64,000 bases of DNA. It comes from Epiperipatus broadwayi (Eukaryota; Animalia; Onychophora). The first letter of the stretch is position 1. Each line of letters opens with the position of its first letter. Shown here piece after piece: positions 1-64,000 of the stretch. A program made the translations under genes and the position numbers. The stretch covers positions 6,386,001-6,450,000 of the forward strand of contig JAQFVV010000007.1 in NCBI GenBank assembly GCA_028023455.1, written 5' to 3'. Under the pieces are notes generated by a model that had not been told where the DNA came from, did not search any database, and saw nothing but the letters and a program-made list of their open reading frames with translations.

Positions 1-260
1 ATCTATATATTGCTTTTATTGGTTTATTCAAGGGATTTGACTCAATTAATCGAAAAAGACTTGGGCAGTGTTTAAATCAATTGGTTATTCACCAAAGTTT
101 ATTAGTATTATACAGTTTCTATATGATGAAATGATAGAAAGTTTTATTAATCCAGGTGGAAAATCCGAGGCATTTAAAATGAAAATGTGGTAAACAAAGG
201 TCGTACTTGCTTAAACATTGTTTTAGATTTTATGAAAATGATCTTTGAAGTTGTTTATAG
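1..260 (+). mobile_element. RTE-clade LINE reverse transcriptase fragment (decayed)
   Basis: Manual translation gives LYIAFIGLFKGFDSINRKRLGQCLNQL..SPKFISIIQFLYDEM, matching the RT FxDLxKAFDSVNR region. Homologous to the copy at ~45820-46060. Confidence 0.75.
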
Positions 261-413
261 GTGTGTAATAACCATTGGAAAGTTCCCACAGGGTTGTATG
301 GAAATAATCCCATCTATCAATCCTCTTATATCAAGGAAACCAAGCATTTCATCCTCTACAAAAATTTATTCAATCCATCAAGAAATAGTCAATAGTAACA
401 ACAAGGTTGGTAT

Positions 414-901
414 TAATCAATAAAGAAAGCCATATATAGCATGACATTGCTTTTAAAATGCTTGTATTTACAAATATGTAATGTAGGGAGTGTACCAATA
501 GCTCAAACAAGCTCTTATTTAATAAGTGTGGTAAGAGAAAATATTTAAAATGTCTATCTAGAATATTCCTATTCCCAGACATTGGTTTTGAGCTTATGGC
601 ACTCTTCAGTGAGGAGCTAGAACATTCAGACACTAGATCTAAAATATCAACTCAAAACCCAGCAATTTTTTAATACATAACTATTGAGAAGAAAATCTGA
701 AATTTTCAGACATAAAAAATGTCTTTAAATCCAGTTATCTAACTCAAATAGCTATATTGGACTGAATCAAATTCAGATCTACCATATATTGATAGCCTCA
801 GGATTGCCAACACCTTAAAGGTAAAATTATAATAATCAATAAAGCAAGTCATATATAATGTGATATTGCTTTTAAAAAGCTTGTATTTACAAATATGTAA
901 T
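414..901 (-). mobile_element. Family B HHR monomer with ~69-bp terminal direct repeats (retrozyme-like, period 419 bp)
   Basis: Direct repeat 414-482 / 833-901 (taatcaataaag...caaatatgtaat). The interior shares cagacactagatctaaaa and tatctaactcaaatagctatat with the 37366-38031 palindrome. Confidence 0.65.
574..614 (-). ncRNA. Degenerate type-I hammerhead ribozyme
   Basis: Minus strand reads CCUCA CUGAAGA GUGC CAUAA GCUC AAAAC CAAU GUC UGGG; GAAA is mutated to AAAA. Confidence 0.6.
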
Positions 902-959
902 TTTGGTAATAAGGATAGGATATAATATTTGATAATAAAAAATACAACTGTTTAATGAA

Positions 960-1350
960 ACTTGAAAAGAAGGGAATAAATAATTAAAATTTCTATTCCA
1001 GCACATATTCTTAAAACATTCAAAAATGACAAATGATCTCATTGTGGTTTTCCAATTCTTTTATTCAACAATACATCAATATTTGCCAGTGAAGAATTCC
1101 AGAAATATTGCAAAGAAATGCCTATATTACAAAAGTCTATTGCATTAGGCTATATAGCTATAAACAGGTTAGCTGAGAGGAATGCACAAATCCTTAAGAA
1201 TGATTACAATCATAAGTGAAGAACTAATATCTATGCATCAGAAAGTCTAAAAATACTTTTCCAATATTGCCGTATTCCATCCAACAATGGGAAAATTCCA
1301 GCAGAACTGTATCTAAACTGTTAAATTTATCTGGACACTCTAAAGCCATT
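960..1350 (+). pseudogene. Ty3/Gypsy integrase core remnant
   Basis: Translation gives CGFPILLFNNTSIFASEEFQKYCKE..INRLAERNAQILK and QYCRIPSNNGKIPAELYLNC*IYLDTLKP, resembling GxPxxIVSDNG..F / NGLAER..Q.LK / YRxTP..G.SPAEL. Confidence 0.65.
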
Positions 1351-1899
1351 CAAGTTCAAGAAAAGCATACAACTTGGCAAAATATGATAAATAAGCAAGG
1401 GAGATGGAGTGCAAGATTTCATTCTACTTCAACCAGAAGCCAGAATAGAAGTTAGGTATTGTCTTGAAGAAATTAGATCAACAATGGGTATATACTAAAA
1501 TGGCAAATTATTATTATTATCAAAAAGAAATCAATATCTATTTTGAAGGAAATTCAAGAGTTTGAAGTAATGAAGATACCAATTCATACCCAAATCTAAA
1601 TGATTTAACATATCTGTACATTCTCTATGCACCAAAGCATCTATCAAGCATGCAGAATCAATAGGAGCAGAACCTAATAACAGTTTTCAAGTCCAAAAGG
1701 TACATCAACTTTAGGTCCCAGTCCAACCCCAAATTCTCTTCCTATGTGCAGATTCAATCTAAAGTGTCATTGACTACGCATCTCTAGAATTACATCCTAA
1801 CCATTGAAATGTTCTTGCTTGATTATATGGCAGTCCCTGCCATTTATTTTTCTTGTATGATGTGCCATTATTCAATGGGACTATCCATTTGATTGTGAA

Positions 1900-2760
1900 A
1901 TTTTTAATAGGAATAAATTACAAACAAAAGCAAGAAAGCCATTTTATTGGATTCTGGATTTACAGTATGTTTATGATTGTGCTACTTTTCCAAGTTCAAA
2001 AGAAATCTATAGATTGAACTTAATGTTTTAAGTGCAACATATAAGGACTTTCATTAACAATTAATATTCAAAAACCTTTTTTTTTTTATCAAGCAGTGAT
2101 GGAAGGAAAATTCTCAGAAACTTTTAGCTTGTAAGATTATTGACTTGAGAATGTAAAAGTAATTTAAATATCTTGATAGTTTTATAAGTGGAAAGGTGGA
2201 TTTAGATTTTCAGATACAACACAGACTCTAGTGTGCTGCTACTTCTTTTACCAAAAAATAATGTATTTCTTCACAGGGAAATTACTACTGCAACTAAATT
2301 AGCTATATAGAACAACATTATCTCACCTAACTTGGAAGTGAGACTTGAATACTTTATCAGTGTATCATAAAGTTATTAGAATAGTTAAGAATATATCCAT
2401 ACATTTTAAAAATAAGATGCCGATATATTCCTCACTTTGATGGATATGATGCTAGAGTCCACAATTGTAAAACCACATCTTTATTGGATAAAACATGTTA
2501 AATGATAACCAATACAAGATTTTTTAAAAGAGTATTTTATGGTGAACTTGAATAAAGTTTTTGTGAGAGAGGTAGACATCATTTACATTACAAAGGATTA
2601 TCTCAAAAACATTCTAAAGAAATGCAACATTGACAGTTTCTAGTGGGAAGATATGGCAGAGAATAGACTACATGGAAGAGCTACAAGTAGATATGGTGTT
2701 GAAGTATTTCAGAAAGAAGTTTTTGCAGAAGTTAAAAAACAGTATTGCAATAGAACAATG
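1900..2760 (+). mobile_element. RTE LINE RT C-terminal part and 3' region (probable continuation of 1-260)
   Basis: Decayed DLQYxDDCA, FKYLDSFIS and WIKHV..RVFYGEL..RGRHHLHY motifs. Homologous to 46100-46870 and 47705-47900. Confidence 0.7.
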
Positions 2761-3374
2761 AAATAATATATTCTATATGTGAACACATTTATGCCGATTG
2801 CATTACTTAGTCATTGCAAAACTCATTTCTAGATTAGTTCTTTTTTACTCGTTTGAAATTGGAATGGCTATATTCATTCATACTTATTTGTGGCTGTTGA
2901 TGATATCTCAATAATAATTCTTTTTATTCACTTGGAATTGGAATAGCCATACTCATTTGTGATTGGCTGCTACTGTTAATGATATGTACTAGCCACTAAG
3001 TTGAGAATGGATTAATATTAATGAATTCTAGAAAAAGAATAAAATGTCATGTTTTTAAAAATTATGGCTATATAAGTTTGATAAATAATGCAGAATTTTA
3101 AATTGTCTGTTGAAACTAGATAATAGTGGTTTTAAAGAATAGATATTAGGAAACAATAGTATTTTCTAAGCAACAAGCAGTTGAATTAAAAAAAATACTC
3201 ATCAAATGAGTTATACACTTTTACTTTTAGAATCTCCACCCTATTATTGCACTAAATCATACAGCATTTACATATAAAATGTTTTCTAAACAATATTCTG
3301 GTAAATATTATGATATTAAACTGTTATATAAAAAGTTAGCTGCTAAATAATCATTCAGAAGTAAATGACTCGAT

Positions 3375-3692
3375 AAACATCACATGATTACCATTTCTTG
3401 TGCTTGTTTATACCTGTTATTAAAACAGGCAAAACTCACTATATGTATTGCCACACTGCAAGCTAGAGTAATCAATGGATGCCAGAAGGCTTGTGCATAA
3501 AATACTAAGATCTAGGTGCAGTGCTCTCAGATTCAAAGCTCCTCACTGAGAAATCCACAAGCTAGAAACTAGTCTGGGGATATTAGATAAGTAGGTACTA
3601 GATGGGGATTTTATGCACAAGCCTTCTGGCATCCATTGATTACTCTAACTTGCAGTGTGGCAATATGTATAGTGAGTTTTTACCTGTTTTAA
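3375..3692. mobile_element. Family A palindromic HHR element, inner left arm deleted
   Basis: Inverted arms 3420-3503 / 3608-3692, the family spacer gatctaggtgcagtgctctcag, and a tail with tcacatga at 3380. Confidence 0.8.
3541..3579 (+). ncRNA. Family A hammerhead, degenerate core
   Basis: CCUCA CUGAG-A AAUCCACAAGCUA GAAAC UA GUC UGGGG (1-nt deletion in the core). Confidence 0.6.
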
Positions 3693-5102
3693 GTAAATGA
3701 CTCTTGAATTTTAGCTGATGAAAGTGTTTTTTAAAGTTAATGACAAGGATATAAATGATTTAGAAAATCTAATTCAATGATAGAGGGAGAGAAGATCTGT
3801 AAAAAAAATGCGTGCTTATTTTTTCCAAAATCTGTTGCTTATATCTTTCGAATGCATCCTAGAGCATGCTATACTCACCTGGACCACAAGTCTTTAGGCT
3901 TGTCATGCCTTATATATAATAATATAGAAAGAATTGTAATAAAGATATTTGTGCAATCCGTAAATTTATATTTATTTAATTTAACAAAGTTTTATTCTCT
4001 TAATGCATTTTCAAAGCACAGTATATTACAATAGCTGTGTGATTTTTAAATCTATGGTCTATATTTATGGATGTGAAATGTGGTCTATAGATTAAAATAC
4101 TTGTTTAACTATGAAATTTATATTCTTTTAATTTGGTTTCAATATAAAATGGTATTGCAGTACTTGACATTTTTAAATGTATAGACCATCTTTCAAATCC
4201 AAAAATAAGTGAATAAAATCATTATTATTATTAAATATTATGAATTTAATGAAAGACAAAGATCTCTTCAGATTTAATTCAATTTCTATGGTCCACAGCT
4301 GGTCTTCTCTACATTACTTTAGTCAATGTTTTTAAACTTGCCTATCAATCTCAAATCATTACTTTCTAGGACATATACTTTCTTTTAGGATGCAATTTAG
4401 AACATCAACAGCCCATATATTGTCATCTCTTCTGGTATCATGTTCAGTTCAATGGCATTTTAATTCTTTCAATAATGACAATTATTTGTTTGATTTTTTT
4501 TTTTCAATGTTGTATTTCATTTTTGAACCTCCTTATTACTTCCAACATAATATTTCTCCATACATAACAGTGTAATCTGAAGTTTTTGTGTTGCTTTTTT
4601 ATGAAGTGTCTAAATACTAGGAAACATATTTATTAAAAGTCTTCCTTTTCAAAGACATATTTCTGCCAAAAGCACTCTATTTGATATTAATTTTATGATT
4701 AATTTTTATCTATTGCATGCCATCTGTATTAATAATTTGATCAAGGTACTGTAATTGTATTTGTTAATTTCTTCCAATTCATTACTATCAATCTTTATAT
4801 TTTGTTTAGCAATTTTTAAACTCTTTCTTTCTTACTTTTATTTGATGACTTACATGACATTTCTTGGTTATTTGTGAAAACAAAAAATAGCTAAAATAAT
4901 CTCCATGTATTTTCCATTCTGAAAAATATTTACTCCAAAATTGTTATCAAAATTTTTGAAGAGATATGATCACTCTGTTTTACACTCTTATCAGTGATAA
5001 CCTTCTTGGGGTCCATGGAGTTTAACTGCTGTTGCATTATGATAAATAGTCTTCAGAATTTGATAATTATATGTCAGATCAATCCCATCACCTAGTTTTT
5101 AG

Positions 5103-5245
5103 ACAGAGGCTAAACTCTACATACAATAGCATCACTTATGCAAGCCAGGATAATCAATGAATGCAAGAAGACTTGTGCTACTATATGGAGAGTTTAACCT
5201 CTGTGTAAACAAACTGTGCAAGTATAAGAAATGGTGATCATGTGA
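5103..5245. mobile_element. Collapsed family A remnant, reverse orientation
   Basis: Arms 5103-5131 / 5176-5204. The tail aagaaatggtgatcatgtga is the reverse complement of the family A tail; the HHR centre is lost. Confidence 0.6.
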
Positions 5246-8200
5246 CAACTAATTTTTGATTGTTAAATGCTTTTAGAAAAGTTCAAACTTAATTTATACT
5301 TCAGTTGTCAGATCACAATTTTTTTTTATAGATGGTATAAGCTAAAGTTAGAATTATTTATATAATTATATATTTAAATGGTATTTGATTAATTATTTGT
5401 ATAATTAAATATTTATTTGAAAGTGGATTATCTAAAAATGATTTGTATTCAAAACTAACATTAAGCAGATACATAGAAAGTTTTAATTAAATTACTGCTA
5501 AAAGTATATTCAAATTTTAATATCAATTGCATGTTGTGATTGTATTTAAATAGAACTTGCATATCAATTAGATATTGGGCTGCTGATGATATTGATTATG
5601 ACAGAAATATGACTCTAGCATGATTGATTTTTTCATTAAAAATTGTATGAAAGATGGTAAAAATTTCGATAGATGATTTAAGGTAAAATTAACATTATTC
5701 AATATTATTTATTTCATGTTTAATTATGTAGTAAAACTATATTGTAACGGTCACTCAATCCCCTTTTGAACACAGAGGGCACCACCAGATCACTATATAT
5801 CTGGAAAATGTGTTTACCATGATCAAAAGTGATGAGGATGACGGTTTGTGCTGACTAGACTCATGAAGAAAGCAAGAGACCTTAAATAGTGTTCAGACAA
5901 TTGAGAAAATAAAAGCACTAAGACAAACATCAGCAAATTAAGTTTAAATAATTTGAAGATTTTATTAAGAGTACTATAAAATTTTAAAGTATTGATTTGC
6001 ACACAATAAATGCAGTTATATCAGACATGTACTAACAAAATTAAAAGTGTCATCGCTCTGGCAGACAGACTAATTTTCTAAAAGTGAATTAGAAAAGGGA
6101 GGAATGATTTTCCTTCAGCTGACAATTCACCCAAAGTAATTCTGATTTCCTTATTCAAAAGTTCTAAAATGAAAAGCAAAGGATTCTTGCATGAATCAAT
6201 GAAACCAGCATGGGAAAGCATCACTAGCTTATTGACTAATGACATCATAATGTCCACAGAATTACTGCATGGAAAAATCACGTTTAAGACCTCCATGTTT
6301 GATTACGATGCAAGAACACAAAAATGGAAAAGAAATATGATGGAGTATGAATTATAAGACAAGAGAAAACTTAAATCTCCAATTTAATGAAATAGTAAAA
6401 TTAGAAAATACTCCGGTGTAAATAATTTCAAATTAATAAAATATTAACTCTCTGATTTAAGCAAAACAGACAAATAATACAAGTGAATCACCAACCAAAT
6501 GACTGACCAACTAAGCTGAGTATAATAATTAAAAGTCTCAATAGAAGACAGGTAAGTAATTTAGAAAACTATTTATGTCTGCCTGAACATTTATCAAAAA
6601 AATGAAATAATTAGAATTACAAATAATTTTACAAACCAAATTCTTAGTATGTGCTCTGACAAATAAATTTAAAGCAACATATAAAAGATAAAATAAATCT
6701 AGCAAACAAAATATGAACATTGACCTAGATTATTAGCGAATTCATCAGAGAGTGTATATGAGCTGAAAATATTAAAACATTAAATGCTTTAGCAGAAAGA
6801 AACATTCTATCACTTATAATTTAAAAGGGGATTAATAGTATCTTCCTGCTGGCAATTTATAAAAGAACAATTCTAGTTTTCTAATTCAGAGATATGAAAA
6901 TATGGTCTTGTAGGATATCAATGAAACAGTGCAGGTGAGCATTCCCTAGTACATTGGATCAGAGACATATTGCCACAGGATAACTCTTGATGTGCCACCT
7001 TTAAAGACATTCAAGGTTGATTCCACATACAAGACAAAAAAAATGATTACGGTCTTATGTAATTTAGAAAAGAAGAAACGAAATCTACAACTGCAGAAAA
7101 CCAGAACAATAAACACGATAAACCACCAGTCAAAAGATTTGTGGGTTACAAAAAAGTGCAAACACAGTAATTTAAATTAATTATTTGGAGGATAAAATAA
7201 GGATAGGTAATCAAACTAAAATTTATGAAGAACTGCCAAAGCATTTAGTATTAGTTAATAATACTATAAGAAGGCATAATAAGCATATAAAATATAAACT
7301 CACAATACACTCCCCAATAAATAAAATTGCAAACTAACTTAGAATCTTAAAACTAAGATTCCAAGACACACTAGAAATACAAAGAAAAGCAAAAACATAT
7401 AAAAATTATTAGATTAAATAATAAAACTTTATACATCACACTTATTTTGGATTGAGTGAAGATTTAATTAAAAGAATTTTATTTACTTTGAAAAAAATAA
7501 GAAATAATTTACCTTATGGTAAAGCAGAGTTCACATAGTTTTTCAGAGTGCACACTTTTATTTTAGGTTCAAATTTTCAGGTGTTTCATTTCTTCATGAT
7601 GGCAAGTGTAGAGGCATATTTCAAGATCCTGCTTACTTTAGACCTTCATGGCATGAGAAAAGAATAGCATGGAATCAGAGGTCCATCCTTTGGTAAAGTT
7701 AGCAAGTCATGTTGTAGGTTAGAAAAAATTAAGCAGTGAATTTAGACACCTTTAAGAAACAAAATCTTTTATTAATGGCAAATTTTAAGAAAAAAATAGT
7801 ATGTCCAGACTGCCAACAATACAGTGTGAATCTCAGCAGGCTAAAATCAAAGTGTGAAAATGAATATTTGAATTATTAGAAACTGAATCTATCATTTTGA
7901 AGCAGCTTGTTCCAGCCAAGAATAATCTCTAATGTCCGAAATTTTTGGAGTTATTTATACTCTCTCAACTCTCCCGCATAAACTTCCTTGTTGTTCAATT
8001 CTAAACCTGAGTCCAGGGAAAATCTCAATCTCCTGCTCAAACTTAATTAAGAATTCTAACCAGGGATTAACTTCTAATAAAAAAAAAAAACACAAAATTA
8101 AATCTCCACTTTTAAAATCAAACTAAAATGATTAAATAAAAGTAATAGGAATGCAATTGAAAAGTTTGCTTGCTTTTAATTAATTGACAAAAAAAAAGTA

Positions 8201-9379
8201 AAAACAAGCGGTAAAAGAAAACTATTTTAGAAATCAATTTTATAAAAAAATAAAATGACATATACACGTACAACTTTTAAATAATTTTAAACTTTTTTTA
8301 ACTTTAGAAATTTAATGAAAATAAAAGGGTTTTATTTTTGGCAATGAAACCATTGAATCAGATAGAGAATCCACTTCAATATATATATATGTGCTCATAT
8401 ATATAGTTCATGTTCACATATAAAAAAATACAAATAAAATTTAAGTTCAAAAGTTTAATAAAATTTTTATAGATAAAAATTAAATGTATATTGAAAATGC
8501 ACTGATAGAGATATACTGTGTAATTAAATATAAAGCTATTTTGTGTTAAATACAAAATATTTTTATAAAATTTAAAAAAGATAATAGATTCTAAATTTAA
8601 TTTAAAACTAGTTTAAAAGAAAAAGATGTTTTCTTTTAACAATTTTAAAAAAGGTGGAAATGAAACTCTAGGAAAAGTAAAATGCTTGTAAACAGATTAC
8701 TAGATTAAAATTTAAGAGATAAATGATTAAAATAATTAATTAAAAAGGCTGTTATTCCCATGAAAGAATCTGAGCTTGGAAATGGGGTATTGGACAAATA
8801 AACTTGGACCTCAGTGAAAGCAGTGGAGTTATCTATACCCAATAGATCAAAGGATTCGAATAATAAGAGATTGATCCTAATTTTACAGATAACTAAAAAT
8901 CATATAAATAGTGCTGGAAATTATGTTCAAGATAATCTTTCTATTATTCTAGCTTGACCCTATCAGTGATTATTATTCTACCAGTATTTATATTCTGTTT
9001 TAGTTAATTCTTATTTGATAGTTCCAGCAAGAGTAGAGAAGCCATTACTAACCTTGCTCTGTCAAGCCAGCAGAGGGCAAGCTGACAACCCATTACTGAG
9101 TCATGTCAAAGAATCCAATAACAACAGAAGAAATCATCTGAATGTGTGTCCACTACATACTTATCTTAGAAGAAGAAAAGTGATGTTCAATGCTACAGAA
9201 AAAAACAGCCATCACACCAAGATCTTATTAATATATCCAAAATGAATAGAACTAGTAATTTAAATTTTTATACACTCTAACTATGATTTTAAAAAATCAA
9301 ATCCACCTACCTAAAGACAACCTGAATTGTTAAGTTGAAAGAATAAGTATAACTTTTAAACTAATAAAATTATATAACT

Positions 9380-9900
9380 TTGAAGTAGATAGAAGAAACA
9401 ACATTGAAATTTGTATAAAAGATTTAATTAAATCAGGTTATAATTATAATTTATTAAATAAAACTCTTAAAATTTTATTTATCCTTGAATACTAAACACT
9501 TGAATAACAATGCATGGATTAGCCTTCTTTATATACCTAATATATCTAAAAAATGAAAACAATATGTTCAAATGATTATAATATCAGTTGTAGAACACCT
9601 AATCTTAATCTACAAATAGTTTATAAAATTAAATGTAACGAACCAAAATGCAATGTAATTTATTATGGAGAATCTCATGCCAATTGTATTACAAAATTAG
9701 GACAGTATAAATATTTATATAAACATACTAAAACAAACTCTAATGTTAAATATATATTTTTGGAAAATTAAATTAAATATGGACATAATTTTGGTCCTAT
9801 TGATATTGTTTGTTCTGAACATAATGATCAAAAGAGAAAATATAAAGAGGCATTGTTTATAGCAAATAATATTAAAGCAATATCAAGAAAGACTCGTGCA
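9380..9900 (+). mobile_element. Penelope-like element 3' remnant (RT thumb and GIY-YIG endonuclease)
   Basis: DLIKSGYNY..LLYIPNISKKMKTIC..IVYKIKCNEPKCNVIYYGES..HNF..KRKYKEALFI matches the PLE NGYP / LPY / VYxIxC..C..YIGET / KR..KEAL.I pattern. Confidence 0.7.
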
Positions 9901-10331
9901 TTGCATTAGCACTAAATGGCATATTTAATTTTAATGTATATACTTTATTTCTATATTTTATTGTAGATCTATGATTATGACTGACCTGGTCAAAAACAAC
10001 ACTTAGATATTATTTTTATTAAAAAATTTAAACTTTCCTGAATAGTTTTCCATTACAATTAATATTAGATATATAATTATTGGAAATAAAGTCTGGAGTA
10101 ATAAATATTGATTAAATAATTATATTTCTTGATATTTTTGAAGTACTATGAATTGTGGGAAATTATATAAAGAGGTCACTATTTAATGCAAATATTTTTA
10201 CGTAATTCACTTTTGATTTTTACAAAAAAATGTAAATTGCTAATGTAACAAAGAAAAAGATGTTTTTGTCTAAAACAAAGTTGTTTGTTTCTTGTAGTGC
10301 ATCTTAATTATAGATTAACTATAATCTTTTT

Positions 10332-11489
10332 GGTAATACATCATCTGATCATCCACACCACTCGATGGCACTGTTTCTATGCTAAAGCACAGAAACATGC
10401 TGTTTACAAAGCCGTTCATTGATTTTACGGCCTGTAAACTGTTCAAACACTAAGATATTATTGAAGTGCACCATTCACCCAACATCACTAGCATGTGGAA
10501 ATTATTAGCAATGAGTTGCAATGCTCTTTATAGACATTCCTCTTGACTATTGTACAGCATATGATATGAAGGTTTCTGTAGTTGTAATGATGAAAAGTAT
10601 ATTAGAATGGATTTATTTATTTTTTGGTTAAATGTATTGTAATTTATGTGAATTAGTAAAAATTGTAACAAATTCTCAAATGCCCCTAGGGGTCACAATT
10701 CACTACATGAGGAGTGTAAATCATGATTCGGCAAAGTTCATGATCAAGTCGTGTACTTTCCGATACTTTTTCGAGATCAAAACAGTTAAATGGCAGATGA
10801 CCATTCGGTATTGAAGTTTTTAGATTTACCTGCTACAGAAGCAGATACAGTGGCCTTCCTTCAACCAAAAAAAATATTTTGCCCACCCATAAAACTGTCT
10901 TTGTGGTGGTTTAATGAAATTAAGGCATTGTCAAGCATCTGGAATTGAATGTCAATCACATCAATGTTGCCGAAGGTGTTCCATTTGATCATGGAATGTG
11001 GTTTGAGGCCTGCCAAATATTTATTATTGGAGCTGGGATGAGCTTATACTGAAGTGTATTGGAGTTGAGTTGGAAATGTGTCAATATGCCGTAAGGAATA
11101 TGACGACAGCTCCTAGAGAGCTCTGTTGAGAAAGCCTTGTTTAAAAGTCAAAAAGCAATTTCTATGTATTTGTTTATGAATAAAAACACAGCAAATGACA
11201 AAAAAAAAGTTTCTTTAAAAAAAAAAACCCTGGAAAAAAGAAATATTTTTTTTTAAAAAAAGACAGAATGTTTTAAAAAGCTAAAAAAAAAAAAAAGAAA
11301 ATTTATTTATTTTTAAGAAATATACATAAAACCGGTTAAAAAAATCAAACTAAAAAAAAAAATCAAACAAATCCAAAAATTAAAAACATAAATGAACAAA
11401 ATAAAAACAGCCTGGTAACATTATATCTATTTGTTTTTCACTAGTAACAGTGCCATTGAGTGATGTGGATGATTAGATGATGTATTACC
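10332..11489 (+). mobile_element. Merlin (ISXO2-like) DNA transposon, internally deleted
   Basis: ~45-bp TIRs starting GGTAATAC and ending GTATTACC; 8-bp TSD atcttttt/atattttt. From 10790: MADDHSVLKFLDLPATEADTVAFLQ..MWFEAC..WSWDEL..REL, resembling the Merlin transposase N-terminus. Confidence 0.75.
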
Positions 11490-12414
11490 ATATTTTTTAT
11501 TTAAAAAATCAAAAAACAATTTTTTTAATTATTTTTTGTTTTGATGAAAATAAATTTAAAAAAATCAAAACAATTGACATTTAATTATTATCTTGTTGTT
11601 ATTAATCAAAAAGAGAAGAATTTACTGCTTCTCCTCTTGCTTATAAATTTCACTGTATCCTCCATAAATAATGGGCTCGGTTTAAATTAGATTAGTGTGT
11701 AGAAAGTTGACTTCAAAAGAGCATCAGTTGCTGCTAGTCTCCATGTTGGTTGAGTTTAAACTTTCAGAGAACTAAAATTGAATGACTTTCACATGTTTTA
11801 TTATTCAATATACATGAAATAGAAGCCACTGCTACTTCTGATGTTTGGAAAATATAAAAGCTGAATTAAATTGAGAAGTGCCAACATTTATCTTATTTAT
11901 GTGTTAACTAGAAATGTTGTACCACCAGCCTAATCTTGAGACTACAATGCTATACTTTATACACATGCTATTTTATATATTAATTAATAGAAGCACAAAT
12001 GAAAAAAATCTATTGACAGTTGTATATATATAATGTCAATGCATGAAACATATTTCATGAACAATATATGAGAGCAAAGATTATCAAATTCATTTATTGA
12101 AAATATGAGTTGATTGTAGTGCTAAAAATAAAGGGAAAAATCTATTCCATCAAAATTATTTCATTTCAATTTGTTTTTAAATAAAGAGAAACACTTTTTG
12201 CAATAACTGGAAATAAAGAACTTTAGAATAAAATCAAACAGGTGGCTAAAAAATTAGTTAATGGATAGAAATTAATTTGGAAAAAATGTTTCGTAAATTT
12301 GCAAGCAGAGGACAAATGTTTAGTAATGCTTCTTTATGCTAACATTTTTTGCTTACTATGTAATGGTAATAATTTTATCTTTTTTATTGAATTATCAAAT
12401 CCATATAATATTAA

Positions 12415-12564
12415 TATCATCTATATTCTTTATTACTTTTTACAATGATTCCTTATGCCAGTTTTGATTGCCCAGTAATCTTCTTGTATTTCCAAATCTT
12501 AAGAAATACAATCGAAACTGTCATAAAAAAGCATTGTAAAAAGTAATAAAGAATATAGATGATA
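12415..12564. repeat. Inverted repeat, ~56-bp arms with 38-bp spacer
   Basis: 12415-12470 pairs with 12509-12564; the right arm begins caatcGAAACTGTCataa. Confidence 0.8.
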
Positions 12565-12943
12565 GTAATGTTAATGGTAATAATAATTTGATTTATAAGG
12601 TAAAGATATTTAAAATTAATAAGTGAAGTTAATGTATATTAGAACATTAATAATATTACTGCAAAAGTATATGTATAATAGATTAGCATTAAACCAAAAT
12701 TCCTGTTTTCAGGATATTTTATTTTATTTGTGAATTGAAAATTTAAATCAACAATAATTTCATCTATAGATTGTACATATTGAAATAGATCACATGATCA
12801 CCATTTCTCATGCTTGCTCATAATCATTATTAAAACAGACAAAACTCTCCATACAGTAGTGCCACTCAGTGCAAGCCAGAGTAATCAATAGATGCCAAAA
12901 GGCTTGTGCATAAATCCCTATCTAGTGCATACTCATCCAATAT

Positions 12944-12983
12944 CCCCAGACTAGTTTCTAGCTTGTGGCTTTCATCAATGAGG
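12944..12983 (-). ncRNA. Family A hammerhead (C3U substitution)
   Basis: CCUCA UUGAUGA AAGC CACAA GCUA GAAAC UA GUC UGGGG. Confidence 0.7.
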
Positions 12984-13024
12984 AACCTTGAAGATCTAGG
13001 TGCAGTGCTCTCGGATCCCAAGCT

Positions 13025-13063
13025 CCTCACTGATGAAACCGCAAGCTAGAAATTAATCTGGAA
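13025..13063 (+). ncRNA. Family A hammerhead variant
   Basis: CCUCA CUGAUGA AACCGCAAGCUA GAAAU UA AUC UGGAA; stems I and II weakened. Confidence 0.65.
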
Positions 13064-14049
13064 ATATTGGATGAGTAGGCATTAGATAGGGATTTTATGC
13101 ACAAGCCTTCTGGCATCCACTGATTACTCTGGCTTGCACTGAATGGCACTACTGTATGGAGAAGTTTGCCTATTTTAATAACATATTGAAATAGTTTTGC
13201 ATATTGTATATATTTAGTTTATTAATAATACTATTATACTTTAACATACCTTAAATTAATATTAGCACAACATTTTTATGTAGCAGTAATTAAAACAAAA
13301 TTGATATTTTATTTTGAAAGTGAAAGCTGTTGAATTAGAAGGGTTCGAATTAATGGCAATCTACTTTTATAAATCATAAATTTTTAATCATAATTCTATT
13401 TTTTTCACTAAAAAGGAAAAAAAAAAGATGTCAATTAAAAAAAAAATATGGCACTCTACATACTTTGGCTATAAAATGTAATGATGAGAACTAATATCAT
13501 AACAATAAATGATAATAGTAGAAAATTCCAATAATATAATGTGAGACCCAAATTTTAAATATTAGTTTAATATTTTGATAATAGATGGCGGTAAATCCCA
13601 AGCTTTATTTTTCTAATTTACAAAATTTATAAAAAAATTTAAAAACTCTCTTTAAGAAAATTAATTACATCACATATATTTTTTTAATTATTTTTTTATA
13701 CTAGAAAGTGGATTATTTTAATGATTCAGAAAAAGAAATTAACAATAACTTTAAAGAATAATTTAAAATATAGAATAATAAATTAGAAAAAACTTATCCT
13801 TTTTTTTTTTTTTTTTGCAACAAACTATCAGCCCCCCCCCCCCGCCCTCTCCCATTTATCCCTAATATTTTTTTGCAGCATTATAGGTTTTTTATTACAA
13901 TTCTGTGACATCAAGCTAAAATATATATATAAAAATCTTATACTTATATATAGATGACGTTTTTCTTACAGATATTGCACAACTTTAATCTGTTTTCTTT
14001 CATTTCTAAACTCAAAATAAAAATATATTATTACAAAACTATACTATTC

Positions 14050-14234
14050 GGTCATCATCATTTACGAACACCATCAATCCACTGCAGACAGAAGTTTTCT
14101 TTATGGTGAACCCAGATTCTCCGATCTCTAGCTACCTTTTCCAGAACACATCAGTAAGTTTTCTTATTTTATCTATACATCTCATGTATGACGTCTTTCT
14201 GGGTCTTTTGCTATCTCTTGGAATCTCATTCAAG
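14050..14234 (-). mobile_element. RTE LINE 3' end, split from 16182-16430 by a Merlin insertion
   Basis: Minus strand reads ..RDSKRPR...WKRVARDRRIW-like C-terminus, followed by a short tgatgatga tail. Confidence 0.65.
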
Positions 14235-16181
14235 GGTAATAGTATGAATACTGAACCCTACCGACTGATGGTGCTCTTTTTCGCCAAATTCACATCAATA
14301 TACCAATTCTTGGGCCGTCTGTTTGATTACATAATATTACGGTAAAAAAAAAATTTTTTCGACCGGTTTTTATTATTTTTTCATCGGCGATGGTAAACCA
14401 CCAAAGTTTTTTTTTGATTACATAATATTACGGTAAAAAAAAAAATTTTTTTTCAACTGGTTTTTAATATTTTTTCGTCGGCGACGGTAAACCACCAAAG
14501 TTTTTTTAAATTCCACCCGGGTTTTTTTTGTTTTTAATAAACAAATACTTTGTTTTTAGATGTTCTGGGGGTGTTGGTTTGTTTGTAAATTAAAGACTAA
14601 CTGTCCATAGATTTCTTTACATAATATTACTTATGGTAAACCAATTTTTTTTTCATATGGTTTTTTTTTTGGTTTGTTTTTTTAAGAAACAAACCCTTTG
14701 TTTTTAGATGGTGTAGGGGTGTTGGTTTGCTTTTAAATTCATCGGTTTGTTTACACAAAAATAACAAAGACTTTGTTGTTTTTAGATGGTTGTTTGCTTT
14801 GAATTTATCTTCTTTTTTTTTTTGGTTGATGTTTTGATTTACTGAAAGACTTCAACAATTCAGTACTTTTGAATAACCCCACACTTGGTTTTTTAGAGGT
14901 TGGAGGGAAGAGGGGTTGTTTTGATTTTGAATTGTCATCTTTTTGTTTTTGTTAATTTATTACAAGGCTTTTTTTGTTTCAAGTCTTTACACTACAGAAA
15001 GCTTTATATGATGGCGAAAAGTTCTTCCTTAAATTTTTGGGCCTTTAATTTAAAAAAAGACGTAAATAGTTCGTTTTTAAAGAATACTTTTTTTTAAGCT
15101 GGCGGATGTGGAATAATGGGGAAAGTTTGTTTTGATTTTTAATTAATGACTTCTTTTTGGATTTTCTTTTTGAACATTTTATTATGTTACTGCACAGTTC
15201 TTTATTATTATTTTATTTTTTTTGGTGGGGCCTTTTGAATCAACTCTTAAACCCTTCTTTTTTTTGGTATAATAAAATTTTACCTACTTTAACTGTTAAT
15301 GAAACTTATCAAATATTACCTACCTACTTTATAATCATATTATTTCATAAATTCTAAGTTATACTTTATAATCATGTGAACAACAAAAACAACAACAAGT
15401 TTCCCATAAAATAATTTATTGAATCAAAAAGAAACGAAACTTTGGACAAGTTATGAACCAAAACAAGTAAAAAAAAAACAAAAACACTATTGTCGGGGGC
15501 ATAAAAACAGCAGACAAAAGTAACATGCAAAGAAAATAACAGGTAAGCCTCAAAGCCATAAATAATGGGATTTTGAAGACTTCGAACCAACAACTTCCCT
15601 TACGTAAACCTACATAGGTATGCTTGCAGGAGTTTCTCTTTCTGGGAAAACACAATATTGTGCATCCATTGTGTGGCCAGCTGAAAGTTCACTCAGCTTC
15701 GACCAATTCGGACAACTTGCAGATGACATTTGACAGTTCTCACACGTATTCACATGTAAACGGGCATTTACACATTAAATCGGAAAAAACTGCTGAAAAG
15801 AATAACCTTTTCAAGTTGCGTGCAATTCAAAAGCATAGGGAAGCATTTGTGATGACATGACAATTCTTAATATGGAATACTAATTCCACTATGCTTTCTA
15901 AAAAATTTTCCGACAATGAATTTTTGCAGAGTTTCGTCTCTTTCAAATACAGCCTCCATCAAATCAGACCATAGTGAGAGTTCAAGAGGGCTCACTTGAC
16001 GAATACTGTTGCAATGCAATAGGCACAGTATTTTGTTATGTAATAACCCTTAGGCAGCCTGTTCCAGCTCAAAAAACATCTCTTGTACTGTCAGCCATAA
16101 GTTAAGGCTGCTATAAATGGTATATTGATGTGCATTTTGTGAAAAAGAGCAATAGTAGGGTTCAGTGTTCATACTATTACC
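14235..16181 (-). mobile_element. Merlin DNA transposon, internally decayed
   Basis: ~70-bp TIRs GGTAATAGTATGAA../..CATACTATTACC; 8-bp TSD cattcaag/cattcaaa. Minus strand GLRKGSCWFEVFKIPLF resembles Merlin SIRKGSWFE.SKL.L. Confidence 0.75.
14325..14510. repeat. ~90-bp tandem duplication inside the Merlin element
   Basis: tttgattacataatattacggtaaaa...ggtaaaccaccaaagttttt occurs twice in tandem. Confidence 0.8.
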
Positions 16182-16430
16182 CATTCAAAATTTTAACTAT
16201 CCATTTATTATCATCTCTTCTAGAAATAACTCTGGCTCAGCTCCACTTCAGTGTTTCTTAATTATTTCAGTGATGTTGGGGAATATCTCCTATGTATTTA
16301 CTTTTCAGTCTCTTCTTGTTACTCCCAACATATAACTATGGACATTTCATTGGGTGGCTTGAGGTATATGAAATTCAAAGCTTGTGTTCAAATCAGTAAC
16401 TTGTGGATCATGGAAATAATTCTTCCTTTA
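16182..16430 (-). mobile_element. RTE LINE fragment
   Basis: Minus strand reads MLGVTRRD..LKWS*A..ISRRDDNKWIVKIL, resembling RTE LKWxWAGHI.RR.D.RW. Confidence 0.65.
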
Positions 16431-16870
16431 ATATTTACATCTTTTGTGTGTGTGTATTTATAATCGGATCAAATAAATTTAATCAAAATACTCTGGAATA
16501 AACTCTACAATATTCAACATACCAATATATTTAAAAGCTATAGACAGCTTATGATACTGTACACTATCCTGTGTAGTATTTATAGTTAGAACCAGTTTAC
16601 AGTGGTGTATATTATCATGAGTAGAATAACCATTAAACGCTACTCAGGATGGCTTATGCTGCTGTAAGTTGGCTAAATCTATTATTTATTTTTTTAATAT
16701 TGGTATACTGAGGATAGCTTACACTGCTGTAAACTGTCTATAGCTAATATTTATTTTTTTATATTGGTGTATTGAATAGTGTAAAGTTTATTTCAGAATA
16801 TTTTTATTATATATAATCTTTTACAAATTTATTTTGCTTTCATAAACAATGTCAAAAATAAATGTTTATA

Positions 16871-17360
16871 TAACTCTGAAATTTATTTATCAAGTGCATA
16901 GTATGAATGTAATTAAATAGAAAAGATTTTCACCTTTTCATGTATGTGTTGTACTAATTTATATATGCTCAATGAAACTACGTTGAACTCAAACCCAAAC
17001 ATATGATAGAGACTTTATAAAGATAATAGTGGCCATCTTATCTTTAACCTAAATTCTGATTTACATAGGGCAATCTAAAGCATCTTGGTTTGAGATTACT
17101 CTGTTCATTTTTACATTCATTAGTTTTTTTCATAAATTAATATATGCAAAATCTTTTGATTTACTACGAGTCAATTTTAAGAATTAATAAAAACTATGTA
17201 ACTGTGAAATTTATTTATCAAGGGCATACTAAATATGTAATTAAATAAAAAGGATTTTTATCTGTTCACATATGTTGATACTAATTTATATAAGCTCAAT
17301 GATGCTGTGTTGTGTACAGGAAAACTCTCAAACCCAAACATAAGGTAGAGGTTTTATAAA
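16871..17360 (+). repeat. Diverged direct repeat (~150 bp, offset ~328 bp)
   Basis: taactctgaaatttatttatcaag...ctcaaacccaaacat at 16871 and again at 17199. Confidence 0.7.
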
Positions 17361-17762
17361 CTTTTTTTCATAAAAATGATACAATCAAACATTATGACTG
17401 CTTCCAAAACATTGTGTTACAAATATTTTTTGCAGTATCATGTCTTTGTCTCATGGAAGCAAGAATGGATACATTTTTGGAACCAAATCTATGCAGTATT
17501 AAGAAATTGCACCATTGTTTCTCACAACAACTTATCAGTAATTCAAAGATGTTGGTAATGGTCTGAATCGATTTTTTTTCTCTGTGGAAATTTAATTTTT
17601 GAATTAAATCCACAAAACAATATAATGTAATGTTAAGACGGCCGTGGCATGATAGTAATTAGAAGTATTTATAATAACTTATACAGTACTCTTAGTGAAT
17701 TGCATACTAAAATAAATTTGCTTTTGTCATTCAAGTATAAGTAAAAATATTTTCATTGTCAA

Positions 17763-17842
17763 GCGTTGGTTGTTGAGAGGTTAGCACAACTGCCTTACAA
17801 GCAGTTGTCCTGGATTAGCGGGTTCACTTCCCGGCCGATGCT
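17763..17842 (+). pseudogene. tRNA-Gly(TCC)-derived pseudogene or SINE head
   Basis: gcgttggttg..gttagcacaactgccttacaagcagttg..gggttc..tcccggccgatgc aligns to the eukaryotic tRNA-Gly(TCC) consensus; anticodon position reads TAC, with an ~8-9-nt insertion. Confidence 0.7.
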
Positions 17843-18099
17843 TTGACACACGAAAATATATATATTTTTTTTTTTCATTCAAATTATCAAAAAGTAATAT
17901 TTAAATTTGCTTTTTGCTTCATATCAGATGTATATTTTTTAATATACATATATATAATATTTAAATACATGTATATTGTTAACTTAATGTAATTAATTAT
18001 ATGAGACTTGAACTCAGATTTTCAAGCTCCTAATAGCTATCCAATACATCTTATACAATCTATACCATGACCACATAATGTGAAAAAGATAAATGATCT

Positions 18100-18141
18100 C
18101 CAATATACATATTTCATGCTAAAACAGCACTCATCAGTTTA
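18100..18141 (-). ncRNA. Family D hammerhead
   Basis: UAAA CUGAUGA GUGCUG UUU UAGCAU GAAAU AUGU AUA UUGG. Confidence 0.7.
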
Positions 18142-18584
18142 TCCAGATCACCATTTTCCACACATATATACAATCATTACTCCGTTTATATTAAGATAGC
18201 AAGTCTTCAAACTTTAATGGACAAGCTTCAATGTTCTTCATTCTTAAACTCCTCAGCCATCCATTTCACTGAAAATCAGGATGAAATGCTCAAAACCTCT
18301 ACTGATACCAATGTTATTACATTAAGTTAACAATATACATGTATCTAAACATTATAAGGTCCTATGTGTAAGGGGTCAGAGTGATTTAAGGTCAATATGG
18401 ATATGACAATAATATTGACATCAACAGGGACTTTGAGCATTTCATCCTGTTTTTCAATGATATGGATGGCCAAGGAGTTGGAAAATGGAGAAGTTTGAAG
18501 CTTGTCCATTAAAGTTTGAAGATTTGTTATTTTAATATAAACTGAAAAATGATTGTATATATGAGTGAGAGATAATGATCTGGA

Positions 18585-18626
18585 CCAACTGATGAGTGCT
18601 GATTCAGCATGAAATACGAATATTGT
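18585..18626 (+). ncRNA. Family D hammerhead
   Basis: CCAA CUGAUGA GUGCUG AUU CAGCAU GAAAU ACGA AUA UUGU. Confidence 0.75.
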
Positions 18627-20042
18627 AGATCAATCTTTTTCAGATGCATGTGGTCACATATATTTGGTGTATAAGATGGGTTGGCTAGTTATAGGGAGCT
18701 TGAAAATCTGAGTTCAATATATTAGAATAATTGTAATTTCAAAATGAGCAAATCTATCGGTAAATTATATAAAATTAATTCTTTATTGATAAGATCATTT
18801 GAATCTTTGATTTTTATAAATAAAAAATCTATAATAAAGAAGGAAGACCAAAATCAACTCAGATAAATCTAAATATAAAAATAATATATAAAAAACAATA
18901 TTACTCTCCCCCCACCCACACTTATTTAATAAGATCATAAATGTATTAAGAGCCTTTTTTTAATTTGACATAAAAGAGTGTGTGTGTGTGAGAGGGTATC
19001 TAATTCAATCAATTGCATATTAAATTAATTAATATATGGATAACTTTCCTTCCTGATTTTATTTCGATTTAAATCTAGCAATCCAAATTATGCTCAAAGA
19101 AAATAAATAGAGGGGGGGATCCTATTAGGCATTTCTGATCCTATTAAATAAAGGCATTTTTTATAATATTTTTTTACTTTTTAGTTAACAGATATTTTGC
19201 AACATACTTTTTGTAACTACTCATATTCAAATTTGAAAAGTAAAAAGGCAAACAATATTAGAGGATTCGCCGTTTCTGAAATGAAATTTACACTTGTTAA
19301 AAATCATTTACAAGATTTTTTTTCTGAATGCAACACTTTTTAAAAAGGAAGTTTTAATTAAACAATTAAGAGAAATTGAGATTTCATTTCTCATTTATTT
19401 CTTATTTAAATAAAATTAAATGTTTTTAATGAAGATCCAATGACAAATATTTTTTTAAAAAGTCCGCTATTTCATATACAGCAGCAAAAACTTTCTGAAG
19501 TGACAATACGTGTTTTGAAATTCAGCCCACCAATGCTTCTAGATTGGATAACCAGATACATAACTCTAAAATGTTTCAGTGTCATATTTCATTACCAACA
19601 ATAATTAACATAGGTACAAAATTTGAAGGGAATTCATTTGATAGAAATATGTTAAAATCAGTTACAAAATTTAAGCATGACAAATAACAAACAAACAAAC
19701 TTTCTAAGCTCAATAAAAGTGTTTAATTAAAACCTGTATTCAATATTTCAATAGTATATAGCATGACATTTTATCCTGGTTAAAACACTATAAATAAATA
19801 AATAAATAAATAAATAAATTTTGTTATTATGCTTTATTTTTTATTTGAGGGATGTGTGTGTAAGAATTCAGCTTTTAATAATTTAAATAATTCATTTAAA
19901 GCTCATAAAGACATGAAGCATTAAATCATCTAAACATTATGCTTTTATTTAAAATATTTGGCTCACAATTTAATTCACAATAAAAAATGAATTTGCTTCC
20001 CCTCTATCTTATCTCACTGCATTTCACTGGTGAAAACTATAT

Positions 20043-20218
20043 AAATCACATCACCCCAATTATTGTCAATGCTTAAAATTAATCAATAAAATATCAACAA
20101 CTTGTTGTCAAGGCAACAATCAGATAATAAGTTTAATTTATTATCTGTGTTACCTTGACAACATATTGCTGATATTTTATTGATTAATTTTACTCATTGG
20201 CTGGAGTGATATGATTTA
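20043..20218. repeat. Family E foldback hairpin 1
   Basis: Near-perfect palindrome with core tgttgtcaaggcaac...gttaccttgacaaca. Confidence 0.85.
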
Positions 20219-20276
20219 CATTTGATAACCAATTATCTATGTACATTTACCATTTAATATATATATATATATAATC

Positions 20277-20455
20277 ATTAATACCAGTCAACACTTAGAC
20301 AATCCCAAATTCAAATAACAATCAACAATTTCAACCTGTTGTCAAGGAAACCTTTAACAATAAAGTATTGTTAAAGAAGTTTGCCTTGACAATAGATTGA
20401 AATTGTTGATTGTTATTTGATATTGGGTTTGTCTAAGGGTTGACTGGTTTTAATA
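20277..20455. repeat. Family E foldback hairpin 2
   Basis: Palindrome attaataccagtcaac.../...gttgactggttttaat sharing the tgttgtcaagg core. Related fragments lie at ~23380-23760 and ~35470-35565. Confidence 0.85.
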
Positions 20456-20686
20456 TAACCCATTTAGCTTTGAGGATTATTACACTTATATATATATATA
20501 TATAATTATAATTCAGTAATATTTCTTCTTTCCTTAATTGAAATATTAGAAAATAACTAATAGAATATTAACAATTAGTTCTACGAATATGACTGACCTG
20601 AATAAAAACAGTGCTAAGCTGCAATTGTAAATAAATTATAATCTTTCCAGCACATAGTATTATCACTATTTATTTTGTTATATATA

Positions 20687-23079
20687 CAAGAATGCCTTGA
20701 TTAGTACGGTTTTGATTCATATTGTTTCACTGTAGTATGGTATTAAAACAATAGAACAATAATCCACTAAAAACTACCCTTGTTAAATAAAAATAGATAT
20801 TCTATCAAATAGGAGACATCATCAGAGAGAGAAAGAGAGAGAAAGTGAGAGAAGGAATTGTAGTACTTTGCCTTGTGATCAAAGAAATTAAGATATGAAA
20901 AAATTAAAATAAAAATGGAATACAGTACATTATAAATTAAATTTTACGCAGGTTTGTTAATTAATAAACTAAAATTTAAAATTAGTTATTTTTTTATAAG
21001 GAAAAAATGTAAAAAAAAACATCCTGCTCAAATTTCCCATCACCTCTAATTTTGGCACATGGTTATTGTACACTGTACAATAATTGTGCTAGACACACAT
21101 TGTTCCCTAGCCCTGCTACATTGAAATTGTGTTATTCATCATTTTCAGCTTTTAAAAAATTATAATCATCTATTTTATAACAACTAAACAACCATGAGTG
21201 CAAAAAGAAAAAGTTTTTTCTGGAAATAACACACATAAGTGGTTAACATTAGAAAAAAACTTGATATAATAAAGCTTCATGAAGAAGATGCTTCCTTTGC
21301 TAAAGTAGGCTGTGAAAAAGAAATGAATGAATCATCCGTTAGACAAATTATTAAAAGAAAGATCAATATAAATCATATGGTATAGCTACAGCATCTTATT
21401 TATCTAAATCAATAACTAAAAACAAAAGCAGTCTAATGGTAGATATAGAACAGCTGTTATCGATATGGGTTGAAGATTTAAATCAAAAAAGAATTCCTCT
21501 AAGTCAAATAAAAATTCAAGCTGAAGCATTTAGTCTCTACAATGACTTGAAAGAAAACCAAAAAAAAAAAAAAACAGAAAATGAAGGAGCAGGGGAAACT
21601 AGTGAAATTTTTACAGCAAGTCATGGGTGGTTTTTTTCATTTTAAAAAGTGAACTGGCATTCATAATGCCTGTATTGTAGGTGAAAGTGCAGATAAGAAG
21701 CCGCTTTAAAATATCTCCAGGAATTAAATGAAATTATAGAAAAAGGAGGCTATAAAGATGAACAAATATTTAATGTTGATGAAATAGGAATGTTTTGGAA
21801 AAAATTACCAACATGAACTTATTTAGCAGCAAATGAAAAGGCATGCCCTGGATATAAAATTTCAAAAGATCACCTAACACTTTTATTGGATGGAAATGCA
21901 GCAGGAGATTTCAAATTAAAATTGATGCTTCTGTATCATGCTGAAAACCATAGATGTCTTAAAGATTTCTCAAAGAACACTCTCCCCATATTGTGATACT
22001 CAAATAAAAAAGCATGGTTCACAAAAAAATTATTTGAAAATTGGTTTGCCAACTACTTAGCCCTACAACAAAACATTATTACAGAGAAAATGGTTTTGAT
22101 TTTAAGATTTTATTGATCTTAGATAATGCACAAGGTCATCCAACTGGACTTTGTGATTTAAATGAGCACGTAAAAATGTTTTCTTCTACCAAATACCACT
22201 TCATTAATTCAGCCAATGGAACCAAGGTATCATTGCAACTTTTAAGGCCTATTATTTGTGCAAAATTTTCACACAAGTCATAAAAGCCACAATGGAGGAA
22301 ATTGCTCAAACTTTAACTGAATTTTGGAAGAGCTACAACCTCAGAAATGCTATTGAAAACATAGGCGAAGCATAGCTTGAAGTTACAGCTAGTAATATGA
22401 GGGTAGTATGAAAACATATTGTGCAAATGATTTTATTGGTTTTGAAGCCCATTTTGCTGAAGTTACGAATAACATAGTAGAACTTGATTTTGAAGAATTA
22501 GATTCTGCCAATGTGGTTGAGCGTATTGAATCAAATACAAAAAACTTGGATAATGAAACTCTTATTAATATAGAAGACCAATGAGTCCATGAAAAAGATA
22601 CGACCAACTTAGATAATGCAGTTATATGAAGTTCCTACTAAAGAAATAACAGCTGAAGAACTTGAGAAAATTGCTAACATGGTTGAAACTATTTCCAACT
22701 ATATTATGGAAGTTGATCCAAATATTGAACGTAGCTTTACAATTCACCGAAATATCTACACTGCAATTCAATGCTACAAAGAAATGTATAAAAAAAAGAA
22801 ACCAAAGAAGAAACCAGTGTAGACATCAATATTCCAATTTTTTGGTAATAAAAAATAAAATCTTTAAAAAAATTATACGGTATATTTATGTCATTTTATT
22901 ATTTATTTTAAATATGGAAATTATTATTAATACATTGATAATTGAAAAAAGTGCTGCCAAAAAAATTTATTAGAACCAATTACCATTTTTCCTATAGCTT
23001 TCGTTCCTCGATTAGTATGGTTTCAAACAGTGTGGGATATTGCCAGAATCAATTAACAGCACTAATCATGGCATTCCTG
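20687..23079 (+). mobile_element. Tigger/pogo (Tc1-mariner) DNA transposon with disrupted transposase (~21194-22822)
   Basis: TA-flanked TIRs caagaatgccttgattagtac / gcactaatcatggcattcctg; CENP-B-type HTH (FTASHGWF), QIFNVDE, and ILLILDNAQGHP motifs. Confidence 0.9.
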
Positions 23080-24849
23080 TATATATTATTATTTTAAAAA
23101 ATCAATACACATCTTGTATTTAATAATTAATATACATTACAAATAAGTAATCTTTATATGTATAAATTTTTACATGTTAATTATTCTTCTATTTTCAAGA
23201 TGAAATCTAAATTATAATTTTCTTTTATTACTTTTTTCCTTTATTCATTTTTATACAAAATTTTGAAAAAAATATACTAAATTTTTTTTAAAAATAGAAG
23301 TCATTATTTGACTTCTTATAAATTTTCAAACAAATTTATTTTTCCAGATTCAACCATAATGCCAGTTGAATTTGATCTTCACTAGCTATCAACAATCTAC
23401 CATCAAGACAATCTTCTTTAACAATAAATGTTGTACAATCTTTATCTATGGTCTTATATGTTTATATAGACACTAAACATTGAAACTTGATGAAAGAGTT
23501 TGAGATTAATAATGCAAAGAAGTTTAAACAAACATCATTAATCAGGCAAATTTAACCTGTTTTGAAAGCAGACTAATAAATAGTTAATTACAACTTCCAG
23601 ATTCTGAAAGCAGACTAATAAATAATCAATTATAACTTCCAAGTTGCAATCTTTAATGCTTATGTAAATATATTATACCATAGATAAAGGTGTTACCACC
23701 TTTATTGTTAAAGGAGGTTGCCTTGACTACAGGTTGAGATTGTTGATAGCTTAAGGATTGATTATTATCATCTACATGTATAAACCTATTAAAGCCTTGA
23801 GTAATTGGCTTTATTGTTTTAATTAGATCTTCCTAGATAAAATTAGACTCAACAACAGAATCAGGATATCCCATGACCATTCATTTCATTTATCTGCTTT
23901 ATCAATGAAATTAATAGCTATATTGAACCATATAATTAATATGTGAAATCTAATTTGTCAGATAAAAGATGTTTTATCTGACAAAATTAACGTTAGTTTA
24001 GTAAAAGGTGGATATTATTGTGAGTTCATTTAAATTATTTTTTAATAATCTTGCTTGTGAATTTTCATGGTAATATATTCAGATTTGTTTGTTCCATGAA
24101 TGGGTTTATATTCCTAACATTAAATATTTAATAAGCAGTAAAATTATTTACTTGCTTATTAAAATCATTAGATTAATATATAATGTTGAGTATTAAATTT
24201 ACATTATTATTTCAATTTTTTTTACAATGTCTCCAAGATAATACATTACCAGAGCAGTCATTAATAAATTAGGGTTAATCAAAATTTATGTCACAAGCAA
24301 TCATTAAGTGTCGTTACTTAAACCTAATACCATGTTACCCAGACATCCAACTTGCCTTGAGGAAAAAACACTAGCTTATCAGTTGAGTAACATAAAGAAA
24401 TAATTTTACTGAATTGATCGAAATTATTGTGTTCAAGTATTTTCAAGTGTCACATGATCATCCAAGCATTTAATCACATGATTATATTTGTATATGAAGT
24501 TCATAATAATCATTTTACCATTCAATACTAAATTATCCAACTAGGTCTATGACTCCGTGGAAAATCTTGTAAAAGTTATTGATGTAGGGGGGGGGGGAGT
24601 TTCACAGGAAGATTTGAAAATTTTAATTTTTATATGAAAATGTACTCTTTATAGTGAGTTTATAAAGTAAAATTTCTCACTGCTCTTTTGTTTATAATTT
24701 AATATTCCTTCATTTCTTGTTGAATAAGTTCAAAATTTATTATAAATATGTTTTTGACAATCTGTCTTCACTGAGTTCATAAAAAGTTCAAAGACCAAAA
24801 ATCACAGACAGCAGCGAGCTGTGATGCATTGATCTTGAGCTCCCAAGTC

Positions 24850-25330
24850 CATCTCTCTACTACAGCCCTATTCCACACAGAATTGCAACTGTTGTAGGGG
24901 TTTGGTGCAATAGAGCTCATTTTATTCAATTAAGTGTTAGAATCAATACAGTATTTGTTACTCTTATAAAATAAATATCGATTGTTATTGAATTTGTTGT
25001 TTCTTCAAAAAAGATATCCATAAAGAAGTCAGCATCTTCCTAGGCACCCCTACACTCCCATTGCCAACATAGTCACAGTACTTGAGATGCGATGAAAACC
25101 TGACATGTGTAAAGTTGAAATTTTGTGTTAACAAGTTGAGGTTTTGATATTTTTTGGGATAGTTTTTCCAATCACGAACCATTAAATATTGATGAGTATG
25201 TGGATATCAAACTATTCTTAAGTAGAGATGGAAACAAGGTGAAAATGTACTCAAATCTTTATTATCCACCAGACACAATGGTTTCCCATTTTTTCTCTTT
25301 TAAAAATGCTATTGGTGAAAACTTGGCTGT
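24850..25330 (-). pseudogene. Gypsy-like RT remnant
   Basis: Minus strand gives FHRISS..MLAMG..DFFMDIFFEET, resembling F.R.PFGISSA / YMDDI; heavily decayed. Confidence 0.45.
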
Positions 25331-25949
25331 GCAGTAAAATATTTTTTAATTGGAAAAAAAAATATAACTAACAACATAATTAATCTGTTTATCTTATATT
25401 CTGTTAGTCAAGATATTGTGTTGTAAGAGATATTATTGGAATGCTCAATGTTAGATTTTAATTTTCATATTTAAATATATCATTTCTGATTTTGGTTTTC
25501 CTGTTTTCATAATTGTTTTCTATCAATAAAAGTCAGAGATGAAAATGATCTTGTTGATAAAAAGTCAATTATACAACAATTATTGAAGTTTTGTTTATTT
25601 CAAAATTGCAACACCTATAATATATATAAGAAGTGTATCCCAATGAAAATATGACTGGTAACTGGTTCTTTTTTTAAGCTGTCTGTAACATTATTTCTGA
25701 AATAACTAGTGTTGTATAACAATAAAATTCATATATTCAGCAGAATAATTTCAAGGTACTAATATGTCAGGATTGTGAGTTACGATATATGATGTGACGG
25801 TCTCATACTTTAACCTATGATGAGCAACATGCTTTTGTATTAAATTAGGCAAAACTGTAAATGAAATTATTGCAAAAGATTCAGACTATGTGTGATAGTG
25901 AAACTATGATTTACAAGAATATTTTCAAGTGGTTGCAAGATTCTACAAT

Positions 25950-26560
25950 AATAGGTAGATCACTGAAGTTTAATTTTAAACGCATGAAGTACAATGTCAC
26001 ATTTTCTGTTATTACATGTGATCAAGACACACCAATACCTTAAAATCTTTGTGATAAATAGTTAAGCACTAAAATAAAATTGGAAGATGAGAGAATTCTT
26101 AAAATGCCATGTTAATCATATAACAGAATGGAAAAATGGAACGTTAAAGGATATAGTCACTACTTCCTTTTACAGATAAGAATAATAAGACTGATGTTTC
26201 TACTAACAATGAGTTAAAGCACTATATAGCTCTTCAGTTCAAGAAGAAGCAATAGAATTAAATGGTGAACAAGAAGAAAAGCTTATAGAGCAGGAAAAGA
26301 ATGAATTAACCTCAACAAGACCTATTAGAAAGAAGCAGATATCAAAAAAGTTACAAGATTATTTTTTGTAAATAAAATTCTGCTCATTTCTAAACTGAAG
26401 ATGAGGTATTGTATACTGGTTAGTTTGTAAATATTTTATTAAATAAAGTGGCATATATGTATGTGTGCAGAAGCTGGGCAGTATAGGCAGTGCTGAGTCA
26501 CTCTAGAAATAATAATATGCAGAAAAAAAAATTAGTCTACTGTAAGAAGCAGTATGCTAA
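25950..26560 (+). mobile_element. Gypsy-like 3' end (integrase C-tail, possible PPT and LTR start)
   Basis: RPIRKKQISKKLQDYFCK* followed by purine-rich gaagatgagg and then tgtatac. Confidence 0.45.
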
Positions 26561-27690
26561 TTTGCATTTAAATAAAGTCTAATATTATGCAAATTAGAAA
26601 AGTTAATAAAAAGGTATGCACAATTTCTAATGGCAAAGAGAAATAGTAATATGAAGAAGGAGTTAAAAACATTAAGTTGAAAGTAGATTAATAAACTCTA
26701 AATGTATAATGAAAACTGACTGCAATTGTAGACAAATATTAGAAGTTAGAAAAGAGTTCCAGTCAATCTAATTCGACTAACTCAAGAGATGTGTGTGAGC
26801 AGTAATGTGCTTACTTGAGTGATAATTAAAATGACTGATGTAATATGAAAGTTTAAAGAAATGTAGATTATATGCGACACATCAATATTTGTAAAGATAT
26901 ATATATAATATTGATTTGAGATTTGAACTATCACATGATCAAGACTGATATTGCTAACAACTAGCAAGTTGCCAGTTGATTTACTAATTCTATCAATACT
27001 GTTGTTATTAGAGTAAATAAACTCTTGAAATTATTTATTAAACTTTGTGTTATTAATTTATTTATATAATAGTACGGCTGCCAGAAATAGTCTGGATCTA
27101 AACATATTTCCACCTAAATAATCGATGGTCACTGCATCATTAAATAAAATTTTGTTAATTAGACTTGATTAACAAGTTTGCCATATGTGTGTGTTTAGTT
27201 ACTTCATTTTCTGATTTCTCATTTGTAGGGATTGTATTAAGATATTTCTTCCTAAACGTTTTCCAAATTTTATTGCTATTTCATCGTTACTCCATAAATA
27301 TTCATCATCATGATTATGGATCTGAAGAAAATTTTAAAAAATACTAAAAATTGAATAAAGTAATTGAATTTTTGGATCAGGTGGACTTTTTTTAAGTCCT
27401 AAACAAACCTTTAAAAATACATGAGTTTGTGCAATATTGCACAGACTATTATGCCAATAAAATATTCCAGATGATACCAAAATAAATAATCATTTTAGAA
27501 ATAACATCTTTATAAATTGTAAGAAAGGAGCAGTTAGAATGATGAAATATAAGGAAAAATTGTATTTCTAAGCAACATTTTATTTACAAAGAAATCAAGT
27601 CACATGACCTAATTTAACAAGCTTATATTATAAATGTTATATAAAGAGCTCACAAATAAGCTCTTAACAAGCTTTGCAAAATATTCCCAA

Positions 27691-27727
27691 CCCAGACTGG
27701 TTTATGCTACTGGCTTCCTCAGTGAGG
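27691..27727 (-). ncRNA. Family C hammerhead, degenerate
   Basis: CCUCA CUGAGGA AGCCAGUAGCA UAAAC CA GUC UGGG. Confidence 0.6.
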
Positions 27728-27735
27728 TGCTAGCA

Positions 27736-27773
27736 CCACACTGAGGAAGCTAGTAGCAGAAAACAGTCTGGGG
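27736..27773 (+). ncRNA. Family C hammerhead
   Basis: CCACA CUGAGGA A GCU AGU AGC A GAAAA CA GUC UGGGG. Confidence 0.65.
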
Positions 27774-30499
27774 GAGTGGGGACATTTTGCAAAGCTTGTT
27801 AAAAGCTCTTTATATAACATTTTATTTATTTTATGTCTCCTACATTCCATTTTAAAGTTAAAAATTAAGTTTACTATATTTTTTACATAGAATTTTCACT
27901 GAATTCATATGCAGTCTAAATTATTAAATCCACCACATTCATTATATCTTAACAATTGTTTGACATGGACTTCAAAATTAAAGTAGGCACAAATAAATTG
28001 TTTAGCTCCAAATCATGACAATCATTTTTTTATTTTTTTCCACATATTTAGAAGTGGAATATCTATTCTTTGTTGAATTTTAATTGCAAATTATTAAATC
28101 CACTATATTGCTCACTTTCTATGTGATGTTTTAATAATTACCTGTAATAGAATTCTTATGAAATTCATATTTTGTGCCATTATTTATATTATATTTAAAT
28201 AATATTGAAAATTATTAAATCTGCAATGTTTGTCTATATATTATTCTGGTTTATTAATTCACTCTATAAATCATTAAATCCATCATGTTTATATATTCTC
28301 ATAAGTTCCATTTTGATAAATTACATACCAGTGCATTGAAGTAAGTCTTTACATGTATTTCTTTATAAACTTTATCACATATTATAAAGTAGTCAGTCCT
28401 CATATGAGATTCTGTAAGGTTTGACTAGAAATCATGCAATCCTTATTCTGAACTGAACCGATCTACTTTTTTATATTTGACTACTCAATTCACTTTTTTT
28501 ATAACTTGACTGGAAATAAATATCTACTTGTAAACCCATTTACAAGTTAAAAATACTTAAAATTCTGTTTATTGTTTCATTACCATTTATTGTCTCCATT
28601 AGATGAAAGTATCGTCATTAGTAGTAAATTAAAAGAACGGTCATTCATAGAATAATACATTGCAATTATATTTCGGAAAATTGTTAAACTTTGAAAATTA
28701 TTCATTTATCTATAAAATCTACGATTTTTACTTAATCATAGAAATGTCCTTGAATTGGTCCATAAACATTTAGGAACTATATTCCATTTACCAGTCTGAA
28801 AATAGTCTATTTACAATTTGGCTATGTGAGGAAAAGAAAGATTTCGCCATAATTCAAACATTGTTTAATTTACTCAGCCATATGAATGTTTTAATTATTA
28901 TTCAGAGTGTTGGGGGGGGGGGGTTATTATTAGTTTTTTTGTATCTTAGAAATAGACAAAAATCTGTACGATTTTTATTATGCCGACAGCTTAAGGTTTA
29001 TTTGAATATTTAAAACGAAATCTAGTAATTCTTTGAAATACAGAAAATTCTTTGAAATGTATGAAAATATGCAAATGCAATTTTAATATGAAATTTGTCT
29101 TTTTGATTAAAAGAAAATTCTAGTAAACATTATTATTGTTTGAAAGAATTTGTTGTGAAAATTCAAGATTCGTTGCTAACATTTATGTTTTGTTAATTTT
29201 TACCATATAATGAATTTTGTCATTGCATATCATTGTATGAGTATTTAATAGCAATAATTCTTATATTGTGAATGTTTGCATATTTGAGAAAAATAAGAAA
29301 TTATTTTGTTTTCAAGCAAGGAAGTAAGGAACTGTGGGAGATATGTAAAAAATTTATTCAAAGGATTATGTTCAGGGATCATTTGTTAATGATGGAAAAG
29401 CTTTTTGGGGACACTTGGGGGCAACTTAGGCACTGGATGAAGAGCCTATCCTCAGGTATGCTAATTAAATATTAATTCAAGGTTAAAAAATATATAGTCC
29501 AGTTAGATGGAGAATAACAAAGGATTGCTCCCAATCAAAATATGGACTGCATAATGAACTAGTCACATAATAGTTACAGACTAAGTTTGAATGATGAGCT
29601 TCCCGCTCTAATCATGAAATTAATTTGTCATAATAATTGTAACTAATGTATCAAATGGGTATATTTTCTAACTTAAAAAATTAGTTACTAATGATTGTTG
29701 TAATAAGTGTAACAAACCTAAACAAATGTATACAAAAAAGATTTATACTGTAATTGTATGCGTATTTTCTTTAATAAAAAAAATTAAAAAAATAAGTGCT
29801 TGCTTTGTGAGACCTCCTTAAATATTGTCTTAATTATTTATTATTGCACGGGAAGTCAGAGATTGTTTGAATTTAGATTGACATCAGGTTCTTTTTAGCA
29901 GCATTTTGGATTATTACATTTTTTCTCATTCCTTTGTTATAAGATTTTGTATGTTTCAACTACTTAGAATCAGTTTTTCCATATTGATATTTATGACTTA
30001 TTATGGTGATGATAAATCAGTTGTCTGAAATTAAGTATATTATATGATAGAGTTTGTTTTGGACGTACCCTTAGATAACTATATTATCCAGAATAATTAA
30101 AATATAATCTGATATAAAGTGTTACATATCTCTATGCTATTTTCAAACTTATTATACTTGTATGTTTCATGCTTCTCATGTCAAAATAATTTTAAATTTA
30201 TAAGATTGTTTAACTTTAATGATGTGTAATACAAATCTGAAGAGTGTCATATTCTAATATAATCAGTGATGACTAAACTGAAGAAGAATACAGCTATTTA
30301 TATTCAGGAATGAAATCTGATTGGGGAGTGTTAATAGAAAAAAAGGTGAGCACAACTAAGGTAGATTGTTGATTGCCATGTTTTGATCAAGATGTTCCTA
30401 GGTAAAAATTTGAGAGAATATAGATATGAATACAACCATTACTTATTTCTTTTATGTATATTGTATTTCTTATTGTCAAATATTATAGAACAGCATGCA

Positions 30500-33400
30500 A
30501 ACTTAGTATGTGAATAAATATAGAAGCATTATAGGGAATGAAAGTATTTATATATTTTTAAAGTACTTGCTTGAGGTTGGTTGTATGCTACAAAACATAA
30601 ATAGGCATAGAGATAAAAAGTATGGGCAAAAGGTCTAGTATTTCTTTTGGCCAATTGTTGCACAAAACACATGCAAGTTCAATATTTAACTTGAATCAAT
30701 CATTAAAAAACATTTTGGTTGGAAGTGTATCCTGTAAATTAAAAAGAAAATTTCAATCAAGATTGAGGAACATAAATGTTCTGGAATTTGGTTTGAATCT
30801 TAGCAACTGGCATGGTTGTCCATAGATATCTTGATGGATGTCATCTTATTTATGTCTTTAAATGATATACCAATGAGATATTTAATGTTATACTGGTCTA
30901 TCTAATGACATGATCTGTGAATTAAGAGCATTTGATATATGAAATTGAAACAACCAATGGTACTGGAGGAGAGATGACACTAAGTATTGAATTAGTAAGG
31001 GTTCCAATATACATTTTGGCTCTAATATAAGTTGCAAAATTTTTTTGGACATATCAAATTGATTTCCTTTGCATATAAGAAAGCATGTTGTTTTAATGGA
31101 TATAAGATGTAAAGATGAGTCCCAAATGTATACTTTTATTAAAGACAAAAGTTTATAATAGGTCTTGTTAAAAAGTCACTACATCACATATAGTAGAAAA
31201 GTATTCCATTAAGAATAGCATTCACTATATACACTTTGACAATGGGATAAAGCATTTTTGGGCATAATGCATTCACTTTCATACTGAATGTGCTCATCGT
31301 AAGACTGTATAAATGATTGCATTTTAGGCAGATCAATTGAGTTGCTGAAAAAGCATGAGGGGTTACCCATGAAGAAAGATGGCAGTCTATAGCCTGTAAA
31401 TACTTACCACAAAGATGACTTGCAAACCTGTATTGTGGGACCAGTTGATGTTTGGAATTTATTTAAATTATCATGCTATCATCAACAAAGAATACAGCTT
31501 GGATATCATTGCATTGTTCAATTTCCTTAATCAGAGGATCTATATAAAATGCAAATAGCAATGAATCATCAGGTTATTGTGTTTAGACAGATGTTTGTGT
31601 AGAACAGTGAAAAGATATTTCCAGTTGACTAGATCAAAAGCTACCTTAAAGTCAATTTGTCATTCACCATAAACTGCAAGTTTGTTTTCTTTTGGCAAAC
31701 AAGATTGATTCTTGTATTAAACAAATAGTTTGAGAGGCATGGTGATCTTTTTCTGCATAATGTAAGGTTGATAATTTGACAGAATAAATTCATTTAGTTT
31801 TTTTAAAATTATTCTTGCAAAGATTTTTTGATTAATATCCTCAAAACACAAGTTATTTACAGAGGGGTATACTGTATTTGATTATTTTCTGAGATAAAAA
31901 TATTGTTGGTAGAAATGTTGGGGATGTTAAAATTGCTCAAGCAGAATTGACTGAAGCATTTATTTAAAATAAAAATTATGATATAGTTAAGCTACCTGTA
32001 GACATTAGCTGGAATATGATCTACAACTAGAGAGGTGTATGTTTCATAGTGTATGATTTCTTGATATATTTACTTTGTAATAAAATTTTCTTGAGGGGTT
32101 TGTGTACTGTAGTGGATAGTGTGAAGGTATTGATCAGCTTAGACTAGATTTTAGGTGCTCAAAAATTTCCATGTCAACATTGATGCCAGAAAGAAAAGGG
32201 TTATCTTTTGATGACCTTTAAAAGATTTGGTATTATTTTTTAAATCGGTATATTATTGCATTCTGATTGTAAATCATAACCAATTGGTTTGCTTCATTTT
32301 TCAGTTTACGATTAAGGGCTTTGGGATCATTCATATCTATGTCTTCAATACCCTGTTTTATGAAGTTATTTGGGTGATAACTTGTTATTGGTTGGGACAG
32401 TAATTGTTTTAGAAATGTTTGAAGACTAATTAAATTTCAACTAGAGAAAAAACTGCAACTTATCATAGAAATGACCTGCAATTATTGAATTAGAAAAGTC
32501 ATCTACAGTTAATATAGATTCTATAGGAACCTTTTGTCTAAATATAAACTTATAGAATGGTATGTACTTTGAAATTTGTACAATTTGAGAGTCACACAAG
32601 CATGGTCTGAAAAGGAATAGATGGTCTAAAGTTTTAAAAAAGAGATTAATGAAAGATGAATCTTGCCCTCCAATAAATGAACTGCATCAGAAGGATACAA
32701 AAATGAAAACAGTAGCAGGTTGAGTTGATTAAGTTTAAATTGTAATATAAATGTAATTCATTATAAAAACAGTTGAAATCACCACAAAGGATAGCTATTC
32801 CATGTCTGTATAAGATTTTTGTTTAAGAAATGAGGAATGTTTTGTTTTACATCTTTGGCTTTTCGGTTTGTGTATACTGGTAAGAGGTAAAATTGCTGTG
32901 ACTGATGACTAAAGATGAGAATAAATTCATTAACAGGTATGTGTATTTTTACTTTTGTAAATGAAATTTTTGTACTTATTAGCATGGCCAATTATTATTA
33001 TTTCATAAACATTTGTATTTATCTACCATTAATTAGAAAGTTAGGTAAAGATGATCTTTGTAACCAGAAATTAATTAGAGTGATGAATGTTATTTTTTCA
33101 GTAGTGGATGGGGAAAATGCTTAAAAGAAGTTTGACCTGTGGTGTAGCTGCAGAATTGTATACAACGATAGTGTTTGAGAAGAGATTTATCGTGTAGTGG
33201 TACTGTAAAAAGCACTGTCTTTAGATGAAAGCTCTAAGTTTTGATCTGTGATAGTACTGAAGATATATTTCTTAACATTGTAGTATAGGAGAGAACTTTG
33301 TACTGCAGTGCTGTTAGAGAAAGCTTATCCTTTGGTGGTGAGGAAGAGATCTTTGCTCTGTGGTAGTGCTGACATTTTATCTTCTAAATGGGTTTTTTTA

Positions 33401-34000
33401 TGGCTAGTACTTTTTATACAATTATAAAATCTTTATATATGTACACGTGCCCACGTCTTTTATGTTGCGTAGATAATTGTATGTGTGCGTATAATAGCAC
33501 CTTCGAATATTTAAAATTGGTTTCAATGTACTCATTTACGCACACACACACAAATAATACCCATCCTAAATCCCCTGTAGTGCACAAAAATTGAAGTTAT
33601 ATCATTCGTGTGTCGACTTTAATTTGTGATTTCTGAAATATTATTGAAAAGAATTTCATTAAACAGAATATTTTTCAATCTTAAAGATCTAATAATAATT
33701 AAATTTCTACTTTGAACTGCAAAATGGCCTCTGCTAAAGAACGAAAAAAGATTTCTTGAATTCAGATTTTTCATTTTTTGTCAAATTGTCAGATTATTTG
33801 CTTCAGTAGATCTTTGCTCGGTTTTAATGGCTCTGTAATATATATATTGTCTAACTTCTCTAAAGTTTGTCCCAATGACTGAGAGATTAAAAAGAATTAC
33901 AACTTTTACCTTTAGATTTAATTACTGGTAGTATATATCCGTCTGGGCTTTTAATGGCTTCCGCTTGTATTACATCAAGAATAATGAAAAACCTTTTCTC
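30500..34000 (-). mobile_element. L1/Tx1-type LINE, decayed (ORF1, APE endonuclease, RT)
   Basis: Minus strand: ILCGDFNC (~32780), SDHACV (~32600), IDFKVAFDLVNW (~31640), LLFAFYIDPL and FVDD (~31490-31560); ORF1 zinc-knuckle-like remnant at ~33450. Confidence 0.6.
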
Positions 34001-34589
34001 TATATAAAATTATGAGTTCGTTTTTAAATAGAAAGACATGTAAACACTTTACTATAAAAATCACATTTAATTATCTATTATTTAATCAAGAATGTGAGTC
34101 CTCTGTATTATTATCATTATTTTAGTTCTTCGCGTAATAATTAGCGTGCTAGACTGCTACTGTAGTGGTTGCAGGTTCTAATCTTGAGTAAAATTGAAAA
34201 TGTGAAAACGTTATCAAGGTTTTTTTTCTATAACTGACCCATAGGCAGTTTAACTAGCTATCCAATATTATTCCATAAATAAATATTAAAATATTTTCAT
34301 GTAAAATATTAAATTAAAAAAAAACACCTGTATATAAGCAGAATTTTTTAATTTTTGACTCACTAAAACCTGTTTATTTATTTACTTGGTCTTTTATACA
34401 GATTTTTATTCATTTTTTTTTTTTTTTTTTAAGTGATAAATCTTAAAATAACAATGTAAATTGTTAAATACCAATCTGCAAATACATTTTGCTACATCAT
34501 TAAATATTTACTACTGTAACATTTATAACACTTTATTATTAGATGTCATCAAGTCAATTCAGTCTTCTCAATAGTACATTATTATAATG

Positions 34590-34880
34590 ATGGCCCTTCA
34601 TGGTGTAGTGTAATATTAGAATGGCAAATCTAGAGGCTAAAGTTCATAAGTCACATCTCTATCTCTGTCACTTCTGGTGCTCAAAGTTTTTATAAGCTCC
34701 TAAAACATCACATGATCATAATTTCTTATAAACTCCTGAGCAGTAAAGTATTTCATTATTTTTCCTTGTGTGGTTTAGTGCAATAGTAAAATGATCAAAT
34801 TTGGAGTTCAAGGTCCAAAGATCACAGATCTATCTCTGTCAGTTTGAGTGCCAAAGGTTTTATAAAACTCCAAGCAATAG
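34590..34880 (+). mobile_element. Two tandem tRNA-derived SINE-like copies
   Basis: A-box-like tggtgtagtg, degenerate B-box, and shared tail ctctgtca..gtgctcaaagtttttataag; a related copy lies at 36115-36235. Confidence 0.5.
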
Positions 34881-35169
34881 GCCAGCTTGATTGTTTTATA
34901 ATTATTATGATGGAAAACCCATCTATTTTATTTCTGATTTGTTTTTTATGACATCACAAATCTTTAATTTTTACCATAATTAGGTAACTTCCAAATCTGT
35001 TTTATGGAATATTCTTTCAACCTCATCATTTGGACTTCAAATTGTAGCCTAATTCAAACAAATATCAACTCATTTGGTTGTTTTGATATATGACATTCAA
35101 ATGTCACATAATTAGCAATTCATATCTTATGCAAACATTTATCCTAGAAATTAATTTCTAACCACTAAC

Positions 35170-35258
35170 TTGAAGAAGGAGGAGAAGGAGAAGAAGAAGA
35201 GGACAAAGAAGAAGAAATAGAAGAAGAAGAAGAAAGAGAAGAAGGAAAAGAAGAAGAT
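35170..35258 (+). repeat. (GAA)n purine-rich simple repeat
   Basis: Direct reading of the sequence. Confidence 0.9.
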
Positions 35259-36294
35259 TTAAACCCAATATCCAGATGTCATAGCTTTAATTAGCCTTTA
35301 AATTTTGAATGTTGTTTTCTTATTTTTTCACCAAGAAACTAAAGATGTTTTAATTGCTTCCATTTAATTTTCATATACATCAAACAATGTTTTATTACTA
35401 TAATAAGACATAAGAGTAAATAGCTCCTTGATTTTTATATATAAATCATATTACTTTAGCTATTGGTTGAAATAAGCCAATAAAATATCAGCAATCTGAT
35501 TTGTAGCCTTGATAACATATTGCTGATTTTCTAATGGTTTATTTTAAGCATTATTTAGGATGATGTGATTAACCTATGTATATTTGACATTAATAATAGA
35601 CATGTATTAAATGAAGCTTGAATATTTGCATGCAGAGAAACATTTCAAAGTTACTTATATTTCATCTTTCTACAAGTGATGGATATTTTATAATACCTTA
35701 TTTTTTGTTCATATGGTCTATTTCTGTTTTCAAACGTTAATATTTCTGACTTTAGTATTAAATCTTTACACGCCCTGTAATCTGGGTTAAATTTTGTCTA
35801 GGTAAACTTAACTTTTTTCAGATTTAAATCAGGCTTAGAATACTTTTTTTTTTTTTAGGTAGGTGGCTCATAGCTAATGCAATTAACCATCCAAAATTGT
35901 TAGTATTTTTATCTAGAAAATAAAACGATAATGGAAATCGATTAGTTTGCTAATGACTTCTTTATTGTTCCTCCATGAGGACTTATCAAAGAAGTCTTTA
36001 CTGAGTAGTAGGTTATCTGATTGCTTTATTTGTATAATTTTATATTGCATCAAACTAATTGTCACATTTCTTTGCTTGATTTGACTGATTTCATTTTCTT
36101 AACGAAAAAACTCTGGCCATATGGCCTACATGGTTAAGTGCAGTGATAAAATGCCAGATTCTGGAATTCAAGATGAGATCTAATTAATCATTTTTCTGGT
36201 ACTCAAATTTTTTATGAATGCTTAAGCAACATACTATTCGATTATTTATTTATCGGCCACTGCTAAAAACAACAACAAACAGAATAATTAATTA

Positions 36295-36824
36295 ATATAC
36301 CCTATATATTACATATATTGGTACAGGTATATAATAACCCTGTATTTCAGTTATTACATATAGAGATGCCTGCCCATCCCTTGTATATGTATTAAATGGA
36401 TTATGGCCTGTACATGAGAGGCCAGATTGACTTTAGGTCAACATGGGTGTAACAAGAATCTCGGTCTCAGGGTGGCCTTTGAGCGTTCCATCATCAGATT
36501 TTTAATTAGATGGATGGTTGAAGAGTTGGAGTGTGAAGTGGATTGAAGCCTGTCCATTAAAGTATGAAGATTGGATATCTTAATATATATCTGAGCACTT
36601 ATTGCATATATGTGTAGAGATGATAATCTGGACCAACTGATGATTTCTGGTTTAGCATGCAATACGCATATTGGTGATTTTTATCTTTTCAACATATATG
36701 TGTTCAAGTGTATTAGTGTTATGAGATAGAGTGGAGAGTGGATAGTGTGATAGTCTGTGCTCATATACCCTATATATTACATATATTGATACAGGTATAT
36801 AATAAGCCTGTATTTCAGTTATTA
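36295..36824 (+). mobile_element. Family D HHR monomer with ~60-bp terminal direct repeats (period 468 bp)
   Basis: atataccctatatattacatatattg...tttcagttatta at 36295-36356 and 36763-36824; HHR inside. Confidence 0.8.
36633..36674 (+). ncRNA. Family D hammerhead, degenerate
   Basis: CCAA CUGAUGA UUUCUGGUUUAGCAU GCAAU ACGC AUA UUGG; stem I CCAA/UUGG intact. Confidence 0.6.
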
Positions 36825-37462
36825 ATTAATTAAGCTAAATTTTTTATTCAAATACTTTTACATAGAAATTTTTGTTAATGATTGGACGTGCGTAATCATA
36901 ATAAAATATCTCTGACCTTTTAAAAAATGCTTGAATTTTTAATACAAGACATCTTTTGCATATATAAAAAATTGTTGGTTAACGATATTAGACTTCAGAA
37001 AAATAAAGAAAACTTTTTTTAGCTTTTTAAAATATTTGGATTTTTAATAAACTTAGCACTTTGCGGAGGGCGGTTCGCTAACGTCGGTCATTAATGAAAA
37101 CAAATTACTGTAATCAGTTTTAGAAATTTTTTTTTGCCTTTTTTAAACAAACATCTGTTTAATTTATTTAAGTATTATATAAATACTGATCAGCAGGTGT
37201 AAGCATCCATTTATATGTGAAAATAAAAAAACTTTAACTTTCAGAAGTTAAAAAACATATACATTTTCAGTGTAAAAAGACGCATTTCTTATATATATAT
37301 AAGTTGGCATCCGTGCAGTTTCTTCAAAAAGTGCTGAAGGATGGAAATAAAACACATTATAATATTAAACAGTGAGGATTGCCAATTCCTCTACAAGCTT
37401 TATAATAAATGCCTAGCCAGAGCCAGCACTTAAAATATCTCTGTCAGGAACTCATCCACAAA

Positions 37463-37503
37463 CCCCTGACCATGGTTTCGTGCTTTGGCACTCCTCAGAG
37501 AGG
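37463..37503 (-). ncRNA. Family B hammerhead ribozyme, fully canonical
   Basis: CCUCU CUGAGGA GUGC CAAA GCAC GAAAC CAUG GUC AGGGG; all three stems pair and the triplet is GUC. Confidence 0.9.
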
Positions 37504-37893
37504 TGTCAGGGTAGGTTCAGACACTAGATCTAAAAATACCAACCCAAAGCCAAGCATTTATCTAAAAAAAATTTATCTATTGAGTGGAAAATCTGAAATT
37601 TTCAGGCATCTACATGTCTTCAAACCCAGCTATCTAACTCAAATAGCTATATGGGGCTGATAGATCTTTAGCCATACCATATATTAGTAGTCATAGCAAT
37701 ATAAAATTGTATAAGACTTTTGGCAGAGACTATAGATCTATCAGCCCCATATAGCTATTTGAGTTGGATAGCTGGGTTTGAAGACATGTAGATGTCTGAA
37801 AATTTCAGATTTTTCACTCAATAGATAACTTTTAGATAAATGCTTGGCTTTGGGTTGGTATTTTTAGATCTAGTGTCTGAACCTACCCTGACA

Positions 37894-37934
37894 CCTCTCT
37901 GAGGAGTGCCAAAACACGAAACCATGGTCAGGGG
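37894..37934 (+). ncRNA. Family B hammerhead ribozyme (one stem II mismatch)
   Basis: CCUCU CUGAGGA GUGC CAAA ACAC GAAAC CAUG GUC AGGGG. Confidence 0.85.
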
Positions 37935-40900
37935 TTTGGGGAGGGGTTCCTAACAGAGATATTTTAAGTGCTGGCTCTGGATAGGCATTTATCATAAAGC
38001 TTGTAGAGGAATTGGCAATCCTCACTGTTTATAACTTACAAGCTTAAGAGATAGGATCATGTGATCTATGAATTGGATCTATGACTCTTATTTTGACATT
38101 ATAATACTGGTTGTTAAATTGTAGATAGCAAGTATATTGCATAAATACGGCAACTTTTAATAACATTTAGTAAAAACTGCAAGTCAGTAATGTAAAACAC
38201 TACTTATTATAAAATTCAATGGGCAAATGCATGCTTCATGTACTACTTTCTCCCGATGTGTTCTAAACAAGAACATTTTAAAAAGAGTTTATAAGATTTT
38301 GTGATAATAGTCATTGGAGATAACTATGAAAATATAATATATGCTATGATATTTCATTTGTAACCCATAATTGAGATACGCTAGTGACTTGAAATGGCTG
38401 TCGTAAATAGATAAATATGTAATATATGCATTGATTTAGAGATGGCACTGCAGTAGCTTAAAGTCAGAATAAATCACCTTGTTACTGGGACACCCAAATG
38501 TACATCAGGTTGTCATTCTTTGATCAAGAAAAAAAATTTACATGGGTCAATATAATTTGTAAAAGACTTACTATGAAAATGTAAAGTGTTTATATTCAGC
38601 TTTATTTAATATTTATATTTTGGAAACATTGGAATAATAAGTGCTTTAATTTTCTTTTCATATATCTTTCAAAAATATAGTTTTAAGTACATCTAAGAAA
38701 AAAATACATATGGTAAAAAAGAAGTGAATTTTAATTATATCATGTGATTATGTTTAATTAAAAGCAGATATATAAATCTTAACTGAGGATTAAATGTTAC
38801 ATTAATAATATCTAGCCTAGTAAATAATTGGTAATAATCTTTAATGTATTTATCTAAAGTGGGTGATGTCAAAGTTGTGAATGCAGAAAGTTTGACACTT
38901 GTAAATCAAACTGTAACAATTTGCCCATTGATAGATACTAATTAAATGATGAAGATGTATAAAAAGATTGTTGCCTGAGTCACCTGAAGAGTACTGGCTC
39001 AATAGTATGAATTGTATCTTGGAGTCATTTATCTTTTTTCCAGAAGTCTTTGTTTATATATTTCAAGAATTTGTGGCATGGAAAATTTAAACATAAGTAT
39101 GCATACTTATGGGCTTTGATGTTCAAATGTCACATGATTTTCCATGTAGCTATATATATATATAACTTTTTATGTTTGTCTAAACAGTTTAACTAATGGT
39201 AACACTAAGAGACTTCTTTCAATCTGAGGTAAAACAAAAAGTATCGCTTTGGACAGTTGCATGGCTCTCAACCAGCCACATTGATTTGAGCGACAGGTGA
39301 TCTTCTGATACCAAATATGTTATTTTATATATTTTTACAAATAAAAAAATAATGATAAACTGCTATCTTTTTTTTAATACAAATATTTATATACGTAAGA
39401 TTTTATTTTATTTAAATGTTTAAAAAGATATATGTCAAAACAATCTGTTAATTTCTGTAAAATGAGAAAATAAAAAAAAGTTTCAAACATTTTTCATTTC
39501 ATTTACTTTCCCATCAGCTGAAAACAGTCTTCTTTGAACCCACATCCAGGTAAAACAGATGTGACAAAAAGAATTATACAAAGGCTTCAAAAAACATCTG
39601 TCAGCCAGTTAAGAGCTCTTCCAGTAGAACAAATTGTTTGAATATTATAAACTATTTTCAAGAACTAATTAATAAATAAATAAAAAACATCAAAATCTTG
39701 TAACAGAAGACAAGTTTTAAAATATAGCTGGGTGGGTTTTACTAGAGTTACTGTACTATTTAACAAAAAATAATAATTATTGGTTTGTTGTTCAAAATAC
39801 AATCACAATTTAGAAAATTTAATTTCAAATTAGAGCGTGTATATGGATATATATTTACACATACATACATACACGGTGTATTCCGATGAAAAGATGACCG
39901 GTCCTACCTCTGAGCATCCTACTACATTTATAAATCAATGCATGGATCACGTAGCAACATAGTATAGCTATTGATAACAAAAACTTTAAGGCATTAGATT
40001 TATATCACGAAATAAAGCATGAAATGTGACACTGTGTTTCCTATCTTCAAGGATTGTATTCAATACTTTTCCTATTATCACAAAATGTTTCAAACCACTT
40101 GAAAATGTTTTTTAACTCATAGTTTCAATGTCATGTATAAATTGAATAATTTCAAATATTTCAGCAGCAATTTTACTCAATTTAAAGCAGACTATTAGTA
40201 CATTGTTCCATCATGGATGAAGATAGTAAACATATTATCACATTTCATGCATAAATCTTAACATCAACATATTAGCACCTTACAATAAATATCTAAACCT
40301 GTGTTGCTTCAGAAATGTCACTGCAGGTAGTTTAAACAGAGAAGCCACAGTCACCATTTTTACTGGAATATGCTGCAGTATTTTGTGATTATTTTAAATT
40401 TTAAAATATTTGTTTTTATTTTTACTGTGAGGTGTAGAATTCCATCACACTCCACAGCTTCAAAATATACACCATAAATGAAACAACTAATTGGCAATAA
40501 ATAAATAGAGAATTTGTTTTAGCGAAACACCATTTGTACAAAGAATTATTTTCTACTTCACTGTTACTGCACCTGTTTCATTTTTATATTTGCAACAATT
40601 GTACGAAAATCAGTTCTAACTCACATATTAACTAAATTTCAGCTATGACTGATTGTTACTTAATTAAATTGCTGTCATATATATATATATATTTCAGAAA
40701 TATACACACATTATTTTTATGCATATAGTCAAAGACTAAAAGCTATAAAAATAAATATTAATACGCAAACTACATGACACAAAACATAATACATCAATTA
40801 TTGGCCAGGTTGTTTAACTACAAAGTGGGCAATATTTGATGGTCCATGCTTCAATTTTTTCACCTCTAAATTTTCATGGTTATACAGTTTGACACTTCTA

Positions 40901-42816
40901 TTCAATTTTTGCATGAAATACCAGATGGTAGAGATAAATAATATTTCACATTATCGGATTTTTTAAAAAAATAGTATATTATTATACTATTGAAAAACAA
41001 ACTTTAAATTTAAATATTATTTATATGAGACTTCTGTTTTGCTCTCATCAGACTTTTAATGTTTGGAATTCAGCGGAATATTTTTCAAACTCGGATGAGA
41101 CATTACCTTATTTTATTTTTTTATCATGAAAATAATTGTTGTAAAGAATAAAACTATAAGGCTTACAAAAAATAAACAATTACATGTTTAAAAGTAAAAA
41201 CAATTACAAACTTGCTCTGAATTAATTCTCAAAGTTAGATAAGTATGTAATTACATACTGAACGCTGAACTTTTTTTTCACTCACTAAATTTTAATTTTT
41301 GTTATAATATTTTTTTTTTTTTGATTATTACTAAAAATGTTTTTATTATTATTATAACACTACTTTATAAGATCTAGTCTTTTTATTTTTATAATCAAGA
41401 ATTCAATTCACCAAAATTAATGTGCCAAGTTTGATGCATACACTACAATTTGGCCATCCCTAGTTTAATCTAATCACTGTAGATAATCCATTTCGCAAGT
41501 GCTTAAATATTAGATGACTATTGATAGATAATGTTTTAATTTATCACAGATTTTACTACAGGTTTTGGAGTTTAACACACTCTTAATTATTTTCCAATCA
41601 TCTCAATCATATATAATTTTACATTATTGTATAATCCTTTTTTATTAAAGATACAGTTTGCAAAAATCTATTGTTTTACATATATAGTGGTATAAATTCC
41701 CACACAATATAATAAATCCAAATTCAATTTTATGCATTTTCATAAAAAATATGATAAACAAAATATTATTTTATGCATTTTCAAAAAGATATGATAAGTG
41801 TAAACTTAATTTTTTTGCCATGTTGCATGATCTTATATCTGGTTCAAAAACTAAAATTATCTGACACATTTATAGCCTTTCCTAAGCAATAATTTTATCA
41901 CATTACATGAACATGTGAAAACATTTGAAATAGTTAAAAGTGTATAGAAATGAAGCTGTGAGTCACAATATTTTTTTCAAGTGGTTTACAAAATGTTATG
42001 GTGGCAGGGGAATATTGAAAATGATTCACAGAATCAAAATTATATTGCCACACAGGTTGAAATTTTTGTTTCAAATATGCTAGCATCTTAAAAATTTGTG
42101 TTAAATAGCTAAGCTATGTCATTATGCAACACATATGTTGACTCAGAGCTGATGTGAAAGGAAGTTTGAAGAGAAAACCAGTTTCCTTTTTAATGCCCTG
42201 TATATTTATAAAATATTTATAGAGATGAGTAAAAAAAAAAAAAGCATTTTCAATTAGTTTTTTTTACATAATTCATTAAATACAATATTAATATACTATA
42301 AATCTTGCCATTAGTTTATTAAAATTATAATATTTTAAAAATCTACAATGTACTTCAGTTATGCACTTTCATAACATGAGCTTTTAGTACAGATTCCCCT
42401 TGAGGTTTCATGCTAGAAAATAAATAATTACATTCATCAACATAATATGTTAAATGCATCGAAAGAACTCACTGCAGTCATCATGGTCATGTAGTATTTG
42501 AGAACAAATTTCAGTATATATCTGATTAACAACTTGGTAATGAATAATACTAGGGAAGTAATTCTTAATATCATTAGCAACCCATGGAAGCTTAGCCTTT
42601 GAAACAATTTTAAGTTAGATGTATAAATAAATCAAATATATCTACATAATATGCTTCATTCTTAAAATGTGAATCATTCTTCATCCAAATAGAACAACTT
42701 GTAGTTTGCCTGTATCATTATTATGAGTTTTAATTTCCTCATATATTTGCTTATGTAATTTAAATTTATTCTATTGTGTATATGTTAATATTTATATATA
42801 AAGCTTGAAAATCAGT

Positions 42817-42972
42817 TCTTAACAAGCTTTGTGGAATATCCTCAACCCTAAACCAGTCTGGAGTTGGGGATATTCTGCAAAGCTTGTTAAGAGCTTATTT
42901 GCGAGTGCTTCATATAACATTTGTCATACAAGGTTGTTAAATTAGCTCATGTGATACATGACTTGATTTCTT
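42817..42972. mobile_element. Collapsed family C remnant, reverse orientation
   Basis: Arms 42817-42848 / 42862-42893; only aaaccagtctgg of the HHR remains; the tail is the reverse complement of 27590-27660. Confidence 0.7.
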
Positions 42973-45900
42973 TGTAATGTTAATATTTATATATAATTTG
43001 TTATTGATAAAGATTTTTTAATATAAAAAAAAGATTTTAGTAATAATTCGAAAAATCAGTCAAATATGTCAGTCAAATATGACTGACATATTTCATTTTC
43101 TTGTTTAAAATACTGACTAGTGTATAAAGAAATCCATCATTTCCATTCTTAAAATTTTGTAAAAGTTAGAAATTACATTTGTTTTTATATAGAATAACTA
43201 CTGTAGGTCTTTAAAAATAAAGTTTGAGTAATTGTAGCTTAAGTAGAATCATTGCACTATAAAACATTGCATCCTCAGGTTGTTAATTTGCATGTAGTTA
43301 TTAAATTGCATTTATTTCTTTATCTGTTTTACATATTAATTTACTTACAGTATTTTGTTTATTGACATTTTAAAATAAATGTTTATTCAAAATTAAATTA
43401 ATATTACTTACGTATCATAATAATATGGAGTTCATTAACCCTTTAACTAGCGGTTGTTCATTTTGTTTTCCCCTAATCGCTGTTTAAGTTTATTCAATAT
43501 CTTATTTTAGACTTAAACATTTATTATATATTAAAATTCAATAATTTGTAAGAATATATACATTTACAAATGAATAACTTTCTTAAAAAATCATATAAAG
43601 TGAAATATATAATAAGAACAATAATCCCTTTTCACTGGTTGATTGCTGCAATGCTCATTATAATAATAAATTAATGAAGTCAGTATTAATTAATTTATAA
43701 AAGCTGAATGAAATATTGTTAAGTTATAATAAAGCTAAGAAATTCTGTTCTAAAATTTAAAATTGCATTTATAATTATTAAAATATCACAAAGTTTCATT
43801 GGATGTCATTTGGAAAAGTGTTATTGTTTGTAACCTCATTTTTTACCATTTCTAAAATAAAATATATTCAAATAAAATCTAAGTGTATTCATAAAATATT
43901 TTGTAAATATATTGTGAATATTTTAAAAAATTATAGATAAATACACAATTTTTTTACTTATACCACAATAGGCAGAAGTTCACAGGTAGTTTTGCAAATA
44001 CTCCAAATCCTGACAACAAAAATTTTATTAATCAATGAAATTATCCACTCATTTGTAGCACTTTTTTTGTAAAATACTGATGTCTTCAGATTTTTTTAAA
44101 ATTAATAAATCATTATATATTTTAGTTCTAATTTTTTATCATTAAACAAATGCAAAATAATTAAAATACCACTACAAGTAGCTGTAGAAGCATGAATGAA
44201 AGCTAAAGCTATCACCAATGTGGTCCCACACAAATTATTGTGTATTAGATGGATAGATACAAGTTTTTTTGGAAAGTTAATAAATAATTGAAAAGACAAT
44301 GAATGTATGGTATTGGATTTGTTGTGAAGTTTAATTTAATATCTTCTATTGTTGGAATTCCCAATTGTTTTAATGGTGTTAAAATTCACTCTGCACAATG
44401 AGACTTGTGCTCATTTTGTTAGTAACTTTGTTCTAACCTTAGATTCAAAAAATTCAGGAAAGGACACTTCTAATTATTATTCAATAGCATTATTATATCG
44501 ACTCCATTCAAAGCAAATTTTTCGTTTTGGAGACTTTAATACACATGTTGGTACAGATCGTAGACATTGGCCAAACATTATTGAAAATAATGGTGTTGGT
44601 GCTGCAAATTCATATGGTTTACTATTATCAATTTATGCACAATACATGGGTTGACTATCACAAGCTCTTTGTTTGACAGAAAAACTGCTATAAAAAACAT
44701 GGATGCAGCCACATTCAAATAATGATATTTAATAGATTACATTAGAGTTTTCAGCCAGAATACAAAAGAAGTTCACATTACATGAGAACTTACAAGCAAA
44801 GATTGTTTAAAATGATAGATGAATTAAACAATAGATATTATTTTCATCATATTCACAGACAAATTGATGCTTGTTTTTCAGTAGAAATTATTATAAGTAC
44901 TAAATTTCAACAGCTATTAAACATTAAAATTGCTAATTTGGTTTTTCAAGACTGTCATATTATTAAAGCATGGAATTCTCTTAAGGAATACATTATGGGT
45001 ACAAAAAAATGTATTCTTGATTCATTAAAAAAATCATATTTTTTTAATAATGATTTTATTATGTGGTTTAATTAAATGAAAACATGTGACCTTTTCTGTT
45101 ATGGACAGTAATAGAATAAATGTGGATTTTTGTAAGAAATATGAAAATCCGAAGGCAGAAGTTTAATGACTGTCATGATGACTTTAAAATAATTGGTGGA
45201 TTAAAACTGTAAAGAAGATACAAACATTGGCTGATCATGGTCATTCTATCTTGGATCTTGTTAAATCCAGAAATGGCAGTTTTGTATATGTGGCAATGAT
45301 ATTTGGAACAGGTGGAAGGAGTGTTTTAATTATCATTTGAATAGTAATACAAAAATTAAGATGACAACTTTTAACAATATATCCATTTTGTCTAAATTTA
45401 GATTTGGACAAAGATATCCAGCTTAATGAAGTCGAAGTCAAAACATCTGTTTGTAACATTAAAAATGGTAAGACTATGGGTTCTGATAAAATATTTGGAA
45501 AAGTTTTAAAATATGGTGGTGATACATTATTGGACTTTTTAAAGAAATATATGGACCTGTGAAGTTGTGACACCTGAATGCTAAAGACTGCTCTTATTAT
45601 TCCAATTTTTAAAAATAAGAGGGTTAGGATTGCAGTTATTATTGTGGAATATCATTATTACTAACTCAAGCAAAGATACTTTCAAGAATTTTGTTGAATA
45701 GTTTGCTTTTAGTTATTGACGAGTGGTTACTAAAGTCTCAATGTCATTTTTGAGAATTAAGAACCACTAGAGATATAATTTTTGTGTCAGAAAAATACAA
45801 GAAAAATGTAAAAATGAGAGAATACATTCTTTTATTGATTTAGTCAAAGCATTTGATTCAGTAAATAGGACAGGTCTATGTCATTGCTTGAAATTAATTG

Positions 45901-46479
45901 GTTGTTCCCCAAAATTTATTCATTATACAGCTTCTACATGATAGAATGAGAGGAAGTGTTATGACTACAGGTGAAATATCTGAGGTGATTGAAATGAAAA
46001 AAACAAGGATGTGTACTTTCTCTATCATTGATTTTAATTTTTATGACGATAGTCTTTGGAATTATTTATAGATGGTTTAATCAAACAGAGATCAAGATAG
46101 AATACAAATCAATTAAGAGTAAAAACAATAACTTTTTCCTGGATTTTAGATTTACAAAATGCTGATGATTATTCTATTTTTTCTAGTTCAAAAGAAGATA
46201 TCTGGAATATTCTTAAAGTTTTAATTGCAACATATAAAGACATCATTTTATTGATTAATGTTCAAACAACTCAAGTTTTTTATCACAAGTGATAGAAGAA
46301 AAATCATTAGCAACTTTTAACTTGGATGATTCACCACATAATCACTATTTTTTATGTTTACAGAAGCTGTTTATCACAAAGGCAAAACTCTCCATATAGT
46401 AATGCCACTCAGTGCAAACCAGAATAATCAATGGATGCAGGAAGAGAAACTTCCTATCTAGTTCCTACTCAGCCAATAT

Positions 46480-46519
46480 CCCCAGACTAGTTTCTAGCTT
46501 GTGGCTTTCATCAGTGAGG
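46480..46519 (-). ncRNA. Family A hammerhead, intact core
   Basis: CCUCA CUGAUGA AAGC CACAA GCUA GAAAC UA GUC UGGGG. Confidence 0.85.
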
Positions 46520-46550
46520 ATCTAGGTGTAGTGCTCTCAGATCTAAGGCT

Positions 46551-46590
46551 CCTCACTGATGAAAGCCACAAGCTAGAAACTAGTCTGTGG
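46551..46590 (+). ncRNA. Family A hammerhead, intact core
   Basis: CCUCA CUGAUGA AAGC CACAA GCUA GAAAC UA GUC UGUGG. Confidence 0.85.
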
Positions 46591-46869
46591 ATATTGGATA
46601 AGTAGGCACTAGATAGGAATTTTATGCACAAATCTTCCTGCATCCATTGATTACTTTGTCTTGCACCTTATTGTATGAAGTGTTTTGCCTCTATGAAAAA
46701 CTTGGATGATTATTGGTGTGAAAATGTAAACCAATTTTAAATATCTTGGTAGTTTTTATAAGTAGAAAGGTGGGCTTAGATGTTGAGATCCATCACAGAC
46801 TACAATATGCTGCTTTTAACAAGTTAAAAGATAGAGTATTTCATCACAAGAAAATAACTACTGTAATTA

Positions 46870-47060
46870 AATTAGTTAAAACAGGCAAAACTCACTATAC
46901 GTATGCCACACACAGCAAGCTAAAGTAATCAATGGATGCCAGAAAGCTTGTGCATAAAATCCCCATCTAGTGCCTACTCATCCAATATCCACCAACTAGT
47001 TTCTGGCTTGTGGCCTTCATCAGTGAGAAGCCTTGGATCTGAGAGCACTGCATCTAGATG
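46870..47060 (-). mobile_element. Single-arm family A copy with HHR at 46989-47028
   Basis: Minus strand UCUCA CUGAUGA AGGC CACAA GCCA GAAAC UA GUU GGUGG, plus an inverted copy of the family spacer. Confidence 0.75.
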
Positions 47061-47541
47061 TTAGGATCTAATACAACCCTCCAGCAACCACCTTTTATCT
47101 CATTTAACTACAAAACTATGAGTCTTAAACTGAAAACATCTTAATGTTTCCAATTTAAGCCCATCAGCTTATATAGTTATATGGGTCTGAACTCAGTTCA
47201 GTTCCCATACATTTTGGTGTCTTTGGTTCTTTAATAACCACAGCCATCAATATCCTATTAGGCAGGATTGGTGGTCATGTGATGTTTATTGGCTTAATTA
47301 AATTAGCTGTGTATAGAGTTATTTTACCCTATTTATTGTATAGAAATGAAACTTGGACACTCTGTTGACACAATACAACAACATTAAAAATGTTTCATTT
47401 AAGGATGATGAGTAAAATTTTAAAAGTACAATGGTAAGATTATAAAACCAATCCTATCTTCGGCTTGCTAGAAATGATATTAAAATTTCTTTCCACTTCT
47501 CCTTTTTATTTGCATTACTGAAATATATATAATATATTTTT

Positions 47542-47702
47542 TACTCCAAAATTTACACTTCACTATGCACTTTTAATATATAATTTATTTTATCTTCTCT
47601 TGCCTACAGTTTCAACTGTCCAGCACAATTGAAACTGTAGGCAAGAGGAGATAAAATAAATCATATATTAAAAGTGCATTGTGAAGTGTAAATTGTGGAG
47701 TA
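47542..47702. repeat. Foldback hairpin, ~76-bp arms with ~8-nt loop
   Basis: tactccaaaatttacac..cagtttcaact / aattgaaactgtagg..gtggagta. Confidence 0.85.
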
Positions 47703-49309
47703 TAAAGTATAATGATATCGGGTCCACTATTGTAAAAGCATACCTTCATTGGATTAGACATGTAAAATGAATGAACAACGCAAAGCTTCCTAAAGTGTAT
47801 TTTATGCTGAACTTAAGAATAATTTCGAGGAAGAGGAAGACACCATTGAGAAGACATGATAAATAATTGGAAATTTACAATTAGCAATGGTGTTGAAGTA
47901 CAGCATTTCAGAAAATTTTCTGCTGAAAAAATTAAAAGACCTTATCATCGTAAAATATCAATAAACAGAAAAATGGACCAGCATGTTCTTGCGAACTCAT
48001 GTCTAGATAAGTTTTATTTCTTCTTCCTTTTTCTTTCTTTTTAGAGTTAGAATGGCTATACTCGTTTATGAATTAAGTCTAAAATTGTCATTGTAAAATA
48101 AAATGTTAAAAGTTTGAAAAACAATGATAATGATGAAACTGGAGATCATAAAAAATTGAGTGCTCCTTTATAGTCTTATAGGTATTAGAAGCTACTGAAG
48201 GAAAAGAAAATTAAGTTTTCCATCTACATACGAATATTTTCAGCTATGACCAAATATATTCTTTTGTAATCATTAATTTATTTTAAACTTATTTATAACC
48301 TTGTGATTTGTATCATTATTTTCTAGATACGTCTAATATAATGATTGGTAAACTTTTTTATGACAGTAATTTTAATCTTTGATAAAAATCACATTTTTCA
48401 TTATCACTCTAACCAATATTGTAAACCTTTTTACTCTTCATCTATTTATTCTGAAATAATCCTACAAACATTTATAACATTTTTATAACCTTTAAAATGT
48501 CATTTGTAAAATCCATTAATTTTCAAATAAAAGAGAAAAAGATTTATTTTAAATTCAATTTCGATTAGCTTATTAAATAAACAAACACACACACACACAC
48601 CTTTCTCTTAACCCTTTTATTTCGGATTATTAGTTTTTAAAAGTTTACTAAAGACATCCCTTAAACCTTTCAAATATAAATTAACATTATAAGAACAAAT
48701 TTACAATTTTTGTTAATTTTGGGGGGTAAAATCTAAACGTATATATTATAGGCAGCCCATATTTATACAAACCAGACATAAGCAATTCCAGTCAAATCTA
48801 AGCATATTACACTACAACAGTCCCGTACTTCTATAAACCAAACTTAAGAATTCCCGAGAAAATTTCTAAGTAATATATAGTGTAGGCAGCCCTGTACTTA
48901 TAATAACCAAATTTTAAAAAAAAATCTATATTTATTTATTAATCTTTTCCTGACATATATAATGTTTAAAAATGAATATAAATATTCAGATCTCAGTTAT
49001 TATAGGTTTAATGCTCTAGGAACTCATCTTGGTAACGTTCGTAAAAATTCACTTTAAACAAGAAGTTGTAGAATTAATAAAATATTGCATGACTTTATTT
49101 TATTTATTACTCTTCCAGTGGCAGGTTATTTTTTACACTGCTATGCCACCTATTAGTTATTAAAGCCTACAGTAGGTAGCATAAAAGGTGAAGAAAAAAC
49201 TGCCACAGAATTGTAGAATATTTAACTTTTATAAGGAAAAAACAGCATGTATTATACATGCAATTTATCTGTACATCTAATTTATCATCTAATTATTTAA
49301 ATCATCAGA

Positions 49310-49770
49310 AAAAATACATATATTAAAATATAGTGATGTAAAGTCTGCCCATCCCTCATATGTGCATGTAAATGGATTATGTCCTGTACATGAGGGGTCA
49401 GAGTGACTTATGATCAACATGGGTAGGATGAGAAAGTTGGCACCAATGTGGGGTTTGAGCATTCCATCATCAAATTTTCAATGAAATGGATGGCTGTAAG
49501 AGTTGTGGGGTGGAGTGGATTGAAGCATGTCCATTAAAGTATGAAGATTGGCTATCTTAATATAAGATGAGCATTGATTGTATATATGTGTGGAGATGAT
49601 AATCTGGACCAACTGATGAGTGCTGGCTTCTTTATCTTTTTGACATGTGTGTGATCAAGTGCATCTGCAGTATAAAATAGCATGGGTAGTTGAGGGTCAT
49701 GTGAAAGTCTGAGTTCAAACCCTATATATTACATATTAGGGTGCAGGTATGAAAAAGCCTGTACTGTAGA
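49310..49770 (+). mobile_element. Family D monomer with 3' half of the HHR deleted
   Basis: Colinear with 36350-36830; ggaccaaCTGATGAgtgctgg is followed by a deletion. Confidence 0.75.
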
Positions 49771-50261
49771 AAAAATTTATATATTAAATCCTTTTAATAT
49801 TTTTCTAATTCTTAATGGATATCTACTAACATCACTTTTTAAAATTATGGAGTAAACTTTTTTTTTAATCATTTGATCGATTATATATATTCTATCACGC
49901 TAAAAAATCTTAGAATTTAATATCTATTTCATATGGGAGCCAGTAATGACAAATGTTGCTGCTCTAGTATTTCTGGGTCAATAATTGCTTTATTTCCAGA
50001 ACAATAAAATTTTGTTATCATTATTTAAGCAGGCATCCTAGATATAGAAATTCTGCAACAGCAACATTAAAAAAATCAAATGGTTTAATGCTCAGGAATT
50101 TATAAGTTTAAACATAGTAAGTAACATATTCTAAAGAATGTTTATCAAAATAGCACTCATTACATTTTATAGTAATAGAAAGATAATTTAACTTTGAGAA
50201 AAGTGTATGATAGAGTTGTGATAATATATGCACTATTTCCAATCAATAAATGTTAAATGAC

Positions 50262-50498
50262 TAAACATCACATGATCACCATCTCTTATGCTAGCACATT
50301 AAACAGGCAAAACTACAGTAGTGCCACCCTGTGCCAACCAGAGTAATCAATGGATGCCACAAGCCAGAAACTAGTCTGGGGATATTGGATGAGTAGGCAG
50401 TAGATAAGGATTTTATGCACAAGCCTTCTGGCATCCATTGATTACTCTGGTTGGCACTTGGGTGACACTACTGTATGGAGAGTTTTGCCTGTTTAATA
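50262..50498. mobile_element. Family A element with internal deletion
   Basis: Arms ~50298-50358 / 50428-50496; only caagccagaaactagtctgggg of the HHR remains. Confidence 0.8.
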
Positions 50499-50591
50499 AA
50501 TGTTTAGAAAATTTTAAACTTTATTTAAACTTTTCAAATACAAACAACCTGTTAGTAATAATACATAAAGAGATAACCCAGGTTAGTAATT

Positions 50592-50636
50592 ACACAACAT
50601 TTTGAGTAGTAGTATTCTCATCTCTTCTTCAAGTGT
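50592..50636 (-). ncRNA. PLE-tail hammerhead, decayed
   Basis: ACAC UUGAAGA AGAG..CUC AAAAU GUU GUGU. Confidence 0.5.
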
Positions 50637-50651
50637 TGCTGGCATGATCAG

Positions 50652-50743
50652 TGACAATATTCGCATAGAAATCAAACTCACACTTTTAGATTCTCAAATA
50701 TCGGATTTAAGGTAAACGCTCTAGCCAACTGAACTATTCTGTC
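50652..50743 (-). other. tRNA-like Pol III module in the PLE tail
   Basis: gacagaatagttcagttggctagagcg..ccttaaat..gagtttgatttc..tattgtca: A box, B box and pairing acceptor ends. Confidence 0.55.
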
Positions 50744-51265
50744 AAAGACAACAGATAATAGAAATTTTATATATTTTTATATGAGGGTTGGTTCAAATCC
50801 TCCTGAGTCCTTCAATTTTTTTTTCTAAGAGCAAGGTTAATTAGAGTTTTTTTTTTAAAAAAATTTCTAATAGTAAAGTTAATAAGAGGCTTCCATATAT
50901 TGTGTATTACCACACTGGGTTGATCTATTAAATTATTTGTCATTGTCATATGAGCAGCTTTTTCAATTTTCTTTTTGCATCTTTTCCTTTTTATCCAATA
51001 TTTTTGTATTTTCCCAATTAAACATGCATTCATTATCACATACATTGTCTGCTACTATAGACACATCTGTTTTTTCTCTTTTAATCATTAGTTTGGGTTC
51101 TTTCAATTGCTGTGCAATGGGGCAACAGGTCTCACCAATATATTTCCTTTTATATTCACATGGTATTTCATAGATGCAGTTTTTGTTCTTCAGCATTTCC
51201 AGTTTAGGCTTCGTAAAAGAATTCCTCAAAGTGGGGTATGGCTTTGGAAAGTTGTTCTGTTATAT

Positions 51266-54256
51266 TGAAACAGTAAGATTTGCTTTGCAGATCTTTGTTT
51301 CATCTTTTCTCACCGCTTTCCTACCTCATACCTTAGTTTAAACCCCAGAGTATCGTAGTGGGTCTGCAATGCGCTTATCTGCTGAAAATCCCACCCAATT
51401 TTAAACCACGAGTACAATGATCATGTTATATATATTTGTGTTTCTAATTCCCAGTATAAATAAATATTGTAAATTATATGTATGTACACATAAAAGATAT
51501 TTTTTTCAAAAGTAGGTTATATAGGTTGTAATTGCACACACACTGTGATATATTTATTTTCAAAACCTTAGGTAAAATAATACTTTGTTGTTTAACATTA
51601 TTTCTGTTTAAATCTATTTATAAAAAGATATTACATTCGTAATATTTGTTTTAGTTTAAAATAAAATTATATTCGTCCCATAAGTAGATTTAAACATTGA
51701 AAATTAAAAGTAAAATAATTTTTTTTTAGATCTTAAAATCACTCCACATATTTTCTGTTTAAAATAAATGAGGGTTGGTCAGAAACAATAGTTTAATTAA
51801 TATGTTCTAGGATCTTATCTAGAAATACAGCAGATGTCCACTTAAGGTAGTTTTTTTTAATTAGCAAAAGTTTTTTTTTATTAAATCAAAGTTTTAATCC
51901 GAATGTCTACAGGATAATTAACAATAGAAATTAATTAAAATTTTGTTGAATTCCTTTGGACATTCGGATGGGTTTAATTAGAGTATTGATAAGATAGCAA
52001 ATTTTGGTATATTTGAAACCCTCCAGGGCAGTTTTATTGTACAGTTCTGCTATATATAGAAGGGTTTTCTTTTGTTTTGTCATTCTGATTTTTCTGGGCA
52101 TTCTGATTTTATTCTGATTATAACTCATTCTGATTTTATTCTGATTATAATTTTTTCCGAGCTTTCTGATTTATTCTGATTATTTTATTATTATTAGTTT
52201 GCTAGTAGCCTGAAAGTTTTAATGTTTGAAGCCAAGTTTTCATCTTCAAATAGACTTTACAGTTTTCTAAAATATTGCATTTAAAGTTCTCTGAAACATT
52301 CAACCTTTAATGGAAATCCCAGGATGATGAAGTAGAGCCAGCAAGAAGGCTATTTTTCTTTCGGAAATGGCCATCCACTGCACATCAATGCCATCTGATG
52401 GCTTCACGTAAAAAGCCCTAAAAACTGCCACTGCTGCTAAAATGTGAACTGTAACTGGAATTTGTTGCCAAAGTCTTATGAGTGCTGCTACCATCGAGGT
52501 GGAAAGTCTCCACCTGAAATTTGCCTTCAAATGCCTACTGCTGACGAGGTAACCCAAATTAACCCAAGAGCTCTTATGATCGTATATTTCTCTTCTCAAG
52601 CTATAGCTAATTCTATATGTTTTTTGTATCTTATAATTATGTACTCATTTATTTAAATTCTATTACTTAATTAGTGTATTCTGTCTCTATACTTGGGTTA
52701 ATATTTTGTATTTTAATCTGTTTTTCTTTTATTATGATGGTGTGCCAGCATAGCCCTCGATCGAGTGAATTATTCCCTTTTATTTAAATCAAGATGCTAC
52801 CATTAAGGCGTTTTAAATTATAAATTTGTCCCATTTTATTATCTCGTTGAATTGCTCATTAAAGGGCTATCTTACTATTATTCCATTATTTCATGATTTT
52901 TGTAGTTAAAATCCACATGTTTATTGGTTTTAACATAATATGAGAATATGCGCAGTCAATGAGTAAATATTTAAAAATGCATGATTGCATAATAAACATA
53001 TTTTCTTTTAAAACCCCACAATCATGCATTATCCCACTTTAAATATGTTTCATTGTTATGCTTAAATTTCCAAGCTTATAATTTTGAGATCAAGAATGTG
53101 TGGACTTTCTTTCTTAAAATAACTATTTGGGGAGTTGATTATGTGCTTTATCAAGCTAAATGAATCCTGTTTAAAATATTTTATATACTTATTTGAGTGT
53201 TGCTAGTAGGAGTATTGGGTGTCTGAGATCGCTTTGCTCCTCCAAAGGGCTTTAAATGGCTAAGACCATTTCCCCTTCACTTTCTGTGGTTCCCAGTCAG
53301 AGTGTGTATTTGAAATTGTCATACCTGGGAATTCTACACAGTTGTCACACAATCACTAAGATTTGGATGAGTCCAGACTTGGGCTGCCATGTGACATCAC
53401 CTCCTATGGATTTAGGGCAAAATGCCTTCTGTATTTTATTTCACTTATTTATTATATAATTCTTTATTTTGCAAAGTTCCTGTGGTTTAAATGTATCACA
53501 CCCTCCATCCTTTACAGAAATTCCTCACTAGCACCACCAACCTCCCAATGTAATTTAGTTATTTCTATGAATATAAATGCCTTAATCATGTCCCCACCTA
53601 ATAGCTTAATGAGCATCAGTCCATTCTATTCTCAAATTCAAGAAATGTTATATTAAACTTTAGTGTCGTCAAACCCTTTTATTCAATTATTTCTGATATT
53701 TACTTAAAACACCTCACATATCTTCATAAACTTTCTTAGGCACATTATTGTAAGGTTATTGTATTAGCCTGAGATATAGAGAATACATTAACAACCTATA
53801 AATCTAAATGTTCATTAATATTGTTTTAAAACACAATCTTAGTAAACATCACTGTCTAACATATGCAGACAGTGTGCGAATTATATATATTTTGAGAGCG
53901 TAATAAATCTTTTAAATTTACTAAATTTTTATTTTTTATTTTCTTGATCTATATCACTATCTCAGTCTATATCTGTTATATATCTCTTTTGTGCCATCCA
54001 TAGACATTTAGTTAGCAAACCCAAGTTTATAGTGTAGTATAGAGTCTCTTAATTTCTCCCTGATCACCGGCACTGGTTAAAAGGTTATATTATTAGTAGC
54101 ATCAGATGTGTTGTCACGTAGATGGCACTGTGGAATTTAGACTTTAGATTCAAACCTAGGATATCTAGAAGGCAACCCCTCCTAGAGTGTTCAGTTTTGT
54201 GTTTGGGGTTTAAATTCTGCAGTGTGTTAGCGAGATATACGAATCTGACCATTACA
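51266..54256. mobile_element. TG...CA-bounded insertion with 4-bp ATAT TSD (LTR-retrotransposon-like, decayed)
   Basis: atat|tgaaac ... ttaca|atat. Removing it restores the PLE sequence seen uninterrupted at 57560-57600. Paired LTRs are not evident. Confidence 0.55.
52080..52190. repeat. Minisatellite (ttctgattttattctgatta-like units)
   Basis: Direct reading of the sequence. Confidence 0.8.
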
Positions 54257-57200
54257 ATATTTACTGCAGATTTTCTTTAATTAGTCTGTCATTCCTGGAA
54301 TGTATGGATGTGCTACAGTACTAATAATTGTTTTTTTGGTTTTCTTTTTATTGTCTAATAAAGGTTTCCTCCATGATGACTGATGGATAACCATTCTTCA
54401 TGAGAGTTTGTTCTATGTGAATCTTTTCATTTTCCAAATCACTGGTTTCTGAAAAAACTTCCTTTGCTGTATTCCATAGTGATAGTATAATTCCATGTTT
54501 AGTGTTTCTGGTAAGATTGGATATGTATGCCAAGTAGTTGCCAGTGTGTGTTGGTTTCCTATAACTTGTTGTTTTTATTTTGCCCTGAGAAAGACTTCTT
54601 ACAAGAAAATCTAAGATTGCCAATTATTGTTCTCATTATGATTCCATTGTAAATTTAATTGAGGGAGAAGTTGTTGATATGCATCCAGAATGACTGTAAT
54701 TGTGCTTTACCATGCATTCATACCACAAATGTATCATCAACATAGCAAAGCCACAGTTTAGGCAAACATGGGGTAGTATTTATCACTGTGGTTTCAAGTA
54801 CTTCCATGTAAATGTTGTTCAGCAAGGATAGTGGTGATCCATGGCCATCCTTTGATTTTGTTGGAAAAATTCTGAGTTATATTGAAAGTATATTGTTGTT
54901 ATGAATAACATTAATAATTCCATTATACTATCAATAGGTAGAGTTTTCTCATTTGTAGATTATTATCATCATATAATCTTTCTGTTACAATAGACAATGC
55001 CTCATCACACAGTAAATAGATTTGACAGATCAAAGTTTACCAATTTGTCAATTCTTTTCATTTTCATGTCCCTGACTAAATCTACAAAGTGCTTAGAATC
55101 ACTGACAAGGGATTGTGTTGTATATGCCAATGGACTAAGAACTACAAGAAAAAATCTGACAAAATTTTAACATGGTGAGTTTTTGGAACTAACAATAGGC
55201 CTTAATGGAATAATTAAACATTGTCCTTATGGATTTTGTAGTTCATACATATGAGGAATCTTGCTGAAATATAAATGTAATTTCTTTTTTTCTGACTCAC
55301 CGAAATATCTGTGATATTTCTGGAGTAATGCTTGTAATTTTATCTCATATTTAGAATTGGATTTTTTGCTATTTTTTTTGTATTGGCCTTCTGTGAGAAG
55401 TTTTTTGTATTTTATTATCATAATCAATTTGATCCATTATAACTGTAGTGTTACCTTTGACAGGAGGAAGAATGATTATAGATGTGTTCTGTTTGAGATT
55501 TAATGAATTTCCTCTCATCACATGGAATATTTGATTTCCATTTCTGCATTTGATATCAACTATCCAGTGTAACTCTGCTGCTTCTACCAGAAGCAATGTT
55601 TGGATAACTTCCTCAGTGGCTGCCATTATATTCAATAGCACAGTAAATGGAGTAATGGTGAACTTCAAACCTTTTCCAAAATCGGATAATTCAGCATCAG
55701 TAACATGTTTAGAACTAAGACTTTCCACTGATGAAGCTAGTAGATTGCTAGTTGTAGTATGACTTTTGACTTGGCCATGTAGATTTAAAAGCTTTTTCTT
55801 CTGATGTTCATTTATCCTTCCATGTTATTTACAATAAGATCTTTTCGCTGCTTGATAAATTCTTAATACTTCATCTGTATATGTAAGTCTATTTTTAGAA
55901 AACATTTCACATTTCTAATAAAACAGAAAGTCTGAAGCTTGAAAAACCATTGAACATTTATTCTTTCTCTCAATAGAGGCGCATTTATTCTCTGAATAAT
56001 TTTCTCCACTCTCTTGGAGAAAATAGGAGGTTTTATTTGCAAACCCTTAGGACTAATATCTTCTGAATTACATTTACATAAAGTCAGAAGAAGTTTGTAA
56101 ATCTACTTAGCAAGTCAAAAGTCATACTGCAATTAGTCTACCAGCTTCATCCGAAAAAAATATTTGTTCTAAATACTTTATTGATGCTGAATTATCTATT
56201 CTTGGAAAAGCTTTGAATTTCATCATCTACTGTCTATTATTGGATATAATGGCAGCCACTGAGGAAGTTATCAAAAAATTGCCTCTGGAAAAAAGCAGCA
56301 GAGTTACACTGGAAAGTTAAAATGACACTTGAGAGACATCAAGTACAGAAGCGGAAACCAAACATTCCATGTGATGAGAGGAAATTCTCTCAAAGAGAAT
56401 ACATCTATAATCATTCTTCCTGCTGACAAAGGTAACAATATAGTTATAATGGATAAAACTGTTTAGGAAAACAAAATACAAGAACTTCTTACAGCAGGCA
56501 AATACAAAAAGCAGCAAAAAATCCATTTCGAAATATAGAGATAAAGTTACAAGCATTACTCTGGAAGCACTGCATGTATTTCACTAATTTAAAAAAAGAG
56601 GAAATTAATTTTATATTTCAGCAAGATTCCTCACCTATACGAACTACCTATACTCCATAAAGACTTATTTCCATTATTCCATTAAGATCTTTTGTTAGTT
56701 CTAGAATTCACCATGCCAAAAATGTGTCAAGATTTCTTCTCATAGTTCTTAGTCCATTGGAATACAGAACACAGTCCTTAATCAGAGATTTTAAGCACTT
56801 TGCAGAATTAGTCAGGGACATGAAAATGGAAAGAATTGACATATGCCTATTGTAAAGAAAAGGTTATATGATGATAATAGTCTACAAACTGTAACAATTC
56901 TACTTACTGATAGTATAATGGAATTGTTTATGTTCTGCATGCCAACAACACACTTTCAATATAACTCAGAATTCTCCAACAAAAGTAAGGGAGGCCATGG
57001 ATCACCATTGTCCTTGTTGAGCAAGATTTACGTGAAAAAACTTGAAACCATAGCCATAAATACTATTCCATGTCTTCCTAAAGTGTGGCTTCACTATGTT
57101 GATGATACATTTGTGGTATGGCCTATGGTGATGTGAAGTTACAGTTATTCTGGATGCATAATTAACAACTTATCTCCTTCAGTTAAATTCACAATGGCAT

Positions 57201-58050
57201 TTTGAATGAAAACAAAAATTAGCATTTTTAGGTGTTCTTGTGATAAGATTCCCTCATGACAAAGTAAAAACAACATGGTATAAGAAACCAACACAAACTG
57301 TAAAGTATGGCTTATACACCCAATCATACCAGAAACACTAAACATGGAATTAAACAATCACTATGGAACAGATCAAACGAAGTTTGTTTGGGAAATGAAA
57401 ATATTCACATAGATCAAACTCTCATGAAGAATGGTTTTCCATCAGCCATCATTCAGGAAACCTTTAATAGATAACAAAAAGAGAGACCAAAAGAGAAAAA
57501 ACAGTGATTGGTACTGTAATGTACCCAAACATACCAGGAATGGTTGACAAATTAAAGAAAATCTGCAGTCAATATAACATTAGAACAGCTTTTCAAAGCC
57601 ATACAGTACTTCAAGGAATTCTTATTTCTATCAAATGATGAAAAAACAAGAACTGTATCTATTAATATCATGTAAATGTGAAATAAAATATATTGGTGAT
57701 GCCTGTCACTCTGTTGAACAGTGGTTGAAAGAACCTGAACTAATGGTTAAAAGAGAAATAACAGATGTGTGTACAGTAGCAGACCATGCTTCTAATATCC
57801 ATATGTTTAATTGGGAAAATATAAAAATATTGGATAGTGAGGAAAAGGTGTAAAGAAGAAAATTCAAGGAAGCTGCTCATATGACAATGGCAAATAAACA
57901 TATAAATCAACCAATTAATCTTGCTATTAAAAAAATAATTTTAAAAAGCCTCTAATTAACCTTGCTCTTGCAAAAAAATTGAAGAACTCAGGAGGATTTG
58001 AACCAACCCTCATATATACATGTATGAAATGTCTACTATCTGTTGCCTTT

Positions 58051-58142
58051 GACAGAATAGCTCAGTTGCTTAGAGGGTTTATCTTAAATTTGATATTCGA
58101 AAATCTAAAAGTGTGAGTTTGACTCCTATGTGAATACTGTCA
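58051..58142 (+). other. tRNA-like Pol III module in the PLE tail
   Basis: A box tagctcagttgc at 58058-58069, B box gagtttgactcc at 58115-58126, and GACAG/CTGTC ends. Confidence 0.55.
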
Positions 58143-58157
58143 CTGGTCAAGCCAGCA

Positions 58158-58202
58158 ACACCTGAAGAAGAGTAAAGAATAATACTACTCAAATCATTGT
58201 GT
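58158..58202 (+). ncRNA. PLE-tail hammerhead, decayed
   Basis: ACAC CUGAAGA A GAGUA..UACUC AAAU CAUU GUGU; stems I and II pair. Confidence 0.55.
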
Positions 58203-58300
58203 AATTAATACCCTCTGTTGTCTGTTTGTGTGTTATTACTGACAAATTGTAGTAAAGTTTAAAATTTTCTATACATTCAACATTTACTGATAGATGATAT

Positions 58301-60200
58301 TGTAACGAGCACAGACGTTCGTTACATTGTTGTTTTTTTATTTATTAAACATGAAAGTAAATTAAAAAGTTCGCATTTAAAAATTTTCTTTAAGAATTAA
58401 AAATTGAAATTAAATATCATCTTAAACTCGTATATATTAAATCGCACAGATAATGAAAAATTATTAAAATAAAACTTTATTAAAGAAAAAGTATTTTAAA
58501 ACTAAATTTTAAAAAGATTTGGAGATAAAATTATATCTTTAAATTTATCTTTAAATATATCTTTGATTTGGAAAACAGGTTAATTAATCAGAAATGGAAA
58601 TGATAAATTTAATTAGTCAAATGTAAACCAGCCTTGGGCATTTAAATGTAAAAACATCGGTCAGATAGGAAAACAATAGAAACTTTTAGCAAATGAAATA
58701 AATCCATTGGGAAATCGGACCTCAACGAAAAGGATCATCACATCGATGACATAATGTTAAGTCAATCTTTCAAAGTAATATAAAAGGACAAGTTTGGAAA
58801 TTATTAGGGAGTGATTATGATTATTATGATGTGAGAGATATGTGTTAGTGTGGAAGTGAAGGAGAAGGGATTGAAAAAGACGCATGATTCAATCCCTTCA
58901 GTTTTGCTAGGTAAGAAAGATAAATGAACTATCGTTTTTCTACATTGAGGACCAGTTAAAGCAAAAACCTCCAGATGGATAAATAAATCGGCCTTCAGAA
59001 TATTAACCTCTTTAGGATGGCATGGGAATTTACGTTCATGGCAAGCAACGGATAAAGTTGGACGTTTTAAAAATCGTAAGAACTTTATATTCACTTGAAA
59101 CAATAAGAACTCTAAATTTTAAAACTTTTTAGTAAATAATGCAATAGAATCCTATCTGACCAAACTAAATTCTTCATTAATAATGTTATTTGATGTATTT
59201 GTTATTTATTTATTTAAAATCATTTCCATTTATTTAACTTTGTTCTTTAAGTTTATTTATGATTTCTGTTTTCCGATAAATTAAAATATATCAATGTTAA
59301 ACTTAAGTCGGGCGTGAATGGCTGTATAGATTTGTAAAGTTATATTAGGGGAGGGTAATCTTAGGTTATTTGTGTTGTTGTTAAATTGGGTCAATGGATT
59401 GGATATATTGATGTAGTTAGTAGATGTAGTCGGAGATTCGCTACTGGCAGAATCGTTTATATATACGCCGCACTCACCCGTTTGCCTATGGAAGGAATTA
59501 TAAGACGGAGAACGCAGTTCCTTTCTATGGAGTTTTTTTTATTGTTCTTCTCATTAGATAGATGTAATATTCCTATCTGATGAGAGTCAATGTCTTTTCT
59601 TAATCTTTTTGGTGCTGCCGTATTCCGTATTACATTGAATACATCGATGTATCAGATGGATTGATGCCAGTTTGACTGCGAATTTTAGCCTAAGGTTAAA
59701 TAGGGATATAATATTTTATTTTCAAATGCAAATCTACGTAGTCTATTCATACTTGACCCTAAATAAAAATGCATTAAATTTAAGTTGTTTATAGACGCTT
59801 GCATGGATTGGTTAACGGTGAATTGTGTTTCGGGTTTTCATATTTGATCAAAATATATAGACATTCGATAAATAATGATACCTTACGGGGAGTATCTAAA
59901 ATGTATTTATTCGGATGTCTTTTAAGTTATTGGTGACAATGCAAGTATCTTATGCTGAATACTAGAGGGTTTCTTATATTTCCCTATGCAATTATCAGTA
60001 ATCAATAATTTTGTATTTTGATCGTTTATGTTTATTTTGAAATGTTTTTGACCGTTGAAATCTATGTAACCGATCTATAGCAACATATTAAAACAAGCTT
60101 TTATAATCCCATCTGTGCGAACTTAATTAAAATGTAAACTTATAATATAATAGAAATTAAAATGTAAATTAACACCTAAGGTAAAGTTAAAAATAATGTT
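58301..60200. mobile_element. Unclassified TG-initiated repeat (LTR-like); second copy starts at 63732
   Basis: The first ~250 bp align with 63732-64000; both begin ATAT|TGTAA with a terminal hairpin. The right boundary is uncertain. Confidence 0.45.
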
Positions 60201-61059
60201 AAATGTTAAAATGTAAAACTAATACTAAAATAATTTTAAATCTTATATATATGTGCATAAATAAATGTTTGTATGTTAATTACTGGCAGTGGCTTATTTT
60301 ATTCCTCTTATATATATATTCTTATATTATATTATTAAATCTCTGCTACTCCCTGAGCTAGTGACTTGGGCTAATGACCGGAACCAAAATAAAAAAAAAA
60401 ATTTTTTTTGGACTTACGTATCTGCCTACTTTATAAATTTTTCTAGGTTCAAATGCCTAGATGGTGCCCTGTAGTGCAGTTTACGTTAAGTGCTATTCTC
60501 CGGATCGTTATAATATAAATAGTCCAACATATTTTCACATCTAATACCTTTAGGCAGAAGAGTGATTGTACATCTTCAAGACCTTTTACAGCAATTTTAC
60601 AAGAAGTTTGTTATTTTAATCCATCTAAATTAATAATTTGGCTAAGGTATCGATAGAAGTATACTTTCATCCATTCATGATGTTATTAATTCATTTTCTT
60701 CATCCAAGAAAGCCATTAAACATTAGTATACTCCCCTTTTTATTACTGATAAACAGAATATTTCAAAAATTTATAAAATACAACATTTTAAATTATTTTC
60801 TCTAATATATGATGCACTCATAAATTTTAACCATGTTACCATCTCATCATACATTATCCAAAACTATAAATTAATAATTCAACAGCTTATTACCCAAAAG
60901 ATGAATATGTTTTGTTGGATATATATTTACACAATCCATATGTAAACATTCTATTAAGTTTGATATATTGGTTTAAAAAACAAATCCATGCTATATTATC
61001 ATGCAATTAAAAAAATTTCTTTTTGCCATTCAGAGTAAGAAAAACTTTAGACTCTTTAA

Positions 61060-61782
61060 TAAATTGAGACACTGCCAAATCTGTTTGCACTCATTACAAT
61101 ACTTATCTGACAGCCAATCAGATGTCATAATAGCTGTCCAAATAACAACCAAACCTAAACACATGACAAAGAAAGATTTTATGAGAAAAGGGTGGCCATA
61201 CCCTTTTTCTCTACTTTTCTTTCTATATATCTAAGTCAGTCATAAGTATTTAGGTCTGAAAGCTTGAAGCTTTACATATTTTCACAAGTAACCCACTGAG
61301 TGTAAATTATATTTGACTGGCTGTCAGATAAGTATTGTAATGAGGGCAAAGAGATTTGGCAGTATCACAATTTATTTCAATTTTCAACTATCTGCGCTTC
61401 GCAAATTAAAATATTATTTACAGACTTTACTGCTTGTTATGTATTCTAAAAACTACTATGTAGTAAATCATAGGATTTTGCATTGAACGTTTATGATTTA
61501 GACTCAGTGGGTTATTTGTGAAGATATTTAAAGTTTTAAGCTTTCAGACCTAAATACTTACGACTGGCTTAGATATATAGAAAGAAAAGTAGAGGAAAAG
61601 GGTGTGGCCACCTTTTTCTCATAAAATCTTTGTCGCATGTTTAGGTTTGGTTATTTGGACAGCTATCATGACATCTGATTGGCTGTCAGATAAGTATTAT
61701 AATGAATGCAAAGAGATTTGGCAATATCTCAATTTATTTTAATTTTCAACTATCTGCACTTCACAAATTAAAATATTATTTA
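61060..61782. repeat. Palindrome (~240-bp arms) with a direct duplicate of its tail inside the spacer
   Basis: 61060-61300 pairs with 61497-61737; 61319-61420 repeats 61681-61782. Confidence 0.85.
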
Positions 61783-61923
61783 GACTCTTTAGCATTTATT
61801 TTTAGTCCTATTTATATTTTCGTGCAATATTTCCTGGAGCTCTGAGCAATATGTGCAATGATAACCACATCAACTGTAATACATAATTGACTTAAATAAG
61901 ATCCATGTTTTATTCCATTAGTT

Positions 61924-62190
61924 TCATCTATTAATTAATTCACAAAATACTTCATGAAAAGTGGCTATAAAAAATTTTGGAGATATAAAATCACCCTGTC
62001 TTATACTTTTTTCAATCATCTTAGTATCATCTTGAAATCTAACCACTGGTGTTGTATTTTGATAAACATTCTTCAGAATATGACAATATTCCAGGTTTAT
62101 ATTTGGATTATCTAAAGCTTTATTTATTTTAGAGATACCTGTAGAAATAAATGCTTTTTCATAATTTACAATTCCAAAACACAATAGTGA
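61924..62190 (-). mobile_element. RTE LINE RT fragment
   Basis: IVNYEKAF..IRQGDFISPKFF resembles RTE FVDYEKAFDSV / VRQGDxISPKLF. Confidence 0.8.
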
Positions 62191-63640
62191 TCATATTCAT
62201 TGGTTCTTTTTATAACTTCTTTTAATTTTTGGAAAAGAGTAACTTAGCTATAGCATAAGATGTGTTACACACATAATGCAAATAACTTTATGGACTTGAG
62301 AGTATAGTACTATTAAATTTATGCATCAGGAATTAAATATTTTAGATTACATCATGTTAATTTACCGAAAGCTTTAAATAATCAAATCATCAGAATGATT
62401 AAATTTTTATTTTGAATGTATGAAAAGTATAGCTGTTTAGAAGGATTATTTGATTGAGTTATTTAAGGTTACTCTTTTGACAGCCAAAGTTATTAATTTG
62501 TTTTATCCCAATAAATGAGAGTGTGATCTCTTCAACTTGTATATTTGTGACCATAATAAGATATTTATTTATCCAGTGTTGTTTGCTAATAAAAGATGTT
62601 AGAGTTAATTAACAGCCTAAACATATTCGATGTTAGAATATGAGGGCATTATTTCATTTGTTTATTCATGTCTTATAAATGTCTAATCAATAAATAATAA
62701 AGTGTATAATAAAAAGAGATATCAGATCCATATTGGCAAATGTATTTGTAAATTTAGGAATTAGGATAAACAGTCCCAATGTGAACCAATTATATTTATT
62801 TTGCCTGAAAAATGTAAATAAATGCTTTATTTAATAAAAACTTTGTCTCAAGTTATTCTTATATACATTCATATTCTACTTTCCACATTCCACATATCTA
62901 TTACAACATAAATGCACTACTTTATAAATTTGATAATGAACATACTGAAATCTGATAATATTGTTTTCTTGACCCAAACATTATATGAAATACTTTACCG
63001 TTTGGTAAACTTATGAAGAAGGTTGTATACTCAATTTATTATTTAGACAATATTGTGAGATTAAAAGGTACCCTGTTTCCTTCATTATCTATTTGCTAGT
63101 CCAGTGAATTTTTTATTGTAATAGTTATAAGTTATCGTATAATAGAATTTCTTATTAATCAAATTGTCTTAAAGATTCCCTGAGATCTATATTTCATAGT
63201 TCCAACTTAATATTAATTTAGCTATTTAAATTAAGGTATGCTAGATAGTAGAGTTATTTAATATCATGTTTTCTTTTAAAGTTATATTGTAGCTAATATA
63301 AGAGTGTATTTAGATGATGGAAAAAATCAAATTGAAATTATAGTTTATTAGCTTGAATAAATGAAACTTTATTGATTTCTATCATTTGGTTGATTAACAA
63401 ATGAGGCATATATCTTATTTTGATGATCAATAGTATTTCTTCCTTCATTTATTTATATTCTATATATTCTTGACTTCCTATAACCCTCCACTGAGCTAAG
63501 CTATAAGTCAGGCATAAGCAGAAGAGTCTCAATATTAATCTAAAACAAAATAAAGTTGTTAATTTATTCTATTCATTAATAGAATTGGACCCTGGGCATT
63601 TGTTCATATAATGTGTAGGATTGGTGATAAGTAGGGGATT

Positions 63641-63643
<3 letters not shown>

Positions 63644-63731
<88 letters not shown>
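63644..63731. repeat. (TA)n microsatellite
   Basis: Direct reading; one G interruption. Confidence 0.95.
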
Positions 63732-63734
<3 letters not shown>

Positions 63735-64000
63735 AATGGGCACACATGCTATTACATTCTAACAAAATTAGAAATTAAAAGTAAAAAGTTCGCAAATAAA
63801 AATTTGTTTTTAAAAAATTAAAAATTGAAAATTAAAAGTCATCTAAACTCATATATATATAAAATTGCACAGAAGGAAAATTATTAAAAGAAAACTATTA
63901 AAAAAGAAAAAAGTATTTTAAAACTAAATTTTAAGAAAAAAACTTAAAGATTTAAAAAATATCTCTTTAAAAATATACAAAATTTAATTAATTCTATTGT

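Follow-up and report, generated by a model that had tools for sequence, protein, structure and literature searches.

The inverted pair in the window, i.e., in the whole 64,000-nt stretch of Epiperipatus broadwayi DNA analyzed here, is probably a single ancient insertion of a Penelope-like element (PLE) with the standard architecture of the class, formed by two primings. The pair is real but ordinary: the same architecture was seen at approximately four fifths of the sampled loci of the family, and the head-to-head arrangement is already published as typical for PLEs (PMC8557442, PMC3846280). For annotation purposes, the 7.8-kb "palindrome" is one old PLE composite with two nested insertions, and this architecture can be taken into account when masking the 2.8-kb unit, present in thousands of copies.

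Anatomy and class of the inverted pair

Positions of all features are listed in Table 1; unit coordinates refer to a natural reference copy of 2,793 nt (L004:1128-3920). In agreement with the preliminary description, two homologous PLE copies run in opposite directions, the left one on the minus and the right one on the plus strand, with their 5' ends facing each other, and the left copy reaches further 5' than the right one (unit position 97 vs. 374). Several of its other particulars had to be revised. The junction lies at 56081/56089, the interval 55810-56075, formerly taken for the centre, being additional 5' sequence of the left copy. Neither element is "full", as both are 5'-truncated and contain many stops and frameshifts. 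The left tail, thought to start at 50497, goes past this point to ~50198. Finally, the inverted pair stands, but its size of ~7.8 kb does not, since ~3.2 kb is foreign sequence that two insertions later added to the left copy.

Table 1. Features of the inverted pair and of the insertions nested in it (window coordinates).
Feature	Position	Strand	Remarks
Left copy, distal 3' tail remainder	50198..50253	minus	to unit ~2767, exact end uncertain; aligned to reference tail 2716-2793
Secondary insertion in left tail, 241-bp member of the small hammerhead-palindrome family of the window	50254..50494	none	own 10-bp TSD
Left copy, 3' segment with the GIY-YIG endonuclease region and the proximal part of the 3' tail	50495..51265	minus	unit ~1936-2711; 83% to reference copy
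Secondary insertion between RT and GIY-YIG, 2,991-bp repeat with TG...CA ends	51266..54256	none	4-bp TSD ATAT (51262-51265, 54257-54260)
Left Penelope-like copy, 5' segment with RT and the N-terminal region	54257..56081	minus	unit 97-1942; blastn 80.6% to L004:1128-3920
Junction filler AGTCAGA, 7 nt	56082..56088	none	between the head-to-head arms
Right Penelope-like copy (RT, GIY-YIG, 3' tail)	56089..58298	plus	5'-truncated at unit position 374; 77.1% to reference copy

In the self-comparison of the window, 54257-55799 matched 57575-56086 with 76.8% identity (E = 0), and 50499-51268 matched 58277-57569 with 75.3% identity (E = 4.5e-155). The two arms overlap across unit positions 374-2732. Weak homology of the right tail runs on to ~58330 in the tail alignment. 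The window copy lacks a pLTR, its long arm being cut off at unit position 97. Fork stalling yields inverted duplications and palindromic artefacts are known in long-read assemblies; however, a DNA-level inverted duplication by a replication or repair accident after the insertion, or an artefact of assembly, is highly improbable. Divergence between the arms is 18-24% and their secondary insertions differ, which excludes an artefact; moreover, each arm terminates at the 3' end of the element itself, no duplicated host flank was seen, and the pairs of the family are exclusively head-to-head.

Homology to reverse transcriptase (RT) and then to the GIY-YIG endonuclease was revealed on both arms, in that order, by tblastn with the ORFs of the young copy L023. 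The matches to its RT ORF had E-values of 3e-159 and 2e-77. The left arm covers amino acids 78-692 of RT, in three frames and with at least 18 stops, and 3-122 of GIY-YIG, while the right arm covers amino acids 177-692 and 10-122, respectively, with at least 12 stops. With at least 19 stops on the left and at least 12 on the right, both arms are dead, and the longest ORFs in the two copies are 119 and 97 aa. Recognizable motifs are CIYEIPC...YIGET in the left-arm ORF 50963-51229 and a YVDD box in the right-arm ORF 56843-57136. As Pfam gave no match for the short ORFs left in the window, young copies were used for domain assignment: RVT_1 matched ORFs of L023 (692 aa, E = 2.7e-13) and L002 (2.3e-13), and GIY-YIG matched the next ORF after RT (L023:1070-1441:-) at 23.4 bits (cut-off 22.6, E = 7.6e-5). 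The ESM Atlas neighbours were animal DUF8422/HTH_animal/RVT_1 clusters (score 0.97). Since both RT and GIY-YIG are present, the element is assigned by its sequence to the canonical Penelope-like class of the C-terminal EN+ type.

Composites of the family and the age of the window arms

In this genome of 5.6 Gb, with ~30% GC and rich in PLEs, the family comprised 15,136 first-look candidates, of which only 40 were scored. At 22 of 28 distinct loci (the window pair and 21 of the 27 others) the 5' end adjoins an inverted 5'-truncated partner; this frequency is rough, given the number scored and the sampling of loci for their resemblance to the right arm. The family junctions included 23 distinct head-to-head and no tail-to-tail cases, and all 13 adjacent inverted match pairs in the genome search were ordered minus then plus. 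The inverted arm is from 123 nt to ~2.4 kb long. The arms are asymmetric in every composite, the junctions have a 0-11 nt overlap or a short filler, and the outer 3' ends are unequal, one at unit ~2791-2793 and the other at ~2750-2774. In 11 loci (L004, L005, L008, L014, L016, L017, L023, L026, L028, L029, L030) unit position 1 is immediately preceded by 164-420 nt of tail sequence in direct orientation, forming a pLTR.

Target-site duplications (TSDs) of 9-18 nt surround whole composites at 11 loci (L029, L002, L007, L005, L037, L038, L039, L042, L045, L046, L048). The ages of the arms correlate over 19 pairs (r = 0.95, permutation p <= 1e-4), and arms of the same locus formed 7 of the 12 cherries in the tree, whereas 10,000 permutations averaged 0.24 and never gave more than 4. 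As the TSDs enclose whole composites, the arms are of equal age and they are often sister taxa, composites of this family arise by one integration event.

The architecture corresponds to published descriptions of PLEs, in which the 5' end is typically adjoined by an inverted 5'-truncated copy and a tail of 30-40 bp is present on one side only (Craig et al., 2021, PMC8557442, Fig. 2), the head-to-head arrangement is the most frequent, and TSDs lie around the whole unit (Arkhipova et al., 2013, PMC3846280). With the canonical EN+ PLEs (Penelope/Poseidon, Neptune, Nematis) the family shares the order of RT and C-terminal GIY-YIG, frequent 5'-truncation, pLTRs, an abutting inverted 5'-truncated copy, TSDs around the whole unit at the 11 loci named above, and a tail extension of ~30 nt at one outer end only. 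These clades typically, though not universally, have a hammerhead in the pLTR, whereas the tail and pLTR of the window family yielded no canonical one.

The two window arms are equal in age. Measured against a panel of young copies, their distances are 0.153 and 0.149, and in the ML tree they are weakly supported sister taxa (SH-like support 0.72) with terminal branches of 0.144 and 0.138, i.e., a decay of ~0.14 substitutions per site per arm. In raw distance, the partner arm ranks only 26th and 28th of 34 copies, so that the arms, 18% diverged, show no greater similarity to one another than to the remaining copies, which the preliminary description had proposed to read as a sign of independent insertions. 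This comparison is invalid because coeval old arms differ from each other by 2t but from young copies by t plus little; ranking old coeval partners below young copies by necessity, raw distance was dropped as a test of common origin. Shared derived sites, judged against the majority state of each column, were uninformative as well: the 37 sites common to the window arms are not clearly above the counts with other old copies (39 for L009 and 33 for L013).

When words of 9-16 nt, identical or nearly so, were sought in the 160-nt flanks, no TSD around the window pair emerged above the level of shuffled sequences, and realignment of the tails to fix the ends yielded none either; decay of ~14% per arm and the uncertain ends could hide it. 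The lack of a detectable TSD, the raw distances and the great abundance of the family would all suit two independent insertions, the second copy landing by chance or target preference at the 5' end of the older one. We nevertheless consider this quite improbable, as the arms are of equal age, the junction is only 7 nt long with no leftover 5' piece of either copy nearby, and within the family the arrangement is nearly the rule, always head-to-head and with TSDs around the whole composite. The origin of the window pair itself in one event is therefore the reading that we infer.

Formation of the inverted copy

In a scheme with two primings, the GIY-YIG endonuclease would cut both target strands with a stagger of ~10-14 nt, and each free 3'-OH would prime reverse transcription in the 3' tail of the element. 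The two cDNAs would converge and halt at different points (in the window pair, at unit positions 97 and 374), and their ends would be connected through microhomology or a filler of a few nucleotides. The pair would then have decayed for a long time, the left arm later gaining the 3-kb LTR-like repeat and the 241-bp hammerhead-palindrome unit. The formation of PLE inverted copies has been called an undefined step (PMC8557442), and cleavage and extension of both target strands in vitro have been described for a Poseidon-clade protein (PMC11167929).

The two-priming step is suggested by the end structures and by one chimeric composite. At L037, the arms lie within one TSD but are 3.65% apart over 1,780 nt; one arm has the X subclade state at 13 of 17 sites and the other the Y state at 15 of 20, and the long arm is at most 1.1% from another copy. 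The TSD-flanked composite L045 has mixed units on one arm. These mixed composites, the asymmetric truncation and the unequal outer 3' ends (~2793 vs. ~2760) point, tentatively, to a more specific version, which we regard as a serious possibility somewhat short of probable: that the inverted copy stems not from self-priming of one cDNA but from an additional priming event, independent of the first and on the opposite target strand, perhaps on another unit of a multimeric RNA. If so, the composites are a natural record of the PLE integration step, the window pair being an old example.

The main alternative is that the nascent cDNA snaps back through microhomology and primes itself, the short arm being copied from the long one within the same event. 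Microhomology of 1-11 nt at many junctions, the asymmetric arm, readable as a hairpin loop, and the coeval arms, frequently sister taxa, are compatible with such a fold-back, and palindromes at inverted junctions have been interpreted as self-priming (PMC3846280). It is, however, unlikely: at L037 the arms are of different subclades and 3.65% apart within a single TSD, although the long arm differs by no more than 1.1% from another copy; the outer ends, which differ in unit position, are bordered by direct TSDs rather than by inverted copies of the flank; and certain implied loops exceed 2 kb (L004, L026). Two primings are thus favoured over fold-back by the asymmetry of the arms, the unequal outer ends and the different subclades of the L037 arms. 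Of the fold-back or template-switch step suggested earlier as common to the pair and the small palindromes, the single integration event is retained, and the narrow version, a cDNA copying itself, is not supported.

A comparable process is L1 twin priming, which Ostertag and Kazazian are said to have proposed in 2001 for the 5' inversion of LINE-1 insertions. It resembles the two-priming scheme in the two target-strand primings, convergent cDNAs, a microhomology join and one TSD. The L1 segments, however, are adjacent, non-overlapping parts of one RNA, whereas both PLE arms begin in the 3' tail and overlap by more than 2 kb, the element being duplicated and not merely inverted. A twin-priming inversion of the L1 type fails for the window pair, where the arms overlap at unit 374-2732 instead of being contiguous. 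The window pair itself adds nothing new to PLE biology; the family supplies many TSD-flanked composites, both young and old, and could be used to test the rival models of inverted-copy formation.

Hammerhead sequences and the nested insertions

Animal retrozymes have been linked to PLEs (bioRxiv 10.64898/2026.07.22.740005). The small hammerhead palindromes of the window (46332-46711, 37366-38031) are similar to the PLE pair in their head-to-head geometry, in having one longer arm and in inserting as a unit with a TSD; in contrast to the PLE family, they carry hammerhead motifs, and they have no sequence in common with the PLE tail. The view of the pair as a giant version of these palindromes thus holds as far as a continuum of sizes exists inside the PLE family, but the sequence link to the small palindromes, looked for in the tail, was not detected. 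The identity of the pair as a retrozyme or hammerhead palindrome was rejected, as neither arm has a self-cleaving hammerhead motif.

The outward hammerhead tails of the preliminary description were likewise not recovered in the window copies or in young ones. Rfam at E <= 10 gave no hammerhead in 49000-59500 or in the young copies L004, L023 and L029, while the positive control in the same E-value mode returned Hammerhead_1 at window positions 37462-37504 and 37893-37935. In gathering mode the whole window had no match; this blank is not evidence of absence, since in E-value mode Hammerhead_1 reached 34.3 bits (cut-off 34). A single CTGAAGA...GAAA string in the PLE tail is without hammerhead topology. 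A tRNA-like stretch in the tail reached merely 18.7 bits in Rfam, and ARAGORN found no tRNA.

The sole hammerhead-related sequence at the locus is the 241-bp palindrome unit beside the left arm, a later insertion and not part of the PLE. It is homologous to window positions 46332-46711, 12780-13200 and 3350-3710, and its TSD is AACATTTATT (minus-strand reading), at 50495-50504 and 50245-50254. The unit is decayed: its CTGATGA (CUGAUGA) box is destroyed, and no CTGANGA...GAAA match was found in it. Homology of the PLE tail was restored in the alignment once the unit had been excised. The palindrome at 50298-50497 was therefore ruled out as the PLE's own hammerhead tail, having its own 10-bp TSD with the tail resuming beyond it.

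The 2,991-bp repeat is missing from 29 other PLE copies. Elsewhere it forms a discrete unit, found at over 20 further loci, with more than 20 full-length copies of 83-91% identity, the genome search giving 9,360 first-look candidates. Thus, the 3 kb could be explained neither as a deletion from the right arm nor as an intron, being absent from the 29 copies and forming a discrete repeat with its own TSD. The ends and TSDs were compared in five copies, and the repeat is probably a solo LTR. Full copies of it were also found in the same orientation, 5.7 kb apart, on contig C29.

Anatomy of the inverted pair

Self-comparison of the window, which comes from a eukaryotic genome of 5.6 Gb with a GC content of ~30%, confirmed a large inverted repeat. 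ORF fragments, on the minus strand in the left arm and on the plus strand in the right arm, encode the YVDD box of an RT and a CIYEIPC...YIGET motif resembling GIY-YIG. As these fragments are too short for Pfam, which gave no matches to them, the element class was settled via young genomic relatives: in one of them (L023), a 692-aa ORF matches RVT_1 (Pfam, E = 2.7e-13), and the following ORF matches GIY-YIG (23.4 bits, above the 22.6 cut-off). On both window arms, tblastn mapping places RT before GIY-YIG, as in canonical EN+ Penelope-like elements (PLEs), where RT is followed by a C-terminal GIY-YIG nuclease (PMC8557442). Together with the self-comparison, this bears out the preliminary description of two homologous PLE copies running in opposite directions.

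Features of the inverted pair and of the sequences inserted in it (unit positions refer to the natural copy L004:1128-3920, 2,793 nt)
Feature	Window position	Strand	Remarks
Inverted-repeat block	54257-55799 vs 57575-56086	opposite	76.8% identity, self-comparison
Inverted-repeat block	50499-51268 vs 58277-57569	opposite	75.3% identity, self-comparison
Left copy, first part	56081 down to 54257	-	unit positions 97-1942
Left copy, second part	51268 down to 50499	-	unit positions 1936-2711
Junction filler, 7 nt	56082-56088		true head-to-head junction between arms
Right copy	56089-58298	+	unit positions 374-2732
Discrete repeat, 2,991 bp	51266-54256		TG...CA ends, 4-bp TSD
241-bp unit of the small hammerhead-palindrome family	50254-50494		inside left PLE tail, own 10-bp TSD

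Both copies, described earlier as full, are 5'-truncated; with at least 19 (left) and at least 12 (right) stops and several frame changes, they are dead. The left copy does extend further 5', by 277 nt, but it is truncated too. Since the two copies start at different unit positions, the centre previously placed at 55810-56075 corresponds to these extra 277 nt of the left copy, and the true junction is the short filler beside them.

One integration or two

An inverted 5'-truncated partner lies at the 5' end in 22 of 28 distinct loci of the family, which has 23 distinct head-to-head junctions, and all 13 adjacent inverted pairs of matches in the genome search show the minus-then-plus order. A single tail-to-tail neighbour was seen: in the locus L024, an unrelated small hairpin (68% identity) at a distance of 158 nt.

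Arms no more similar to each other than to unrelated family copies had been proposed as a sign of independent insertions. By raw substitution distance this is formally the case: the arms are 0.182 apart, each is 0.14-0.165 from young copies, and the partner arm ranks 26th and 28th of 34. However, the comparison fails for old coeval copies: the expected distance is 2t between two arms of age t, but only slightly above t between an arm and a young copy. Among the pairs, partner distance grows with age just as this relation predicts. When each arm was measured against one set panel of young copies, the two arms of a pair came out almost equally distant (19 pairs, r = 0.95, permutation p <= 1e-4); for the arms of the window the values are 0.153 and 0.149. 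Same-locus arms form 7 of the 12 cherries in the ML tree (permutation mean 0.24, maximum 4 in 10,000). In this tree the two arms of the window group as sisters, with terminal branches of equal length (0.144 and 0.138), weak support (0.72) and a short shared branch; shared derived sites do not single out the pair (37, vs 28-39 with other old copies).

Twelve loci were extended before TSD inspection. Direct repeats of 9-18 nt were found exactly at the outer bounds of whole composites in L037, L038, L039, L042, L045, L046 and L048; whole-composite TSDs also occur in L029, L002, L007 and L005. Although old, with 14% between its arms, the L048 pair retains a perfect 14-nt TSD. No TSD was found around the window pair. 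Equal arm ages, same-locus cherries, orientation and whole-composite TSDs thus support, at the family level, the suggested formation of head-to-head composites in one integration, and the window pair is very probably an old example.

Junctions and mechanism

In PLEs, head-to-head is the arrangement most often observed, with TSDs around whole units (Arkhipova et al. 2013, PMC3846280), and a 5'-truncated copy in inverted orientation beside the 5' end is regarded as typical (Craig et al., PMC8557442). Given these published arrangements, the window pair is a textbook PLE architecture in a decayed state: a real but ordinary observation. L1 twin priming is similar only in part, since the PLE arms overlap, whereas L1 segments are adjacent. 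The arms are always asymmetric (truncation points, e.g., 97/374, 567/1191, 309/496, 539/703 and 437/1004) and meet in a 0-11 nt overlap or a short filler. Inverted arms range from 123 nt to ~2.4 kb across the family, so the pair called giant stands at the top of a continuous size range. Complete composites nearly all have one outer end at unit position 2791-2793 and the other at 2750-2774, an offset matching the one-sided 'tail' of 30-40 bp published for PLEs (PMC8557442).

The preliminary description pointed to a fold-back or template-switch step; a self-priming idea has also been raised in the literature (PMC3846280). A snap-back, in which a single cDNA copies itself, is disfavoured by L037 (1976-6905), where arms within one TSD are 3.65% apart over 1,780 nt, whereas another copy comes to within 1.1% of the long arm. 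Of the 21 sites diagnostic for the subclades, X is the state at 13/17 in one arm and Y at 15/20 in the other. In the TSD-flanked L045 (494-7513), X and Y units are mixed in tandem on one arm. The arms were therefore not copied from each other, and the mixing of subclades is suggestive of a multimeric RNA template, or of several templates, within a single integration. Non-copied arms and the direct TSDs flanking composites favour two primings over snap-back, the two-priming step being inferred from one clear chimeric composite. Such integration would involve a staggered break, one priming on each target strand and a subsequent microhomology join, in agreement with the cleavage and extension of both target strands in vitro by a Poseidon-clade protein (PMC11167929).

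PLE tails and inserted sequences

The outward hammerhead tails ascribed to the pair were not recovered: Rfam at E <= 10 gave no hammerhead in window 49000-59500 or in the three young copies L004, L023 and L029, pLTRs (partial tandems upstream of the full-length copy) included. With its C-terminal GIY-YIG, the family resembles the canonical EN+ PLE clades, for which hammerheads are typical in the literature, yet no canonical one was found in the pLTRs of these copies. The positive control in E-value mode yielded Hammerhead_1 at 37462-37504 (34.3 bits, cut-off 34) and 37893-37935 (29.9 bits), covering part of the hammerhead-like motifs of the window, with the family at 46.4 kb not called. A gathering-mode scan of the whole window listed nothing despite the former match, indicating that fast filters lose such short ribozymes. 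A CTGAAGA...GAAA string in the PLE tail was rejected as a hammerhead, as it has no helix II in register, and the sequences on either side of it pair together in a non-hammerhead topology.

The tail also contains a tRNA-like stretch (window 58055-58150 and 50650-50745; L023:3654-3722) whose D-arm is of the GCTCAGTTGG type and in which GACAG/CTGTC may form an acceptor stem. It scores only 18.7 bits with Rfam tRNA (E = 9.3), and ARAGORN found no tRNA in it; it could be a tRNA-derived module where reverse transcription starts. The L024 hairpin (3730-4250) is a small head-to-head structure made of tails alone (unit positions 2483-2786 and 2498-2750; only 68% identity to the family), so short two-tail palindromes are left by related PLE lineages too.

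The PLE tail has no sequence in common with the small palindromes at other places of the window, a link that the preliminary description had proposed to test. Both hammerhead boxes of the 241-bp unit have been destroyed, with 3 nt deleted from CTGATGA (the CUGAUGA box), and the PLE tail resumes beyond the unit, to ~50198. The insertion of this unit as a whole, with a TSD, implies that the small palindrome family was still mobile once the two PLE arms were in place.

The 2,991-bp repeat is absent from 29 other PLE copies, and occurs in full length at over 20 other loci (83-91% identity; 9,360 first-look candidates), its 4-bp TSDs often being ATAT and often lying within (AT)n. On another contig, two full copies in the same orientation are 5.7 kb apart (G000:C29:1661128-1664053 and 1669746-1672723); the repeat is therefore probably an unusually long LTR of an ~11.7-kb LTR retrotransposon, present in the window as a solo LTR.
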